DNA of 64,000 nt from Terracidiphilus sp. GTDB lineage: Bacteria > Acidobacteriota > Terriglobia > Terriglobales > Acidobacteriaceae. Shown here piece after piece: positions 1 to 64,000 of this stretch (positions are counted from its first letter, which is position 1; every line of letters begins with the position of its first letter). The notes beneath the pieces were generated by a model that was not told where the DNA came from, did not search any database, and saw only the letters and a list, made by a program, of their open reading frames with translations. The translations under genes and the position numbers were made by a program. The DNA lies in the NCBI GenBank assembly GCA_052145255.1, contig JBKQOX010000026.1:33528-97527 (forward strand). The letters are read 5' to 3'.

Positions 1-69
1 GCCAAATCAGCCGCAGGCCTGCTCGCTGAGAAGAACGAAAAAAGAGGCTTCTTCAGCTTCCTGCGCTAA
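1..69 (+). CDS. 3' end of a gene entering from the left edge (...AKSAAGLLAEKNEKRGFFSFLR*), product unknown
   Basis: Frame +1 is open from base 1 to TAA at 67-69 and converges on secA; too short to assign. Confidence 0.45.
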   Translation, partial: AKSAAGLLAEKNEKRGFFSFLR

Positions 70-107
70 GTCGCTACCCTGCTCATTTTCCGACTCGTGG
101 GCTTGCT

Positions 108-154
108 GACCCTGTTCCTCAGTCCCTTAGTCCCTACGTCCCTAGTCACTGCCT
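108..154 (-). repeat. G-rich heptamer-like tandem tract just downstream of the secA stop
   Basis: Minus strand reads TAA-AGGC-AGTGACTAGGGACGTAGGGACTAAGGGACTGAGGAACAGGG; related tract at 36288-36329. Confidence 0.7.
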
Positions 155-3100
155 TTACGCCCCGTGGCACTTCTTGTATTTCTTGCCGCTGCCACACGGG
201 CAAGGATCGTTGCGACCCACTTTTTCGCCCGTCCGCCGCTGCGCAGTTTCGCTTGAATCCCCGCCGCCTTGCCTGCTGGCCACAGCGAGTTCCCGCTCTT
301 TTTTCCGGTGGAACTCCTTCTCCAGCTCGTCGATGGTCGTCGAGGGTTTGCGCGTATGAATCTCGATCTCTCGCGGCGCGCCATCGCCGGTGATCGGCTG
401 TGCGGCGCTCGCTACCGGCGGAGCCTTGGGCACCGTGCCGCGCGGCCGCGGTGCCGCATCCACCGGCTGACCGTCCGGCCCGAGTATCTGCATCCGGAAA
501 AGGAACCGTACCGTGTCTTCCTGGAACTTCAGCATCATGGCTTCGAACAAATCGAAGGACTCGCGCTTGTATTCCACCAGCGGATCGCGCTGCGCATACC
601 CGCGCAGATTGATGCCCTCTTTCAGGTGATCCATCGAGAGCAGGTGATCCTTCCACAGCCCGTCGATGACACTCAGCATCACCATGCGCTCGTGGTGGCG
701 CATCGTGGCCACTCCCAGAATCTTCTCCTTGGCCTCATAACCCTCGGCCAGCTTGGCAAAGATCTCCTCACCCAGCTCGTGCCGGCTCAGTGTCTCCGGC
801 TTAATGCCGGATGCCGCAAGGTTGAATCCAAAATGGTCAACCAGTTTTTCGCCCAGGCCCTTGAGATCCCACTGATCCTGCCGCACGCGCTCGCCGGCAA
901 ATTCATCCAGAAGGGTGCTCAGGATTCCGCCGACATAATCCTCCAGAATCATCTCGCGCTGCTCGACGCCTTCCAGCAGTTGCCGGCGCAGGCCATACAC
1001 CGCCCCGCGCTGCTTGTTCATCACGTCGTCATATTCCAGCAGATGTTTGCGCGCTTCGAAATTCTGCGCTTCCACCGCCTTTTGCGCGCCTTCGATGCGC
1101 TTGGTGATCATGCGCGACTCGATCGCCTCGTCCTCGACCATTACCTTCTGCATCACCGTGCCCGCAAATCCGCGCGCGAAAATGCGGATCAGGTCATCCT
1201 CGAGCGAAAGATAGAAGCGCGACTCGCCGGGATCGCCCTGGCGTCCGGCGCGTCCACGCAGCTGGTTGTCGATGCGCCGCGATTCGTGCCGTTCCGTGCC
1301 CAGAATGAACAACCCTCCGGCTGCGATCACTGCTTCATGCTCCGCCTGCGCTGCGGCCGCGTGCGACGCGTTCGCCTCCACCCAATCGCCATCGGAGACT
1401 TCGAACTCCTGTCCCTGGTAGTAGAACCGCTGGAATCCCGCCGGCGCCATGGGATTGATCGCGCCCTCCGCCACGCTGATCGCCCGCGCCTTGTTCTTCT
1501 TCACCAGTTCCTGCCGGGTCATGAACTCCGCATTGCCGCCCAGCAGAATATCGGTACCGCGTCCGGCCATGTTGGTGGCGATCGTCACCATCCCCGAGCG
1601 GCCCGCCTGCGCCACAATCTCCGCTTCGCGCTCGTGGAACTTCGCATTCAGCACCACATGGCGAACGCCTTTTTTCTGCAAAATTGCCGACAGCCGCTCC
1701 GACTTTTCGATGGACACGGTGCCGACAAGCGCCGGCTGCCCCTTTGCGTGCAGCTCGGCGATGTTTTCCGCTACAGCCTTGTACTTTTCCTTCTCCGTGC
1801 GGAACACCACATCTGGGTTTTCCAATCGCAGTAGTGGCTTGTTTGTCGGAATCACCACGATCTCGAGCTTGTAGATCTTTTCAAATTCAGCGGCCTCGGT
1901 CTCTGCCGTTCCCGTCATGCCGCTCAATTTTTGATAAAGGCGAAAATAATTCTGAAATGTGATTGTGGCCAGCGTCTGGTCTTCCTTGCGGATGCTCACG
2001 CCTTCCTTGGCCTCGATCGACTGATGCAGTCCGTCGCTCCAGCGCCGGCCCGGCATCAGCCGGCCCGTGAAGGTATCCACGATAATGACTTCGCCGTCCT
2101 TCACCACGTAGTCCACGTCGCGCTTGTAAAGCGCGTGAGCCTTGATCGCCGTCTCCACGTAGTGCTTCAGGTCCCAGTTCTCCGCGTCGGCTATATTTCC
2201 AATCCCCAGCGCTTTTTCGATCGTCTCCCATCCGGAGTCCGTCACGCCGATCGTCCGCTGCTTCTCATCGACGAAATAATCGCCGCTCATGTATTTCTCG
2301 CCCTCGGCGAGCCGGATACCCAACTCCTGCTGGCGTTGCGTGTCGCTCCATTCAACCTCTTCGCCCATCTCCAGTTGCGGAATGATATGCCGCACGCGCG
2401 CGTACTTGTCCGTCGTCTGCTCCGTCGGCCCTGAAATGATGAGAGGCGTCCGCGCCTCGTCGATCAAAATCGAGTCCACTTCGTCCACGACGGCGTAGTA
2501 ATGCCCGCGCTGCACGCAATCCTTGATCTCGAACTTCATGTTGTCGCGCAGGTAGTCGAATCCAAACTCGTTGTTCGTGCCGTAGGTAATGTCCGCGCCA
2601 TAAGCTGCGCGGCGCTCGTCGTCGCTCAAGTCGTGAACAATCACGCCGACAGTGAGCCCGAGGAATTCGTAGATCTTGCCCATCCACTCGGCGTCGCGTT
2701 TGGCCAGGTAGTCGTTCACCGTAACGACATGAACACCGTGGCCGGCCAATGCATTCAAATAGCAGGCAAGCGTCGCCACAAGCGTCTTGCCCTCGCCGGT
2801 CTTCATCTCCGAAATCTTGCCCTGGTGCAGCACCATACCGCCAATCAATTGCACGTCGAAGTGCCGCATCTGCACCGCGCGCCAGCCCGCCTCGCGCACC
2901 ACCGCGAAAGCCTCGGGAAGAATCTCTTCGAGCGCCTCCTTCTCGGCTTCTTTCTTCTCGTCTGCGTCCGTAATCCCTTCGAGCCGGGTCGCAATCCGCG
3001 CCTTGAACTCGGCTGTCTTCGCTCTTAGCTCTTCATCCGAGAGCTTCTTGGTCTCCGGCTCCAGCACGCTGATCTGCCCCACAATGGGCGTCAGGCGCTT

Positions 3101-3157
3101 GAGGGCACGCTCGTTCGCCGTGCCGAAGATTTTGGCTAACAACTTATCAAGAAACAC
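155..3157 (-). CDS. secA: Preprotein translocase ATPase SecA
   Basis: 1000 aa; MKTGEGKT Walker [51 protein letters not shown]-terminal SEC-C motif [19 protein letters not shown]; GTG start. Confidence 0.99.
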
Positions 3158-3240
3158 AGGTATCTCCGCTTTCTAGTGTAAATGGCTGGGGGTAAGCACG
3201 ATGAGCGCTCGCCGAGGCTCCGAGCCGCATGCAGACCAGC

Positions 3241-3274
3241 AAAAAGCCCCCGGCAGTTTCGCCGAGGGCTTTTT
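3241..3274. terminator. Intrinsic terminator after clpC
   Basis: AAAAAGCCC-CCGGC...GCCG-AGGGCTTTTT stem flanked by A/T tracts. Confidence 0.8.
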
Positions 3275-3307
3275 CTTCTGGTCCTGTTCTTCTGGCCCTG
3301 GAAGAGA

Positions 3308-5773
3308 TTAGTTACTGAACAGCAACACGCCCGCCGCCTTCTCGTCGCCAACGGTCTCATCGGCGCTCACCGGCCGATAAAACAGTTGGTTTTGGTCGAG
3401 ATAGACCTCGAGGAACGCAGGCCGCTCCTGGATCTGCCCCGCGATCAGCGCCTCTGAGAGCGGATCTTCGATGTACCGCTGCAACGCGCGCCGCAACGGA
3501 CGTGCACCGTAGCTGCGGTCGACCAGCGTCTTGTCGAGAATCCATTTCTTTGCGTCGTCGTTCACTGAAATCGTGATCGACTTCTGCGCCAGGTTGGCGT
3601 TCAATAGCTGCACAAGCAGCTCGACAATCTGGATCAGGTCGGCATCGTTGAGCGACTGGAAGAGAATCACCTCATCGAGACGGTTAAGAAACTCGGGGTT
3701 GAAGGTCTTCTTCACCTCGTTCCTCACCAGCTCTTCAACTTTTTCGCTTACGATGTCTTCGCGCTCGCTCTGGAAGCCGAGCCCCTGTTTCTTCTGCAGG
3801 TGCCGCGCGCCGATGTTCGAGGTCATGATCACGATGGTGTTCTTGAAGTCGACGGTGTTGCCAAGGCCGTCTGTCAATTGCCCATCCTCAAACACCTGCA
3901 GCAGAATGTTGAATACATCCGGGTGAGCCTTCTCGATTTCGTCGAGCAGCACGACCGAGTACGGCGAGCGCTTCACTCGCTCCGTTAACTGCCCGCCCTC
4001 CTCGTAGCCCACGTAGCCTGGAGGCGAGCCGATCAGCTTCGACACCGAATGCTTCTCCATGAACTCCGACATATCGAAGCGGATTAAAGCCTTATCCGAC
4101 CCGAAGAGGAAGTTGGCCAGCGTACGCGCCATTTCTGTTTTTCCCACACCCGTTGGTCCAAGAAAAAGAAAAGAACCAATCGGCCGGTGCGGCGACTTCA
4201 AGCCCGCTCTCGATCGCCGGATCGCGCGTGCCAACGCAGAAATCGCCTTTTCCTGCGAGATCACGCGTTTGTGCAGCTCTTCTTCCACGCGCAGCAGCTT
4301 CTGCGTCTCTTCTTCCTTTATGCTGGTTACGGGTACGCCCGTCCAGCGGCTGACGACATCCTCGATGTCCTCGCGGCCAACAATGCCTGCCGCGGAGTCG
4401 TCGAGGTGGTACTTGTCGCGCAGTGCGCGCAGGTTCTCGCGCTCCTTGCGCTCTTCGTCGGAATAAAAACGCGCCTTCTCGAACTCGTGGTTGGCAATCG
4501 CCGAATCCATGCGATGCACGATGAACTTGATCCGCTTCTGCACCTCTGTGATCTCTTCGGGCAGCGAGGTCTGGCGCAGCTTCACGCGCGCACCGGCCTC
4601 ATCGATCAGATCGATGGCCTTGTCGGGCAAAAAGCGATCGGGAATGTAGCGACTCGAGTGCGAGACGGCGAATTCCACCGCGGCATCGGTATAGCTGACC
4701 GCGTGAAACTTTTCATAGCGGTCCTTGATGCCCATGATGATCTTGATCGCCTCAGCCTCGTTTGGCGGCGGCACTTTCACCGCCTGGAAGCGCCGCTCCA
4801 GCGAGCGATCCTTCTCGATCGACTTGCGGTATTCTGCCGGAGTCGTCGCGCCAATGCATTGAATCTCGCCGCGCGACAGAGCCGGCTTCAAGATGTTCGC
4901 TGCATCCAGCGATCCCTCCGCCGACCCCGCGCCGACCAGCGTATGCAACTCGTCGATGAACACAATCGAGTTCTGGCTCTCCATCAGCTCTTTCATGATG
5001 GTCTTCAGCCGCTCTTCGAATTGGCCACGATACTTTGTTCCCGCCACGATCAGCGACAGGTCCAGCGCCAGCACGCGCTTGTCGGCCAAAAAGCTCGGCA
5101 CTTCGCCGTCAGCTATCTTTTGCGCAAGGCCCTCGACGATCGCAGTCTTGCCCACGCCGGGCTCGCCAATCAGCACCGGATTGTTCTTGGTGCGCCGGCA
5201 CAGAATCTGTATCGAGCGCTCCAGCTCGCCCTCGCGCCCGACCAGCGGATCGAGTTGTCCGTCCATTGCCGCCTGCGTCAAGTCGCGGCTAAACTCCGCC
5301 AGCAGGCTTGACTCGCGCTGCCGCTGTTGCGGTGGCGCCTTCTCCTGCGTCACGCGCGCCAGCTCATCGCGAATTTGCGTCAGCTTTAGCCCGCGCTCCT
5401 GCAAAATCTCTGAGGCAAAGCACTTCTCTTCCCTCAGCAGTCCCAGCAGCAGATGTTCCGTACCAATATGTTTGTGTCCCAGCCGCTCGGCTTCCTCTGC
5501 GGCATATGCGAGCACTCGCTTGCACTCATTCGAAAGCGGCAGGTCGACGCTTGTCGACACCTTCTCGCGGATGGTGGTGTGCGCTTCAATTTGCTTCCGG
5601 ATCGACTCCACCGAGGCGTGCGAACGCAGGAAGCGGTTGGTTAACGCCTTGTCTTCGCGTAGCAGCCCCAGCAGTAAATGCTCGGTCTCGATATAAGGCG
5701 AGCCGAACTGGCTGGCCTCGTACCGCGCGAAGAAGATCACGCGCCGCGCCTTCTCCGTATACCGCTCGAACAT
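3308..5773 (-). CDS. clpC: ATP-dependent Clp protease ATP-binding subunit, ClpC type
   Basis: Start [11 protein letters not shown] at 5773; Clp_N repeats, two AAA modules ([16 protein letters not shown]), UVR-like middle domain ([13 protein letters not shown]), [20 protein letters not shown]. Confidence 0.95.
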
Positions 5774-6064
5774 GATGTGCTCCCTGATCCAGGTGCCCGC
5801 TTGCAGTAGCCGTCCGCTGGTTTCCCGGCCTCGGCCCAACCCGCGCTCACCCTTTCGTTGCTTCGCCGCCGGAGCCTCTTGAAAGATATCGCCGTGCTCC
5901 GAACAGCTCTTTTGGATGGTCTCGTGCTCCCATCGAACCCTGCGTCAACCGGCTCTCATTCCGCCCGCCGACTCCCACCCCGACCTCTGAGAGCCTGAAC
6001 TGGAGAAAGTGTTTCTCAGGCCCCTACTTATAAGACTCAAAACGATGCAAAAATGCTGCTTTTT

Positions 6065-6871
6065 CTAGTGAATATGTCCAGCTTGCGGTCCTTTTGGCCC
6101 CGCGTCTGTGACCTGGAGCAGCCTTCCGTTTTCCAGCTTCAGAGTCCGCCCGCAGCGCACGGCCAGGTCCATGTTATGCGTCACGACAATTGACGTCAGT
6201 CCGTGACTCCCATGCAAGCGCTCAATCAGGTCAAATACCCGTCCCGCCGTCACGCCGTCCAGGTCGCCCGTTGGCTCATCGGCCAGCAACAGCCTTGGGC
6301 TGCAAACCAACGCTCGTGCCAGTGCCACGCGCTGCTGCTCGCCCCCGGAAAGCTCACCCGGCCGATGGTCGCCGCGATCTTCCAATCCCACCTCGCCCAA
6401 CCATTTCTCCGCCGTCTTAAGCGCTTCGACTTTCCTCATGTTTCGCGCCAGAAGCGGCATCGCCACATTCTCCAGCGCCGTAAACTCTGGCAGCAAATAA
6501 TGGAACTGCCAAACGTACCCAATTTCGCGATTTCGAAAAGCTGCCGCCTCTTTCGCGCTCAGCTTCGCCACGTTGGTTGAGGCGCAGTATACAGTTCCCG
6601 TGGAAGGCGCATCAAGCGCGCCCAAAATGTGTAAAAGTGTGCTCTTTCCTGCACCCGATTGGCCGACAATCGCTATGATTTCCCCGGCCTTCACTTCGAG
6701 GTTGAGATCCTGGAACAAATGCAGCGCGCCACGCGCAGTCTGGTAGGTCTTGCTGAGGCCCTGCACTTGAATGACCGGAGATTTGCCGGCGTCGAATCCG
6801 CCCACTCGCGACTCCGGGTCCCGCGTTGCACGGGATGCCTGGGGAGCAGCCGCTGAAGGGGTTTGCATCAT
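6065..6871 (-). CDS. lolD: LolD-like ABC transporter ATP-binding protein
   Basis: GQSGAGKST, IGYVWQFHYLLPEFTALENVAMP, LSGGEQQRVALARAL, ADEPTGDLD; start at 6871 or 6868. Confidence 0.8.
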   Translation of the reverse strand: MMQTPSAAAPQASRATRDPESRVGGFDAGKSPVIQVQGLSKTYQTARGALHLFQDLNLEVKAGEIIAIVGQSGAGKSTLLHILGALDAPSTGTVYCASTNVAKLSAKEAAAFRNREIGYVWQFHYLLPEFTALENVAMPLLARNMRKVEALKTAEKWLGEVGLEDRGDHRPGELSGGEQQRVALARALVCSPRLLLADEPTGDLDGVTAGRVFDLIERLHGSHGLTSIVVTHNMDLAVRCGRTLKLENGRLLQVTDAGPKGPQAGHIH

Positions 6872-7099
6872 CCGGTTAACCTTTATTTTACAGGACTCCG
6901 GCCGCCCGTGGCACATCCCCCAAACCGGGCATCGGCGGGGCACCAGCGATGCCACCTCGGGCAGTTACCAGAGTGTTCCGCGCGCTCGATCGGCCTGCTC
7001 CAATAGGCAACCGATCGCCAAACGCTACAAAGCGGAAGCCGTTTCGTATCAGCTCCCGCTTCGGTGCTTCATCCTTCTTTCAATCCCGTTAATCGGGAG

Positions 7100-7405
7100 T
7101 CAGCCCCACTTCTTGCCCAGCGCTTCGAGATTCGACTCCCCGAGATCCTGAGGCGTCATCACGACCCTGAACTTCACCTCAACGTTGAAATTCAAGAACC
7201 ACGGCTCTGCGAGCCTGGGAACGTCGGACGGCTTCGCCACGTCGACAATAAGAATCCCACCGCGCTTGCCGTCTTGCTCGCCAAAGTACGCAGCTTCAGG
7301 CTTCGCGTCATCGAGAATCTTCTTCATGATTGAGCTCGCAGTTCCATTGCGAACCACTGTGTTGAATGGTTCAAGTGGGAATTCAACATGCATCATCATC
7401 CGCAT
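7100..7405 (-). CDS. Conserved small hypothetical protein (101 aa)
   Basis: Globular-looking composition (KPEAAYF...AEPWFLNFNVEVKFRVVMTPQDL); GGAGG Shine-Dalgarno upstream on the minus strand. Confidence 0.75.
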   Translation of the reverse strand: MRMMMHVEFPLEPFNTVVRNGTASSIMKKILDDAKPEAAYFGEQDGKRGGILIVDVAKPSDVPRLAEPWFLNFNVEVKFRVVMTPQDLGESNLEALGKKWG

Positions 7406-7647
7406 CTTTCTACCTCCAGGCGCTCGAAATTACCCCAGGGGATGTGTGCGCGCCAATGCCCGAACGCTAAACCACCAAAGCGAGCTCAGTCAAAACAATT
7501 TTCGCTTTCATTCTGGCGCCTGATTCACCTGCAAGCCAACGCACCCAAATCTACTCCGTCCATCCCGCCAACTCCCTTGCCCCTCTTGCTATCATCGAAT
7601 TAACGGCCGCCGCATCCTCGCTCGCGCCGCCATCATTCATCATCCCC

Positions 7648-8631
7648 ATGACCACTGCTTCCCAAGCCGCCTCGCCATCTGACCTTGCCGTCAATCCCGC
7701 ACCGCACACACTTCATGCACCCGCTCCGGGCGTGACCGCGACACTCATCCACGACCTGCGCGAATTCTTCAAGGTTAAAGTTGTTGGCCTCGTCCTCGTC
7801 ACCGGTTGGGGCGGCTTTTATCTGGGATCGATGCAGTCCGGCATCTCCACCCTGCAGCGTGGCCTGCTCGACACGCTCCTCGGCATCGGCCTCATCTCTG
7901 CCGGCGCGGGCGCCCTCAATCAGGCGCTCGAGCGCGCTTCTGACGCGCGCATGAAGCGCACCGAGGATCGTCCCCTCGCATCGGGCCGTTGGCCGCTCTC
8001 CGTCGGAATCCTCGGCGGCCTCGCCACGGTGGCTCTCGGCGCGGTCTGGCTGGCGCTCCGCACCAACCTGCTCACCGTCTCACTGGCCCTGCTCACCGCC
8101 TTTACTTACGTCGCCATCTATACGCCGCTCAAGCGCGTCACCAGCATGGCCACCTTTATCGGCGCGTTTCCCGGCGCCATGGGTCCACTTCTCGGCTGGA
8201 CCGCGGCCCGCGGACGCATCGAGTGGCCCGGCGTCGCTCTGTTCGCAATCCTCTTCGTCTGGCAGTTCCCGCATTTCATGTCGATTGCATGGTTGTACCG
8301 CGACGACTACGCCCGCGCCGGCATTCGCATGTTGCCCGTCGTCCAGCCCGACGGATGGTCCACCGTCGTCGAAGCCCTCTTCTACGCCGTGCTCATGATT
8401 CCCGTCTCGCTTGCCCCTTGGTGGCTCGGCATGACCGTCTCAATCTACCCCATCATCGCCACGGCGCTCGGCCTCGTCTACCTCGCTTACACCATCCGCT
8501 TCGCCCGCATCCTTCGCGCCAAGTCGGAAGACGAAAGCCGCAAGCTAGCCCGCGATCTGCTCAAGGTGAGCGTCATCTACCTGCCCCTGCTCTTCACTAC
8601 GCTCATGCTCTGCGCCCGCGCGAAAGGTTAG
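7648..8631 (+). CDS. ctaB: Protoheme IX farnesyltransferase (heme O synthase)
   Basis: ALNQALERASDARMKRTEDRPL, YTPLKR, GAFPGAMGPLLGW, WQFPHF, DDYARAGIRMLPV; multi-TM. Confidence 0.95.
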   Translation: MTTASQAASPSDLAVNPAPHTLHAPAPGVTATLIHDLREFFKVKVVGLVLVTGWGGFYLGSMQSGISTLQRGLLDTLLGIGLISAGAGALNQALERASDARMKRTEDRPLASGRWPLSVGILGGLATVALGAVWLALRTNLLTVSLALLTAFTYVAIYTPLKRVTSMATFIGAFPGAMGPLLGWTAARGRIEWPGVALFAILFVWQFPHFMSIAWLYRDDYARAGIRMLPVVQPDGWSTVVEALFYAVLMIPVSLAPWWLGMTVSIYPIIATALGLVYLAYTIRFARILRAKSEDESRKLARDLLKVSVIYLPLLFTTLMLCARAKG

Positions 8632-8636
8632 CGCGC

Positions 8637-9194
8637 ATGATCATCGCCGCACCCACCTCCGCTCCGCATTCCTCCACTGGCTCCGCCATCGCAGCCATCA
8701 TCGCCATCAGCGCCGCTGCCACCATCTTTCTTTTCTGGCTTATCTATATTCATCCGGCCGCTGCCACCAGTTCTCAATATGCCTTCCTTCCCGCAATGAA
8801 CGCGGTCTTTAACGGGCTCTCCGCGACTGCGCTTCTCATCGGTTACACTTTCGTCCGTGCGCGCAAGATCAAGCAGCACCGCGCCTCGATGATCACGGCT
8901 TTTGTCTTCTCCACACTGTTCCTTGTCGGCTATATCGCCCACCACGCGCTGCACGGAGACGTTCGCTATCCGATCCACGCCGCTTACCGCACGTTCTATC
9001 TCTCGCTGCTCGCCAGCCACATCGTTCTCGCCGTCGTCGCCTTGCCCCTCATCCTCGTCACGTTTTTCTTCTCGCTCTCCGGCCGCATCCCGCAGCACCG
9101 CCACATCGCGCGTTGGACCTTCCCGCTCTGGCTCTACGTTTCTGTCACCGGCGTCGTCACCTACGTCATGCTCCGCCTCGCACTGGGAAGCTGA
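8637..9194 (+). CDS. DUF420 family membrane protein (probable heme-copper oxidase assembly factor)
   Basis: ATG 8637; LPAMNAVFNGLS, HRASM, FLVGY, LASHIVLA, HRHIARWTFPLWLYVSVTGVVTY; follows ctaB. Confidence 0.85.
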   Translation: MIIAAPTSAPHSSTGSAIAAIIAISAAATIFLFWLIYIHPAAATSSQYAFLPAMNAVFNGLSATALLIGYTFVRARKIKQHRASMITAFVFSTLFLVGYIAHHALHGDVRYPIHAAYRTFYLSLLASHIVLAVVALPLILVTFFFSLSGRIPQHRHIARWTFPLWLYVSVTGVVTYVMLRLALGS

Positions 9195-9226
9195 CGTCCG
9201 CCGCAACGAAGCATGAATCCGGGTAG

Positions 9227-9735
9227 CTATGACGGGGTGACCGCAAGCTTGATTTGCAATTCCGGGTTACGGACCAGCTTCGATACTTCGACTTGCAATG
9301 AGGACTCGCCGATCTCCGGAACCCCGACCTCCAAAACGTACTTCCCATCTGGCAAGTCGGCTGAGAACCTGCCTCTTGCATCGGTGCGCATCGTAGCCGC
9401 TGGCTGACTCTCTTGCGATCCCCCGGCGAAAACATCGACGGTGGCATTCCGGATGGGTGAGCCGGTCCCATCCGAGACGAGCCCAGTAGTGGCCGACTGC
9501 TCCACTCCATCGCCGCGTTGAGCTCGCGCCGCGTTCGGGCTCGCCGCGCCAGATAGATTCCAACCAGCAATGCGCAAACGCCAGGCACGCCCGGGAATCC
9601 GGCCACTATCAAGCCAAAGCGCGGGCCACCAAGACCCCACCCACCGCTCGGAACGACCGCATCCAGAAAGAAGATTCCGGCGAGCAAAAGCAATCCCGCA
9701 CCGAGCACAATGAGGATTTTTCCCGCAATTGCCAT
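9227..9735 (-). pseudogene. Frameshifted gene: two N-terminal TM helices plus a carboxypeptidase-regulatory-like beta-sandwich
   Basis: TM part lies in the frame of ORF 9166..9765 (MAIAGKILIVLG...SRPL); domain TGLVSDGTGSPIRNATVDV...TDARGRFS...PDGKYVLEV lies in the frame of ORF 9227..9640; one missing base near 9487 would join them. Confidence 0.6.
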
Positions 9736-9839
9736 GGCCCAGAGTCTAGCACCGGTTTCGATCACCTTCCGTTTTCACGTCGTCATCCCACGGGACGGGC
9801 GTCAGACCATCACCGTTCCATTAGCATGGAACTAAAGCC

Positions 9840-10124
9840 ATGCCCTCAATCCCGCCGATCTCCGAGCCGAATCACCCCACACGACCCGACGACGGCACGC
9901 GGCAGCTTCTTCAATGGGGCGGCTCCATGGTTGGGACGGGCGTCCTGGCCGTCGTCCTGCTGGTCACTGTTCTCGGTGGCTACTCGCGCGCCGGCGCCAG
10001 CACCAACACCGGGTGGTTCGCGCTCATCGTCGCCCTCATGTGCATTCCCTTCGGACTGATGCTCCTCGCGCTCGGCCTCGCCAAGTGGTTCAAGAACAGG
10101 CGCAAATCCAGCACGGCGCATTAA
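9840..10124 (+). CDS. Small two-TM hypothetical membrane protein
   Basis: 94 aa with two hydrophobic helices and a basic C-terminal tail. Confidence 0.7.
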   Translation: MPSIPPISEPNHPTRPDDGTRQLLQWGGSMVGTGVLAVVLLVTVLGGYSRAGASTNTGWFALIVALMCIPFGLMLLALGLAKWFKNRRKSSTAH

Positions 10125-10238
10125 CACTATCCTCGCCAGGGCTCCCGAGTGATAATCAGGTCAGAGCAATCACGATCGCGAGCCAGCCACTCTTCGATCG
10201 GGACGAGCGAGGCCTCGTCCATTTGCCGGAAAGGCTCT

Positions 10239-11360
10239 TTGAAAATCTCACCGTCACTCAGTGCTCCCTTGATCCTCAACCACCCCCAGCTGCTCTCTGG
10301 CTCCACGGTCCTCGCACTTTCACTCGCTGCCTTCGCGCCCCACTCATTTGGGCAGTCGCACACGCCTCCACCATCGTCTCTGCCCGAATCTTCGCCCGCA
10401 CCGCTCGCAATCGATTCGGATCACGACGGCATCAGCGATGACCTCGAGCAATCTTTATTAGTGCAATTCGCTCCAAAGTTTCTCGTGGGCTCAGGTGATT
10501 GCTCCAACATTCCCGCTGAATTTCAGCCCGGCAACGCCACTCCGTTGGTGGAATCTGAAAACGGAACTATCTACGGCCAGGTATTTCCCGCAAAGGACCC
10601 CATCGACGGCGAGCCCGCTGCGGAGATTCACTACTACCATCTCTGGCGCATCGACTGCGGACCTCACGGCCATCCGCTTGATGCCGAGCACGTCTCCGTC
10701 CTCGTCCGCGCCTCCAACTCCGATCTCCGCTCTGCGACCTGGAAGGCCCTTTACTGGTACGCCGCCGCCCATGAGAACACCGTCTGCGATGTGAGTCAGA
10801 TCGCCCACGCCTCCACTCTTCATGCTGAAGACGCCGGCCCCAGCGTCTGGATCTCTCCCGGCAAGCATGCTTCCTATCTCAATCAAGCGCTCTGTCAAAA
10901 AGGTTGCGGAGCCGATCACTGCGAAAACATGGCGCCTCTCCGTCCCGCCAAGCTCGTCAACCTCGGCGAGCCCGGCTACCCCATGAACGGCTCCGTGTTC
11001 ATCGCCTCATCCGCGTGGCCACTCTCCGCCAAAATGTCCGAAACAAACTTTCCGGCCCCGGCTCTTGCGCGGCTCGGCGAACTTCCCGATTCTGAGATTG
11101 CATGGTTCAACCAGGGCAAGCATCCCAGGCAGGGAATCATCGCCATTAGCAGCACAACCGGGCAAGCGATCGCCGGCGGCGGTCGCGACACGATTTCAGG
11201 AATCTCCACCGCCGAGGACTCCAGCGGCAACGCGCTCCACAAGAGCTATCGCCACACGCGCCACGCGCTCGGCGCTTCCGCCCAACACGTCGGCAAAGCC
11301 CTCGGCATCGAGAATCACCCCGCCCCGCCCAAACCGCCGCCCGCCGCGAACACTCCTTAG
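10239..11360 (+). CDS. Secreted Cys-containing hypothetical protein
   Basis: Probable TTG start at 10239 after GAAAGG; signal-like VLALSLAAFAPHSFG; DSDHDGISD acidic loop; HYYHLW..DCGPHGHPLDAEHVSV; SPGKHASY. Confidence 0.75.
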   Translation: MKISPSLSAPLILNHPQLLSGSTVLALSLAAFAPHSFGQSHTPPPSSLPESSPAPLAIDSDHDGISDDLEQSLLVQFAPKFLVGSGDCSNIPAEFQPGNATPLVESENGTIYGQVFPAKDPIDGEPAAEIHYYHLWRIDCGPHGHPLDAEHVSVLVRASNSDLRSATWKALYWYAAAHENTVCDVSQIAHASTLHAEDAGPSVWISPGKHASYLNQALCQKGCGADHCENMAPLRPAKLVNLGEPGYPMNGSVFIASSAWPLSAKMSETNFPAPALARLGELPDSEIAWFNQGKHPRQGIIAISSTTGQAIAGGGRDTISGISTAEDSSGNALHKSYRHTRHALGASAQHVGKALGIENHPAPPKPPPAANTP

Positions 11361-11367
11361 CTCTCCG
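11326..11367 (+). repeat. 42-bp direct repeat, copy 1
   Basis: CGCCCAAACCGCCGCCCGCCGCGAACACTCCTTAGCTCTCCG; includes the last codons and stop of the upstream gene. Confidence 0.9.
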
Positions 11368-11432
11368 CCTCGCCTTCGCGTCTTGTCGGGACTTGCCAGC
11401 GACGCCCCCGCGAAAAACTTCCTTCGGGCCTC

Positions 11433-11837
11433 TCAGTCCCCCGCCTTGTTCAGCGCCGCAGCCGCGCGAATCAGAGTCTTCAGCGCCTTCTCGTTCACCT
11501 TCTCGCCTTCTTTGACGTCGATGGCGCGCCTCAATCTGCCTTCGAGGCTGGAATTGAACAGCCCGTCCGGATCATCCAGAAACGCGCCTTTGGCGAAGGT
11601 CATCTTCACCGCCTTCTTGTAGGTCTCGCCGGTGCAAATGATTCCGTCGTGCGACCACACAGGATTCCCCCACTTCCACTCTTCAACCACCTTGGGATCG
11701 GCCTGTTTGATCAACGCGCGCAGCCGCGCCAGCATCTCTCCGCGCCAATCGCCCAGCTCCTCGATTCTCAGGTCGATCAGCTTCGAAGCTGACCCGGCCT
11801 TTGCAGATCCCACCTTTGCGGAACTCTTCTTTTTCAT
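11433..11837 (-). CDS. DUF1801 (YdhG-like) family protein
   Basis: Start MKKKSSAK at 11837 after AAGGAGG; DPKVVEEWKWGNPVWSHDGIICTGETYKKAVKMTFAKGA..DP.GLFNSSLEG..RRAID. Confidence 0.9.
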   Translation of the reverse strand: MKKKSSAKVGSAKAGSASKLIDLRIEELGDWRGEMLARLRALIKQADPKVVEEWKWGNPVWSHDGIICTGETYKKAVKMTFAKGAFLDDPDGLFNSSLEGRLRRAIDVKEGEKVNEKALKTLIRAAAALNKAGD

Positions 11838-11890
11838 CGGAACGAAAGACCTCCTTTTCGCGATGCTATCGCAACAAGTTTCAGGCCGTC

Positions 11891-11932
11891 CGCCCAAGCC
11901 GCCGCCCGCCGCGAACACTCCTTAGCTCTCCG
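11891..11932 (+). repeat. 42-bp direct repeat, copy 2
   Basis: CGCCCAAGCCGCCGCCCGCCGCGAACACTCCTTAGCTCTCCG; 41/42 identical to copy 1. Confidence 0.9.
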
Positions 11933-11946
11933 TCTTCGCTTCAGCC

Positions 11947-12603
11947 TCAACTCCCAATCCGCTCCACCCGCTCGCGCAGATATTCTTTCCAACTCTCCGG
12001 GAACGCCTCAACCGCGAAAGTCTTCTCAATCGTCGCCACATCGGCGCTGCTATATCGTTTCGCGGTGTACAGGCGAACGATCTCTGAGATAGGCACGCCA
12101 TTCGGGTCGCGGCTTATCACCTTCATCGCATCGCCCGCGCACACCTCTCCTTCGCGAGTCACGGCCAGGTAGAACCCCGTGCGGCCGCTCGCAAGGAACC
12201 GCCTCACCATATCGTCGGATTCAAATCGTATCCCGAGTTTGTAGCAGGGCAGTCGCGGCTGGGTCACCACCACTTCCGCCGAACCGACGAAATACCGATC
12301 ACCGAGGTGGACCGACTCTTCTGGCGAGCTATCGAGCGTGAAGTTCTCCCCAAACACACCCATCGGTAGCTCTCGATCGGGCAATTCCTTCCTCCAGTAG
12401 TCGTAGTGTTCCAGCGGATAGCAGTAAACGGCCTTATACTCGCCGCCGTGAACCATCAGGTCAGCTTGGCCGTCTCCCTCCAGGTTCAGCTTGTGCAGAG
12501 CGATCCGTCCCGTCACCGGCTCTTTGAAGATTCCCGTGGACACGCTCGTCCCGTGCCAGGTCACCTCTCGCGGAAGCCCGACGTTCACTGAAATCACTCT
12601 CAT
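11947..12603 (-). CDS. MOSC domain protein, YiiM-like
   Basis: TGIFKEPV, GDGQAD..VHGG..KAVY, FGENFT, VTQPRLPCYKL, TGFYLAV. Confidence 0.9.
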   Translation of the reverse strand: MRVISVNVGLPREVTWHGTSVSTGIFKEPVTGRIALHKLNLEGDGQADLMVHGGEYKAVYCYPLEHYDYWRKELPDRELPMGVFGENFTLDSSPEESVHLGDRYFVGSAEVVVTQPRLPCYKLGIRFESDDMVRRFLASGRTGFYLAVTREGEVCAGDAMKVISRDPNGVPISEIVRLYTAKRYSSADVATIEKTFAVEAFPESWKEYLRERVERIGS

Positions 12604-13194
12604 CTAGCCATCGTACTTGTCTGCCGCGCCCGCGAGCCCTTCGCTTTTCTAATCCCAGGTCGTTATTCCCCGGTCTCTGTCTTCCCCCGCCCACCCATTT
12701 TCCGAGGAATAAAGTACGCGGCGAAGCCGCGATCAAATCTTCAGCCCAATTCATCGGCCGTCATCCTGCGCACCCAAATCATCGGCGCCACGACGAGCGA
12801 ATGGCTCTCGACAGAGCCGACAGTCCCTCCCGCCATCCAGCGTTTCTTGGGCCGCGAGCACCCTGGGCAAGGCTGCGGAGCTGCCGGGATCGACGGGCGC
12901 GGGGTCGCCGAAAACGGCCGAGCGGCCCGAGAAACCTTGCCACAAGCCGACTTTTCGTTACCTATTGGCGCGAACTTCAGATGAAGGACAATGGCCCCAC
13001 CAAACCCGCGTTTCGAATCTATCGCCGCGTTGAGTGATTCACAATGTGCGGATTCGGAAATAGAGATCATTTTGCCTGAGCCGGGTGGGAGAACGCTCCG
13101 CAGCTGATGAGGCGAAACGCGCCTCAACGAGTCCAGTAGCGAGGGACCGGATATACCATAATGGAAATACCAGATTAGATCGGCTGGATCAACT

Positions 13195-14418
13195 ATGCCT
13201 GAAGCGCCTGTAAAACCGGACCTGGGATCGCTGCGCATCGAAGCCCACAAGCGAGGCTCCCGAAATGCTGGCAAGCGCATCGCGATCATTCTTTTCCCGC
13301 TGCTCGCCGCGCTCATAGTCGCAGGAGGAGTCTACGCGTACATACACCAGGCGCCCTCGGTGCAGGTTGCAACCGCAGACGCCCCTGACAACGGGCCACA
13401 GGCCCTGCTCAACGCGAGCGGGTATGTCACCCCGCAGCGGCGCGCCACCGTAGCGGCCAAGATCACGGGGCGCGTTACGGGTGTTTTCTTTACCGAAGGG
13501 ATGTACGTGCACACAGGCTTTGTACTGGCCACCCTTGACGATTCCGATGCGCAACGGACGCTGGCTTCCGCGAAAGCAGATCGCAATGCCACGCAGGCAA
13601 GCATTCTCGATTTGCAAGTGCAGTTGAAGAACGCGCAGATAGAGTTGCATCGGGCCCAGGATCTGAGGGCGGCAGGAATTCAAACTCAGGAAGCGCTCGA
13701 CAATGCGACGATGGCCGTGAACAGCCTGAAAGCGAAAATCGACTACACGCAGGCGCAGGTGCTGTCTGCTGACGCGCGCATCAAAGAGGCGCAGCAGGCG
13801 GTGGATAACTGCATCATCACGGCTCCGTTCGACGGCATCATCGTTTCCAAGGACGCGCAGGTGGGAGAAATGGTGTCGCCAATTTCTGCCGGCGGTGGCT
13901 TCACGCGCACAGGCATCGCGACGATTGTCGATATGGCCTCGAATGAAATCGAAGTGGATGTCAACGAGAACTACATCGCTCGCGTCAAGAGCGGCCAGGA
14001 AGTAACCGCCGTTTTGGATGCATATCCGGACTGGAAGATTCCGTGCCGTGTGCGCACGATCATTCCCACAGCCGATCGTCAGAAGGCGACTGTCGAGGTG
14101 CGCATTGCCTTCGACAAGCTGGATCCGCGCATCCTGCCCGATATGGGCGTGAAGGTCACGTTCCTCGGGGAAGAAACAAAGGTCGGGAAAGAAGCGCCGG
14201 CGAGCGTAATGGTGCCGCAGAATGCGGTCCGCGACGATGGCGGGCAGAAGATCGTTTTCCTGGTGACAGGCGATCACGTCGAGCGTCACGCCGTGAAGGT
14301 CGGCACGACCAACGGAGCGCAAACGCAGATTCTGGCGGGGCTCGTGGCCGGGGACACAGTCGTGGTTGGTGGGCCCTCCAACTTGAAAGATGGCGAAACG
14401 GTAGCAATCAAGCGTTAA
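13195..14418 (+). CDS. Periplasmic adaptor (HlyD/MacA family)
   Basis: N-terminal TM, ASGYV, coiled hairpin, IITAPFDGIIV, EVDVNE, ILPDMGVKV. Confidence 0.9.
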   Translation: MPEAPVKPDLGSLRIEAHKRGSRNAGKRIAIILFPLLAALIVAGGVYAYIHQAPSVQVATADAPDNGPQALLNASGYVTPQRRATVAAKITGRVTGVFFTEGMYVHTGFVLATLDDSDAQRTLASAKADRNATQASILDLQVQLKNAQIELHRAQDLRAAGIQTQEALDNATMAVNSLKAKIDYTQAQVLSADARIKEAQQAVDNCIITAPFDGIIVSKDAQVGEMVSPISAGGGFTRTGIATIVDMASNEIEVDVNENYIARVKSGQEVTAVLDAYPDWKIPCRVRTIIPTADRQKATVEVRIAFDKLDPRILPDMGVKVTFLGEETKVGKEAPASVMVPQNAVRDDGGQKIVFLVTGDHVERHAVKVGTTNGAQTQILAGLVAGDTVVVGGPSNLKDGETVAIKR

Positions 14419-14551
14419 CGCGCCGTTCTTGCAACTCAGTTATCCTTCTGTGATTGGGAATTGCGGAGTGGGACACAGGATGCTGTCCCCGCGAGGAACG
14501 GCGCGATTCGGGCTATGGATCGGATATCGCGGAAATCAAGGAGTGTTGATC

Positions 14552-15292
14552 ATGGTACGCGTGGACGGCAATGGAGCAGTGGGCAGTCTGATTCGCGTTC
14601 GCGGTTTGGACAAAACTTATCGCCGCGGCAACGAGGAAATCGACGTCTTGCAGGGCTTGAATCTCGATGTCGATAAAGGCGACTTCGTGGCCTTCATGGG
14701 GCCGAGCGGCTCGGGCAAGACCACGTTGCTCAATTTGATGGGCGGCCTCGACGTTCCCACGCGCGGCACCATCAGCGTGGCCGGCGATGAAATCACGCAC
14801 ATGTCTGGCAGCAAGCTGACCAACTGGCGGGCGCGCCACGTCGGTTTCATCTTCCAGATGTACAACCTCATTCCCGTGCTTACCGCCTTCGGGAACGTCG
14901 AATTGCCCTTGCTGCTGACCAGGCTTTCCAAGGCCGAGCGCCGCAAGCACATTGAAACTGCTCTTTCCATCGTTGGTTTGGGCGATCGCATGAACCACTA
15001 TCCGCGCCAGCTTTCCGGCGGACAGGAACAGCGTGTTGCCATCGCCCGCGCCATCGTCGCCGATCCCACGTTCCTGCTTTGCGACGAGCCCACCGGCGAC
15101 CTGGACCGCAAAAGCGCCGACGAAGTGATGGAACTCATCAAGCGGTTAGTGAAGGAGCATGGAAAAACCGTGCTGATGGTAACGCACGACCCGGTGGTTG
15201 CGCGCCAGGCCGATACGACACTGCATCTCGAAAAGGGAGTGCTGGTAGAAGCAGGCACGCCGCCGGCAATTGCCGGGGGAGCGCTGTCATGA
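14552..15292 (+). CDS. ABC transporter ATP-binding protein (MacB/LolD clan)
   Basis: ATG 14552 after AAGGAG; GPSGSGKTT, LSGGQEQRVAIARA, CDEPTGDLD. Confidence 0.92.
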   Translation: MVRVDGNGAVGSLIRVRGLDKTYRRGNEEIDVLQGLNLDVDKGDFVAFMGPSGSGKTTLLNLMGGLDVPTRGTISVAGDEITHMSGSKLTNWRARHVGFIFQMYNLIPVLTAFGNVELPLLLTRLSKAERRKHIETALSIVGLGDRMNHYPRQLSGGQEQRVAIARAIVADPTFLLCDEPTGDLDRKSADEVMELIKRLVKEHGKTVLMVTHDPVVARQADTTLHLEKGVLVEAGTPPAIAGGALS

Positions 15293-16440
15293 AATTCAGC
15301 AAACTCATTCTCGCCAATCTGCTTCGCAAGAAGGCACGGCTGGTTCTCACCATCGGTTCGTTCGCTGTGGCGCTTTTCCTGTTTGCGCTGCTGGGAGTGG
15401 TGAACGACGCCTTCAGCCGCGGGGCAGACGTCGTGAGCGCGAATCGCCTCGTCACCATCAATCGCACGTCAATCATCAACACGGTACCGTTGTCCTACCG
15501 GGACGAAATCCTGCGCATTCCGGGCGTGACGTACGTGACACACGACAATTGGTTCGGCGGCGTGTATCAGGATGCTAAGAATTTCTTCCCTCAATTTGTG
15601 ATCGATCCGGAGAACCAGCGCCAGGTTTACCCAGAGCTCATCGTTCCCGACGATCAGTGGGATACATTCCTGAAAGATCGCCAGGGCGCGATTGTCGGCG
15701 CGGTTACCATGAAGCGCTTCGGCTGGAAGGTCGGCGACCGCATTCCCATCACGACAACTATCTATGGGCTGGCTGGCAAGCCCTTCGAGTTCAATATCGA
15801 TGGCGTTTACCACGGCGCGAAGCCCGAAGATGACGAGACCCAGTTTTGGTTCCAGTGGGAATACTTCAAAGAGAGCGTGCCCGATTCGATCAAAGGCCAG
15901 GTTGGTTGGTACACGGTTCGCATCGCTGACCCCGACGACGCCCCGCGTATCGCCAAGACCATCGACAACATGTACATGAATTCGCCCTACGAAACGAAGA
16001 CCGAGACAGAGTCCGCGTTTGCCGAGGGCTGGGTGAAGCAGTTCGGAAATATCAAATTCCTGATCGTTTCGATCGGGACCGTCGTTTTCTTCACGCTCTT
16101 GCTGGTTACCGGAAACACGATGGCCATCTCCGTGCGCGAGCGAACGAATGAGCTGGGCGTGCTCAAGGCTATCGGTTTTCCGGATGGCACGATCCTTGCG
16201 TTCATTCTGGGCGAGTCGATGGCGATCGCGCTTGCCGGTTGCGTGGGCTTGCTGCTTGCGCTGGTCGTCATTCCGGTGCTAAGCCGCGCAATGGCCGGTC
16301 TCTTGCCGCCGCTTCTGGTTACGGCCAAAACGTTGGTGTTCGGTGTGATCGCTGCTCTCATGGTCGGCTTCGCCAGCGGAATTCTTCCCGCCTACGGTGC
16401 GATGCGCATGCGTGTAGTGAATGCCCTTCGGAGGGTGTGA
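15289..16440 (+). CDS. MacB/FtsX-type ABC permease 1
   Basis: ATGA overlap with the ATPase gene; TM1, large periplasmic domain, ISVRERTNELGVLKAIGF, ASGILPAY. Confidence 0.9.
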   Translation: MKFSKLILANLLRKKARLVLTIGSFAVALFLFALLGVVNDAFSRGADVVSANRLVTINRTSIINTVPLSYRDEILRIPGVTYVTHDNWFGGVYQDAKNFFPQFVIDPENQRQVYPELIVPDDQWDTFLKDRQGAIVGAVTMKRFGWKVGDRIPITTTIYGLAGKPFEFNIDGVYHGAKPEDDETQFWFQWEYFKESVPDSIKGQVGWYTVRIADPDDAPRIAKTIDNMYMNSPYETKTETESAFAEGWVKQFGNIKFLIVSIGTVVFFTLLLVTGNTMAISVRERTNELGVLKAIGFPDGTILAFILGESMAIALAGCVGLLLALVVIPVLSRAMAGLLPPLLVTAKTLVFGVIAALMVGFASGILPAYGAMRMRVVNALRRV

Positions 16441-16442
16441 GC

Positions 16443-17729
16443 ATGGTGACAAAACTCTTTTTCGGCGCGGTGATCACCCTTGCGGCCATCGCTGCGCTGC
16501 TCCTGATTTTGGTCATCGTTGGCGGGATCGTGGCCGGATTGCTGGCGCCGCTGATCGGTTCCGTACCGATTTCCTACAACCTCCGCAGCATTCGGGCACG
16601 CTGGACTTCCACGATCGTGGCCATTCTGGGCATTGCCGGGACGGTCGGCGTATTCGTGGCCATGCTTTCGCTGGCGCGCGGTTTCCGGGCCACGCTGGTG
16701 GCCTCAGGCACGCCCGACGATGCGCTGGTGATGCGGGCCGGCTCGACCACGGAAATGATGGGCGGCATCACTCTCGATTCTGTGAAGCTGGTACAAGATA
16801 AGCCTGGCGTGGCACGCGATGCGTCGGGGCAGCCGCTGGTCACGCAGGAAGTCGTCGGCGTCGTTCCCATACCACTGATCAGCACAGGCACGGACGCGAA
16901 TGTGGAAGTCCGCGGCGTTTCGCCCAACGTCCTCGAAATCCGCCAATTCGTGAAGGTCGTGCAAGGGCGGATGTTTCATTCTGGGCTGGACGAGCTTGTG
17001 GTGGGCAAGAATGCCTCGAAAACCTACGAGGGCCTGACCGTTGGCAACACGGTGAACTTCGGCGGCGGGCACTGGAAGGTTGTAGGAGTGTTCGACGCGG
17101 GCGGATCGTCGTTCGATTCCGAAGTGTGGTGCGACTCGCGCATCCTGAACGAAGTGCTCAAGCGCCCCGAAAACATCTTTCAATCTGCCACTGTTCACCT
17201 CACTTCGCCCGCGGCATTCGACAAATTCAAGGATTCGATTACTTCCGACCCGCAGTTGAATTTGGAAGTCGAGCGCGAAGTGGATTACTACGCCAAGCAA
17301 TCCTCGGCCATGACGCAGCTGATCACCGTGTTGGGCGGTCTGGTGGCTGCCGTCATGGCGATCGGCGCCGTATTTGGCGCTCTCAACACCATGTACTCGG
17401 CCGTCTCCGAACGCGGACGTGAGATTGCCACCATGCGCGCGCTCGGCTTTTCCAGCTGGAACGTCATCCTCTCGTTCTTGTTCGAGGCGCTGCTGATTTC
17501 TTTCATAGCCGGCATTATCGGCTGTGTGGTCGTGCTTCCGCTGAATGGCATGACCACGCAGACCATGAATTTCTCGACCTTCTCGAACATTGCCTTCGCC
17601 TTCAAGATCACATTCAACTTGCTTGTGATGGGGGTGATATTCGCGCTGGCTATGGGCGTTCTCGGCGGCATGCTGCCCGCAGTGCGCGCCGCGCTGCGCC
17701 CTGTCGCCGTCGCCCTGCGCGAGTTGTAG
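16443..17729 (+). CDS. MacB/FtsX-type ABC permease 2
   Basis: ATG 16443; NTMYSAVSERGREIATMRALGF, GGMLPAVRAA; extra N-terminal TM. Confidence 0.9.
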   Translation: MVTKLFFGAVITLAAIAALLLILVIVGGIVAGLLAPLIGSVPISYNLRSIRARWTSTIVAILGIAGTVGVFVAMLSLARGFRATLVASGTPDDALVMRAGSTTEMMGGITLDSVKLVQDKPGVARDASGQPLVTQEVVGVVPIPLISTGTDANVEVRGVSPNVLEIRQFVKVVQGRMFHSGLDELVVGKNASKTYEGLTVGNTVNFGGGHWKVVGVFDAGGSSFDSEVWCDSRILNEVLKRPENIFQSATVHLTSPAAFDKFKDSITSDPQLNLEVEREVDYYAKQSSAMTQLITVLGGLVAAVMAIGAVFGALNTMYSAVSERGREIATMRALGFSSWNVILSFLFEALLISFIAGIIGCVVVLPLNGMTTQTMNFSTFSNIAFAFKITFNLLVMGVIFALAMGVLGGMLPAVRAALRPVAVALREL

Positions 17730-18173
17730 GGAACCTGTGACGAAGGCACAGTGATACATAGCAAACCATAATTGGAATCAATGACCATTTTCCGTAGCTA
17801 ATTACAGGCGTCGGATCTGGCGTGGTCATTGAGCAGGTCTTAGGGTGCAACGATTAGTCCTCGAAAACGCCGATATCGCCCGCAAAAGCCCTCCGACCGA
17901 CCCCTTCTCGTCGCCCGCGCAAGCCCCTCCCGGCCGGCGATCCATCCCAACCCCGCTGCGCCTGCCTTTCTGTCAAGCTCTCAATCGCCCAAACGCGCCC
18001 ATCAAACTCACCCTAACCGCTTGCCTTTTCGGTCACTTATTGACTCCCAAATCTTCCTCCCCAAGTTTGCCGATCATTATGCCCGTTTGGCGCACAATAA
18101 TCCCATGATCGCTATTCCGAGAATCGTTGGCTCCCGGCTTTTCGCAGAAACGCGATCAAGGAGGAAACTTAAT

Positions 18174-18311
18174 TTAAGAAAAAATTTGGGATGTTTCGCC
18201 TGATTTTCGCCAAATAACTCGTTTAGAATCAGCGGGCGTATTCCGAAAATGGGCTGAAAATGAGCGCACTTAAGTCGAATCTATGTGCCATAACCCGTTT
18301 AGAATCAGCAA
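18174..18311 (+). repeat. AT-rich dispersed element, copy A, with two ATAACYCGTTTAGAATCAGC cores 76 bp apart
   Basis: 18174-18233 is 57/60 identical to the reverse complement of 29879-29938; cores at 18214-18233 and 18290-18309. Confidence 0.85.
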
Positions 18312-18809
18312 GAATATCCCAAGAAATGACGGACGGTTTTAAGAACCGCAAGCAACTCTCCTGAAAGGAGTTATTGGCCAACGCGGGCTATGCTGTCTGC
18401 TGTCTCCAGCTTGCTGTCTGAAGCCCGCTCTCCGCTATTCACTTTTCACTGTCCACTGTCTTAAAAACAGTGTGCCTCACCCGTTATGTCCCCCGACTCC
18501 CGAGTGAGGCACTTAGTTGTCCCAGGTCTCTAAATCGGAGTCTCCTCCCCCCGAAGCAGACTCCGACTTTTCGAGCCGCCCGACTACTACGGCCTTTTAC
18601 CTCTGCATCACGAATTCGGCTCCTCGTACCACCTGCCCGTGAAGCATTGGGACAACGGTCCCGGCATTCTCCCGCCGATCTTGCAATTGCTGCAGGCGAT
18701 GCATTGTAGGAGACGATGGAGGTCGAAGCTTTGTTGCAAAATCGGCGCGACAAAATCAGAGACATCAACGCAGGCATTCGCTGTTAAGGCAAGAAAAAAT
18801 CCGCATCAG

Positions 18810-18842
18810 GGAGCAACGGCCGCGCGCAGCGGCCATCGCTCC
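18810..18842 (-). terminator. Hairpin after degP, possible terminator
   Basis: Minus strand GGAGCGATGGCCG...CGGCCGTTGCTCC; the T-tract lies about 10 nt downstream of the stem. Confidence 0.45.
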
Positions 18843-18870
18843 TCCAATGCCGATCGTTACTCGCCGAACC

Positions 18871-20430
18871 TCACTCGCCGTTTTGCGAATTCTGATTTGG
18901 GTGCACCACGAGGAAGCTCTCGCCACCGTTCGCCCAAACCAGAAGCAGGACGTCTTTCCCTACAGGCTCCGAGTGAAGCTGGTTCACGAAGCTGTCCGCA
19001 TCCTCGACGGGATGACGGTCGACTCCGAGAATCACATCGCCGGGTGTGAGACCCGCATCTTCAGCCGCGCTGCCCGGACGCACTGATTCGATCACCGCGC
19101 CCTTCACCTGATCGGGCACGTTGAACTGCTGGCGCAGATCGGGAGTCAGGTTGGCCACGGCCAGTCCAAGACGGCCGCGCTGCTGGCTGCCCTGTTCGCC
19201 GTTGCTCGCCTCTTCATTCGTGTTGTGGAACTCGCCCACTGTCACGTGCAGCGTTTGCGGCTTGCCGTCACGAAGAATGCCCAGTGTGATCGCGGTCCCT
19301 GGCGTCATCTCGCTCACCGTAACCTGCAGCATGCTGCCGTTCGGAATCCCCTTGCCGTCAACCTCGCGCAGCACGTCGCCGCTCTCTAAGCCAGCTTTGC
19401 TGGCCGGCGAGTCCGGTGTCACCTGGCTGACGATGGCGCCTGTCGCATCGGGCAGGTTGAAGAAGCTCGAGTTGTCGGGCGTCACATCGTTCATGCTGAT
19501 GCCCAGGTAGCCGTGGTGCACGCTGCCGTTCTTGATGATGGCCTGCGCCGTGGCCTGGGCGATTTGCGACGGAATCGCGAATCCCGCGCCGGCAAACGAT
19601 CCGCTGCCCGAGATGATGAAGGTGTTGATGCCAATGACTTCGCCGTAAGCATTCACCAGCGGCCCGCCGGAGTTACCGGGATTGATGGCCGCATCGGTCT
19701 GGATAAAGGCGCCCGGCTTGCGCGGATCGTCGCGGTAAGGATTCGGGCGATCGAGGCCGCTGATGATGCCGCGCGTCACGGTAAAGGGGAAGTTGCCGAA
19801 GGGGTTGCCGAAGGCCAGCACGGTCTCGCCCGGCTTGATTTTCGTCGAGTCGCCCCACGGCACGCTGGTCAGGTCGTGCGCGTCGATTTTGATCACCGCC
19901 AGGTCGTTGAGTTTGTCGACACCGATCAATTTCGCGGTGAAGACGCGTCGGTCATTCAATGTGACGCGAATCTGCGTCGCCCCGTCGACCACATGATCGT
20001 TGGTGACGATGTATCCATCTGACGTTAGAATCACGCCACTACCGATGCCATGTTCGAACTGGGGCTGCGGTTTCATCTGCTGGCCGCCGGGACCGAAGAA
20101 GAACTGACGAAAGCCGGGAGGCAAATCCTGCGGATTGATTCCGCCGGGTCCCTGCCCGCCGTTCTCGGAGTTCTGATCGTCCTCGGAAACGCGCGAAGTG
20201 ACGGCCACGTTGACGACTGCGGGCGTGACGCGCGCGGCAACGGCTTCCACCGCGTTATCGAGCGCGACCAGCGACGAGACGCTGCTCTCATCGAGCGGCC
20301 CGGCGACAGCGGCGTGCGCTCTGCTGTGATCGAAAAAGAACGCAAGCGAAAACAGAACGGTGGCGAGGATACCAGCGGGAACTGCGAGCTTCTTGACGAT
20401 TGCTACTAATGAATTAGTTGTCAAAGACAT
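18871..20430 (-). CDS. DegP/DegQ (HtrA, Do family) serine protease with two PDZ domains
   Basis: Start MSLTT at 20430 after GGAGA; GSGVIL, VTNDHV, DLAVIK, QTDAAINPGNSGGPL, two PDZ domains. Confidence 0.93.
   Translation of the reverse strand: MSLTTNSLVAIVKKLAVPAGILATVLFSLAFFFDHSRAHAAVAGPLDESSVSSLVALDNAVEAVAARVTPAVVNVAVTSRVSEDDQNSENGGQGPGGINPQDLPPGFRQFFFGPGGQQMKPQPQFEHGIGSGVILTSDGYIVTNDHVVDGATQIRVTLNDRRVFTAKLIGVDKLNDLAVIKIDAHDLTSVPWGDSTKIKPGETVLAFGNPFGNFPFTVTRGIISGLDRPNPYRDDPRKPGAFIQTDAAINPGNSGGPLVNAYGEVIGINTFIISGSGSFAGAGFAIPSQIAQATAQAIIKNGSVHHGYLGISMNDVTPDNSSFFNLPDATGAIVSQVTPDSPASKAGLESGDVLREVDGKGIPNGSMLQVTVSEMTPGTAITLGILRDGKPQTLHVTVGEFHNTNEEASNGEQGSQQRGRLGLAVANLTPDLRQQFNVPDQVKGAVIESVRPGSAAEDAGLTPGDVILGVDRHPVEDADSFVNQLHSEPVGKDVLLLVWANGGESFLVVHPNQNSQNGE
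20405..20418. promoter_or_regulatory. Putative BlaI-family operator inside the first codons of degP
   Basis: ACTAA-TGAA-TTAGT, matching the palindrome upstream of blaI. Confidence 0.55.
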
Positions 20431-20461
20431 TGCTTCATCTCCATGGGTGTGAATTGCATGT

Positions 20462-22165
20462 TTAGAGTTGGAAGAACAGCCAGCCGCCATCGAATGCAGA
20501 TGCGGTTGGCCGATGGGAATGTGAACCTGTTGTTCGCGCAGACTTAGTGTCCGTGGTCGCGCCCGTCGGAGATCCTGTCATGGTGTTTGCCGGATACACA
20601 AGCAGAATCAGGTGCGTGACGGAAATCTGCGCGACCGGGGACGTGTTGCGCTTGCTGGTTGCGTCGTCGCTTTGTATTTGCGCGTCAGCGCCGGTTTCAT
20701 AGTCGGCGACTTCTCTGGACGTTGTTGCAGAAGATTGCGGTGCAGACGTCTCCACTTCTTCCCAGGCTGTGAGAACAATAAATTCCTGACCTTGCGTGGA
20801 AACCGCCGCCGGCGTGGAGGCTGCTGCATTCACCATCACCTGGTGTGGCGTAGCCTTACGATCTGTCATCGCCGTCTCAGCTGTCTCGTTGCTGCGGGGT
20901 GACCGAGCAGCAACGGGCGGCCCTGCCGCGCTGCGCGTTGCAGGAACAATAGACTTCGTCTCAATTGCGCGGTAATCCCTGGAAGGATGGAATACTGCAT
21001 TGGCGCCCGTCGGGCCTGGCTCACTCATTCGATCATCGGAAATCCGCGCGAGACGCGGAGCATCGGTCTGCTGCGGCGCGAGATCGGCCATCTGCGCGTC
21101 GGGCTTCGGCGCGGCAACAAACGCGACCAACTGCGGGCTGCGCGACAGTTCAACCGCTCCAACAAGCAAGCCGCATCCAACCATACCGACCAGCGCCCCC
21201 GCCGCCAGCGGATGGAGCGCCCGCCTGCGCCGAAGGATGCTGTCGACGCGGTGAACCAGTTCCGGCCGGCGTTCGAATACGCCCAGCGAAAGCGCCTGCG
21301 CACGGCGCAAAAACTCCCGCCGCTCGAATTCGCGGCGTTGCAGTCCGCGCTCTGCAAGGGCAGTCAGGCAGGCCGCATAGGTGCGCGGAGCCTGCGTCCT
21401 CTGAACCACTCCTTCGTCGCAGGCCATCTCGCGCTCGCGGCACAGGCGCCGCTCCATCCACGCCAGCGCCGGATTCAATGGAAATAGCACGAGAGCAAGT
21501 TTCTGCAGCAGATTCGTCCAGTCATCACGCCGACGCAGATGTTCGGCTTCATGCAAAATCACTTGTTGAAGCTCGCCCGGAGTCAGCCGCGAATAGAGCC
21601 ACTCGGGAATGAGTATCCGCGGCGCAAAAAAGCCAATAACGCTCGGCCGGTCAAGGTCGGGCGTGGTGCAAATCCCGATGGGCCGCCCAGGCAATCCCGC
21701 AAGCAGCGAGTGAAGATTCCCGTCCATTTCGATAGGGGTTGCGCCGCGCCACAGTCTGCGCAGCCGCAACAAATGAAAAACCAGCTCTGCAGCACGAAGT
21801 GTTGAAGCAGCCAACCACAAAGCGGCGATGGCGAATCCCCATCGGCTGTCCAGCTGGAGCCAGGGCCTTGCTGTTACTCCACCGGCCTGCGTAGCGGCGA
21901 TCACAGTGCCGGAATGCTCGAGAAATGGCAAGAACGGCAACAGAGCCGCAACTGCAAATCCCGCTGCCCAAGCCGCAAAGCGATGCGCAGCGGAGATGCG
22001 GAGCACGAGTCGCAGGCAAAGGACCAACGCAAGCGCAACCAGCGCGTCCTGCCAAAGCGCCGCCACAGCCGCCGGTGCCGCAGCGTGCGCAAAACCAGCG
22101 AATGCCGCTCTCACCGATTCAGCGAGACCCGCCAAAACCGAATCCGCTATCTGCATCAAGGGCAT
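20462..22165 (-). CDS. BlaR1/MecR1-like M56 metallopeptidase without a penicillin-binding sensor domain
   Basis: TM helices, PSVIGFFAPRILIP, ILHEAEHLRRRDD, FPLNP, EMACDE; low-complexity Ala/Thr/Ser/Pro-rich C-terminus. Confidence 0.88.
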   Translation of the reverse strand: MPLMQIADSVLAGLAESVRAAFAGFAHAAAPAAVAALWQDALVALALVLCLRLVLRISAAHRFAAWAAGFAVAALLPFLPFLEHSGTVIAATQAGGVTARPWLQLDSRWGFAIAALWLAASTLRAAELVFHLLRLRRLWRGATPIEMDGNLHSLLAGLPGRPIGICTTPDLDRPSVIGFFAPRILIPEWLYSRLTPGELQQVILHEAEHLRRRDDWTNLLQKLALVLFPLNPALAWMERRLCREREMACDEGVVQRTQAPRTYAACLTALAERGLQRREFERREFLRRAQALSLGVFERRPELVHRVDSILRRRRALHPLAAGALVGMVGCGLLVGAVELSRSPQLVAFVAAPKPDAQMADLAPQQTDAPRLARISDDRMSEPGPTGANAVFHPSRDYRAIETKSIVPATRSAAGPPVAARSPRSNETAETAMTDRKATPHQVMVNAAASTPAAVSTQGQEFIVLTAWEEVETSAPQSSATTSREVADYETGADAQIQSDDATSKRNTSPVAQISVTHLILLVYPANTMTGSPTGATTDTKSARTTGSHSHRPTASAFDGGWLFFQL

Positions 22166-22167
22166 GA

Positions 22168-22599
22168 TTATCTCTCGCCTCGCGCCTTACCGGGCGCCGC
22201 GTTCCGGATCGCTTCTTTATCGGGCGACGCGCTGCGAATCGCGTCGCGCAGTCGGTCCAGCTCCTCGGTGGAGATTTCCTTATCGCCCAGCAGGCTTAAC
22301 AGCAGCTTCTCGCGCGAGTTGCCAAAGAAGCGATTCATCACGTTGCGCACCTCTGAGCGGCCCGCCTCGTTTTCTTTGACGCATGGCCAGTAAACAAAGG
22401 CCCGCCCTTCCTGGCGATGTTCGACGTAACCCTTTTGCTCCAGGATTCGGATGGTGGTGAGCACAGAATTGTAGGCCAGTTGTTCGCCTTCCGGCAGGGC
22501 TTCAACCAGGTCGGTAACGGCCGACTCGCCGCGCCGCCAGAGGATCTTCATCAGCCTCAGCTCGGCTTCGGTCAACGTATTGGATTTTCTTGGCGGCAT
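22168..22599 (-). CDS. BlaI/MecI/CopY family repressor
   Basis: LTEAELRLMKILW, LAYNSVLTTIRILEQKGYV, FFGNSREKLLLSLL. Confidence 0.93.
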   Translation of the reverse strand: MPPRKSNTLTEAELRLMKILWRRGESAVTDLVEALPEGEQLAYNSVLTTIRILEQKGYVEHRQEGRAFVYWPCVKENEAGRSEVRNVMNRFFGNSREKLLLSLLGDKEISTEELDRLRDAIRSASPDKEAIRNAAPGKARGER

Positions 22600-22668
22600 C
22601 GCTAAGCGACTGATCCTAATAGATGAATCTCTTCCATCCCTGTGTCTTCGTCCGTCTTATAGACGAAC

Positions 22669-22684
22669 AACTAAAGGATTAGTT
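22669..22684. promoter_or_regulatory. Putative BlaI-family operator upstream of blaI
   Basis: AACTAA-AGGA-TTAGTT perfect 6-4-6 palindrome; a minus-strand TATAAG -10-like box lies at 22657-22662. Confidence 0.7.
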
Positions 22685-22923
22685 ACCAGAAATGCCGAGA
22701 TTTTTCAAGAGCCCGCGGCGACCCGTTCATTCTCCGCGCAAACCGCCCTCTCGAAATCTCTGCCCTGTGCTACGATCCGTGCAAGCGTTCACGCAATCGC
22801 TTTCTTGCACGAAAATTCTGGACTGAGCCGTTGGTTTCTTCCGGCGCGATCACCCGCGAGGACCGTCCAAAAAACGGCGCGTTACCGGCACAATGAACGC
22901 GTCGCAGGCGCATAGAGGATGAC

Positions 22924-23907
22924 ATGAACACCCAGCTCAGGCCGATGACCCTTGGCGAGATTCTTGACCGGACCGCCGAACTCTACCGAACTCACTTCCT
23001 GCTTTTTGCCGGGATCTCTTCCATCTTCGCCGTGATCATGCTCGCCGTGCAGCTTTTGTATCTGCGCTCGCTCGTCCTGCTCGGATATCCCAACTTGATG
23101 GCGCATTGGCAATGGGGAACGGCCTCGGTCGCCATGGTTGAAGCACTCGTCGTCCTGATGCTGGCCGGGCTGTCGATCGCCGCCAACAATCGGGCAGTTG
23201 CGTGGGTGTACCTGGACAAGCCTGCGACGATTCGTGCCGCTGCCAAAAGCGTCGTGCCCCGCCTGCGAACCTATTTGTGGCTTATGACGATCACCGCATT
23301 CCGCGCGTGGGCGCCCTTCGCCGCGCTTTACGTTGCTTTCATTGGCATCGCATTTGCGGTCCTTCCTCACGGCTTGATCACGAATCCAACGGCGGTGCAG
23401 GGCGCGGCTCAGCAAATCCCTGGCGCCATCATGGCTGCGGGCATCGGCATGCTCGTTCTCATGCCGTTTTTTGCATTGGCTTTCGTGTATGGAGTGTGGA
23501 TGACGCTTCGCTATTCGCTCGCAGTGCCCGCTTGCGTCGTGGAAGATTTGCCGGCGACCCCTGCAATCAAGCGCAGCATTTCACTTAGCGAAGGCTCGCG
23601 CGGGCGGATCTTCGTCCTCGGCCTCCTGGTGTATGCGGTGCGTACGGTGCTGGGGATTCTGTTCGGTTTCCCCATGATCGCTCTTGCTTTAAAACATCCC
23701 GGCCAGCCGCTCCCTCTGCTCTGGATGGTTGTGGCTCAAATCGGCAGCTTCGTGACCAGCGCATTGATCGGCCCCATCTACTCCACCGGCCTCACGCTCT
23801 TTTATTACGACCAGCGCATTCGCAAGGAAGGCTTCGACATCGAGTGGATGATGCAGGCCGCGGGACTCTCACCGCAAACCGAGTTGCCGGCGCCGCAAAA
23901 TTCCTGA
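22924..23907 (+). CDS. Multi-TM membrane protein, paralogue 1 (MoxR-cluster associated)
   Basis: LRPMTLGEILDRTAELYR, several TMs, YYDQRIRKEGFDIEWMMQ. Confidence 0.85.
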   Translation: MNTQLRPMTLGEILDRTAELYRTHFLLFAGISSIFAVIMLAVQLLYLRSLVLLGYPNLMAHWQWGTASVAMVEALVVLMLAGLSIAANNRAVAWVYLDKPATIRAAAKSVVPRLRTYLWLMTITAFRAWAPFAALYVAFIGIAFAVLPHGLITNPTAVQGAAQQIPGAIMAAGIGMLVLMPFFALAFVYGVWMTLRYSLAVPACVVEDLPATPAIKRSISLSEGSRGRIFVLGLLVYAVRTVLGILFGFPMIALALKHPGQPLPLLWMVVAQIGSFVTSALIGPIYSTGLTLFYYDQRIRKEGFDIEWMMQAAGLSPQTELPAPQNS

Positions 23908-23923
23908 GCCAGCGAGGATTCTC

Positions 23924-24949
23924 ATGAGCGAGACATTTCGACCCTCTACACTCGGGGAGATTCTCGATCGCACGGCGCAGATTTATCGCCGCAACTTCTG
24001 GCTCTTTGCCGGCGTGGCGGCTTTGCCCATCGGCGCGATCTTCGCTCTCACGGCGATTGGAGGTGCTTTATTCGGGGCCGCAACAGTGGCATTCAGGGCC
24101 AGCAACCTGGCCAATCCTGCTGCCATCGCACTCGTCGTTCTGATCGTTTTGATCGCAGCGCCGGTCTACATTGCAGCGGCCGTTTTCTCCTCCGCAGGGC
24201 TCACAGAGGCGGCAGCGAGCACGAGTCGCGACGAAAAGATCACCATCCGCGGCGCGTTCAAGAAGGTGACGCCGCGGTTCTGGCGCTACCTGTGGCTCAT
24301 CATTCTGCAGGGGATTGTAGTGGGTCTGATCCCGGCGGCGATTGCGGGCGCCGTGATCGGAGTTCTGCTATTTGTTGGAACGCTTGCCGGAGCAGGCACC
24401 TCCACCGCCATCGCCGTGGGATTTCTCGTCTTTATCGTTGTGGTCGCGGCGGTGGTCGTCATCATCGAGCTTGTGTTGGGTTATTCGATCAGCCTCCCCG
24501 TGTGTGTCCTGGAGAAAAAGCCAGCGTGGGATTCGCTCAAGCGCGGATGGAGTTTAAGCAAGGGCACGCGCGGGCGCATCTTCGTCATGTTTCTGCTGGT
24601 CATGGCACTGGCCATGGCCGTGTCGATGATCTCGGCAATTCCATCCATGATCATCATCTTCACTTCCGCGGCCGGCGGATCTCAGCCCGCCACTGGATCG
24701 GTTGCATTTATCGTGGCTGAAATTACAAGAGCCGTCCTGGATCTCGTTCTTCAGGTCGCGCTCGCGCCCATCTCCGCGATTGCGCTTGTGCTCTTCTATT
24801 ACGACCAGCGCATCCGCAAGGAAGGTTTCGATATTGAGTGGATGATGCAGCAGGCCGGGCTTACGCCGACCGCATCCCAGGCGCCGACGGCGCCAGCCCT
24901 GGGTATTTCCGGGCCGGTTGCGCCCCCTGATACCGTGGAAGAACCATGA
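23924..24949 (+). CDS. Multi-TM membrane protein, paralogue 2
   Basis: FRPSTLGEILDRTAQIYR, YYDQRIRKEGFDIEWMMQ; same terminal motifs as the previous gene. Confidence 0.85.
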   Translation: MSETFRPSTLGEILDRTAQIYRRNFWLFAGVAALPIGAIFALTAIGGALFGAATVAFRASNLANPAAIALVVLIVLIAAPVYIAAAVFSSAGLTEAAASTSRDEKITIRGAFKKVTPRFWRYLWLIILQGIVVGLIPAAIAGAVIGVLLFVGTLAGAGTSTAIAVGFLVFIVVVAAVVVIIELVLGYSISLPVCVLEKKPAWDSLKRGWSLSKGTRGRIFVMFLLVMALAMAVSMISAIPSMIIIFTSAAGGSQPATGSVAFIVAEITRAVLDLVLQVALAPISAIALVLFYYDQRIRKEGFDIEWMMQQAGLTPTASQAPTAPALGISGPVAPPDTVEEP

Positions 24950-26064
24950 ATCTGGGGTGCCCGAGATCAGGTTGGCGCCACGCCGCAGCACGTTCGGTGG
25001 TAGCTCTCGCGCTGCTCGTCCCACTCGCTGCCGGGCTAATCTCTGCGCGCGCCCAGGAGCCTACTGCCGAACCCGGCTGGCGCAGTGCGACCGTCGCCGA
25101 ATACCAGCAGCACCTCAAGGATCTCGACGCGATTGTCGCCGCATGCCAGAAGCAGCGGTCCGGGGCGGCCGCGGCACAGTCCATTTTTCCGGCGTGCAAT
25201 CCGGCGCAAATCGGTCCCGATGATCGCGTCCAAGGTTTCGCCGCTGCGCCTTCGCAGACGCGCGAGGTGCGATACGACTGGCTGCGCTCCGTTCTCACGC
25301 GTGCCGCGAAAAAGGACGGTGCAACGCAGAAGACGATTTTCGGCGCAATTCCCCACCCCAACAACAAACCGGTCTCACTTGATTCGCTGCTGGCCGTATC
25401 GCGCCAGCGCCTTCAGGACGACGCAGCGCAAGCGGGAGCGCCACCTGCGTCGACTCCAAACTTCAGCGACGAGCGAAAATCCCTGAACACCATCCTCTCG
25501 CAACGCGCGTATCAAGGCGTCACGCAAGTGTCGACCATGGATCGCCTTCGCGAATGGTTTGACAACCTGCTCGACAGATTTTTCTCGGGGCTGGTGCGCT
25601 TTGGATCGCACGCGCCGTGGATCGTGTGGCTGCTGCGCATCCTGCTGCTCGTGGCCATTTGCACAGCGCTGGTCTGGTTTCTCCTGCGTATCGAGCGGCG
25701 CTCGCGTCTCCGCGTGGTTCCCGAAATCGAGCCCGCGCCTGGCGCGCCTTCTGCGCGCGAATGGCAACTGTGGCTCCGCGATGCTCAAGATATGGCTGCG
25801 CGTGGCCAGTGGCGCGAGGCTATTCACTTCATTTATTGGGCAGCGATCGCGCGTTTGGAGTCGAAGCGAATGTGGCCGGCTGATCGCGCACGCACTCCAC
25901 GCGAGTATCTCGCCCTGCTGGCTGGAACCGACCCGCGCAAAACCAATCTCACAGCCCTCACGCGGAGTTTCGAGCGCACCTGGTACGGCGGCCGCACGGC
26001 CCAGGCTTCCGACTTCAACGCCGCTCTGGAACAGGCCGCGGCACTGGGGGTCGCGACGGAATGA
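24946..26064 (+). CDS. DUF4129 domain protein
   Basis: Signal peptide, one TM, C-terminal WREAIHFIYWAAIARLE...RARTPREY...LTRSFERTWYG. Confidence 0.85.
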   Translation: MNLGCPRSGWRHAAARSVVALALLVPLAAGLISARAQEPTAEPGWRSATVAEYQQHLKDLDAIVAACQKQRSGAAAAQSIFPACNPAQIGPDDRVQGFAAAPSQTREVRYDWLRSVLTRAAKKDGATQKTIFGAIPHPNNKPVSLDSLLAVSRQRLQDDAAQAGAPPASTPNFSDERKSLNTILSQRAYQGVTQVSTMDRLREWFDNLLDRFFSGLVRFGSHAPWIVWLLRILLLVAICTALVWFLLRIERRSRLRVVPEIEPAPGAPSAREWQLWLRDAQDMAARGQWREAIHFIYWAAIARLESKRMWPADRARTPREYLALLAGTDPRKTNLTALTRSFERTWYGGRTAQASDFNAALEQAAALGVATE

Positions 26065-27254
26065 AGCTCTTCCCCTCACTCGACGCGAAGGACCGCAGGC
26101 TGCTCACCGGTTGCATGATCGCGGTAATCGTTCTCGCATTTGTGACCGCATTCCTGTCGCGCAACGAAAACGACGACAACAATACCGTGCCAAGCTCCTA
26201 CCTGACTGGCAAGCACGGCGCGCGCGCAGCCTACGAATTGCTGCAGGCAAGCGGATACAACGTGCAGCGATGGGAGCAACCGTTGAGCGATCTGGCCGAA
26301 CGCGCCGACGGCCAGACGGTCGTCATCTTCGCCGAGCCTGACCAGGGTGACGTCGCGGCGGAAGATCTGAAGGCGGTGCGGGACATCGTCGCCAGGGGCG
26401 GCCGCATCTTGGTCACGGGATGGTCGGGCGGAATGATTGCGCCCGACGGCAACGCCCAGCCGCCGACGCAGTTTCAAGTCGCGTGCAAGCTTACTCCGCA
26501 GGGACTCGATCCGCTTGCCGGCGCCGGCGAAGTGTGGATGGTTCCTGAAGCCAGTTGGGGATTCGACCACCCGCTCGATCGGGTGCAATACAACTGCGCG
26601 GGCACTCCGGCAGTCGTGGAGTACTCCGAAGGCAAAGGCGGGGTGATTTGGTGGGCAAGCTCCACACCCATTGAAAACAGCACCATCAGCCGCGCCGACA
26701 ACCTGAACCTCTTTCTGAACGCGCTTGGCGCCCGCGAAGAGCACAGGATCTACTGGGATGAGTCGCTGCACGGCGAAACTCGCACGGAGTGGTTCTACGC
26801 CAGCGGACCGGCAATCTGGCTTTTGCGAGGTGCGCTTGTCGCGATCGGGCTGCTGATTCTCTTCAGCTTCAGCCGGCGCCGCGGGCCGGTGCGCGACCTG
26901 CCGGCCCCGGTGCGCGCTTCTCCAGTCGAATTCCTTGAGGCGCTGGGCTCGCTCTACGCGGAGGCGCGGGCCTCAGCCACTGCGGTTGAGCTCGCTTTTG
27001 AGCGCTTCCGCCGCCGCATGGGCGATCTGTGCGGACTAAAGGGCGCAAAGATGAGTGCGGAGGAGTTGGCGAAGGCGTTGCGCCGACGCTTCCCGCAGGC
27101 CTCACCGGAGCTGGAGAAAGATCTGGCCGATTGCGAGGTGGCCGCGACGAACGATAAGCTGCCGCCCAAAAGCGCGCTGGCGCTGGTGCAGGCGCTGAAC
27201 CGGCATAGCGAGTTGCTGACCGCCGCGGCGCGTGCGGGCCCGGCGCATCGATAA
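26061..27254 (+). CDS. DUF4350 domain protein
   Basis: N-terminal TM, PSSY..GKHGARAAYELL, IYWDESLHG, second TM, RRRGPVR, VEFLEALGSLY. Confidence 0.85.
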   Translation: MKLFPSLDAKDRRLLTGCMIAVIVLAFVTAFLSRNENDDNNTVPSSYLTGKHGARAAYELLQASGYNVQRWEQPLSDLAERADGQTVVIFAEPDQGDVAAEDLKAVRDIVARGGRILVTGWSGGMIAPDGNAQPPTQFQVACKLTPQGLDPLAGAGEVWMVPEASWGFDHPLDRVQYNCAGTPAVVEYSEGKGGVIWWASSTPIENSTISRADNLNLFLNALGAREEHRIYWDESLHGETRTEWFYASGPAIWLLRGALVAIGLLILFSFSRRRGPVRDLPAPVRASPVEFLEALGSLYAEARASATAVELAFERFRRRMGDLCGLKGAKMSAEELAKALRRRFPQASPELEKDLADCEVAATNDKLPPKSALALVQALNRHSELLTAAARAGPAHR

Positions 27255-27323
27255 AGGTGAATCGGGGAAAATGGAACGTGCCCGAAAGATCAAAAGATCG
27301 AAGCAGAAAGCAAGGAGACGGGA

Positions 27324-28325
27324 ATGACCGAGGAAACGAATCTGGGACAGGGCTCGCAATTGACGAGCGCGGCGCTGCCGGCGACGCAGCAGCTTCTCGC
27401 CGCCTCGCGCTCGGAACTGGGGCGCGTGATCGCGGGACAAAGCGAAGTGATCGGCGAGGTTCTGGTCGCTGTATTGACGCAGGGTCACGCGCTGCTTGAA
27501 GGCGTGCCGGGCATTGCGAAAACGCTCATCGTCAAGTCGGTCGGCCGCCTGCTTGGCCTCGGCTTCCAGCGCGTGCAGGGCACGCCGGACCTGATGCCGG
27601 CCGACATTCTGGGCACCACAATGTTTCGGCCGGGCACCGACACCTTCACCTTCCACGCCGGCCCGGTCTTCACCGACCTGCTCCTGGTGGACGAGATCAA
27701 CCGAATGCCTCCGCGCACGCAGGCCGCGCTGCTTGAATGTATGGAAGAGCGGCAAGTGACAAGCGACGGCGTGCAGCGCCCACTTCCGCCATGGTTCACC
27801 GTCTTCGCCACTGAAAATCCCATCGACTTTGAAGGCACCTATCCACTGCCCGAGGCGCAGCTTGATCGCTTTCTGCTCAAAATCAAAGTGGGCTACCCGC
27901 CTCCGGACGACGAACGGCTGATGCTCGAGCGCCATCACGGCGCGGCCCAGGGAAACCTGCTCGAAAATGCGAAGATTCAGCCGCTTCCTGCCCAGCTTCT
28001 CGCTTCCGCGCGCGATGAGATTCGCGCCATCCGTGTGGAGAACGATCTTTACGGCTACATTCTCGATCTCGTTCGCCGCACGCGCGAGTGGCCCATGCTG
28101 GCGCTCGGAGCCAGCCCCCGTGCCGCGATCTGCCTGCTGCGCGTGGCGCAGGCATTCGCGGCCTTTGAAGACCGCGATTACATCATTCCCGACGACGTGA
28201 AGCGCGCCGTTCTGCCTGTCCTGCGCCATCGCATTATCCTCAAGCCGGAGGCGGAGCTTGAGGGCTTCGATCCAGACCGAGTCCTCAACGACGTTGTAGC
28301 CGCGGTTGCGGTGCCGCGAGGATGA
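27324..28325 (+). CDS. MoxR family AAA+ ATPase
   Basis: LLEGVPGIAKT, DLMPADILG, LLVDEINRMPPRTQAALLECMEERQVT, ATENPIDFEGTYPLPEAQLDRF, GASPRA. Confidence 0.95.
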   Translation: MTEETNLGQGSQLTSAALPATQQLLAASRSELGRVIAGQSEVIGEVLVAVLTQGHALLEGVPGIAKTLIVKSVGRLLGLGFQRVQGTPDLMPADILGTTMFRPGTDTFTFHAGPVFTDLLLVDEINRMPPRTQAALLECMEERQVTSDGVQRPLPPWFTVFATENPIDFEGTYPLPEAQLDRFLLKIKVGYPPPDDERLMLERHHGAAQGNLLENAKIQPLPAQLLASARDEIRAIRVENDLYGYILDLVRRTREWPMLALGASPRAAICLLRVAQAFAAFEDRDYIIPDDVKRAVLPVLRHRIILKPEAELEGFDPDRVLNDVVAAVAVPRG

Positions 28326-29722
28326 TTTCATCGTCCCTCCATCCCGAGCCGGTTCGCGCCGCTTGCAAGCCGCGCGGCCGCTTTGCGTTTGGCCTAACAT
28401 CGCGCACGATCTGGCTGCTTGTCGCTGGCCTTCTGCTCGCGCTGCCGGGATTCTTCCGGCCTACGTGGGGATACGGCATGCTCGTCTGGGATGCGCTGGT
28501 GCTGCTCGCGGTTCTTCTCGACGGATTGCGATTGCCGCTCGCGCACGAGATCACGATCGAGCGCTCCTGGAGCAACGTGCCTTCGCTCGACAGTGAAACC
28601 GAAATCCAACTTGCCGTCGAGCACAGCGCAGAGACAATACTCGAGTGCCACCTGGTTGATGACTTGCCCGACGCATTGGTCGCCGCGCCCGCCACGCGCT
28701 TCCTGCGCGCATTTCCCCGCGTGCGCGCCGCGCTCCGTTACAAAATCAGGCCGCGCGAGCGCGGCGATGTTCGCGCCGGCCAAGTCTACGTTCGCTATGC
28801 TTCGCCGCTCGGGCTGGTGGAGCGCTGGGCCATGGCCCCGCTCGAGCAGCCGGTGCGCGTCTATCCGGCGCTGCGCCAGGGCGAGGATCAGGAGATCTTT
28901 CTCGCTCGCGGCCGCCAGATCGATCTTCAGCTACGGCGCGCGCGCGAGCGCGGACTGGGCCGCGACTTCGAGAGCCTCCGCGAATATCTCGAAGGCGACG
29001 ATCTGCGCGATGTCTGCTGGACAGCGACCGCACGCCGCGGCCAGTTGATCACACGCCGCTACCAGACCGAGCGCAGCCAGGCAGTATGGATCGTACTCGA
29101 CGCCGGCAGATTGCTGCGCGGCAGAATCCTCAGCGACGACGAAACGGAACGCCGTGGCCATTCCAAACTCGACTACGCGTGCTCCACCGCCGTGGCGCTT
29201 GCGCAACTGGCGCTTTTCTCCGGCGATCGCGTAGGCCTCCTTGTCTATGGACAGCATGTGCAGCAGCGAGTGCTTCCCGGCCGCGGCCACGCGCATCTGC
29301 GACAAATTGTTGAAGCGCTCGCGCAGGCGCGCGCCGAATTGAGCGAAGCTGATCATCTGCGCGCAACAGCAACGCTGAATCGCTGGCAGCCGCGCCGCGC
29401 GCTCATTCTCTGGATCACGGATCTCGCAGAAACCGCCATGCGCCCTGAAGTCATCGACGGCGCCATGCAGTTGCTGCATCGCCACGTGCTGCTTTTTGTC
29501 GCCATGGCCCAGCCCGACGTCGTTGCCATCGCCAACGCGCGACCGAAGAATGTCGAAGAAATGTTCCGCGCATCAGCAGCTCAAGAATTGACCACGCGGC
29601 GCGAATTGCTGCTCGCGCGCCTGCGCGACCAGGGCGCGCTCACCCTCGATCTCGATCCCGCGCTGCTCACATCGGCCGTGCTGAATCAGTATCTGAAGGT
29701 GAAAGAGCGGGCTATGGTGTAA
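28322..29722 (+). CDS. DUF58 domain protein (VWA-related MoxR partner) with N-terminal TMs
   Basis: DFESLREYLEGDDLRDVCWTATARRG, VLDAGR, GDRVGL; ATGA overlap with moxR. Confidence 0.9.
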   Translation: MISSSLHPEPVRAACKPRGRFAFGLTSRTIWLLVAGLLLALPGFFRPTWGYGMLVWDALVLLAVLLDGLRLPLAHEITIERSWSNVPSLDSETEIQLAVEHSAETILECHLVDDLPDALVAAPATRFLRAFPRVRAALRYKIRPRERGDVRAGQVYVRYASPLGLVERWAMAPLEQPVRVYPALRQGEDQEIFLARGRQIDLQLRRARERGLGRDFESLREYLEGDDLRDVCWTATARRGQLITRRYQTERSQAVWIVLDAGRLLRGRILSDDETERRGHSKLDYACSTAVALAQLALFSGDRVGLLVYGQHVQQRVLPGRGHAHLRQIVEALAQARAELSEADHLRATATLNRWQPRRALILWITDLAETAMRPEVIDGAMQLLHRHVLLFVAMAQPDVVAIANARPKNVEEMFRASAAQELTTRRELLLARLRDQGALTLDLDPALLTSAVLNQYLKVKERAMV

Positions 29723-29800
29723 GCGCGATTTTCCGATCCAAACTGTCTGAAATGAGGAAGATCCGAGCCTTTCCGCGCGGGTGCATAATTGCGCTAATCA

Positions 29801-29938
29801 TTGCTCATTCTAAAGGGGTTATTGGCCATCAATTCGACGTAATTTGCGGTCATTTTTCGATGTTTCTACGATCTGTTTGCTGATTCTAAACGAGTTATAT
29901 GGCGAAAAACAGGCGAAACATCCAAAATTTTTTCTTAA
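29801..29938 (-). repeat. AT-rich dispersed element, copy B (inverted relative to copy A)
   Basis: Cores at 29879-29898 and 29803-29822, also 76 bp apart. Confidence 0.85.
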
Positions 29939-30249
29939 TTTATTTTTTGCACTCGAGAAAGACAGCGGAGTTAGCTGGGCGAGCGGAGCTTGCTCGCGCC
30001 CCGGCGCGACTGCCGATTCGGAATGTTTCGGATGAATCCCCATACAAGATCAAGTGTAGAGATTTGGCGGAAATAATCGGCAAACTTCGCGAATTTTTTT
30101 TGCGCGTGTTTTCAGCGGATTGCGAAGGAGATCGCGAAGAGAGGCCTTGACAGCCGGGGAACCTGATCTTTCTGGATGGCGGGGCCGGACTGCGAACGGC
30201 TGAATTACATCTACTGATGGGAATGGCAGTTCATTGACCCAAGTTGAAA

Positions 30250-30684
30250 TCAATGTTGATTGCTTGTCTGTTCAATTCCATATTGTATTGCTGCTTTAAG
30301 TACTTCGATTTTGATATCTGCGAGTGTTTTGAATTTGATGCAATACCCCGTGACGCTTGCTTTGCCGAGTTCCTTCCCAAATGTCCGGGCCAGGTACTTC
30401 TTGTCATTCACTCCCATAATGTAGACCGAAATGCCTGTTGTATTCGCACTGATACCGATTTGATAGAACTCCCTGGTTTTTCCATTGGCGGATTGAAGGT
30501 TTTGAGATCCATATCCAATGTTTGGGTTGGAAACGATTTTTCCTTTCTCGTCTTTTCCATCCAAGAACCACAATTTACATGTTGGCATCAACGCCAAAAT
30601 CATGGCTTGCAAATGCTGCATTTCGCTACGTTTTGGTTCCGGTTGAGTGGCAATATACTCCTTGATTTGTTTCTGCAAGTTCAT
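30250..30684 (-). CDS. DUF1801 family protein, AT-rich
   Basis: KLWFLDGKDEKGKIVSNPNIGYG, FYQIGISANTTGISVY, GKASVTGYCIKFK; about 40-42% GC in two 60-nt lines counted; AAGGAG SD. Confidence 0.85.
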   Translation of the reverse strand: MNLQKQIKEYIATQPEPKRSEMQHLQAMILALMPTCKLWFLDGKDEKGKIVSNPNIGYGSQNLQSANGKTREFYQIGISANTTGISVYIMGVNDKKYLARTFGKELGKASVTGYCIKFKTLADIKIEVLKAAIQYGIEQTSNQH

Positions 30685-30932
30685 GGATATCTCCTTGGCT
30701 TAGCGGTACCAATCCAGTGCTGCGGGAACCATCGGATTAGAGTCGGCTTGCCAGGCTCCGTAAATCGATCAGAATGATACCGGATTCTGTTTACTCATTG
30801 CCAGCGCTCTGAAATCACGGCTGACGACTTCAGGCGAGGCGCTCATCCAGCCTGCGGCCTTTTCTCAATGCAGGGTCGGCACCGACAAACGCCTCAGCGT
30901 CCTAGAATCGAGTTGTGCCTGGATTGTGGCAA

Positions 30933-31646
30933 ATGCGCGCGCTTCCCTTCCTCGTCGTCGCCTGGGCTATCGCTTTAGGCATGACGGCGGCGGCGCAGGC
31001 TCAGAACGAGGCTCAGCGTCCATCGTTCGAAATCCTGACGCATCGCATGGATGTCGACGTGGATGGAGCTCCGAACGCCTACGGACCGACGGACAAGGAG
31101 ACGCTCGACGTCCTTCTGGATGCGCACTACCTTAATCGAGCTGATGAGCCGATCGTCGGTTATTTGACGGACGAGCACAGACGCCCCATTCTGCAAGGGC
31201 CAAACGATCCCTTCCCGGGCTACTACATTTCTCAGACCGCCTTTGCCGACATTGAGAATCAAAATGAACGTGACCCTCGGCGCTACGTGGACGCCCGCAA
31301 CATTAATTACGTGGTTCGCGGCAACAAGGCCCGGCGGCACGGCGTGAAGGTGGGCGACTTTGTGTCGGTCTATTCGAAACGCACGCAGAAGAGCGTGTTT
31401 GCGATTGTCGGAGACACGGGCAATCCCACAGGCAACGAAGGCTCGCTTCACTTATTGCAGGATCTGGGATATCCGTTTCACGACGGCAAGAACGAGTCGG
31501 TTGAAAAACGCGAGATCGTGATCCGGTTCTACCCAAACTCCAACCCGGAGCAACGATTCTTCTTTACTCAGGCAGAACTGGACGATGCAGCGACAAAGTT
31601 TGGGTTGAGCCGGGATTTCTCAGCCTCTCGTGTAGCGAATCGATGA
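30933..31646 (+). CDS. Secreted GH75 (fungal-type chitosanase)-like protein
   Basis: Signal peptide; MDVDVDGAPNAY, YVDARNINYVV, FAIVGDTG...NEGS. Confidence 0.7.
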   Translation: MRALPFLVVAWAIALGMTAAAQAQNEAQRPSFEILTHRMDVDVDGAPNAYGPTDKETLDVLLDAHYLNRADEPIVGYLTDEHRRPILQGPNDPFPGYYISQTAFADIENQNERDPRRYVDARNINYVVRGNKARRHGVKVGDFVSVYSKRTQKSVFAIVGDTGNPTGNEGSLHLLQDLGYPFHDGKNESVEKREIVIRFYPNSNPEQRFFFTQAELDDAATKFGLSRDFSASRVANR

Positions 31647-31730
31647 AGCGCACCGACGCTACCGGTTATGGGTGGCGGCGAAGTTTTTAGAGCTGGTTGC
31701 ATAAATCCCCTAAGCCGGCTTCAAAGACTT

Positions 31731-31790
31731 CCTCAGGGGCTAAAGCCCCGCTGTTTATGCGCCTTATGCGGCACGACTGAAGTCGTGCCC
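31731..31790. repeat. Pair of REP-like palindromes
   Basis: GGGGCTAAAGCCCC (31736-31749) and GGCACGACTGAAGTCGTGCC (31770-31789). Confidence 0.75.
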
Positions 31791-31830
31791 TGATACAAAG
31801 CCATTTATGAAACTGATTGTAGAAGCAACC

Positions 31831-31878
31831 GCAGATCCTTCGTCCCCGTCGCTACGCTCGGGGCCCTCAGGATGACAG
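31831..31878. repeat. REP/MITE-like element of the GCAGATCCTTCG...CTCAGGATGACA type
   Basis: GCAGATCCTTCG, internal CCCCG...CGGGG hairpin, CTCAGGATGACA. Confidence 0.65.
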
Positions 31879-31911
31879 GGCAATAGGGAAGGCGCCAGCG
31901 CGGCAGTGGAT

Positions 31912-32898
31912 CTAGGGCGCGATGTCAGGCGTGGGCGTGGGCGCGGGCTTTAACGGCCGGAACAGCCACACCAGCAGCAACGTAAACAGCAGCCCGCCCA
32001 CCGTGAATTTGAGCGGGATGGGCGCGTTTGACGGCGAGAAAAATCCTTCGAGCGATCCGGCGATGATGAGCAGCGGAATGACGCCGGAGATGAGCCGCGT
32101 GGCTTCAACGCCGGCCAGCGCAATGGAGTCGCGCCGGCGATAGAGCCCGGGAAATAAAACTCCATGAGCGAGACGCAATCCGGCCCCGCCGGAAAGAACG
32201 ATAGATGGCAACTCAAGCGACCCGTGCGGCGCGACGAAACTCCACAGGTCAACCGACATTCCGTGTTGCGCGCAGGCCACCCCGACGACGCCGAGCAAGA
32301 GCCCGTTAAAGAACATGGACCACACCGGCCCCAGGCCGAAGACGATGCCGCCGGCAAAGGCGACAAAGCAGACGGTCAGATTGTTGGTCATGATCCGGCT
32401 GGCTTCCTTGGGCGCCACTGCAACAATCGACTTCGTCCACATCTCGTGGCGATCAATGGTCTCGACCATCGCCGGCCCCAGCATGTGGCGCATGAACTGC
32501 GGACGCGCGAGCGTGAGAACCGACCCGAGCAATGCGCCGGCCAGCGTGAGCACCAACGCCAGCAGCACATAGCGAATCTGGCGCTGCACGGTGGCCGGAT
32601 ACTCGTCGCGCAGGAAATAGAAAATCTTGAGGAAGCCTTTGCGGCGGCTGGAATAGATGATATGGTGGGCGCGAGCCAATAACTGGTTGACGTGCTCGGC
32701 ATAAGCGCGCGCCGTCGAGTCCTGGCGCAGCGTGGACAAGTCGCTCGCCGCCTGGCGATAGAGCAGCGCGGTTTCGCGCAGCTCTTCGCGGGAAAGCTGG
32801 CGCACGCCGCCTGTCGTGGCCTCGCCCAGCAGCGCGGCAAGGCGGTCCCAGTAGGGGCGGCGTTTCGCGAGCCACTGATTGGAGAGAATAGTCGCCAT
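31912..32898 (-). CDS. SpoIIM (DUF95) family membrane protein
   Basis: LYRQAASDLS, IMTNNLTVCFVAF, FNGLLLG, VAPHGSLELPSI, IIAGSLEGFFSP. Confidence 0.9.
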   Translation of the reverse strand: MATILSNQWLAKRRPYWDRLAALLGEATTGGVRQLSREELRETALLYRQAASDLSTLRQDSTARAYAEHVNQLLARAHHIIYSSRRKGFLKIFYFLRDEYPATVQRQIRYVLLALVLTLAGALLGSVLTLARPQFMRHMLGPAMVETIDRHEMWTKSIVAVAPKEASRIMTNNLTVCFVAFAGGIVFGLGPVWSMFFNGLLLGVVGVACAQHGMSVDLWSFVAPHGSLELPSIVLSGGAGLRLAHGVLFPGLYRRRDSIALAGVEATRLISGVIPLLIIAGSLEGFFSPSNAPIPLKFTVGGLLFTLLLVWLFRPLKPAPTPTPDIAP

Positions 32899-33757
32899 GG
32901 GGCCGATTGGAGATCAGCTTAACATTGACACCCCGGAGCTCGTGGCGATCGAGTTGCCGCTGGCCGGAATCGGCAGCCGCTTTATTGCGATTCTCGTCGA
33001 CTCTCTCATTTGGGGATTCATCTTTTTCATTCTTGGCCTTCTGGCCGCCATCATTCTTCCGGCGCTGCATTTTTTCGGCGGCGTTTCAGCCGACTGGGCC
33101 GTCGGCATCATCGGCCTTATCGTCTTCCTTCTGCTCTGGGGCTATTTCGCGCTCTTTGAGGCCTTCGGCAACGGCCGCACGCCGGGCAAGCGAGTGGCTC
33201 ATGTTCGCGTGATTCACCAGTCAGGACGCGGCATTAATTTTGTTGAGGCCCTGGCGCGCAACCTGGTGCGGTTCGTGGACTTTCTGCCATTCTTCTTCGC
33301 GGTGGGCGTTGTCGCCATGTTCCTCAGCAAGCGCAGTCAACGTCTCGGCGACATGGTTGCGGGGACGCTGGTGGTTCGCGACCGCGAGGTCGATTCGCCG
33401 AATTGGGGCGAGACCAGCGGGCGAACGATTACGGCGCCCACGCTGGTGACGGAGTCGGCGATCGCTGCGCCAGGTTCGGCAGCAACGAATGCCGGCCCGT
33501 GGGGTGGTCCGCCGCATCTGCGCGTTGTGCTGCCGGCGCCGGCGCTGGCGAAGTTGTCTGCATCCGATCTCGAAGTGCTTGAGGGATTTTTCTCGCGGCG
33601 CCTGGATATGGATCTGACTACGCGCGCTGCTTTGGCCAGCCGCATTGCCACGGCTCTCTGCGCCAAGTCGGGCCTGGTGATTCCGCCCGACACGAGCGTG
33701 GAAACTTTTCTCGAGGCAGTGGCTCACCAGTTCCGCGAGCAGGCGCGGATGAGCTGA
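32897..33757 (+). CDS. RDD family membrane protein
   Basis: IDTPELVAIELPLAGIGSRFIAILVD, YFALFEAFGNGRTPGKR, LARNLVRFVD, QRLGDMVAGTLVV. Confidence 0.92.
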   Translation: MGPIGDQLNIDTPELVAIELPLAGIGSRFIAILVDSLIWGFIFFILGLLAAIILPALHFFGGVSADWAVGIIGLIVFLLLWGYFALFEAFGNGRTPGKRVAHVRVIHQSGRGINFVEALARNLVRFVDFLPFFFAVGVVAMFLSKRSQRLGDMVAGTLVVRDREVDSPNWGETSGRTITAPTLVTESAIAAPGSAATNAGPWGGPPHLRVVLPAPALAKLSASDLEVLEGFFSRRLDMDLTTRAALASRIATALCAKSGLVIPPDTSVETFLEAVAHQFREQARMS

Positions 33758-33843
33758 AACGTAAAGGCCGAATCGGTTCTTCAAGAGCAACCCGGCGTTG
33801 CGGCAGACTTAGCCTTACGCCGGGCGCTCTCAGCAATCGGCCG

Positions 33844-35385
33844 CTAGGGCGTGAACTCCCAAAGGTCATTGAGCCTCACCCAATCTCCTGAGACGGAGTC
33901 GTCGGTTTCGTAGCCTCCGAAGATCCAGACATTCCCAGAGGAATCTTTCCAGGTCATGCTGCTGTTCCGTCCCCCAGGAATGTTGCCTGAGGCTCCAGTC
34001 CCCTCTGTTCCGTAGGTCGCGGCCGCCGCGCCGTTGGTCCCGCCTGCATCCGATCCGCCCATCCAGGTCCATTCGCCCGAGGTTGGGCTATACCTCCACA
34101 GGTCGTTGTAGCTTTCGTCCCCGTTATTCGCGAAGACCCCGCCGCCGAAGAGCCACAGATCTCCCGATGAGTCTGTCCAGACTGAGCTGCCCGAGCGCGC
34201 CCCAGGCACGTCGCCGGCCGCCGCGGTTCCCTCCGTCCCGTATGTTCCCAGTGCGTTTGCGATGTTCGACCCGCTGGCCCACGTCCATTGGCCGCTTGTG
34301 GGACTGTATTTCCAAAGGTCATTGAGCAGCTCCTCGTCGCACTGGCCGGTCCCAACCGAATCGCAGCCGTTCCCGCCAAAGAGCCACAGATTGCCGGATG
34401 AGTCGATCCAGCCCATCGCACCGCTTCGTCCGCCGGGCATATTGCCGGCCGCCGCCGTCCCCTCGGTTCCGTAGACTCCGTTTTGCCGCGCCACATCAGG
34501 CCCGCTCATCCATGCCCATTGGCTGGTGCCTGGGCTGAACTTCCAAAGATCGCCGAGGGGTCCACTTTTGCCTGTCGAGTCGTAACCGTACCCGCCGAAG
34601 AGCCAGAAATTGCCCGAGGCGTCGGTCCATGTGACCGACGAATCTCTTGCACCGGGAATATTTCCAGCAGCCGCCTTTCCAAGGGTCCCGTAGGTCCCCT
34701 CCTGGCCGGCGAAATTCGAGCCGACCACCCACTCCCAATATCCCGTCGTCGGAGAGAACTCCCAAAGGTCGTTGAGGTAGCCCTCGTCGCCCGCCGAGTC
34801 GTAACCCTGCCCGCCGAAGAGCCAGAAATTGCCCGAAGCGTCCTTCCAGGTGGCAGACGAGTCTCGTGATCCAGGCAGGTTACCGGGGGCTGCCGTCCCC
34901 AGGCCGTAAATCCCTGCTTTGTTGTCGGCGGTTGATGATCCACTCATCCAGATCCATTCGCCTTGGCTGGGGCTGTACATCCAAAGGTCGTTGAGGTATC
35001 CCCAGCCGGTCGTTAAGCTGGCCGACAACTCACCCGCACCGCCGAAGAGCCAGAAGCGGCCGGAGGCATCGGTCCAGCCCGCAGACGCAATCCGTGCTCC
35101 GGGCACGTTGGCGGCGGCTGGCGTCCCGAGGAATCCGTATGTGCCCAGTTGGTCGGCGGTGCTGCTGCCGTCGACCCAGGTCCATGTGCCGTAGGTGAAG
35201 GGGGTTGAGCCGCCTCCACCCGATCCACCCGAACCACCAGAACCGCCGGATCCTCCGGTTGACACGGTCCCGCTCGACCCGCCGCAACCAGCGAGAGCGC
35301 CAACAAGGCTGACGCACGCCATCAGGGCGCAGAATCGCACGCCTGAAACCATCCAATCACCGCACTTAACCACACTTTTCTTCAT
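33844..35385 (-). CDS. Kelch/galactose-oxidase-type beta-propeller lipoprotein with six repeats
   Basis: Lipobox LAGC, Gly/Ser linker, six W(L/I)FGG...NDLW-type repeats; start may be 35385 or the later MVSG. Confidence 0.85.
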   Translation of the reverse strand: MKKSVVKCGDWMVSGVRFCALMACVSLVGALAGCGGSSGTVSTGGSGGSGGSGGSGGGGSTPFTYGTWTWVDGSSTADQLGTYGFLGTPAAANVPGARIASAGWTDASGRFWLFGGAGELSASLTTGWGYLNDLWMYSPSQGEWIWMSGSSTADNKAGIYGLGTAAPGNLPGSRDSSATWKDASGNFWLFGGQGYDSAGDEGYLNDLWEFSPTTGYWEWVVGSNFAGQEGTYGTLGKAAAGNIPGARDSSVTWTDASGNFWLFGGYGYDSTGKSGPLGDLWKFSPGTSQWAWMSGPDVARQNGVYGTEGTAAAGNMPGGRSGAMGWIDSSGNLWLFGGNGCDSVGTGQCDEELLNDLWKYSPTSGQWTWASGSNIANALGTYGTEGTAAAGDVPGARSGSSVWTDSSGDLWLFGGGVFANNGDESYNDLWRYSPTSGEWTWMGGSDAGGTNGAAAATYGTEGTGASGNIPGGRNSSMTWKDSSGNVWIFGGYETDDSVSGDWVRLNDLWEFTP

Positions 35386-35618
35386 GAACAACCCCCTGCC
35401 TTGGTTTGGGCGATCCGTTCGAAGATGAGCTGATGAAGCTTGGGGAGGCTCGCCTGAATCGAAACGAATCGGTGCCTACGCTGCTCGAACAGTCGGCAGG
35501 CCGGTCGACCGAGTGATCCTGTTGATGCCCCCCAGACTCACTCGACCGGTCAGATTGCCTGCCGTTCTCTGTGAGCTTTATCGATGAGGAGCTGCAGAGG
35601 GTAGTCTCAACATGCCTC

Positions 35619-35630
35619 TGTAACGTTACA
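35619..35630. promoter_or_regulatory. Perfect palindrome TGTAACGTTACA, possible LacI-family operator
   Basis: 12-bp perfect palindrome with central CG in the divergent kelch/ssb intergenic region. Confidence 0.45.
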
Positions 35631-35813
35631 AGCGACCATTCGCCAGACTTTGCAGCTGGTCCCTACCCTGGTTCCATCAAAATCGGGGTCGATTTTTGAT
35701 CACGGCGCGAGGGTTCTTCAGTTTATGGGATAAAAACAGGACGCCCGGCGCAGCGACGCTGCGAGCGGGTCAAGCGGAAACCTTTATACTTTCGAAGACA
35801 GGAGAGCGAGAAC

Positions 35814-36287
35814 ATGGCGAAGAGCGTAAACAAAGTCATTCTTCTAGGCAACGTAGGCAAGGACCCCGAGATTCGCACTACACCCAGCGGTACTATAGTG
35901 GCCACCTTTGGACTTGCCACTAGCGACAACCAGAAGGATGCGCAGGGCAATTGGCAGGAGCACACCGAATGGCACAACCTGGTCGCTTTCAAGCGCACCG
36001 CCGAAATTGTCCGCGATTATGTGAAGAAGGGCTCCAAGCTTTACATCGAAGGCAAAATCCAGACGCGCAGCTGGGAAGACAAGGACACCAAGGCCAAGCG
36101 CTACCGTACAGAGATCATCGTGAACGATCTTTCGCTGCTCTCCGGCCGCGACGATTCATCGGGCGGTGGGTACAGCCGATCGTCGAGCTCCGCAAACGCC
36201 GCGGTGAACGAAGACCAGCGCGTGCCCGCCGCCGCGGACGATTTCGCACAGTCTGCCGAAATCTCCGACGACGACATTCCGTTCTGA
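35814..36287 (+). CDS. ssb: Single-stranded DNA-binding protein
   Basis: SVNKVILLGNVGKDPEIR, TEWHN, KGSKLYIEGKIQTRSW, C-terminal DDDIPF. Confidence 0.98.
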   Translation: MAKSVNKVILLGNVGKDPEIRTTPSGTIVATFGLATSDNQKDAQGNWQEHTEWHNLVAFKRTAEIVRDYVKKGSKLYIEGKIQTRSWEDKDTKAKRYRTEIIVNDLSLLSGRDDSSGGGYSRSSSSANAAVNEDQRVPAAADDFAQSAEISDDDIPF

Positions 36288-36329
36288 AGGCAGGGAATAG
36301 GGATTAGGGAACAGGGATTAGTGACTAGG
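36288..36329 (+). repeat. Heptamer GGGA(A/T)(T/C)A tandem tract with a G-quadruplex pattern
   Basis: AGGC-AGGGAATAGGGATTAGGGAACAGGGATTAGTGACTAGG immediately after the ssb stop. Confidence 0.75.
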
Positions 36330-36359
36330 AAAAGCCGCCGACTGAGACGGGCGGCTTTT
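36330..36359 (+). terminator. Intrinsic terminator after ssb
   Basis: AAAAGCCGCC...GGCGGCTTTT. Confidence 0.85.
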
Positions 36360-36399
36360 GCCTTCTGCGGTCTGGCATCTATCGCAAGGGAGAATAATA

Positions 36400-36948
36400 A
36401 TGAAAATGTTCTTTGTCGCTGCGCTGCTGGCCGTTTCGATGGCGCTGCCGGCGCAGGAGACGCGTCGCGAAGTCAGCCACGCTACCGGCAATCCGGCCGT
36501 CGACTCCAAGCCGAACAGCCCCGATGTGCCTGACGTCTTCGCCGTCAGCGGTCATCTGGACCGCGTGGTGGTTCTGCGCTTCAAGTTCGGCACCGATTTG
36601 CTTGCCGGCCTCGAAAAGATGATTGCTGAGCAGAAGATCAAGAACGCCGTGATTCTTGGCGCGGTGGGATCGGTGCGCGGCTACCAACTGCACATGGTTG
36701 CGAATCGCGACATGCCTTCAAAGCTCCTCTTCATCAAGAACCCGACTGCTCCGGCGGACATTATTGGCATGAGCGGCATTGTGATGAATGGCCGCGCACA
36801 TCCGCACATTACACTAGCAACTCCCGACAAGGTCATCGGCGGGCATCTGGAGCCGGAAACCACAGTCTTCACATTCGCTGTTGTGACTCTTGGCGTGCTC
36901 GACGACTCAATCGACATGAGCCGCTTCGACGATTCGAGCTACCGCTAG
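36400..36948 (+). CDS. PPC/DUF296 domain protein with an N-terminal signal peptide
   Basis: ATG 36400 after AGGGAG; MKMFFVAALLAVSMALPAQ; VVLRFKFGTDLL, GAVGSV, HPHITL, GGHL. Confidence 0.85.
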   Translation: MKMFFVAALLAVSMALPAQETRREVSHATGNPAVDSKPNSPDVPDVFAVSGHLDRVVVLRFKFGTDLLAGLEKMIAEQKIKNAVILGAVGSVRGYQLHMVANRDMPSKLLFIKNPTAPADIIGMSGIVMNGRAHPHITLATPDKVIGGHLEPETTVFTFAVVTLGVLDDSIDMSRFDDSSYR

Positions 36949-36951
36949 CGC

Positions 36952-38493
36952 CTACGCGGGCGATTCCTCTTGAGGTTCGCCCAACGGATCGTTGTCCCTG
37001 TCCGTCACTTCAGCAATCGCGGCCAGCCGCGCAGCCAACGCATCTGTCCAGCAATTCTCGGGCGCGCGCCAGCTCCAGTTCCCTGCCGGCACGGCGGGCG
37101 TATTCATGCGTGCCTCCGATCCCAGCTCCAGCAAGTCCTGCGCCGGCGCGATCGCCATCTCAGCCACGCTGGCCTCGGCAGCGCGAATCAGCGACCATGC
37201 CGGCCGATCGCCAACCGGACCCACAAGCGCTTCGACAGCCGCACGCTCCGCTTTGCTCGCGGAGTTCCACCAACCCTGCGTCGTGTCGTTATCGTGCGTG
37301 CCGGTGTAGGCCACGGTGTCCGCGGTAAACTTGTGCGGCAGATGCGTGTGCGCGGCTTTGTCGCTGAATCCGAACTGCAACACCTTCATCCCCGGCATTT
37401 TCAGTTCCTGCCGCATCGCCTCGACTTCCGGTGTGATGAGGCCAAGGTCCTCGGCCACCAGCGGCAGCGGTCCGAGCGCCGCTTCGAGCGCGCGAAACAG
37501 CTCCAGCCCCGGCGCCTTGATCCACTTGCCGTTGACCGCGGTTTTTTCTGCGGAGGGAATCGCCCAGTAGGCCTCGAATCCGCGAAAGTGGTCGAGGCGC
37601 ACAATGTCATAGAGATCCACGGCGCGGCGAATGCGATCGACCCACCAATCAAGTCCGCGGGCAGCCAGCACGTCCCAGCGATAAATAGGGTTGCCCCAGC
37701 GCTGGCCGGTCGGTGAAAAGTAGTCGGGCGGAACACCTGCGATGCGTATGGGCTTCAGGTCGTCGTCAAGCTCGAAGATTCCGGGATGAACCCACACGTC
37801 GGCCGAATCCATATTCACGAAAATGGCAACGTCGCCGAGGATTCGGATTGCGTTTTCATCCGCCGCAGCCTGCAATTTATCCCATTGTTGGGCGAAGGCG
37901 AATTGCAGCGCCCGCTCGATGGCGACCGCGCGAACGTGGTCCGCCTCAGCCTGCGCCAATGCCTGCGGATCGCGCCGCCGCAGCGGTTCCGGCCATTCGG
38001 TCCACGCGCCCGTTTTGAATTCGCGACGCAGCACGGCGTAAAGCGCATAGTCGTTGAGCCAGGCTGCCTCATCGCGGCAAAATGCCTCAAAATCGGCCCA
38101 CTGATCGGCGAGTGACGGCGAGTCGAGCCCGCGATCGAGAAAATTTCCGGCAGCTTCCTGAAGCAACGGCAGCTTCCGCGCTTCTACCTCATCGAAATTC
38201 ACAGCGCCGGAGCGGCCAGCCAGCTTTGCAATGCGCGCGCCGTCGATCCAGCCCCAGTCGGCGAGGTACTCCAGGCTGATGAGCGATGGATTTCCAGCGA
38301 ACGCCGACGACCCGGCGTAGGGCGAATTGCCATATCCCGTGGGACACAACGGCAAAACCTGCCATACGTGCTGCTTGGCGCGTGCCAGAAAGCTCACAAA
38401 CTCATGTGCCGCGGGACCCAGGTCGCCGATGCCTCCATAGGAAGGCAGCGAGCTCACGTGCAGCAAAACACCAGAGGATCGTTTGAACTCCAT
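36952..38493 (-). CDS. malQ: 4-alpha-glucanotransferase (amylomaltase, GH77)
   Basis: RSSGVLLHVSSLP, WQVLPL, SPY, ILGDVAIFV, GVPPDYFSPTGQRWGNP, RLDHFRG, AEDLG, YTGTHDNDT. Confidence 0.96.
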   Translation of the reverse strand: MEFKRSSGVLLHVSSLPSYGGIGDLGPAAHEFVSFLARAKQHVWQVLPLCPTGYGNSPYAGSSAFAGNPSLISLEYLADWGWIDGARIAKLAGRSGAVNFDEVEARKLPLLQEAAGNFLDRGLDSPSLADQWADFEAFCRDEAAWLNDYALYAVLRREFKTGAWTEWPEPLRRRDPQALAQAEADHVRAVAIERALQFAFAQQWDKLQAAADENAIRILGDVAIFVNMDSADVWVHPGIFELDDDLKPIRIAGVPPDYFSPTGQRWGNPIYRWDVLAARGLDWWVDRIRRAVDLYDIVRLDHFRGFEAYWAIPSAEKTAVNGKWIKAPGLELFRALEAALGPLPLVAEDLGLITPEVEAMRQELKMPGMKVLQFGFSDKAAHTHLPHKFTADTVAYTGTHDNDTTQGWWNSASKAERAAVEALVGPVGDRPAWSLIRAAEASVAEMAIAPAQDLLELGSEARMNTPAVPAGNWSWRAPENCWTDALAARLAAIAEVTDRDNDPLGEPQEESPA

Positions 38494-38609
38494 GGAGCAA
38501 TTATTGCAAGTGGGTCGCCGGACGCCGGAAGTGAGCCGCATTTGAGACAATGTTGGGCGTGTTCCCGCACAGATTTTTGTTGCGATCAACCGAACGAGGT
38601 GGCCCTCCT

Positions 38610-41306
38610 TTGTCGAAGAATCGTTTGCACCGCTTTTGCCTTTGCATCTCTGCCCTGGTTTCGATTTCATTCGTGCTCTCGTCTCAGGCCGTCGCGGCCG
38701 CGCCGCTTCCGCAGCCTGTAAAGCTCGGCTCAGGCTGGCAGTTGCAGGACGTCGCAAAGGTGCCGCAACCCGGCGCGCAGGTCTCATCCGCGGGCTTCGA
38801 CACGAATGGCTGGTACACGGCCACCGTTCCGGGCACGATTTTGACGACTCTGGTCAACGATCACGTTTATCCCGAACCGCTCTACGGCGAAAACGAGCGT
38901 CCCGAGATCATTCCCGAAAGTCTTGTCCACACCTCCTATTGGTACCGGGCCGTTGTTCATATTCCCAGCGCTTACAAAGATCGCCACGTGTGGCTGAACT
39001 TTGACGGCATCAACTACTCCGCCGAAGTCTGGGTGAACGGCGCGCAGGTTGGCACGATGCGCGGCGCGTTTATTCGCGGCAACTTCGACGTGACCGCGCA
39101 GGTGACGCCCGGTCAGCCTGCCGTCGTGGCTGTGCTCGTGACTCCGGAGCCGCATCCCGGCGTCGCGCATGAACACACGCTTCGCAACGGCGTCGGCCAG
39201 AACGGCGGCATCACGGCGCTCGATGGTCCTACATTTCTGTCGACCCTCGGCTGGGACTGGCTCGATGCCGTGCGCGATCGCGACACAGGCATCTGGCAAA
39301 AGGTTTTTCTCTCCGCCACTGGGCCTGTGCAGTTGAAAGATCCGTTTGTGACCACCGATCTGCCGCTTCCGAAGACCGATTCATCCGACGTCACAGTCGC
39401 GACAACGGTTGAGAACGTGAGCGATCAGCCGGTGGCGGGTAAAGTCCGCGGCACGATCGGGAGCATTGTTTTCGAGCGGCAGGTCACTCTCGCGCCGAAC
39501 AGTTCTCAGCAAATCACGTTCGACGCGAAGAATACGCCGGCGCTTTACATGGAGCATCCGCGCCTGTGGTGGCCCAACGGCTACGGCGCACAGCCGATGT
39601 ACAAGCTGCATCTTGAATTCCAAACTGGCGCCGTGATTTCCGACGAGCAGAATGTGGAGTTCGGCGTGCGGAAGATCAGCTACTCCGTTCCTGGCACCGA
39701 CACGCTCACGGTCTCCGTCAACGGTGTGCTCATCTTCATCCGCGGCGGCGACTGGGGACTCGACGAGGCGTTGAAGCGCATTCCGCGCGAGCGGCTCGAC
39801 ACCGAGATTCGCCTGCACAAGCTGGCCAACCTCAATCTGATTCGCAACTGGGTGGGGCAGAGCACCGGCGAAGATTTCTACGAGCTGTGCGACAAGTACG
39901 GGCTGCTGGTGTGGGACGAGTTCTTCCAGCCGAATCCGCTTGACGGCCCTAACCCCACCGATGTTCCCACTTACGTCGCCAACGTGCGCGATAAAGTTCT
40001 TCGCTACCGCAACCACCCTTCGATCCTTTTGTGGTGCGCGCGCAACGAGGGCGACCCCCCGCCGGAGATTGACGCCGATCTGCGCACGCTGCTCGCCGAC
40101 GTCGATCCCACACGAATCTACTGGCCGAATTCGACCGATGGCCCCGGAGTGCGTTCCCACGGGCCGTACTTCTGGCGCGCGCCACGCGAGTTCTATACAG
40201 TCACCGACGATTTTTTCAAGACCGAAACCGGCAGCGCGTCCATCCCCACGCTTGAATCCATCCGCGGCATGATGCCCGAGAAAGACTGGGAAACGATCGA
40301 CGATGACTGGGCCGCGCACGACCTGGCAAAGGGAAACCAGCACGGCGACCTGTACCCGCTCATCCTGGCCGGGCGCTACGGAAAGATCGCGAACCTCGCC
40401 GACTTTGTGCGCAAGTCGCAGATGGCCAACTATGAAGCATTCCGCGCCATGTACGAGGGCCGCAACGCGCTGCTTTTCCATCCAACCACGGCCGTCATTA
40501 CGTGGATGAGTAATCCCGCGCAACCCAGCTTTGTGTGGCAGATCTACCACTACGACCTGGAACCGATGTCTTCCTACTTCGCCGTGATGCACGCGTCGGA
40601 GCTCGAGCACATCCAGTACAACGAGGCCACGGGCAACGTGCAGGTCATTAATAACAAGCCTGAGCCGTTCGCAAATATGCGCGCGCACGTCGCCGTCTAC
40701 AATCTCGATGGGTCGCTCGCTTACGAGCACGAGACCCAACTCAGCGCTGCTCCCGATGTTGCCACGGATCTTGGCCCGATCGATTTTCCGGCGGCGGTTT
40801 CGCCCGTCCATTTCATCAGGCTCGATCTGCACGACGCCGCGGGCCAATTGCTCTCAACCAATTTCTATTGGCGCGCTCAGCCCGCCGACCCCGACAACCT
40901 TGCAGTTCTCAACAAAATGCACATGGTCACGTTGACCGCAACCGTGGAAACGCCGAAAGAAAACACGCCCGGCCAACGGAAGCTGCGCGTCATTCTGCAT
41001 AACCCCACCAGCAACATCGCTCTGATGGCGCATGTGCAACTGCGGAGAAAATCGGGCGAGCGCGTTCTGCCCGTTTTCTACAGCGACAATTACGTCTCCC
41101 TTGTGCCCGGCGAAACCAAGTCCATCGAGATGGAAGCTGCGGCAAGCGAATTCAAGGGTGAGGCTGCTCTGATCATGGTCGACGGATGGAATGTGACGGT
41201 AGCGCCGGCCGCGTTCCCGGCCGCATCGATCAAGCCGAATCTCGATGCACAACCGGATCGCTGGCCTGCGACGGGGCTGCCCTTCGCAACCACTGGCTTG
41301 CGCTAG
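38610..41306 (+). CDS. Secreted GH2 glycoside hydrolase (beta-mannosidase / exo-beta-glucosaminidase-like)
   Basis: TTG start after GAGGT; FDGINYSAEVWVNG, GWDW..VRDRDTGIWQ, RNHPSILLWCARNE, FKTETG. Confidence 0.88.
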   Translation: MSKNRLHRFCLCISALVSISFVLSSQAVAAAPLPQPVKLGSGWQLQDVAKVPQPGAQVSSAGFDTNGWYTATVPGTILTTLVNDHVYPEPLYGENERPEIIPESLVHTSYWYRAVVHIPSAYKDRHVWLNFDGINYSAEVWVNGAQVGTMRGAFIRGNFDVTAQVTPGQPAVVAVLVTPEPHPGVAHEHTLRNGVGQNGGITALDGPTFLSTLGWDWLDAVRDRDTGIWQKVFLSATGPVQLKDPFVTTDLPLPKTDSSDVTVATTVENVSDQPVAGKVRGTIGSIVFERQVTLAPNSSQQITFDAKNTPALYMEHPRLWWPNGYGAQPMYKLHLEFQTGAVISDEQNVEFGVRKISYSVPGTDTLTVSVNGVLIFIRGGDWGLDEALKRIPRERLDTEIRLHKLANLNLIRNWVGQSTGEDFYELCDKYGLLVWDEFFQPNPLDGPNPTDVPTYVANVRDKVLRYRNHPSILLWCARNEGDPPPEIDADLRTLLADVDPTRIYWPNSTDGPGVRSHGPYFWRAPREFYTVTDDFFKTETGSASIPTLESIRGMMPEKDWETIDDDWAAHDLAKGNQHGDLYPLILAGRYGKIANLADFVRKSQMANYEAFRAMYEGRNALLFHPTTAVITWMSNPAQPSFVWQIYHYDLEPMSSYFAVMHASELEHIQYNEATGNVQVINNKPEPFANMRAHVAVYNLDGSLAYEHETQLSAAPDVATDLGPIDFPAAVSPVHFIRLDLHDAAGQLLSTNFYWRAQPADPDNLAVLNKMHMVTLTATVETPKENTPGQRKLRVILHNPTSNIALMAHVQLRRKSGERVLPVFYSDNYVSLVPGETKSIEMEAAASEFKGEAALIMVDGWNVTVAPAAFPAASIKPNLDAQPDRWPATGLPFATTGLR

Positions 41307-41416
41307 GGCGGTTCCACAATTCACGTGCCCTTTCCAGCGTCTTGCTGGGTGGCTTTTTCTCGGTGAAAAAGCCACTCGGCGGTTGTGGACCCGAGTATTG
41401 AAATTGTGGAACCGCC
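41307..41416. repeat. 110-bp nested inverted-repeat (MITE-like) element
   Basis: 15-bp perfect terminal IR GGCGGTTCCACAATT / AATTGTGGAACCGCC enclosing a GGGTGGCTTTTT...AAAAAGCCACTC hairpin. Confidence 0.65.
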
Positions 41417-41439
41417 GTGACGGCCGCTCCAGGCACCAA

Positions 41440-41476
41440 CAAAAAGCCCGCAACCATTGAGGCTGCGGGCCTTTTG
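41440..41476. terminator. Bidirectional intrinsic terminator
   Basis: CAAAAAGCCCGCA...TGCGGGCCTTTTG between convergent genes. Confidence 0.8.
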
Positions 41477-41495
41477 CTTTGCACCTGATTCGTGT

Positions 41496-43469
41496 TTACG
41501 TGCCGGGCGCTTGCGGTCCCTTCGGCTTGGCGTTGATGACCACGAGCTTGCGTTTCTTGTAGTCGTTCCAGGTGTTGCTCACGAATACGCTGAACGCCTC
41601 ATTGCGGCGCTGGTCCACAAGCTCCTCGCGCGCCTGGTCGAGATTCTTCGCGATCTCGTCCGGGGTCGGCGCCTGCTTCTCGTCGATCTTCACCACCACG
41701 CCAGTGCGGCCGGCGTTGATGGGGCCACTGATCGCGCCCACACTCATGTCAAAGAGCTGCGGCGCCACCTGGCCTACCTCTCCAAAATCGGGCACCTGTC
41801 CGCTTTCGCCTACCAGGTCGCTGGTCTTCACGGTCGCGCCCACGGCCTTCGCCGCCTTGGCCAGATCCTTGGTTGCCTGCGCCTGATCGGCGAGTTGCTT
41901 TGTCTTCAGGCTCAGCAACGCCGGGAGTTGCTCCTGGCGATAGTCGTCGAGTACGTGGCTCTTCCAGTCGGCAAACGCCGGCGCGTGCGCCGGAACGATC
42001 CCCGTCACCTGGAAGACTGCATAGCCCTCGCCGGTGGTCGCCGATTGCGGCGGATCGCCCTGTTTGGCCAGGAAGGCCTTGGATAGAATCTGCGCGCTAT
42101 CGGGCAGGGCTGCAATCACACCGCCGCTCGCCACCGGATCGGTGGTCACCAGTTCGAGGTGGTGCGCAGCAGCCGTCTTTTCCAATCCGTTCTTGTTTGC
42201 CTCGCTCGTCAACTGCTGAGCATAATTATCCTCGGCCGCTGCCTGGGCCTGGCGCGTGAGCGTTGCAACAATGCTCGCCTGCACGTCGCTCAGCGGCTGA
42301 GTATGCGCGGTCTGCCGTTCTTCAACCTGCACAAGGTGATAGCCGAAGTTGGTTTTCACAATGTCAATCTCGCCAATCTTCTGCGTGAAGATCGCATTGT
42401 CGAACGCGGGCACCATCTTGCCGCGCTGCGCAAATCCCAGCTCGCCGCCGGTGTCCTTGCTGCCCGGATCGTCGGAGTACTTCTTCGCGAGATCGGTCCA
42501 GCTTCCACCCGCCTGGAGCAGCTTGAGAACCATCTGCGCCTTGGCTTTGGCCGCGGCATCGGTTGCTGCATTGGCGTTGGGCGGCACGCTGATGAGGATG
42601 TGGCGCGACTTGGCCTGTTCCGGCACGGAATACTCAGCGGCATGCTCGTTGTAATACTGCTGCACAGCCTGCTGGCTCGGCGGCTGAACGCCCCCGGGAA
42701 TCTGGCTGTCGGTGAACGCGAAGTACGTGATCTTGCGCTCCTCGGGCACCGCCTGCGCGTACCGCGCCGCATTGTTTTTGAAGAATGCTTCGAGCTCGCT
42801 GTCAGAGGGATTGATCGTCTTCCGCAGATCGTCTGAAGCAATCACCGCGTAATCGAACTTGATCTTGATGTTCTGCTTCAGGTAGGTATCGCGCACTTCC
42901 TTATCGCTGACCGTGACCCCGGCAGTAATAAACGCCTGCAACCGCTGGATCGTAATTTGGTCCTTGATCTGGTCCTCGAAATCCGTTACGGATTCGTGCA
43001 GGCGCTCGTCGATCAGCTGCTTATAGGCGTCTTCGCCAATGAACTTGCCGTCGGGGTAAAGCACTTCTGCGGTGGGCCCCGTTCGCAGCCACTTGCGCAC
43101 GTCATCGTCGGTCACGTAGAAGCCCAGCTTGTGCGCCTCTTCAAGCAGCACCTTCTGCTGCACCAGCTGCTGGCCCACCTGCTGCTCAAAGAGCTGCACG
43201 ATCATGGGATTGCTGGCGTATTGCGGATCGCGCTGCTGCAGTTGGTTCTCGGTGATCTGCTCCACGCGCGCCTGGGTGATGCTGTCGCCGGACGAAAGAA
43301 AGCGGCTATACCAGTGCGGATAAACAACAGCGTATGTGTCGGGGGACGAGGAGCCCATGCCGCCGAGGCCCGGGATAAGGTACAGCACCATGGTGACGGA
43401 CGCCGCGCCAATGATGACTACGATCAGCGCCTTGACCATGCGATTGTCTGTTTGCAGGAAACGAATCAT
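41496..43469 (-). CDS. PpiD/SurA-type peptidyl-prolyl isomerase (SurA N-domain plus parvulin domain)
   Basis: N-terminal TM, KSRHILIS, LAKKYSDDPGSKDTGGELG, MVPAFDNAIF, VKTNFGYHLVQV. Confidence 0.9.
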   Translation of the reverse strand: MIRFLQTDNRMVKALIVVIIGAASVTMVLYLIPGLGGMGSSSPDTYAVVYPHWYSRFLSSGDSITQARVEQITENQLQQRDPQYASNPMIVQLFEQQVGQQLVQQKVLLEEAHKLGFYVTDDDVRKWLRTGPTAEVLYPDGKFIGEDAYKQLIDERLHESVTDFEDQIKDQITIQRLQAFITAGVTVSDKEVRDTYLKQNIKIKFDYAVIASDDLRKTINPSDSELEAFFKNNAARYAQAVPEERKITYFAFTDSQIPGGVQPPSQQAVQQYYNEHAAEYSVPEQAKSRHILISVPPNANAATDAAAKAKAQMVLKLLQAGGSWTDLAKKYSDDPGSKDTGGELGFAQRGKMVPAFDNAIFTQKIGEIDIVKTNFGYHLVQVEERQTAHTQPLSDVQASIVATLTRQAQAAAEDNYAQQLTSEANKNGLEKTAAAHHLELVTTDPVASGGVIAALPDSAQILSKAFLAKQGDPPQSATTGEGYAVFQVTGIVPAHAPAFADWKSHVLDDYRQEQLPALLSLKTKQLADQAQATKDLAKAAKAVGATVKTSDLVGESGQVPDFGEVGQVAPQLFDMSVGAISGPINAGRTGVVVKIDEKQAPTPDEIAKNLDQAREELVDQRRNEAFSVFVSNTWNDYKKRKLVVINAKPKGPQAPGT

Positions 43470-43655
43470 GGATGGACTTCAACCCTCTGAGCGCGGCAAG
43501 CCAGGCCTGCGGGCGGCAGCATGGTTTGCTGCAATGCGCGGCGCGCCTGCGTATGCGCGATTCTCGCTGAATGCGACTCTGTCATTATAGACGACGGCAT
43601 GCAGCGGCCTGCGGGCGACGAATTACCGCAACGAAGCGCGAAACGGGCCAAACGC

Positions 43656-43692
43656 ACAACGGGCATCCCGCCTGAGCAGGATGCCCGTTTGT
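43656..43692 (-). terminator. Intrinsic terminator after the BON gene
   Basis: ACAACGGGCATCC...GGATGCCCGTTTGT. Confidence 0.75.
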
Positions 43693-43726
43693 GATCCCGA
43701 AACCCGATCCCTGTTCCCTGGCTCTG

Positions 43727-45100
43727 TTAACGCCAGTAGTACACTCCGCCGACCAGATAGTACGGCCGGTAGTAAACCGGCGGGTACGGGTAGACGTAGC
43801 CTGAATAGTAGCCGTAGTGCGGGCCGTAGCCATAGGGTCCGCGCCGGTAGAGGCTGGGGCCGCCGGGATACAGTCCTTCAGCCAGCCGCGCTGCTTCCTG
43901 CGAGCTCACCGGATTTACCGTGAGCGGCGCAGCGATGTGGAACGTGACCAGAGCCTCCGCGGGGATCCAGACGCGCGGTCCGCCCGAAGCAGCCGAAGCG
44001 GCTGTGCCTCCGGCTGCGCCGGCTCCTGCGCCGATGGCGCAGCCTGGGCCACGGCCAATCGCGCAGCCAATGATGGCGCCAATAATTGCGCCGCCCACCG
44101 CATTGTTCACCGTCTGCCCGGCCTTATTCGGCCCCTTCACTCTGAACTCGTTGGTGGTGATCGGGTAGCTTTGTCCGCCCAGATCGAGCGACGTCAGCGT
44201 GAGGGCCAGGATTGAACTGCCGGCCAGCGTTCCCGAGCCTGCATTCTTCGCTTCAGTCACCACGCCGTGCACAACTGCTCCGCGCGGAATCGCCAGGACG
44301 CCGCCAACGGCTACATCCTGAATCACCGTGAACTGCACCGGCTGGCCATCCTTGGCTCTCTTGCTATCGACCGGCTCGCTGGTGCGCACCTGCAACAACA
44401 TTCCCTGCGGAATGGTCACTGGGCCGCGCGCTGACTGGTATTGGGGGCCCTGGGGCGCCTGCGGATATGGCGGGTATTGCGAGTTCTGCGGATTCTGGTA
44501 CTGCGGCCGCGTGGGCGGAGGCGGCGGATACCCGCCTTGCTGCGGATAGCCCGGCTGCTGCGGATAAGCCGGCGGCTGCGGATTGTTGACTGCGGCCGGG
44601 TCCGGTCCCTGGTTCTGCGGATTCGTGTCCGGAGCGGGGCCCGGAGGCGGCAGGTTCGCCATTTGCTGTTGCGCCGGCGACTGGTCCGAATCCGGCGTCT
44701 CGTCGGCGCTGGAGGCCGGCTGCGGGCTTTGTCCATCAGGCCCCGGGTTCCCAATCTGCAGGTTGTTGTGCACCTTGGTCACGCCGTCAACATGCGCGGC
44801 AATCGACTCGGCCAACTGCTTTGACGCGTCGGTCGATACGGTTCCTGAAAGTGTAACCTCGCCTTGAATCGTCGCCGCGGTGATCAGATCGTTTTTCAGC
44901 GCCGCAGAGGCATCCAGAGCGTGCACCACGTCCATCTCAATTTGCCCGTCGGTTCGCGGTCCCTGTTGCGCCGCCGGCGGCTGACCTTGAGGCTGCGGCG
45001 CGCCTGGGTCCTGCGCCAACGCGACCACGGTGCACAGCACGGCCAATCCCATACTCACCACGAGCTGTGTGCCCACTTTCCTCATCAAAATACCCTTCAT
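43727..45100 (-). CDS. BON domain protein with Pro/Gln linker, TrbI/VirB10-like beta domain, glycine zipper and Tyr-rich tail
   Basis: Signal peptide; ITAATIQGEVTLSGTV...VDGVTKVHNNL; VTIPQGMLLQVRTSEPV...IPRGAVVHGVV; GGAIIGAIIG; GYYSGYVYPYPPVYYRPYY. Confidence 0.8.
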   Translation of the reverse strand: MKGILMRKVGTQLVVSMGLAVLCTVVALAQDPGAPQPQGQPPAAQQGPRTDGQIEMDVVHALDASAALKNDLITAATIQGEVTLSGTVSTDASKQLAESIAAHVDGVTKVHNNLQIGNPGPDGQSPQPASSADETPDSDQSPAQQQMANLPPPGPAPDTNPQNQGPDPAAVNNPQPPAYPQQPGYPQQGGYPPPPPTRPQYQNPQNSQYPPYPQAPQGPQYQSARGPVTIPQGMLLQVRTSEPVDSKRAKDGQPVQFTVIQDVAVGGVLAIPRGAVVHGVVTEAKNAGSGTLAGSSILALTLTSLDLGGQSYPITTNEFRVKGPNKAGQTVNNAVGGAIIGAIIGCAIGRGPGCAIGAGAGAAGGTAASAASGGPRVWIPAEALVTFHIAAPLTVNPVSSQEAARLAEGLYPGGPSLYRRGPYGYGPHYGYYSGYVYPYPPVYYRPYYLVGGVYYWR

Positions 45101-45252
45101 ATCGATTTCTCCTGGTTTCCCCCGTCACGGCCGGCGGTAAAAACTCACGCCCGGCAAACGGTTTTCTCAAATCGCGTCAACGGCTCAAACGGTTAGACGA
45201 GACTCCCCTGAGCCTGTTAACTGCTTAAACCCCGCAACCGGGAAAAAGTTTC

Positions 45253-46980
45253 TTAGCCTAATGCCGCGCTTATCGCTGCACCCAAAGCCTTTAGCCCCGC
45301 GGCCACGTCGGTCGCCAGGTGCACCCGCAGCGCCCTGCGCCCGCGCGACTCCAGCACCGCCAGATCGCCCGCCGCCTGCGCATCGATGACCACGCCAAAG
45401 CTGTACTTTTGGCCGGGAATGTCCATGTCGTCGGCGTGGTCCGCGGTGATTTGCAGAAAGACTCCTGTGTTTGGGCCGCCCTTGTAGTCCTGCCCGGTGG
45501 AGTGCAGAAAGCGCGGGCCAAAGCCAAGGCAGGTGGCCACGCGTTTTTTGTCGCGCACCTTGTGCCGGAAACTCTGGATTGCCGCCTCGTTCTCTTCGAA
45601 CATGGGCAGGAAAGCCAAAGTTGCAAAGTAGTCGCCCGCGGCAAGCTGATCGAGATGCGCACGCAGAATTCCCGCAAGCGTCTGGTTCGGCGCGGCGCCC
45701 TTCAGCTTTGCGGCATAGGCATCGGTCGCATAAAGCGCGAACGTAGTTCCAGCGTCGTCCTTTCCCGTCAGGAATGGAGTGCGCTGCGGCAGCTTGCCGC
45801 TCTTTTCGTACTCCGTGGTCAGTGCGCGCGTCTCGATCTTTGCGGCTTCCACGTCCGGCTGGTTGAAGGGATTGATGCCGATCACCGAGCCTGCAACAGC
45901 GGTCGCAATCTCCCACGTGAAGAACTGCCCGAAGATTTCATAGAGATCTGTGATTTCGAAATACACCACGGGATGGCCGGCGGCTTCCAGAGCCGCAACC
46001 TTGGCATCCTGACTCGCGTCGGCCGTGTTCTTCAGTCGAACGTACGCAAACACGCGATCCTTGCCGTACACCTCTGGCGCACCGATCGCCTCGCGGTCCA
46101 CCGGCGTAATTCCCTTCCCCTGCTTGCCTGTCGATTCGGCGATCAGTTGCTCCAGCCATGCGCCCAGGTCGGCGATCTCTGGCGAAGTAAAGATGGTGAT
46201 CTTGTCGCGGCCGGCGTTGGCCGCCGTTCCCAGCAGCAGGCCGAGCTGCGCGCCGGGATTCTCTGCCACCGGCAGCTTGGCGCTGGCGGCCGCCTTGGCC
46301 GCTTCGGCCAGCAGCTTTTCCACGTCCAAGCCGATCGCCGTGGCCGGGACCAAGCCGAAGTTCGACAGCGCCGAGTAGCGTCCGCCAATCTCTGGATCGC
46401 CATAATGGATGCCTCGGAAGTTGTCCGCCTTCGCCACCTGCTCCATCTTCGAACCGGGATCGGTGATGGCGACAAAATGAGTGCCCACCTCGTCGTCGTT
46501 GTTCACCGCACGCCGCATCTCGGAAAAGAAAAACTGCTTCAGGATGTTCGGCTCGAGCGTCGACCCAGACTTGCTGGCAACGATGACCAGCGTCTCCGCC
46601 AGGTCAACCTCGTCGCATGCGGCCTTCACTTCAGCAGGGTCGGTGGAATCGACGATGTGCAGTTCCGGAAAGCCCGGCCTCTGCCCAAAGGTCTTCGCCA
46701 GAACCTCAGGGCACAGGCTCGATCCGCCCATCCCCAACAAGAGCACGGACCGGAAGTCCGAGCTTTCAATATCTCCGCCCAGCTCCGCGAAGGTCCCCAG
46801 ATCCTTTTGCTGCCGCTCCACAATGTCAATCCAGCCCATCCATTTTTCCTCGCCGTCGCGAGTCCACAGGGACGGATCTTTTTGCCAGAAGCGCTCGACT
46901 TTGTGGTTGGCTTGCCAGTCGGCGGCTGCCGCGTCCACGGCGCCGCGAAGATCGGAGGGTACTGCGAGTCGGAAGCTCAT
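45253..46980 (-). CDS. pgi: Glucose-6-phosphate isomerase-like protein (PGI part of the Tal-Pgi fusion type)
   Basis: LLGMGGSSL, IVDSTDP, ASKSGSTLE, VAITDPGS, IGGRYSALS, WLEQLIAESTGK, NPFNQPDVEAAK, GFGPRFLHSTGQ. Confidence 0.8.
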   Translation of the reverse strand: MSFRLAVPSDLRGAVDAAAADWQANHKVERFWQKDPSLWTRDGEEKWMGWIDIVERQQKDLGTFAELGGDIESSDFRSVLLLGMGGSSLCPEVLAKTFGQRPGFPELHIVDSTDPAEVKAACDEVDLAETLVIVASKSGSTLEPNILKQFFFSEMRRAVNNDDEVGTHFVAITDPGSKMEQVAKADNFRGIHYGDPEIGGRYSALSNFGLVPATAIGLDVEKLLAEAAKAAASAKLPVAENPGAQLGLLLGTAANAGRDKITIFTSPEIADLGAWLEQLIAESTGKQGKGITPVDREAIGAPEVYGKDRVFAYVRLKNTADASQDAKVAALEAAGHPVVYFEITDLYEIFGQFFTWEIATAVAGSVIGINPFNQPDVEAAKIETRALTTEYEKSGKLPQRTPFLTGKDDAGTTFALYATDAYAAKLKGAAPNQTLAGILRAHLDQLAAGDYFATLAFLPMFEENEAAIQSFRHKVRDKKRVATCLGFGPRFLHSTGQDYKGGPNTGVFLQITADHADDMDIPGQKYSFGVVIDAQAAGDLAVLESRGRRALRVHLATDVAAGLKALGAAISAALG

Positions 46981-47238
46981 ATCACCTTATGATTCTGCCT
47001 CAACGGCCAAGTTGCAAAGCTAAGATTGTGCAAAAGTTCCGGACGGCGGTGCCCCGGGACGGATTCATGCCGGTTGGAGTGACCAGCACCGGGACGCCGG
47101 CGCAAAACGTTTTGAAGCGCCTCATTTCAGAGTGGCGGGGCAAAATCATCAACATCCGAAGGTGCAAGAGGCGCTCCAGATTGTAGAATCGCGAGGTCAA
47201 TGAAACGTCGATGAGATTCGTTCGCTAGGGGGCACCTC

Positions 47239-48804
47239 ATGCGACACCTTCTTGCCGTCGCGACCTTGGTGGGAAGCTTTGTTTTTCACTGCTTGCCGTC
47301 AGCAGCTGAAAGCGCTGATCGCGCAGCCTCATACCTGGCCGATTGCAAGGCCAAAGCCGCGGGCATGCTTTGGAAGGAGGCAATGACGGGCTGCGAGAAA
47401 GCAATTCGCGCAAAACCGGACTATGCAGAGGCATACTACGAGCTTGGCCACGCGACAACTTGGTATGGCGCCACTCTGGATAAGCCGGACAAGAGGAAAG
47501 CTGCATACGATGACGCGATTGAAGACTTCACCAAGGCCATCGCCCTGAAGCCCGACTATGCTGAGGCATACGTTGGCCGGGGCTATTTGCTGCGACAGAA
47601 CGGAAACACGGCGGGAACAATCGCCGACTTCACCCGCGCGCTCGAAATCACTGGGAGCGGCTGGTGCAACTGCCAGCAAGCAAAATGGAAAGTTCTCGCA
47701 GACAGAGCTGATTTAAGGGGAGCGGACGGCGACCTCGACGGCGCTCTTGCCGACTACGGCGCTGCGATCGAAGCGTCTCACGAGAAAGAAGCGAGCTCAC
47801 TGCACATCAAGCGCGCCGAACTGGAGAAAGCGAAAGGCAATCCCTCTGGCGCTATTGCAGACCTGACCTCGGCCATCCAACTCAGCTCCGACACCGAAGC
47901 GTACCGGGCTCGCGCCGCCATAAAGCACGAGAAGGGAGACCTCGACGGAGCGATCGCGGACTTGACCTCTGCGCTGCTGGTCGATCCATGCTCCTCGGCT
48001 GCATACGGCGATAGGGCCCCGATAAGGAAGGCCAAGGGCGATACGCCGGGTGCGCAATCGGACGAGGCCGCGGCGAAGCAGTTCAGCGCAAGCGCTGGCA
48101 CATCCTGCGAACAGTCTATGAGTTTCGTTGCTGGCGTTTCCGGGTTTGATGTCCTGATCGAGGTCAGCGACGCACACGGATCCGGACTGTACCCGAAGGA
48201 CTCGCCCACTGCGAAGGATTTCCTTGCGCAAAAAGAAACGGAGCTTGGAGCAAATGCGCAACAGGATATCAAGAGTAAGAACTGGGATGCCGCCGTGTTT
48301 GATCTCACAAAGGCAATTAAACTCGGCATGGACGATCCGCGTCTTTTCATGAATCGCGGTACGATGAGGCGTTTCCGAGGCGATGCCGATGGCGCCAATG
48401 CGGATTTCACCAGAGCCATTCAGATAAGCGAAGAGAGCGCGTCCACGTTGAACGACGTGCCGACAGCTGCGGTCGCGCATTTTGTTCGGGGCGAGGCCGA
48501 GTCCGCGGACTTCGGCGACGCAGAGAAGGCGATCGCGGATTTTGACAAAGCCTTGCAACTGGCTCCGAACGCTTCGGCCTTTCAGGCGGATGTGTACCTC
48601 GGGCGCGCCGCCGCCAAGCAACGCAAGGAAGACCTGGACGGTGCGATTGAGGACTGTACCAAGGCCATCGAGCTGACGCCGGGCAATGCCAACGCCTACT
48701 CTCTTAGGGCCCTCGATAAGCAAGCCAAGGGCGACATTCGTGGCGCAGAGGCTGATCAGGCTGACGCGGCTCGACTGAAGGCAGCTTCCGCAAGCCAAAA
48801 GTGA
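47239..48804 (+). CDS. Secreted tetratricopeptide-repeat protein
   Basis: Signal peptide; repeated DLDGA(L/I)AD, AIEDFTKAI, PDYAEAY. Confidence 0.88.
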   Translation: MRHLLAVATLVGSFVFHCLPSAAESADRAASYLADCKAKAAGMLWKEAMTGCEKAIRAKPDYAEAYYELGHATTWYGATLDKPDKRKAAYDDAIEDFTKAIALKPDYAEAYVGRGYLLRQNGNTAGTIADFTRALEITGSGWCNCQQAKWKVLADRADLRGADGDLDGALADYGAAIEASHEKEASSLHIKRAELEKAKGNPSGAIADLTSAIQLSSDTEAYRARAAIKHEKGDLDGAIADLTSALLVDPCSSAAYGDRAPIRKAKGDTPGAQSDEAAAKQFSASAGTSCEQSMSFVAGVSGFDVLIEVSDAHGSGLYPKDSPTAKDFLAQKETELGANAQQDIKSKNWDAAVFDLTKAIKLGMDDPRLFMNRGTMRRFRGDADGANADFTRAIQISEESASTLNDVPTAAVAHFVRGEAESADFGDAEKAIADFDKALQLAPNASAFQADVYLGRAAAKQRKEDLDGAIEDCTKAIELTPGNANAYSLRALDKQAKGDIRGAEADQADAARLKAASASQK

Positions 48805-48882
48805 AGCGACGTGCGTTTCGCTGCATCTGTGAATGGGAATTCTGACGCGAGATGATCGCCCCGATAGGGATCGGGGAAGTCA

Positions 48883-49854
48883 TTATGGCCGGTTTGGCGT
48901 AATGCGAATGAGATCGAGCCGATCTCCGGTCCCGCCTACTTCTTCCAACACAAACTCCGGCGAGGCTGCCGGGACCGCAACAATTCCGCGTGGCGGAAGA
49001 TCGATTGGGTCAAATTTCGCTCCCGAGGGACCCGCGGCCGACAGCCGCCCCGCTCCGGCAGCCGCAAACAGGTATGCGAGCCCGCGCTTGCCGCCCGCGC
49101 CGCGCAGGGTTTCGCTCATCAGGTCGCGGACCACGGGAATTCGCTCCACGCGAAAGTATGCAACATCGATCAGAACCGTGCGATCTGCAAGTTCGATCGG
49201 GGCCACCTTCCCGGCACGCGTCACGAGCTTCGTCGCTTCCAGCGATTTCTCAATGTGCAGCTGGCGCGGACGCCCGTAGTCATACATCCTGTAAGTCACG
49301 TCGGAATTCTGCTGCGTCTCAAGCAGAATCGACCCCGGCCAGATCGCGTGCACGGTTCCAGCATCGACATAAATCGTGTCTCCCACCGCAACCGAAACCA
49401 TGTTCAATCGGTCTTCGAGCGTTCCCGCGCGAATGCCCTCCTCAATTTCGCCGAGCGTGGTTCCGGGCTTCACACCGACTGCAACCTCCGCTCCCGGCTC
49501 GGCGGCCAGCGCATACCAGCACTCCGTCTTACCGCGCGGCTCGCCGTATTTCCGCGCCATCGCGTCGTCGGGATGCACCTGGACACTCAGCTTTTCCCGC
49601 GCAAAGATCGTCTTGATCAGCAAAGGCGAACCCACGGCCGGAGCGTCGGGACCGAGCAGTGCCGAGTTTTCCTTTTTGAAAAGCGTGCCCAGCTTTTTGC
49701 CGGCGTCCGGCCCGGTCGCGACGGAGCATTCGTCGCCGGTCAGCCAGACTTCGCCGATGGGATCGCCTTCGGCCACGCGGTCGTACCAGGGCCGCAGGTC
49801 GCGGAATCCCCACACCCGCGCCGTAAACACGGGGTCGATGCGGAACGGCGCCAT
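48883..49854 (-). CDS. manA: Type I phosphomannose isomerase (cupin)
   Basis: RVWGFRDL, IGEVW, PLLIKTIFAREKLSVQVHPDD, GKTECWY, AGTVHAI, ETQQNSDVTYRMYDYGR; start 49854 or 49887. Confidence 0.9.
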   Translation of the reverse strand: MAPFRIDPVFTARVWGFRDLRPWYDRVAEGDPIGEVWLTGDECSVATGPDAGKKLGTLFKKENSALLGPDAPAVGSPLLIKTIFAREKLSVQVHPDDAMARKYGEPRGKTECWYALAAEPGAEVAVGVKPGTTLGEIEEGIRAGTLEDRLNMVSVAVGDTIYVDAGTVHAIWPGSILLETQQNSDVTYRMYDYGRPRQLHIEKSLEATKLVTRAGKVAPIELADRTVLIDVAYFRVERIPVVRDLMSETLRGAGGKRGLAYLFAAAGAGRLSAAGPSGAKFDPIDLPPRGIVAVPAASPEFVLEEVGGTGDRLDLIRITPNRP

Positions 49855-50039
49855 TTCAGTTGCCGAAGAATGCGCTGAAGCTGCCATAGAGCTTGCTGCT
49901 AACCTCTTTGCCTCGTTGCCGTTGCCGCCGGTTCCCAGCTCCGGTCCCGAAGACACTCTCACTCTAGCAGACAGGCGAATCTGCTTTTGATCAAAAATGC
50001 GCTTGATTCCAGCCTGTCGCATGCTACCCTCGACCTGCC

Positions 50040-51308
50040 ATGCGCCATCGAGTTCAATTACTCCTTGCAGCGTTTGCTGTTTTCGGGGCTCTGCACCCAA
50101 TTTCCGCCCAGAAATTTCTTCCCAAGTCCATCCAGTTTCAGGGCGCGCCCGAGTACTCCACCGACGAACTGCTCTCTGCAACGGGACTGAAAAAGGACGT
50201 CGTCCTCAGCTACACAGACATGCAGGACTACTCGAAGCGTCTGCTGGGTTCAGGTGCCTTTGCGTCTGTGGCCTTCAAGTTCGACGGCCAGGATTTGATC
50301 TTTCTGCTCACCCCGTCCACCGATCTCTACCCAATCCAGCTTCAAAATCTTCCGCTCACTCCTGGCGCGGATCTCGACGCCAAGCTCCACGAGCAGATTC
50401 CGCTTTATCACGGCAAGGTCCCGGCCGAGGGCGGCCTTACGGACGCCGTGAGCAGTGCGCTCCAACAGATGCTCGCGGCAAAGGGGCTGAAGGCAACCGT
50501 CACCGCCACAGCAGTCGAGACGGGGGGCGCGTTCGTCAGCTTCTTGATTGAATCTCCCGCAGTCGTGGTCGGCCCGATTCGGATTGCAAGCACGTCGGCG
50601 GCGCTCGACAGCGGCGCCCAGGGAATTCTCGCAAAACTGAACGGATCGCCTTACGACTCGACAGGAACCACAAGCCAGCTCACCACTTATCTGGGCAATT
50701 ACTACCACAACAGCGGATATTTGGAGGCCGAAGTTCACGCAGAGCCGGATGGTGAGCCCAGCGAAACAGACACTGCGATTCAGGTTCCCTTTGAGATCTC
50801 GGTGACACCTGGCATTCAGTACCGCCTCGCCGGAGTGCAATTCGCGCCAGATATTCCGACGACGCAGGCCGACTTCTTCCGGCAATCGCCCATCCATCCC
50901 GGCAACATCGCCGACGGTCAGCACCTGACTGAGGACTGGCAGTATATTTCGCGCCAGTACCACAATCACGGATACATGATGGCGAGCGTCCACCCTGCGC
51001 CCACGTTCGATCACGAGAAAGGAACAGTCAGCTTCATGGTTACGGCCGACTCCGGTCCCATCTACACCATGGGTACGCTCACAATTGAGAACGTCAGCGA
51101 CGAACTACGCGCGGCGATACTCGCCGCGTGGAAGATGCCACAGGGTTCAGTCTTCAACGAGGGCGCGGCCCGCGGGTTTTTCATCACGCACGGCGTGAAC
51201 CCCGCGCTTGAACGCGTCTTCGCCGCGGTGAATGTGTCCTATACACAACAACTGAATGACACGAATCACAGCGTCGATCTGGTTTTGAAGCTGGAGAAGA
51301 AACCCTGA
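50040..51308 (+). CDS. Secreted multi-POTRA protein without a beta-barrel, paralogue 1
   Basis: Signal peptide; SIQFQGAPEYSTDELL, RLLGSGAFASV, YHNSGYLEAEV, YHNHGYMMASV, GPIYTMGTLTI; ends at 422 aa. Confidence 0.75.
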   Translation: MRHRVQLLLAAFAVFGALHPISAQKFLPKSIQFQGAPEYSTDELLSATGLKKDVVLSYTDMQDYSKRLLGSGAFASVAFKFDGQDLIFLLTPSTDLYPIQLQNLPLTPGADLDAKLHEQIPLYHGKVPAEGGLTDAVSSALQQMLAAKGLKATVTATAVETGGAFVSFLIESPAVVVGPIRIASTSAALDSGAQGILAKLNGSPYDSTGTTSQLTTYLGNYYHNSGYLEAEVHAEPDGEPSETDTAIQVPFEISVTPGIQYRLAGVQFAPDIPTTQADFFRQSPIHPGNIADGQHLTEDWQYISRQYHNHGYMMASVHPAPTFDHEKGTVSFMVTADSGPIYTMGTLTIENVSDELRAAILAAWKMPQGSVFNEGAARGFFITHGVNPALERVFAAVNVSYTQQLNDTNHSVDLVLKLEKKP

Positions 51309-51327
51309 TTCCGGGTATCCTCTCTCC

Positions 51328-51915
51328 ATGCTCCACTCTGTGATCTTCAACGACATGTTCCAAATGCAGCTTCCGTTTCTGGAGAAGCTGCTTCGTCCCG
51401 CCATCGTCTACCTGGCGCTGGTGGTGCTGCTGCGCATCTTCGGCAAGCGCGAACTGGCGCAGCTCAACCCGTTCGACCTTGTCGTTCTGCTCTCTCTCTC
51501 GAATACTGTGCAGAACGCCATCATCGGCAACGACAACTCCCTCTCCGGGGGAATCATCGGGGCCGTCGCTTTGCTGGCCGTGAACTGGCTGGTGGTCCGT
51601 GCGCTCTTCAGCTCGCCGAAGCTCACGCGCGCGTTCGAGGGCCGCGCCACTATTCTCATCCGTGACGGAAAGGTCGACCAGAAGGCGCTGCAGCGCGAGT
51701 CGCTCTCCCAGCAGGAACTCCTCGACGTGATCCACCGCCAGGGCTTCGACAGCGTCCAAAAAGTGCAGCGGTGCGAGCTGGAGCCCAACGGAACGTTTTA
51801 TGTGGAGGCCTTTCAGCCCTCCGTGGCCGACCAGCAGCACGACGAGCTGGTGGCGCGGCTGGAAGCGCTGCAGAGCCAGATTGCCGCGCTTCGACCGCAG
51901 CCTGCCGGCGATTAG
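51328..51915 (+). CDS. YetF/DUF421 family membrane protein
   Basis: LLRIFGKRELAQLNPFDLVVLL, ILIRDGKV, LEPNGTF. Confidence 0.9.
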   Translation: MLHSVIFNDMFQMQLPFLEKLLRPAIVYLALVVLLRIFGKRELAQLNPFDLVVLLSLSNTVQNAIIGNDNSLSGGIIGAVALLAVNWLVVRALFSSPKLTRAFEGRATILIRDGKVDQKALQRESLSQQELLDVIHRQGFDSVQKVQRCELEPNGTFYVEAFQPSVADQQHDELVARLEALQSQIAALRPQPAGD

Positions 51916-51973
51916 CGGGCTGTTTTGCTGCCGCTGGTGCTCGGTCTGCTAGGGGCAACCGAGTATATTCCAC

Positions 51974-52009
51974 TTGCGGATATATCCGTTTCGGATATAT
52001 AGTGCCAGC
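51974..52009 (+). promoter_or_regulatory. Probable leaderless promoter with a 9-3-9 palindromic operator
   Basis: TTGCGG (51974), 18-nt spacer, TATAGT (51998), 6 nt, ATG 52010; ATATATCCG-TTT-CGGATATAT at 51980-52000. Confidence 0.7.
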
Positions 52010-52354
52010 ATGGATACTCGATCGGATCCCGGAGCACCCCTCACTCCCGCGGTTTTTGCCATCCTTCTTTCGCTTGCCGAAGGGGAAAAGCACGGATACC
52101 TCATCATGAAAGATGCGCGCACGCCCGAAGGAGGCGGTGTACGACTTGGTCCCGGAACACTCTATGGCTCACTGGACCGCATGATGCGCGACGGGCTGGT
52201 CGCCGAATCGGGTATGTCCGACGACGAGCGCCGCCGCTATTACCGCTTGGCCGCACCGGGCCGTCGCGCTCTCACCGCAGAGCTTCGGCGCCTCGATGCC
52301 GCCGTGAAATCCGCCCGGTCGCTCGGCCTGTTTCCCAACAGGAGCCGCCCATGA
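52010..52354 (+). CDS. PadR family transcriptional regulator
   Basis: FAILLSLAEGEKHGYLIMK, LGPGTLYGSLDRM, RRRYYRL. Confidence 0.92.
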   Translation: MDTRSDPGAPLTPAVFAILLSLAEGEKHGYLIMKDARTPEGGGVRLGPGTLYGSLDRMMRDGLVAESGMSDDERRRYYRLAAPGRRALTAELRRLDAAVKSARSLGLFPNRSRP

Positions 52355-53157
52355 CACCCGATCGCGTCGAACGGATTTACACAATTGCACTCCGCCTTTA
52401 CCCCAAACGATTTCGGACTTCGTACGAGTCCGCTATGCTCCAGGCGTTCCGAGATACGCGCGCCGATCGCTCTCTCTCGCACGGAGTTGTGGCCCGCACA
52501 ATCCTCAAGGATCTTATTGTTTCGCTCGTAAAGGAGCATCTCGCCATGCTGTGCGAAGCCTTTGGTCGTCCCGCCTTGCTCTTCAACGCCTTTGTCCTGA
52601 CCGGAATCTCCACCATCCTCGCTCTGGCGCTCTATGCAATTCCGCAACAGGTGCTCCGGCAAGGGGCAAATGATCCGCAGATCGCGATGGCGACTGACCT
52701 CGCCGTCTACCTGAATCAATATGGCGTCACCGACGGCCTCAGCCAGGGCGCGTTGACCGTGCGCGGCGGCGGAATCGTCGACATGGCGAGGAGCTTGTCC
52801 CCGTTTCTGATTGTCTACGACGATGAGGGCCGCGCTTTGGGCTCAACTGGGCAGCTTGACGGGCAGATGCCCGCCCCTCCCCAGGGCGTCTTTGATTATG
52901 TGCGCGCGCACGGCGAGGAGCGAGTGAGCTGGCAGCCGATCCTCGGCACCGAGCGCGGAGTTCGCATTGCCGCCGTCGTAGAGCGCGTCAGCGGAAATCA
53001 ACCTGGATTTGTTCTCGCCGGACGTTCTTTGCGCGAGGTCGAAGTTCGCGAGGCGCATGTGGAACACATGGCCGGGCTGGCATGGATAGGAATGTTGGCG
53101 TTGGTTCTGTTTGGGACCGCTGCTTTTGGCTGGTTTACGCGCCCGAAGATCGCGTGA
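52351..53157 (+). CDS. Membrane protein with cytoplasmic N-terminal helices, TM, extracytoplasmic Cache/PAS-like domain and C-terminal TM
   Basis: ATGA overlap with padR; ALRLYPKRFRTSY, TM, SLSPFLIVYDDEG..LGSTGQLDG..PAPPQGVF..GEERVSWQP, FVLAGRSLREVE, TM. Confidence 0.8.
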   Translation: MTPDRVERIYTIALRLYPKRFRTSYESAMLQAFRDTRADRSLSHGVVARTILKDLIVSLVKEHLAMLCEAFGRPALLFNAFVLTGISTILALALYAIPQQVLRQGANDPQIAMATDLAVYLNQYGVTDGLSQGALTVRGGGIVDMARSLSPFLIVYDDEGRALGSTGQLDGQMPAPPQGVFDYVRAHGEERVSWQPILGTERGVRIAAVVERVSGNQPGFVLAGRSLREVEVREAHVEHMAGLAWIGMLALVLFGTAAFGWFTRPKIA

Positions 53158-53201
53158 TGCATTTCATTGCAGCATCCGCAGTTTGCTAATCTTGGCGCAG
53201 C

Positions 53202-54497
53202 ATGATCAAAACGGCTCGACTGCTTGTTGTTGTTCTCCTATGCTCGCTACCGTTGCTCGCGCAGAAGAAGGCTCCGCCCCGGGCCATCCGTTTTCAAGGC
53301 GCGACGCAATATTCGCAGGATGAGCTGCTCGCGGCCGCCGGCATCAAGCCCGGCGCGCGGCTCACCGTCGCCGACGTAAAAGCGCACGCCAAACAGCTCA
53401 ACGATACGGGCTTCTTTGCGGTGGTCAAGTTCGGCAACGACAGCAAGGGCCTTCTTTTCACGTTGACTCCTGCCGGCCAGCTCTACCCCATGCATCTCGA
53501 CAATCTGCCGCTCAAGCCGGGCAAAGATCTCGACGACAAAATCCATGCGCGCTTCCCGCTTTATCACGGCCTTTTGCCCCCCAGCGGCTCTACGGACGAT
53601 GGAATCTGCCAAATGCTTGAAGCAATGCTGGCGGACGAAGGTGCGAAGGCGACGGTAAAAGCGAGTCTCACGAGCGACCTCGGCCCTAGGAAAATAACGG
53701 CGATGAACTTTACGATCACATCGCCGCCGGTACACATCGGTCCAATTCAGCTTGCCGGCGTTTCGCCCGCCATGCAGGCCAAAGTGAATACTCTCGTCGA
53801 GGGCCAGACCGGAAACGAGTTCGATACGGAGAACACCGCAATCGGGCTACAGCACGCCTTTGAAGATCTGTACCAGGACCAGGGTTACGCGGCCGTCAAA
53901 ATCGACGTGGGCCAACTCGATCCTCGCGTTATCTCGGGCCAAGGCCCGGATATTGCCATCGAAATCGCTTTTTCGGTCGCGATCACGGAAGGCGGAGTCT
54001 ATAAGCTCGGAACCATCAACTATCCGGCGGATGCACTGGCTTCGCGCGCGGAGGTCGGGAAGTTTCTGGCGAAGTATCAGGCCGGTTCCGGCAGGCCGCT
54101 CGATCAGTTTCTCCTGGCCGTCAACGACGCCTATCACGCCCGCGGGTATCTCGATTGCTCCGTCGTCTCTCACGCTTCATTCAACGAGGCCACGCACATC
54201 GTGAACTACAGCGTCGAGATCGATCCCGGACCGCTCTATAAAATGGGCGCGGTTCAATTCGATGGCGCTCCCGATGCCATGGCTATAAAACTCAAAAGTG
54301 CCTGGAAACTCGCGCCCGGCGCGACCTTTGACGAAAGTTACGTTTCAGCTTTCGCGGCCCAGGCGGAAAAGAAAGACAAGGCCTTGTCGAAGTGGATGCA
54401 AACCGTTCTCGTCACATTCAATGAGAAGCCCGACCCCGACACGCATCAGGTCAACTGCATCTTCCACTTCGCAAAGGCTGGGCAGGGCGGGCGGTAG
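53202..54497 (+). CDS. Secreted multi-POTRA protein without a beta-barrel, paralogue 2
   Basis: Signal peptide; AIRFQGATQYSQDELL, QLNDTGFFAVV, YQDQGYAAVKI, YHARGYLDCSV, GPLYKMGAVQF. Confidence 0.75.
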   Translation: MIKTARLLVVVLLCSLPLLAQKKAPPRAIRFQGATQYSQDELLAAAGIKPGARLTVADVKAHAKQLNDTGFFAVVKFGNDSKGLLFTLTPAGQLYPMHLDNLPLKPGKDLDDKIHARFPLYHGLLPPSGSTDDGICQMLEAMLADEGAKATVKASLTSDLGPRKITAMNFTITSPPVHIGPIQLAGVSPAMQAKVNTLVEGQTGNEFDTENTAIGLQHAFEDLYQDQGYAAVKIDVGQLDPRVISGQGPDIAIEIAFSVAITEGGVYKLGTINYPADALASRAEVGKFLAKYQAGSGRPLDQFLLAVNDAYHARGYLDCSVVSHASFNEATHIVNYSVEIDPGPLYKMGAVQFDGAPDAMAIKLKSAWKLAPGATFDESYVSAFAAQAEKKDKALSKWMQTVLVTFNEKPDPDTHQVNCIFHFAKAGQGGR

Positions 54498-54678
54498 GAC
54501 TTGCCGTCCAGGCAACTGCGCCTGCGGCGCGATTTGTCGAAGCTCGATCCGCATTGCCCAGCTTGGTGAACAATTCGCCTGAACTAGCTTCTAGCACAAC
54601 TCAAATAGCATGCGCGATGCTGCAAGCATCGCCCTTCCACATTTGGCGGCCGAAGGCCGCGGCTGCCTTAATGGCAAA

Positions 54679-56226
54679 TCACTCCCACTCGATCGTGCCC
54701 GGCGGCTTCGACGTAATGTCGTACACCACGCGGTTGATCCCGCGGACTTCGTTCACAATCCTGTTGGAGATGCGCTTCAAGAGGTCGTACGACAGGGGTG
54801 TCCAGTCGGCAGTCATGCCGTCTTCAGAATGTACAGCGCGGATGGCGCAGGTATACGCGTAAGTGCGCTGGTCGCCCATCACACCCACGCTCATCACCGG
54901 CAGCAGCACGGCGAAGCTCTGCCAGATCTTGGTATAAAGCCCGGCGGCCTTGATCTCAGCGACGACGATCTCGTCGGCTTCTTGCAGCAGCGCCACGCGC
55001 TCCGGTGTCACTTCGCCCAGGATGCGCACCGCCAGCCCCGGACCAGGAAACGGTTGCCGGCTCAGAATTTCTTCGGGCATTCCCAGATCGCGCCCGATGC
55101 GCCGGACCTCATCCTTGAACAGGTCGCGCAGCGGCTCGATCAACTTGAGCTTCATCCGCTCCGGCAGGCCGCCCACGTTGTGGTGGCTCTTGATGGTCTG
55201 GCTCGGTCCCTTCACGCTCGACGATTCGATCACGTCGGGATAAAGCGTTCCCTGCACCAGCCACTCCACGCCGCCCGTCGCCTGCGCGATGCGATTGGCT
55301 TCGTCCTCAAACACCGCGATGAACTCCGCTCCGATGCGCTTGCGCTTCATTTCGGGTTCGGTCACCCCGGCCAGCTTCTCCAAAAAGCGCGCGCTCGCGT
55401 TCACACCAACGATCTTTAGTCCCAGTTTGCCGCGGAGGTTCGCCTGCACGCTGGTGAACTCGTTCTTACGCAGCACGCCGTTGTTCACAAAAATGCACGT
55501 CAGCTGGTCGCCGATCGCTTTGTGGACCAGCACCGCGGCCACCGAGGAATCCACGCCGCCCGAAAGCCCGCAGATTACGTGCCCTCCGCCCACCTTCTCG
55601 CGGATCGAGGCGACTGTGTTCTCGATAAAGTGTGCCGCGGTCCAGTCGCCGCGCGCTCCGCAGATGGTCAGAAAGTTTCGAATGAGCTGCGGCCCCAGCG
55701 GTGTGTGGTGCACCTCGGGATGGAATTGCACAGCCCAGATGCCGCGTCCCTCGTTGGCGATTCCGGCCAGCGCGTTTTCGGTAACGGCGATGCGGCGAAA
55801 ACCCGGGGGCAGCTCGGCCGCCTCGTCGCCATGGCTCATCCACACATGGATCGTCGCCGGCAGCCCCGCGAAGAGCGGCGTCGACAGGTCTTCCAACTTG
55901 ACCTCAGCATGGCCGTACTCGCGCTTGGGCGCGGAGAGCACCTTGCCGCCCAGGTGATGCACGATGAAATGGAGTCCGTAGCAAACGCCCAGCACGGGCA
56001 CGCCGAGTTCAAGAACACCAGGGTCGGCAGCCGGAGCATCCTCGTCGTACACCGACGAAGGGCCGCCCGAAAGAATCAATCCAATCGGCTTGAGCGCCCG
56101 AATCTCGCCGAGAGGCGCCGTGCACGGCAACACCACCGAAAATACATTCTGCTCGCGAATGCGCCGCGCGATGAGCTGCGTGTATTGCGACCCGAAATCG
56201 AGGATGACAATTGTCTGGGTGTCCAC
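54679..56226 (-). CDS. guaA: GMP synthase (glutamine-hydrolysing)
   Basis: [66 protein letters not shown]. Confidence 0.99.
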
Positions 56227-56275
56227 GCTTCAGTGTGGCAGGGGCCGGTGCGGGATGTAAAGACTCTCTTCGTCT

Positions 56276-57325
56276 CTACGGCAGCTTCGCTGCGGCTGCG
56301 ATCGGATCCCAATGGTCCGCGCCAGCCAGAAACGCTCGCGGCCTGTATTGCGCCGCTTGTCGCGCCGTCAGTTGGTGCGACCATGGCACGCGAGCCGCCG
56401 CATTCGCTCCGGCGCCAGACGAATGAAACTCCGCGTAATACGCCTCGGGCACTGCCGTCGTTTTGCCCCACGCATTCCAACCTTCGGGAATCACGTCAGC
56501 GGGCAATTCTGTGTTGATGTACACCACGCGCGAATACGGTCGCCAAGGGCGCCCCAGACTGATCGTGTCGCGCACCGGAGCGCCCATCTCCGACAACTCA
56601 TTGGCCACGATTCCGCTCGTCACCTTGCTGTCGACGATCACATAGCCCGTTGTCTGCTCCGGAGACGAGCGCGACTGCGCGGTCAGATACCCCGACCCGT
56701 TGGCATGAATCTCCGAGTGATCGAAGACTGCCGTCGCGTTGCCGAAGATGAAGTCAACCCCGCCTTCGATATAAGAATCCACGTAATACTGGCGCCCGTA
56801 GTCCGCGAACAGCGTGTCCTGGTGGCCGAGAAACCGGCAGTGCTTGAAGACTGCCTTATCCGCGCGCACCGCTGCAGCCACTGCCTGCCCCGTATTTCCG
56901 GCCGTGTTTTCAATGGTGATGTTGTCGGCCTCGAATCCTGACCCATTAATCTCCACGGTCTCGGTGAAGAACGTTCCCCCGGCTTGCTTCGCGTTCAGGC
57001 TGTCGGTGATCACCACGTCTGCCGGGCTCTTTCCCATGCCCACCAAAGTGATGTTCGTATGATTTTGCGTCACGATCACCCGCTCGTGATAGACGCCAGG
57101 CGCAATTTCGATGAACACCCGGCCCGGCTTGCCGTCGGTTCCAATACCGGCGAAGGGATGGTGGTCCATGGCCATCTGAATCGTCGGAAACTCCGTCGTG
57201 CCCTCGATCCCCGTCTTCACATCGGGCGAAACGCGAACGTGCACGTCCTGCGCGCTCGCCAGACAAAACCCCGCAAGGCTCAACCCGGTCAGGAAGCTCG
57301 CGGCAGTTGCACTTCGGCTTCGCAT
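56276..57325 (-). CDS. Pectin methylesterase (CE8)
   Basis: Start MRSRS at 57325 with signal peptide; GVYHE, GQAVA, GHQDTL, VDFIFG, LGRPW. Confidence 0.92.
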   Translation of the reverse strand: MRSRSATAASFLTGLSLAGFCLASAQDVHVRVSPDVKTGIEGTTEFPTIQMAMDHHPFAGIGTDGKPGRVFIEIAPGVYHERVIVTQNHTNITLVGMGKSPADVVITDSLNAKQAGGTFFTETVEINGSGFEADNITIENTAGNTGQAVAAAVRADKAVFKHCRFLGHQDTLFADYGRQYYVDSYIEGGVDFIFGNATAVFDHSEIHANGSGYLTAQSRSSPEQTTGYVIVDSKVTSGIVANELSEMGAPVRDTISLGRPWRPYSRVVYINTELPADVIPEGWNAWGKTTAVPEAYYAEFHSSGAGANAAARVPWSHQLTARQAAQYRPRAFLAGADHWDPIAAAAKLP

Positions 57326-57458
57326 TCCACAATTCTCTCCTGTCGCCCATTCCTCCGCGAGTGCGATACTCGATGTGCGTGCTAAAGCCAATCGCTGGGC
57401 TCGCTCCCCGTGCGGAGCTTGTTCGGTGCGCTCCACTCGATCTGAGAAAGGAAGCCTC

Positions 57459-59543
57459 ATGAAATACCTTTATCCGATTTTGATGCTGACGTTATCAGCG
57501 GGAGTTATGCTGCCACAAGCGCCCGGCGCCCCGCAGGCCGGCGACTCCAAGCCCTCCGAGCCTCCTGCCATTCGCAGTTTCGATCCCGCGGCCATGGACA
57601 CGAACGCCGATCCATGCGCGGATTTCTACCAGTACGCCTGCGGTAACTGGATGAAGAACAATCCCATCCCTGCCGACCAGACGCGCTGGGCACGCTCATT
57701 TTCTCAGCTGCGTGAGCGCGATCAGTACCTGCTATGGAAGGATCTGAACGCCGCAGCTGACGATCCAAAGACGCCGCTGCAGAAGCAGTATGGAGACTTT
57801 TTCGCAGCGTGCATCGACACAGCCACGGCGGAAAAGAAGGGACTGACGCCCATCGAGCCGTCATGGGCGGCCATTGCGAAGCTTAGCGATCCGAAGCAGC
57901 TCGCCGGCCTGCTCAGCGATCTTAAGAACCACGGCACGCCCGACGGGTTCTTCAATTTCGGCGTGGGAGTGGATGAGAAGGATTCGACAAAGCAGATTGC
58001 CGAGCTCCGTCAAGGCGGTTTGTCGATGCCCGACCGGGAGTACTACCTGAATCCCGCAGAGCATTTCGCGACCATCCGAAAGGAATATGTCGCGCATGTA
58101 ACCAAAATGTTCACGCTGGCCGGGGATGCGCCCGAAGAGGCCGCCAAGGAAGCCGCCGCGGTTATGGAGATCGAGACGGCCATGGCCAAAGCCTCGATGA
58201 GCCGCACCGACCTGCGCGATCCTGCGAACCGCTATCACATTTACACCTTGGCGGAGCTCGACGAAGCGAGCCCCAACTTCGACTGGACCGCCTACTTCTG
58301 GAGCACCGGAATCCGCCACTTCGACACCTTGAATGTGAGCACGCCGGATTTCTTCAAGGCGCTGAACTCGCTTATCGAGAGCGAGCCGCTGGCCTCGTGG
58401 AAGAGCTATCTGCGCTGGCACGTTCTACACGGCCAGGCGGAGGATCTGTCCAAGGCCTTCTTCGACGAGAACTTTGCATTCTTCCGACACACGCTGGCCG
58501 GGCAAGAAGAACCTATGCCGCGCTGGAAGATGTGCACCCAGATGACCGACCGAGCGCTCGGCGAGGCGGTGGGCCAGGACTGGGTGAAGCAGAACTTTCC
58601 GCCCGCGGCCAAGGGCAGCACGGAGAAGCTGTTAACGGCGCTGGAGAAAGCGCTGGGCGACGATATCAAGACCCTGCCCTGGATGAGCGATGAAACCAGG
58701 AAAGCCGCCGAGGACAAGCTGGCCATGATCCGCCGCAACATCGGTTATCCCGAAAAGTGGCGTGACTATTCCAGCGTGGAAGTAAGCCGCACTGACTTGA
58801 TCGGCAACCTGCATTCGAGCGATGTTTACGAGCGCAATTACAACTACGACAAGTTGGGCAAGCCGGTCGACGAGAAGGAGTGGAGCATGACTCCGCCGAC
58901 GGTCAATGCTTACTATCGGTCAGAGTTCAATGACATCAACTTTCCGGCAGGGATTCTGCAGCCTCCGTTCTTCGATTTCAAGGTGGATCCGGGGCTGAAC
59001 TACGGCGGCATCGGCGTCGTGATCGGCCACGAGATGACGCATGGCTTCGACGATCAGGGCTCGAAGTATGACGGCAATGGCAACCTGCGCAACTGGTGGA
59101 CGGCCGAGGACCATAAGGCCTTCGACGCGCGGACCAGTTGCATCGCGGACGAGTACAGCGGATTTGTGGCGGCGCCGGCGCAAGGCGAAACCCCAGCGGC
59201 CCATCTGAATGGGCGCCTGACCCTCGGCGAAAACACGGCCGACAACGGCGGCCTGCGCATCGCTTACATCGCGCTCGAGGACACACTGGCTGCCGAAGGC
59301 AAATCCATGGAAGAGAAAATCGACGGCTACACTGAGGCGCGGCGATACTTCCTGGGCTTCGCCCAGTTGTGGTGCGAGAACGAAACCGAAGCGACGGCTC
59401 GGCAGTCGGTGCTCGTCGATCCGCATTCGCCGGGGCGTTGGCGCGTCAATGGCAGCGTCCAGAACTTCGAAAAGTTCGGGAAGGCTTTTGGTTGCAGAGA
59501 GGGCCAGCCCATGTATCCAGAGAATGCCTGCCGCGTTTGGTGA
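57459..59543 (+). CDS. M13 (neprilysin/PepO) metallopeptidase, secreted
   Basis: ATG 57459; DPCADFYQYACGNW, VNAYY, GHEMTHGFD, GENTADNGG, DPHSP. Confidence 0.95.
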   Translation: MKYLYPILMLTLSAGVMLPQAPGAPQAGDSKPSEPPAIRSFDPAAMDTNADPCADFYQYACGNWMKNNPIPADQTRWARSFSQLRERDQYLLWKDLNAAADDPKTPLQKQYGDFFAACIDTATAEKKGLTPIEPSWAAIAKLSDPKQLAGLLSDLKNHGTPDGFFNFGVGVDEKDSTKQIAELRQGGLSMPDREYYLNPAEHFATIRKEYVAHVTKMFTLAGDAPEEAAKEAAAVMEIETAMAKASMSRTDLRDPANRYHIYTLAELDEASPNFDWTAYFWSTGIRHFDTLNVSTPDFFKALNSLIESEPLASWKSYLRWHVLHGQAEDLSKAFFDENFAFFRHTLAGQEEPMPRWKMCTQMTDRALGEAVGQDWVKQNFPPAAKGSTEKLLTALEKALGDDIKTLPWMSDETRKAAEDKLAMIRRNIGYPEKWRDYSSVEVSRTDLIGNLHSSDVYERNYNYDKLGKPVDEKEWSMTPPTVNAYYRSEFNDINFPAGILQPPFFDFKVDPGLNYGGIGVVIGHEMTHGFDDQGSKYDGNGNLRNWWTAEDHKAFDARTSCIADEYSGFVAAPAQGETPAAHLNGRLTLGENTADNGGLRIAYIALEDTLAAEGKSMEEKIDGYTEARRYFLGFAQLWCENETEATARQSVLVDPHSPGRWRVNGSVQNFEKFGKAFGCREGQPMYPENACRVW

Positions 59544-59843
59544 GCGCGAGCGGCGCTGACATCCTCGCCTGTTCAAGCCGCCCGCTGCGGCGAGCCGGTG
59601 GACGCCGTTCCATCGTCAAGGCGGCAACTGGCTCGGCAGAACCTGGCACTTGCAGGCTCCCGGCCTTTCTCACATACCTGCGTCATTCTTTCGATGATCT
59701 GCGCGAGTGAACCCCGCCCCGCCGTTGACTTTTCGCCTGTCTGCGCGTCCAAATGCCGATCGTTGCCCGAAAACTCAAAACCCACGCTTTGACGCCCGGA
59801 GCAGAGCCGCGCGCGATTCGGCGCAGCAACGCAGATCGAGGGG

Positions 59844-59891
59844 ATTTACCAGTCCGATGGGCAAAGTATTTACCAGTCCGATGGGTAAACT
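59844..59891. repeat. Tandem 24-bp repeat (two copies), each an inverted TTTACC-N9-GG(C/T)AAA site
   Basis: ATTTACCAGTCCGATGGGCAAAGT / ATTTACCAGTCCGATGGGTAAACT (22/24 identical). Confidence 0.85.
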
Positions 59892-60004
59892 AGGCACAAC
59901 TGGCCCTCGCCTTTTACAATTCATCAGGGACTCCATCCCAACCCAGCTTTGCTCGGGAACGATGAAACTTGGCGGGGCAACCCTGGCCAGGATGAAGGAT
60001 TAGC

Positions 60005-61390
60005 ATGAAGTTCATGAAATTCGGCAAGGCGCTTGCGATGGGCGCACTTTCGGTGGCCGTCGTTTTTGGCGTGACGTCTTGCGTTGAGAGTTATACGGTT
60101 GGCTATTTGTTTGTGACGGGAACCGTCACCGTCTCCAGTGGCAGTAACGGCATCATCTCCGGATTCAAAATCGATCACAACACGGGCCGTTTGACGCCCA
60201 TCAACACCCTGCCCGTTGCCTCCGGAGGCGCCAACCCGGTCCGCGCCGTCCTCACCCTCGGCAGCCGGTTCCTTTATGTCCTGAACCGCGGAGTCACCGC
60301 CTCGGGCAGCCCCGATTGCTATGGCACGGGCGCCAACGCCTGCATCAACTCCAACATCACCCAATTTATCGTGGGCGGCAACGGCACCCTGACGCCGCAG
60401 GAGACCTTCTACACATCGGGCATCAATCCCTTCCGATTGATTGCGGACCCGTCCGGTAACTTCCTGTTTGTCCTGGATCACGATGCGCCGGACAATGCCA
60501 GCCCGTCGAGCAGCGACAACTGCGCGCTCGCCCTGGGAACTTCGGTGACCACTTGTGGCGACATCACCGTATTCAAGATCGACCAGAACACTGGCCGCCT
60601 CTCCCTGGTAGTGAATGCCCAGGTGACGGCGGTTTCGAGCGCCCAGCCCATCACCTACTTCCCGGTGCCGGCGAATCCGGTCGATTTCCTGCTATCCAGC
60701 GGCACCGTCCTCACCCTTGCCGGCGCTCCCAGCCCGACATCTTACCCGTACGTCGGTGGCACCCTTGCTTTTCCGTACAACTATTCCGGTTCCACAGGCC
60801 AGTTGACGTTGAGCCAGAACAGCGTCCAGCCGATCGGCGACTCGGGCATCAACGCTACGGCAATGGTCAGCGCCGGGGGCGTGATTTACGTGCTCGATAA
60901 TGAACCCATCACCGTTTCGTTTAACGGCGTCCCCACCACTTCGTCCAGCATGATTCTTCCCTTCACCCTTGGAACTGGCGGCGCGCTCCAGGCGGAGCCG
61001 GGCGGCGCGATTCCCGATGATCCCACGCTGTCAAACCCGATCTACATCATGATTGAGAGCAAGGGCCAGTTTCTCTATCTGGCCAATCAGGGCAACAATA
61101 TTCAAGGGCCGAACCCTGAAAGCGGGATCGCGGGCTACCACATCACCACTGCGCCTGCCTATCAGCTCAGCTTCAACTCCGATGAGCCCTTCGGCTCCGG
61201 ATCTGGCCCGCAGTGCATCGTCGAAGATCCTTCCGATCAGTTCATCTTCGAAGCCGACGAGTACGACTCCACGGTGACAGGGCGGGTGGTTAATCCGGAG
61301 ACGGGCGATCTGACGCAGCTCCGCGTGGTCAGCGACTACAAGCTCCTGGGACCAGCGTCGTGGTGCCTGGTTGATGGGCGCACAAGTTAG
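60005..61390 (+). CDS. Lactonase-fold beta-propeller lipoprotein 1
   Basis: Lipobox VTSC; GFKIDHNTGRLT, SRFLYVLN, DPSGNFLFV, GQFLYLANQ, DPSDQFIF. Confidence 0.8.
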   Translation: MKFMKFGKALAMGALSVAVVFGVTSCVESYTVGYLFVTGTVTVSSGSNGIISGFKIDHNTGRLTPINTLPVASGGANPVRAVLTLGSRFLYVLNRGVTASGSPDCYGTGANACINSNITQFIVGGNGTLTPQETFYTSGINPFRLIADPSGNFLFVLDHDAPDNASPSSSDNCALALGTSVTTCGDITVFKIDQNTGRLSLVVNAQVTAVSSAQPITYFPVPANPVDFLLSSGTVLTLAGAPSPTSYPYVGGTLAFPYNYSGSTGQLTLSQNSVQPIGDSGINATAMVSAGGVIYVLDNEPITVSFNGVPTTSSSMILPFTLGTGGALQAEPGGAIPDDPTLSNPIYIMIESKGQFLYLANQGNNIQGPNPESGIAGYHITTAPAYQLSFNSDEPFGSGSGPQCIVEDPSDQFIFEADEYDSTVTGRVVNPETGDLTQLRVVSDYKLLGPASWCLVDGRTS

Positions 61391-61607
61391 TGCGGGGCCG
61401 CGCCCGCCAGTTGCGAACCATCACGGCCTGGCGGACCGGCCCTCATGTCAGGCTCGGAGTTTTCCGTTGCCTGAGAGAATTGAAGGTCTGTCCGCAGGCC
61501 TTGGCTGAATACCGGTTCCGCTGCTTTTGAGCCGACACCGGAATTCGAATCTTAGACCGTTTTTTTGGGTGGCCTGCCTAGGAGGCCGCATTTCAAGAAA
61601 GATGCGC

Positions 61608-62852
61608 ATGAAGTTCAATAAATCGAGCCAGCTCGCGCTGGTCGGCGCGGCCAGCCTGGTGGCGGCCTCGCTCGTTACTGCCTGCTCCCAGCTAACGCAA
61701 ACGCTGACTGTCGACTTCGTATACGTGGCTTGCACCAAAGCGGAAGGCACCAATAACTACGGCGAGATCAACGTGTACGAGATCAACTCCGAATCCGGCC
61801 GCATGCGCCAGATTCCCAGTTCGCCCTTCCCTTCCCAGGGACGCGATCCTGTGGCTGAGGCCGTCTCTCTCGACTACGGCAGTCTCTTCGTCGTCAATCA
61901 GGACGACAACGCCATCGAGCAATTCGGTATCGGCACCGACGGCAAGCTCTATCCCTTTAACACCGTCAATACTCCGGGGATCTTTCCACTGGCTATCGCC
62001 GCCACCAAGTCCAATCTGTTCATCGTCGATCTGTACCAGCCGCTGCCCATTTGTTCGGATGCCGAGCCGTGCTCCGGCTCGATCGGTGTCTTTCCGCTAA
62101 CGGCCGCCGGCGGCACCACGCCCGTCACCATCGGAACGCCGGTCACCAATTCCGCCGTCAATGGCCAGTACTGGCCTTTGGCTCTCTCCGGCGCGAACGC
62201 GTCTCACATTATTGTGCCGACCGCGGTGAACGTTCTTGCTTCAGGCGCCGACGTCTACGTCACTGCTTACGATTCGTCGGTAACGCCCAACGTCGGATAT
62301 GTCTTCGGATTCTCGGTTGGCTCGGGCGGCGCGCTGACAGCGCTTTCGGGCTCGCCTTTTGCGGCCGGCGTCAAGCCTTCCGCCATTGCCAGCGATGCCG
62401 CCAGCGCACATGTCTACGTCACCGACTTCTCAAGCGCTCATGTGTTCGGCTACACCGCAACCGCGGGCAACTTGACTCCGATCGCCGGCAGCCCCTTCCC
62501 CGCAGGCAATCAACCCTCTGCCGTCGCCGTCGATACGGCTTATCCTTACGCCTACGTGACCAACTCGCAGGACAGCAACGTGACCGCGTACTCCATCGCA
62601 TCCAGCGGCGCGCTCAGTTCCATTGGCACATATGCCACGGGCCTGCAGCCAGTGGCCATTGGAATCGACCCTTCGACGGAACATTTCCTGTATACCATCA
62701 ACTTTCTTGACAATACGGTTTCCGGTTTTGACATGAATACCACCAGCGGAACACTTCTCGATTCGCAGAATTCTCCTTTTCCGAGCAACAACCAACCAAC
62801 CGCAGCGGCGGCGATTCCGCACAACGGCACGGGCGGCGGCATTCAACCGTGA
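61608..62852 (+). CDS. Lactonase-fold beta-propeller lipoprotein 2
   Basis: ATG 61608; lipobox VTAC; GALTALSGSPFAAGVKPSAI, GSPFPAGNQPSAV, YAYVTNSQDSNV. Confidence 0.85.
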   Translation: MKFNKSSQLALVGAASLVAASLVTACSQLTQTLTVDFVYVACTKAEGTNNYGEINVYEINSESGRMRQIPSSPFPSQGRDPVAEAVSLDYGSLFVVNQDDNAIEQFGIGTDGKLYPFNTVNTPGIFPLAIAATKSNLFIVDLYQPLPICSDAEPCSGSIGVFPLTAAGGTTPVTIGTPVTNSAVNGQYWPLALSGANASHIIVPTAVNVLASGADVYVTAYDSSVTPNVGYVFGFSVGSGGALTALSGSPFAAGVKPSAIASDAASAHVYVTDFSSAHVFGYTATAGNLTPIAGSPFPAGNQPSAVAVDTAYPYAYVTNSQDSNVTAYSIASSGALSSIGTYATGLQPVAIGIDPSTEHFLYTINFLDNTVSGFDMNTTSGTLLDSQNSPFPSNNQPTAAAAIPHNGTGGGIQP

Positions 62853-62985
62853 ACGCCTACGTTGGCTCCATTCCGGCAAGGGAGCCGGTGGCAATTCTCC
62901 GTATTCGGCTTTTACAATGAACACGGGGCAACATTAACGAGTTTTTTGGGGGCTCCACCTGGCGGGCCCATGACGAAGGAAGCGC

Positions 62986-64000
62986 ATGAAGTTTAGTAAA
63001 TTGAGCCAGCTCGTTCTGGTCTCCGCAATTGGCCTGGTCCTGGCCACCTTTTTGACTGCCTGCAATCTGGTCACGATCGACTATCTTTTCGTGGCCTCCT
63101 CCGCGGGCAGCTCTTCGGGCAGCACCGGGCAAATTTACACTTACGCCATCGACGGTAAGTCGGGTGCGCTGCGTTCCGCCGCTTCGCCTGTTCCCTCCGG
63201 CGGCTCGGGCCCCGTCGCCATGGCCACCACTTCCGACTATTACAACCTCTACGTCGCCAATAAGGGCAACAACTCTGTGGTTCACTTCGCCATCAGCGAC
63301 CACGGCATCCTGATCCCGAAAGACAACATCACGCTTCCTGCGACGCCCGTGTCGCTTGCCGTGAATCCAGCCGGCACCTATTTGTACGTCGTCTCGGGCA
63401 CCAGTTCCGCCACGCTCACTGAGTACGCCCTCACTGCCGGCGCCATCGGCTCCGCCACGGCCACCATCACACTCAGCGTTCCCGGGTTTACCGGCGACAC
63501 GATCATTCCCACCGGAGTCACCGTGCTCGCCAACGGCAACGGGGTTTATGTCACGGCGTACGACAAGTCCGCATACAATCCCGGAGGCACCACCACCAGC
63601 GACGCCAATCCGGGTTGGCTGTTTGGGTTCGCCTCCAGCTCAGGCGGCGCGCTCACTCCGGTTACCGGCAGCCCATATCTCGCTGGCGTCAAGCCAACTG
63701 CTCTGACCAGCGATCCCATCAGCCGCTTTATCTTCGTCACCGATTACGCCTCCAACCAACTGATCGGATACTCGGTCCTGTCGACCGATGCATTGCAGTT
63801 CATGGTTAACGGCCCCTTCAGAACCGGTAACGAGCCAACTTCGATTGCCATCGATCCCCGCGGAATCTTTATCTACCTCACAAATTCGCTGGATGAGACG
63901 GTCGGGGCCTACTCCATTGCCCTGCCCACCGGCACGCCTACGTCGGACATTGGCGTCGCCGGTAACGCCGCGATCACCACCGACACGGACCCGGTATCGA
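62986..64000 (+). CDS. Lactonase-fold beta-propeller lipoprotein 3 (truncated by the window edge, absent from the ORF track)
   Basis: ATG 62986 after GAAGGA; MKFSKLSQLVLVSAIGLVLATFLTAC lipobox; NLYVANKG, TYLYVV, GALTPVTGSPYLAGVKPT. Confidence 0.85.
   Translation, partial: MKFSKLSQLVLVSAIGLVLATFLTACNLVTIDYLFVASSAGSSSGSTGQIYTYAIDGKSGALRSAASPVPSGGSGPVAMATTSDYYNLYVANKGNNSVVHFAISDHGILIPKDNITLPATPVSLAVNPAGTYLYVVSGTSSATLTEYALTAGAIGSATATITLSVPGFTGDTIIPTGVTVLANGNGVYVTAYDKSAYNPGGTTTSDANPGWLFGFASSSGGALTPVTGSPYLAGVKPTALTSDPISRFIFVTDYASNQLIGYSVLSTDALQFMVNGPFRTGNEPTSIAIDPRGIFIYLTNSLDETVGAYSIALPTGTPTSDIGVAGNAAITTDTDPVS

Follow-up and report, generated by a model that had tools for sequence, protein, structure and literature searches.

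What can the periplasmic arm of BamA do when it is made without a barrel, and does it form one unit with the genes beside it? Both questions are raised by a locus of a peat-soil acidobacterium (Terracidiphilus sp.), where two nearby genes encode apparently exported, barrel-less BamA-type arms, here called POTRA-A and POTRA-B (A and B). To our knowledge, nearly all work on POTRA arrays concerns the arm attached to an Omp85 barrel, and the stand-alone action of such arrays is still debated. The ORF list of the window (the whole stretch of DNA analysed, 64,000 nucleotides) places five ORFs at the locus, all on the + strand, with the two POTRA genes flanking yetF, padR and a putative sensor gene as the first-pass annotation had described (Table 1). 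In relatives, the phosphomannose isomerase-like gene and guaA are the conserved left and right neighbours.

Table 1. Features of the locus, in window coordinates
Feature	Coordinates	Strand	Basis
POTRA-A, putatively exported barrel-less five-POTRA protein, 422 aa	50040..51308	+	ORF; Pfam POTRA; AF2; Foldseek
POTRA1 of A, residues 30-92	50127..50315	+	AF2: E30-34 H41-48 H58-71 E74-82 E85-92
POTRA2 of A, residues 96-172, bears family signature	50325..50555	+	AF2
POTRA3 of A, residues 174-256	50559..50807	+	AF2; pairs with BamA POTRA3 in profile search
POTRA4 of A, residues 262-337	50823..51050	+	AF2; strongest Pfam POTRA stretch 276-332
POTRA5 of A, residues 343-420	51066..51299	+	AF2; ORF end
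YetF-family (DUF421) membrane protein, 195 aa	51328..51915	+	Pfam PF04239, E 4.4e-13; 19 nt downstream of A
Palindrome CGGATATATCCG, candidate PadR operator	51977..51988	.	Sequence; immediately before/inside padR start region
PadR-family regulator, 126 aa as listed	51974..52354	+	Pfam PF03551, E 2.5e-13
Two-TM membrane protein, 268 aa, predicted PAS/PDC-like periplasmic domain	52351..53157	+	AF2; Foldseek
POTRA-B, putatively exported barrel-less five-POTRA paralogue, 431 aa	53202..54497	+	ORF; Pfam POTRA; identity to A
Type I phosphomannose isomerase-like gene, left slot flank	48883..50181	-	Pfam PF20511, weak
guaA (GMP synthase), right slot flank, convergent with B	54679..56226	-	Pfam GMP_synt_C + GATase

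A and B are paralogues, 31% identical end to end (E 2e-68), and Pfam POTRA (PF07244) matches both above its gathering cut-off of 21.3 bits, with 58.3 bits for A and 48.2 bits for B. The AF2 model of A (pLDDT 87.7, pTM 0.70) consists of exactly five beta-alpha-alpha-beta-beta units, the repeated POTRA fold. Foldseek with this model returned BamA for all of the top ~40 matches (best E 9.5e-24; 406-428 aligned columns). By profile as well as by structure the array is collinear with BamA POTRA1-5; with 9pxj, for example, query residues 12-354 pair with residues 9-354 of the chain in the profile search. The HMM and structure comparisons that the first-pass annotation had named beforehand thus gave a POTRA fold matching BamA POTRA1-5 and no other fold, in agreement with its description of two paralogous proteins of about five POTRA units. 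The G-Y turns that it had noticed are real, G226-Y227 and G311 being invariant in the family alignment. Export, claimed as well, is judged by eye: both proteins look exported, their N-termini having a hydrophobic core and then A-Q-K, and signal peptides can be read at about residues 1-23 of A (from the alignment; ...HPISA before QKF) and residues 1-20 of B (...PLLA before QKK). No further hydrophobic segment was found beyond the N-terminus in the AF2 model of A. Both would be exported by Sec and probably reside in the periplasm.

The barrel, reported missing in the first reading of the DNA, is indeed absent. The Pfam search gave no match to the Omp85 barrel (PF01103) in A or B, A terminates two residues past the last POTRA5 strand, and neither end (...LKLEKKP in A, ...AKAGQGGR in B) has a terminal aromatic residue. 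A frameshifted barrel downstream is excluded, because yetF begins 19 nt after A and guaA, on the opposite strand, lies 181 nt after B. NCBIfam TIGR03303 scores 74.1 bits for A and 66.1 bits for B, below the equivalog cut-off of 297, and the match spans profile positions 4-317 of 741 only.

These properties set the two proteins apart from the known POTRA systems. With BamA (Omp85) they share the number and order of the successive POTRA domains (five) and, by prediction, export by a signal peptide, but they have neither the 16-strand barrel nor the beta-signal, carry their own POTRA2 motif, are dispensable and are only ~23% identical to the BamAs of the host genome, over partial stretches. Hence they are no recent truncation of a BamA. 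FtsQ/DivIB (POTRA_1, PF08478) likewise uses a POTRA domain outside an Omp85 barrel as an envelope interaction module; however, it has a single POTRA, its membrane anchor stays uncleaved and its C-terminal domain is distinct, whereas A and B have five POTRAs and a signal peptide that appears, by eye, to be cleavable, and POTRA_1 reaches 14.8 bits, under its cut-off of 23. The TpsB/ShlB layout of two POTRAs followed by a ShlB barrel was not found either: such a barrel is absent from both proteins, and no ShlB (PF03865) or Omp85_2 (PF19143) barrel was found in the host genome, which is 97.8% complete.

A and B belong to a large family, with at least 539 clusters at 50% identity (E<1e-30), whose members (710 and 768 homologues) are uniformly ~420-440 aa long and barrel-less. 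Most of it falls within Acidobacteriaceae, with scattered occurrences across the phylum. The signature of the family lies in POTRA2, N-L-P-L-x-P-G ... P-L-Y-H-G-x-x-P at residues 103-128 of A, where N103, P105, L112, L122, H124, G125 and P128 are invariant in A1 in the family alignment. The generalised motif P-L-[FY]-x-G-x-[LV]-P is retained down to members of 22-25% identity, and the BamAs of the host genome lack it. The tree sets the B clade apart with 100/100 support, and this clade holds ~70% identity; A-type genes evolve fast, with 40-60% identity where guaA keeps 85-90%. The family is present in 20 of the 34 sampled genomes of the taxonomic family and in ~37 of 401 phylum genomes; it is dispensable and accessory. 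A full-text literature search found no published description of it. JGI annotates many members as "BamA" or "outer membrane protein insertion porin family", a label that is wrong for barrel-less proteins.

The simplest reading of A and B is that of a soluble POTRA protein, the part of the first-pass proposal (soluble chaperones or detached barrel adaptors) that is supported. We give about an even chance to the view that they are soluble periplasmic strand-binding proteins serving as non-essential accessories to outer-membrane protein biogenesis. On this analysis, each would be a Sec-exported soluble protein whose only content is a full POTRA1-5 array of the BamA type. The family would be an ancient, divergent branch of the periplasmic arm of Omp85 that has no barrel, duplicating and getting lost inside one genomic slot of Terracidiphilus-like Acidobacteriaceae. 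Since POTRA domains elsewhere bind extended segments or partners by strand addition to the edge of their sheet, the sheet edges of A and B may add a strand from extended polypeptide segments or from partner proteins. The proteins could then keep unfolded outer-membrane proteins bound or pass them on, or link BAM/TAM components to one another, and the POTRA2 loop P-L-[FY]-x-G-x-[LV]-P would be the likeliest site of a contact specific to the family. POTRA domains of both BamA and Toc75 bind unfolded client peptides in isolation; Toc75 is the subject of PMC4811774.

The job proposed here, soluble periplasmic binding of unfolded outer-membrane proteins, is that of SurA/PpiD and Skp, but these show no homology to A and B. 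Skp is present in 34/34 family genomes and a PpiD/SurA-like gene in the window, as first noted, so that there is no chaperone gap to fill and A and B do not replace these chaperones. Other observations also count against the accessory reading: none of the family's neighbours is a conserved link to genes of BAM, TAM or chaperones, no transcript contig from a close relative covers gene A, and the fast divergence of A-type genes would also suit interactions that vary and are not housekeeping.

As a large natural set of five-POTRA proteins that are probably soluble, the family is a ready-made experiment on the arm without the barrel. Binding of A and B to BAM/TAM partners or to unfolded outer-membrane proteins would reveal what the arm can do barrel-free and add an envelope-biogenesis component in Acidobacteria, a phylum that is abundant in soil but little studied experimentally. 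If their ligands are of another kind, the POTRA fold would have wider uses than are known now. More tentatively, we consider it possible that free-standing POTRA1-5 arrays form a novel category of envelope factor, natural BamA arms in soluble form that would chaperone clients or gate access to BAM/TAM in Acidobacteria, with the POTRA2 loop as a new docking site and the B subfamily as a neofunctionalised specialist. The practical consequence is a correction of annotation: barrel-less members are neither BamA nor insertion porins, and they should not be grouped into an operon with PadR.

Instead of assisting BAM/TAM, the free arrays might compete with or regulate it, mimicking the BamA arm and titrating clients or partners (chaperones, BamD-like lipoproteins, the TamB C-terminus) to tune or buffer barrel assembly. 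This would fit the domain-by-domain collinearity with BamA POTRA1-5 as well as dispensable genes of varying copy number. It would also fit the duplicated, TamA-like BamA that Acidobacteria carry linked to tamB (Heinz et al. 2015, PMC4494059), a case of duplication and divergence of the BamA arm in the same phylum; of the two Omp85 proteins of the host, one (1134 aa) is of this kind. However, the TamA-like BamA has retained a barrel, contains a larger number of POTRA domains and is tamB-linked, whereas A and B lack a barrel and are not linked to any bamA, tamB or bamD locus. Moreover, their ~23% identity to the host BamAs makes shared partner-binding surfaces unlikely, and the family bears its own conserved motif. 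We regard such competition as unlikely.

POTRA arrays also serve as general interaction modules, as in FtsQ/DivIB and in substrate recognition by TpsB, and A and B might be scaffolds outside outer-membrane protein biogenesis, acting on a secreted or surface substrate, in envelope spacing or in a system with the YetF membrane protein. The yetF product matches PF04239 with 49.2 bits (cut-off 23.6; YetF_N reaches 21.4, under its cut-off of 26.5), and in the close clade yetF trails a POTRA gene by only 17-84 nt in 39 of 49 pairs. The fast divergence of A-type genes and the weak matches to POTRA_2 (PF08479, ShlB-type), with B at 26.8 bits just above the cut-off of 24 and A at 22.5 below it, point in the same direction. 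But yetF is missing near every distant member, the host genome has no TpsB/ShlB barrel, and the nearest sequence and structure matches are all BamA. A scaffold of this kind seems rather unlikely to us.

The first-pass annotation had further proposed a regulated module; on this view, PadR and its membrane partner would control both POTRA chaperones as one envelope-stress unit. The genes share a strand, have short gaps and no terminator-like excess between them, and the start of the membrane-protein gene overlaps the padR stop (ATGA). PadR itself is well matched by its winged-helix family (PF03551, 50.3 bits, cut-off 27; TIGR03433 reaches 49 bits, below 101.8). The membrane protein has no Pfam match, and its AF2 model is of medium confidence (pLDDT 72); Foldseek relates it to the WalK extracellular domain (E 3e-4), so the label "sensor" is plausible for a protein whose periplasmic part is predicted to resemble extracytoplasmic PAS/PDC sensor domains. 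In a close relative, transcript contigs cover yetF, the membrane gene and B, and one crosses the junction between the latter two; none of these contigs covers gene A.

Gene order, examined in the synteny comparison suggested with the proposal, nevertheless weakens it. Among the 47 complete slots (the manA..guaA interval), 28 contain yetF and 19 do not, 10 contain two POTRA genes, and 8 contain padR, in each case accompanied by the membrane gene; 6 of these 8 have no B-type gene. All five genes occur together in 1/47, plus one incomplete contig, and their order is common only to the nearest relative (L024) and in part to L025. In L018/L019, a GGDEF gene on the opposite strand parts the POTRA gene from padR. 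In other genera and families, the 7 kb around a member contained neither yetF nor the membrane gene, and padR only once, as an unrelated gene in L152; distant members share no neighbour or neighbour cluster. Across lineages, linkage does not go beyond inherited synteny, and the genes form no conserved operon. The palindrome CGGATATATCCG occurs as a single exact copy in the window, before padR, and the window scan found none upstream of A or B; at two mismatches ~1.6 occurrences are expected by chance, so only its position is suggestive. The grouping is a local accident of gene order and not a conserved module: distinct cassettes, carrying yetF, padR and the membrane-sensor gene, occupy the slot together in this lineage. 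Regulation as one unit is improbable, and A and B should not be assigned to a PadR operon; in this strain, transcription of the padR-membrane unit may at most continue into B.

Very improbable is a split Omp85, in which a barrel without POTRA domains would be encoded elsewhere and the POTRA proteins, as its detached arm, would re-join it non-covalently. The adaptor half of the first-pass proposal is likewise not supported: no candidate partner was found, as the host genome has only two Omp85 (PF01103) barrels, both complete BamA-type proteins with at least five POTRAs of their own, and no barrel gene adjoins any family member examined. Functionless, decaying remnants of bamA duplicates would account for the patchy distribution and frequent loss, but are effectively refuted by conservation: hundreds of intact members of constant length without internal stops, 27 alignment columns invariant across paralogues, a confident fold (AF2), and a well-conserved B clade with B transcribed in a relative.

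Two gene models at the locus may be refined. The true start of the phosphomannose isomerase-like gene probably lies well within the listed ORF, and padR has an alternative ATG start at 52010.

Reading the open frames of the window, we found five plus-strand ORFs lying head to tail and bounded by two minus-strand genes (see the table). The outermost two encode POTRA-A and POTRA-B (hereafter A and B), which the first-pass annotation had described as barrel-less multi-POTRA paralogues. Every structural point of that description was upheld by the ORFs, Pfam, AF2, Foldseek and a pairwise alignment of A with B (31% identity across the whole length, E 2e-68). Both proteins pass the Pfam cut-off for POTRA, and neither matches the Pfam model of the Omp85 barrel. 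The match to the NCBIfam BamA model is confined to the POTRA stretch of that model (4-317 of 741 positions) and, at 74 and 66 bits, falls short of the cut-off of 297. An LmeA-like Pfam match on A (E 0.003, under the cut-off) was taken as noise.

Features of the locus and its neighbourhood, in window coordinates
Feature	Position	Strand	Remarks
PpiD/SurA-like rotamase	41496-43469	-	neighbourhood upstream of the slot
BON-domain protein	43727-45100	-	neighbourhood upstream of the slot
PGI	45253-46980	-	neighbourhood upstream of the slot
TPR-repeat protein	47239-48804	+	521 aa; between the PGI and PMI genes
Phosphomannose-isomerase-like gene (PMI, manA)	48883-50181	-	left flank
POTRA-A	50040-51308	+	422 aa
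YetF/DUF421 protein	51328-51915	+	ORF
PadR regulator	51974-52354	+	ORF
Membrane protein	52351-53157	+	268 aa; start overlaps padR stop
POTRA-B	53202-54497	+	431 aa
guaA	54679-56226	-	right flank

The AF2 model of A, which was built from a 33-sequence family alignment and stands for A alone, reached a pLDDT of 87.7 and a pTM of 0.70, with the relative orientation of the domains uncertain. An N-terminal helix of low confidence precedes five beta-alpha-alpha-beta-beta units (residues 30-92, 96-172, 174-256, 262-337 and 343-420). When the model was compared with the PDB by Foldseek, about the first 40 places were all taken by BamA (best E 9.5e-24), and the 406-428 aligned columns correspond to the entire POTRA1-5 arm. 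A profile search of PDB sequences agreed on the collinearity: residues 12-354 of the query, for instance, align with 9-354 of the 9pxj chain. A ends two residues past the last strand of POTRA5; since 19 nt separate A from yetF and 181 nt separate B from the convergent guaA, a barrel hidden by a frameshift is impossible. The frameshifted or downstream barrel considered in the first-pass annotation is thus ruled out by this geometry together with the uniform length of the homologues.

The C-termini (...LKLEKKP in A and ...AKAGQGGR in B) are without an aromatic beta-signal. At the N-termini of both subfamilies the alignment shows a hydrophobic core followed by A-Q-K, which we read as a putative cleavable Sec signal. 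A lipoprotein reading of B at Cys14 was judged unlikely: the V-L-L ahead of the cysteine is no lipobox, the cysteine is missing from one orthologue, and A-Q-K comes after the hydrophobic core.

A and B are hence exported-looking, barrel-less paralogues of the BamA arm, and they belong to a large and uniform POTRA-only family with its own signature. Word-indexed homology searches returned 710 and 768 homologues; among the matches listed, the proteins are 370-460 aa long with POTRA domains and nothing else, and where a source is named it is a Terracidiphilus MAG. Among 1.84 billion representatives, searched exhaustively with a profile, 539 clusters (50% identity) had E<1e-30, and the complete entries among the best 150 clusters have 403-488 aa, mostly 415-445 aa, the shorter ones being fragments. 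In a genome scan of the phylum sample, scoring the top four candidates per genome, 37 of 401 Acidobacteriota genomes matched at E<=1e-20, from 19 of 227 genera. These include 20 of the 34 sampled Acidobacteriaceae, the window's own taxonomic family, and members of several further families, whose open frames measure about 430-570 aa; two longer matches (861 and 863 aa) are possibly genuine BamAs. One distant member seemed to have an open frame of 995 aa, but the excess proved to be GC-rich read-through upstream of a real protein of about 430 aa, and a barrel there was rejected.

The own genome holds A and B as its sole members of the family. Both share about 23% identity with its BamAs, over partial stretches only, so the family is old and diverged and did not arise by recent truncation. 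In POTRA2, A and B carry the signature N-L-P-L-x-P-G...P-L-Y-H-G-x-x-P, which is absent from both of these BamAs and generalises, in members at 22-25% identity, to F-x-N-[FL]-x-W...E-L...P-L-[FY]-x-G-x-[LV]-P-x-x-G. If the family has a contact site of its own, this POTRA2 loop is the likeliest place for it. An Acidobacteriaceae genome of another genus (L139, G249:C9:20494-24597) has three tandem barrel-less POTRA genes of 442, 466 and 440 aa, so tandem expansion reaches beyond the window's clade. NCBI labels the homologues "POTRA domain-containing protein" or "hypothetical", and many are named "BamA" or "outer membrane protein insertion porin family" by JGI. A search of full-text literature, of incomplete coverage, found no description of a barrel-less, soluble or POTRA-only protein family. 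We therefore class the free-standing architecture and the family as undescribed, the domain array itself being known and the sequences already in public databases under names.

POTRA domains occur in BamA, TamA, TpsB, Toc75 and FtsQ, an established basis for inferring a role in strand addition. By analogy with these proteins, we consider the chances about even that A and B act in the periplasm by strand addition to a client or partner, their most probable role being an accessory one in outer-membrane protein biogenesis. That they compete with the BamA arm, a close variant of this reading, is unlikely. The family is worth testing by a specialist in barrel assembly.

The first-pass annotation had joined A and B with yetF, padR and the membrane gene in one candidate regulated module. 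We compared 80 loci from species-representative genomes, the best 80 of 195 and all from one clade (Acidobacteriaceae or Terracidiphilus-like MAGs), placing the window's genes by tblastn. The slot between manA and guaA, complete in 47 of them, is conserved, and its contents are variable. One POTRA gene is present in 37 of the 47 slots and two in 10, yetF in 28, and padR with the membrane gene in eight, never one without the other. All five genes occur together only in the nearest relative (1/47); in L025, a short contig, the sequence breaks off after the first four. Elsewhere A and B are immediate neighbours (L020/L021), yetF and B stand alone (L022/L023), or an opposite-strand GGDEF gene separates POTRA from padR (L018/L019). 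A PIN/MazE-type toxin-antitoxin pair in the slot of these last two loci (14038-14716) underlines that it gathers unrelated cassettes.

The only recurrent linkage is that of a POTRA gene with a yetF behind it, 17-84 nt downstream in 39 of 49 pairs and limited to a closely related clade with guaA 85-97% identical. A scaffold for something outside barrel assembly, possibly with YetF, is a still less probable role for A and B. Twenty distant loci from other genera and taxonomic families were fetched with flanks of 7 kb on either side: none had yetF or the membrane gene, and padR occurred once, at a distance. Clustering of all neighbours gave no common family beyond sister genomes, and hence no conserved partner gene; there is no conserved module. 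In the maximum-likelihood tree, B-type genes form a single clade (100/100 support) nested within the family, whose stem is long (0.83) and whose internal branches are short, and they always stand last before guaA; the genes in first position belong to several deep lineages. The picture is one of a fixed slot with tandem duplication, divergence and loss, which yetF or padR with the membrane gene enter and leave.

A perfect palindrome, CGGATATATCCG, lies at 51977-51988 and has no second exact copy elsewhere in the window. The near-repeat CGGATATATAG follows after 2 nt, and the pair (51977-52001) stands directly ahead of an alternative padR start (ATG 52010), likely as a candidate autoregulatory PadR operator. 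The palindrome was not found upstream of A or B, so an operator shared by the POTRA genes was rejected. With the full gene set confined to one slot and the palindrome to padR, a regulated module is improbable. The membrane protein has two TM segments, no Pfam family and a conserved Y-P-x-x-F-R motif in its N-terminal cytoplasmic helices. Its AF2 model (pLDDT 72) has a periplasmic part like PAS/PDC extracytoplasmic sensor domains, for example the one in WalK (Foldseek E 3e-4), which makes the label "sensor" reasonable, not strong; it may be a partner controlling PadR. A promoter and terminator scan of the locus gave no more sites than shuffled sequence.

Two soil metatranscriptomes contain contigs that match yetF, the membrane gene and B at about 93% identity; these contigs come from another strain, may contain DNA and, with that limit, show expression in a relative. 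One of them (53093-53488) runs across the boundary between the membrane gene and B, which would fit transcription continuing from the padR unit into B. For A, the two metatranscriptomes held no covering contig.

In the window's neighbourhood, the gene set at 41496-46980 is kept in relatives, placing envelope genes near the slot on the opposite strand with metabolic genes intervening. PGI and PMI adjoin in L020-L023 or have only a 105-aa ORF between them, so the TPR gene appears to have been inserted in this lineage only. In L020, the PpiD-like gene has a group II intron-type reverse transcriptase (RVT_1 + GIIM, 418-1890) inserted beside it.

Detached adaptors for a barrel encoded elsewhere had also been proposed. 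Searches of the own genome (a MAG, 97.8% complete) with PF01103, PF03865 and PF19143 yielded only two Omp85 barrels, both full-length BamA-type proteins with their own POTRA arrays (990 aa with five POTRAs; 1134 aa with six POTRA matches in the genome scan), and no ShlB-type (PF03865) or Omp85_2-type (PF19143) barrel. They fit the pair of canonical and TamA-like BamA described for Acidobacteria (PMC4494059). There is no orphan barrel; with no candidate partner, a split Omp85 is more improbable again than a regulated module. Gene decay is hardly conceivable.

All 34 sampled Acidobacteriaceae genomes have Skp, with or without a POTRA-only gene. A and B are therefore no replacement for Skp, and the family, which is dispensable, fills no chaperone gap. 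In the own genome, outside the window (G000 C23:29608-30970), skp (OmpH) is present as a tandem pair some 3-4 kb downstream of the canonical bamA, on the contig that carries that gene, and several relatives also have two copies.
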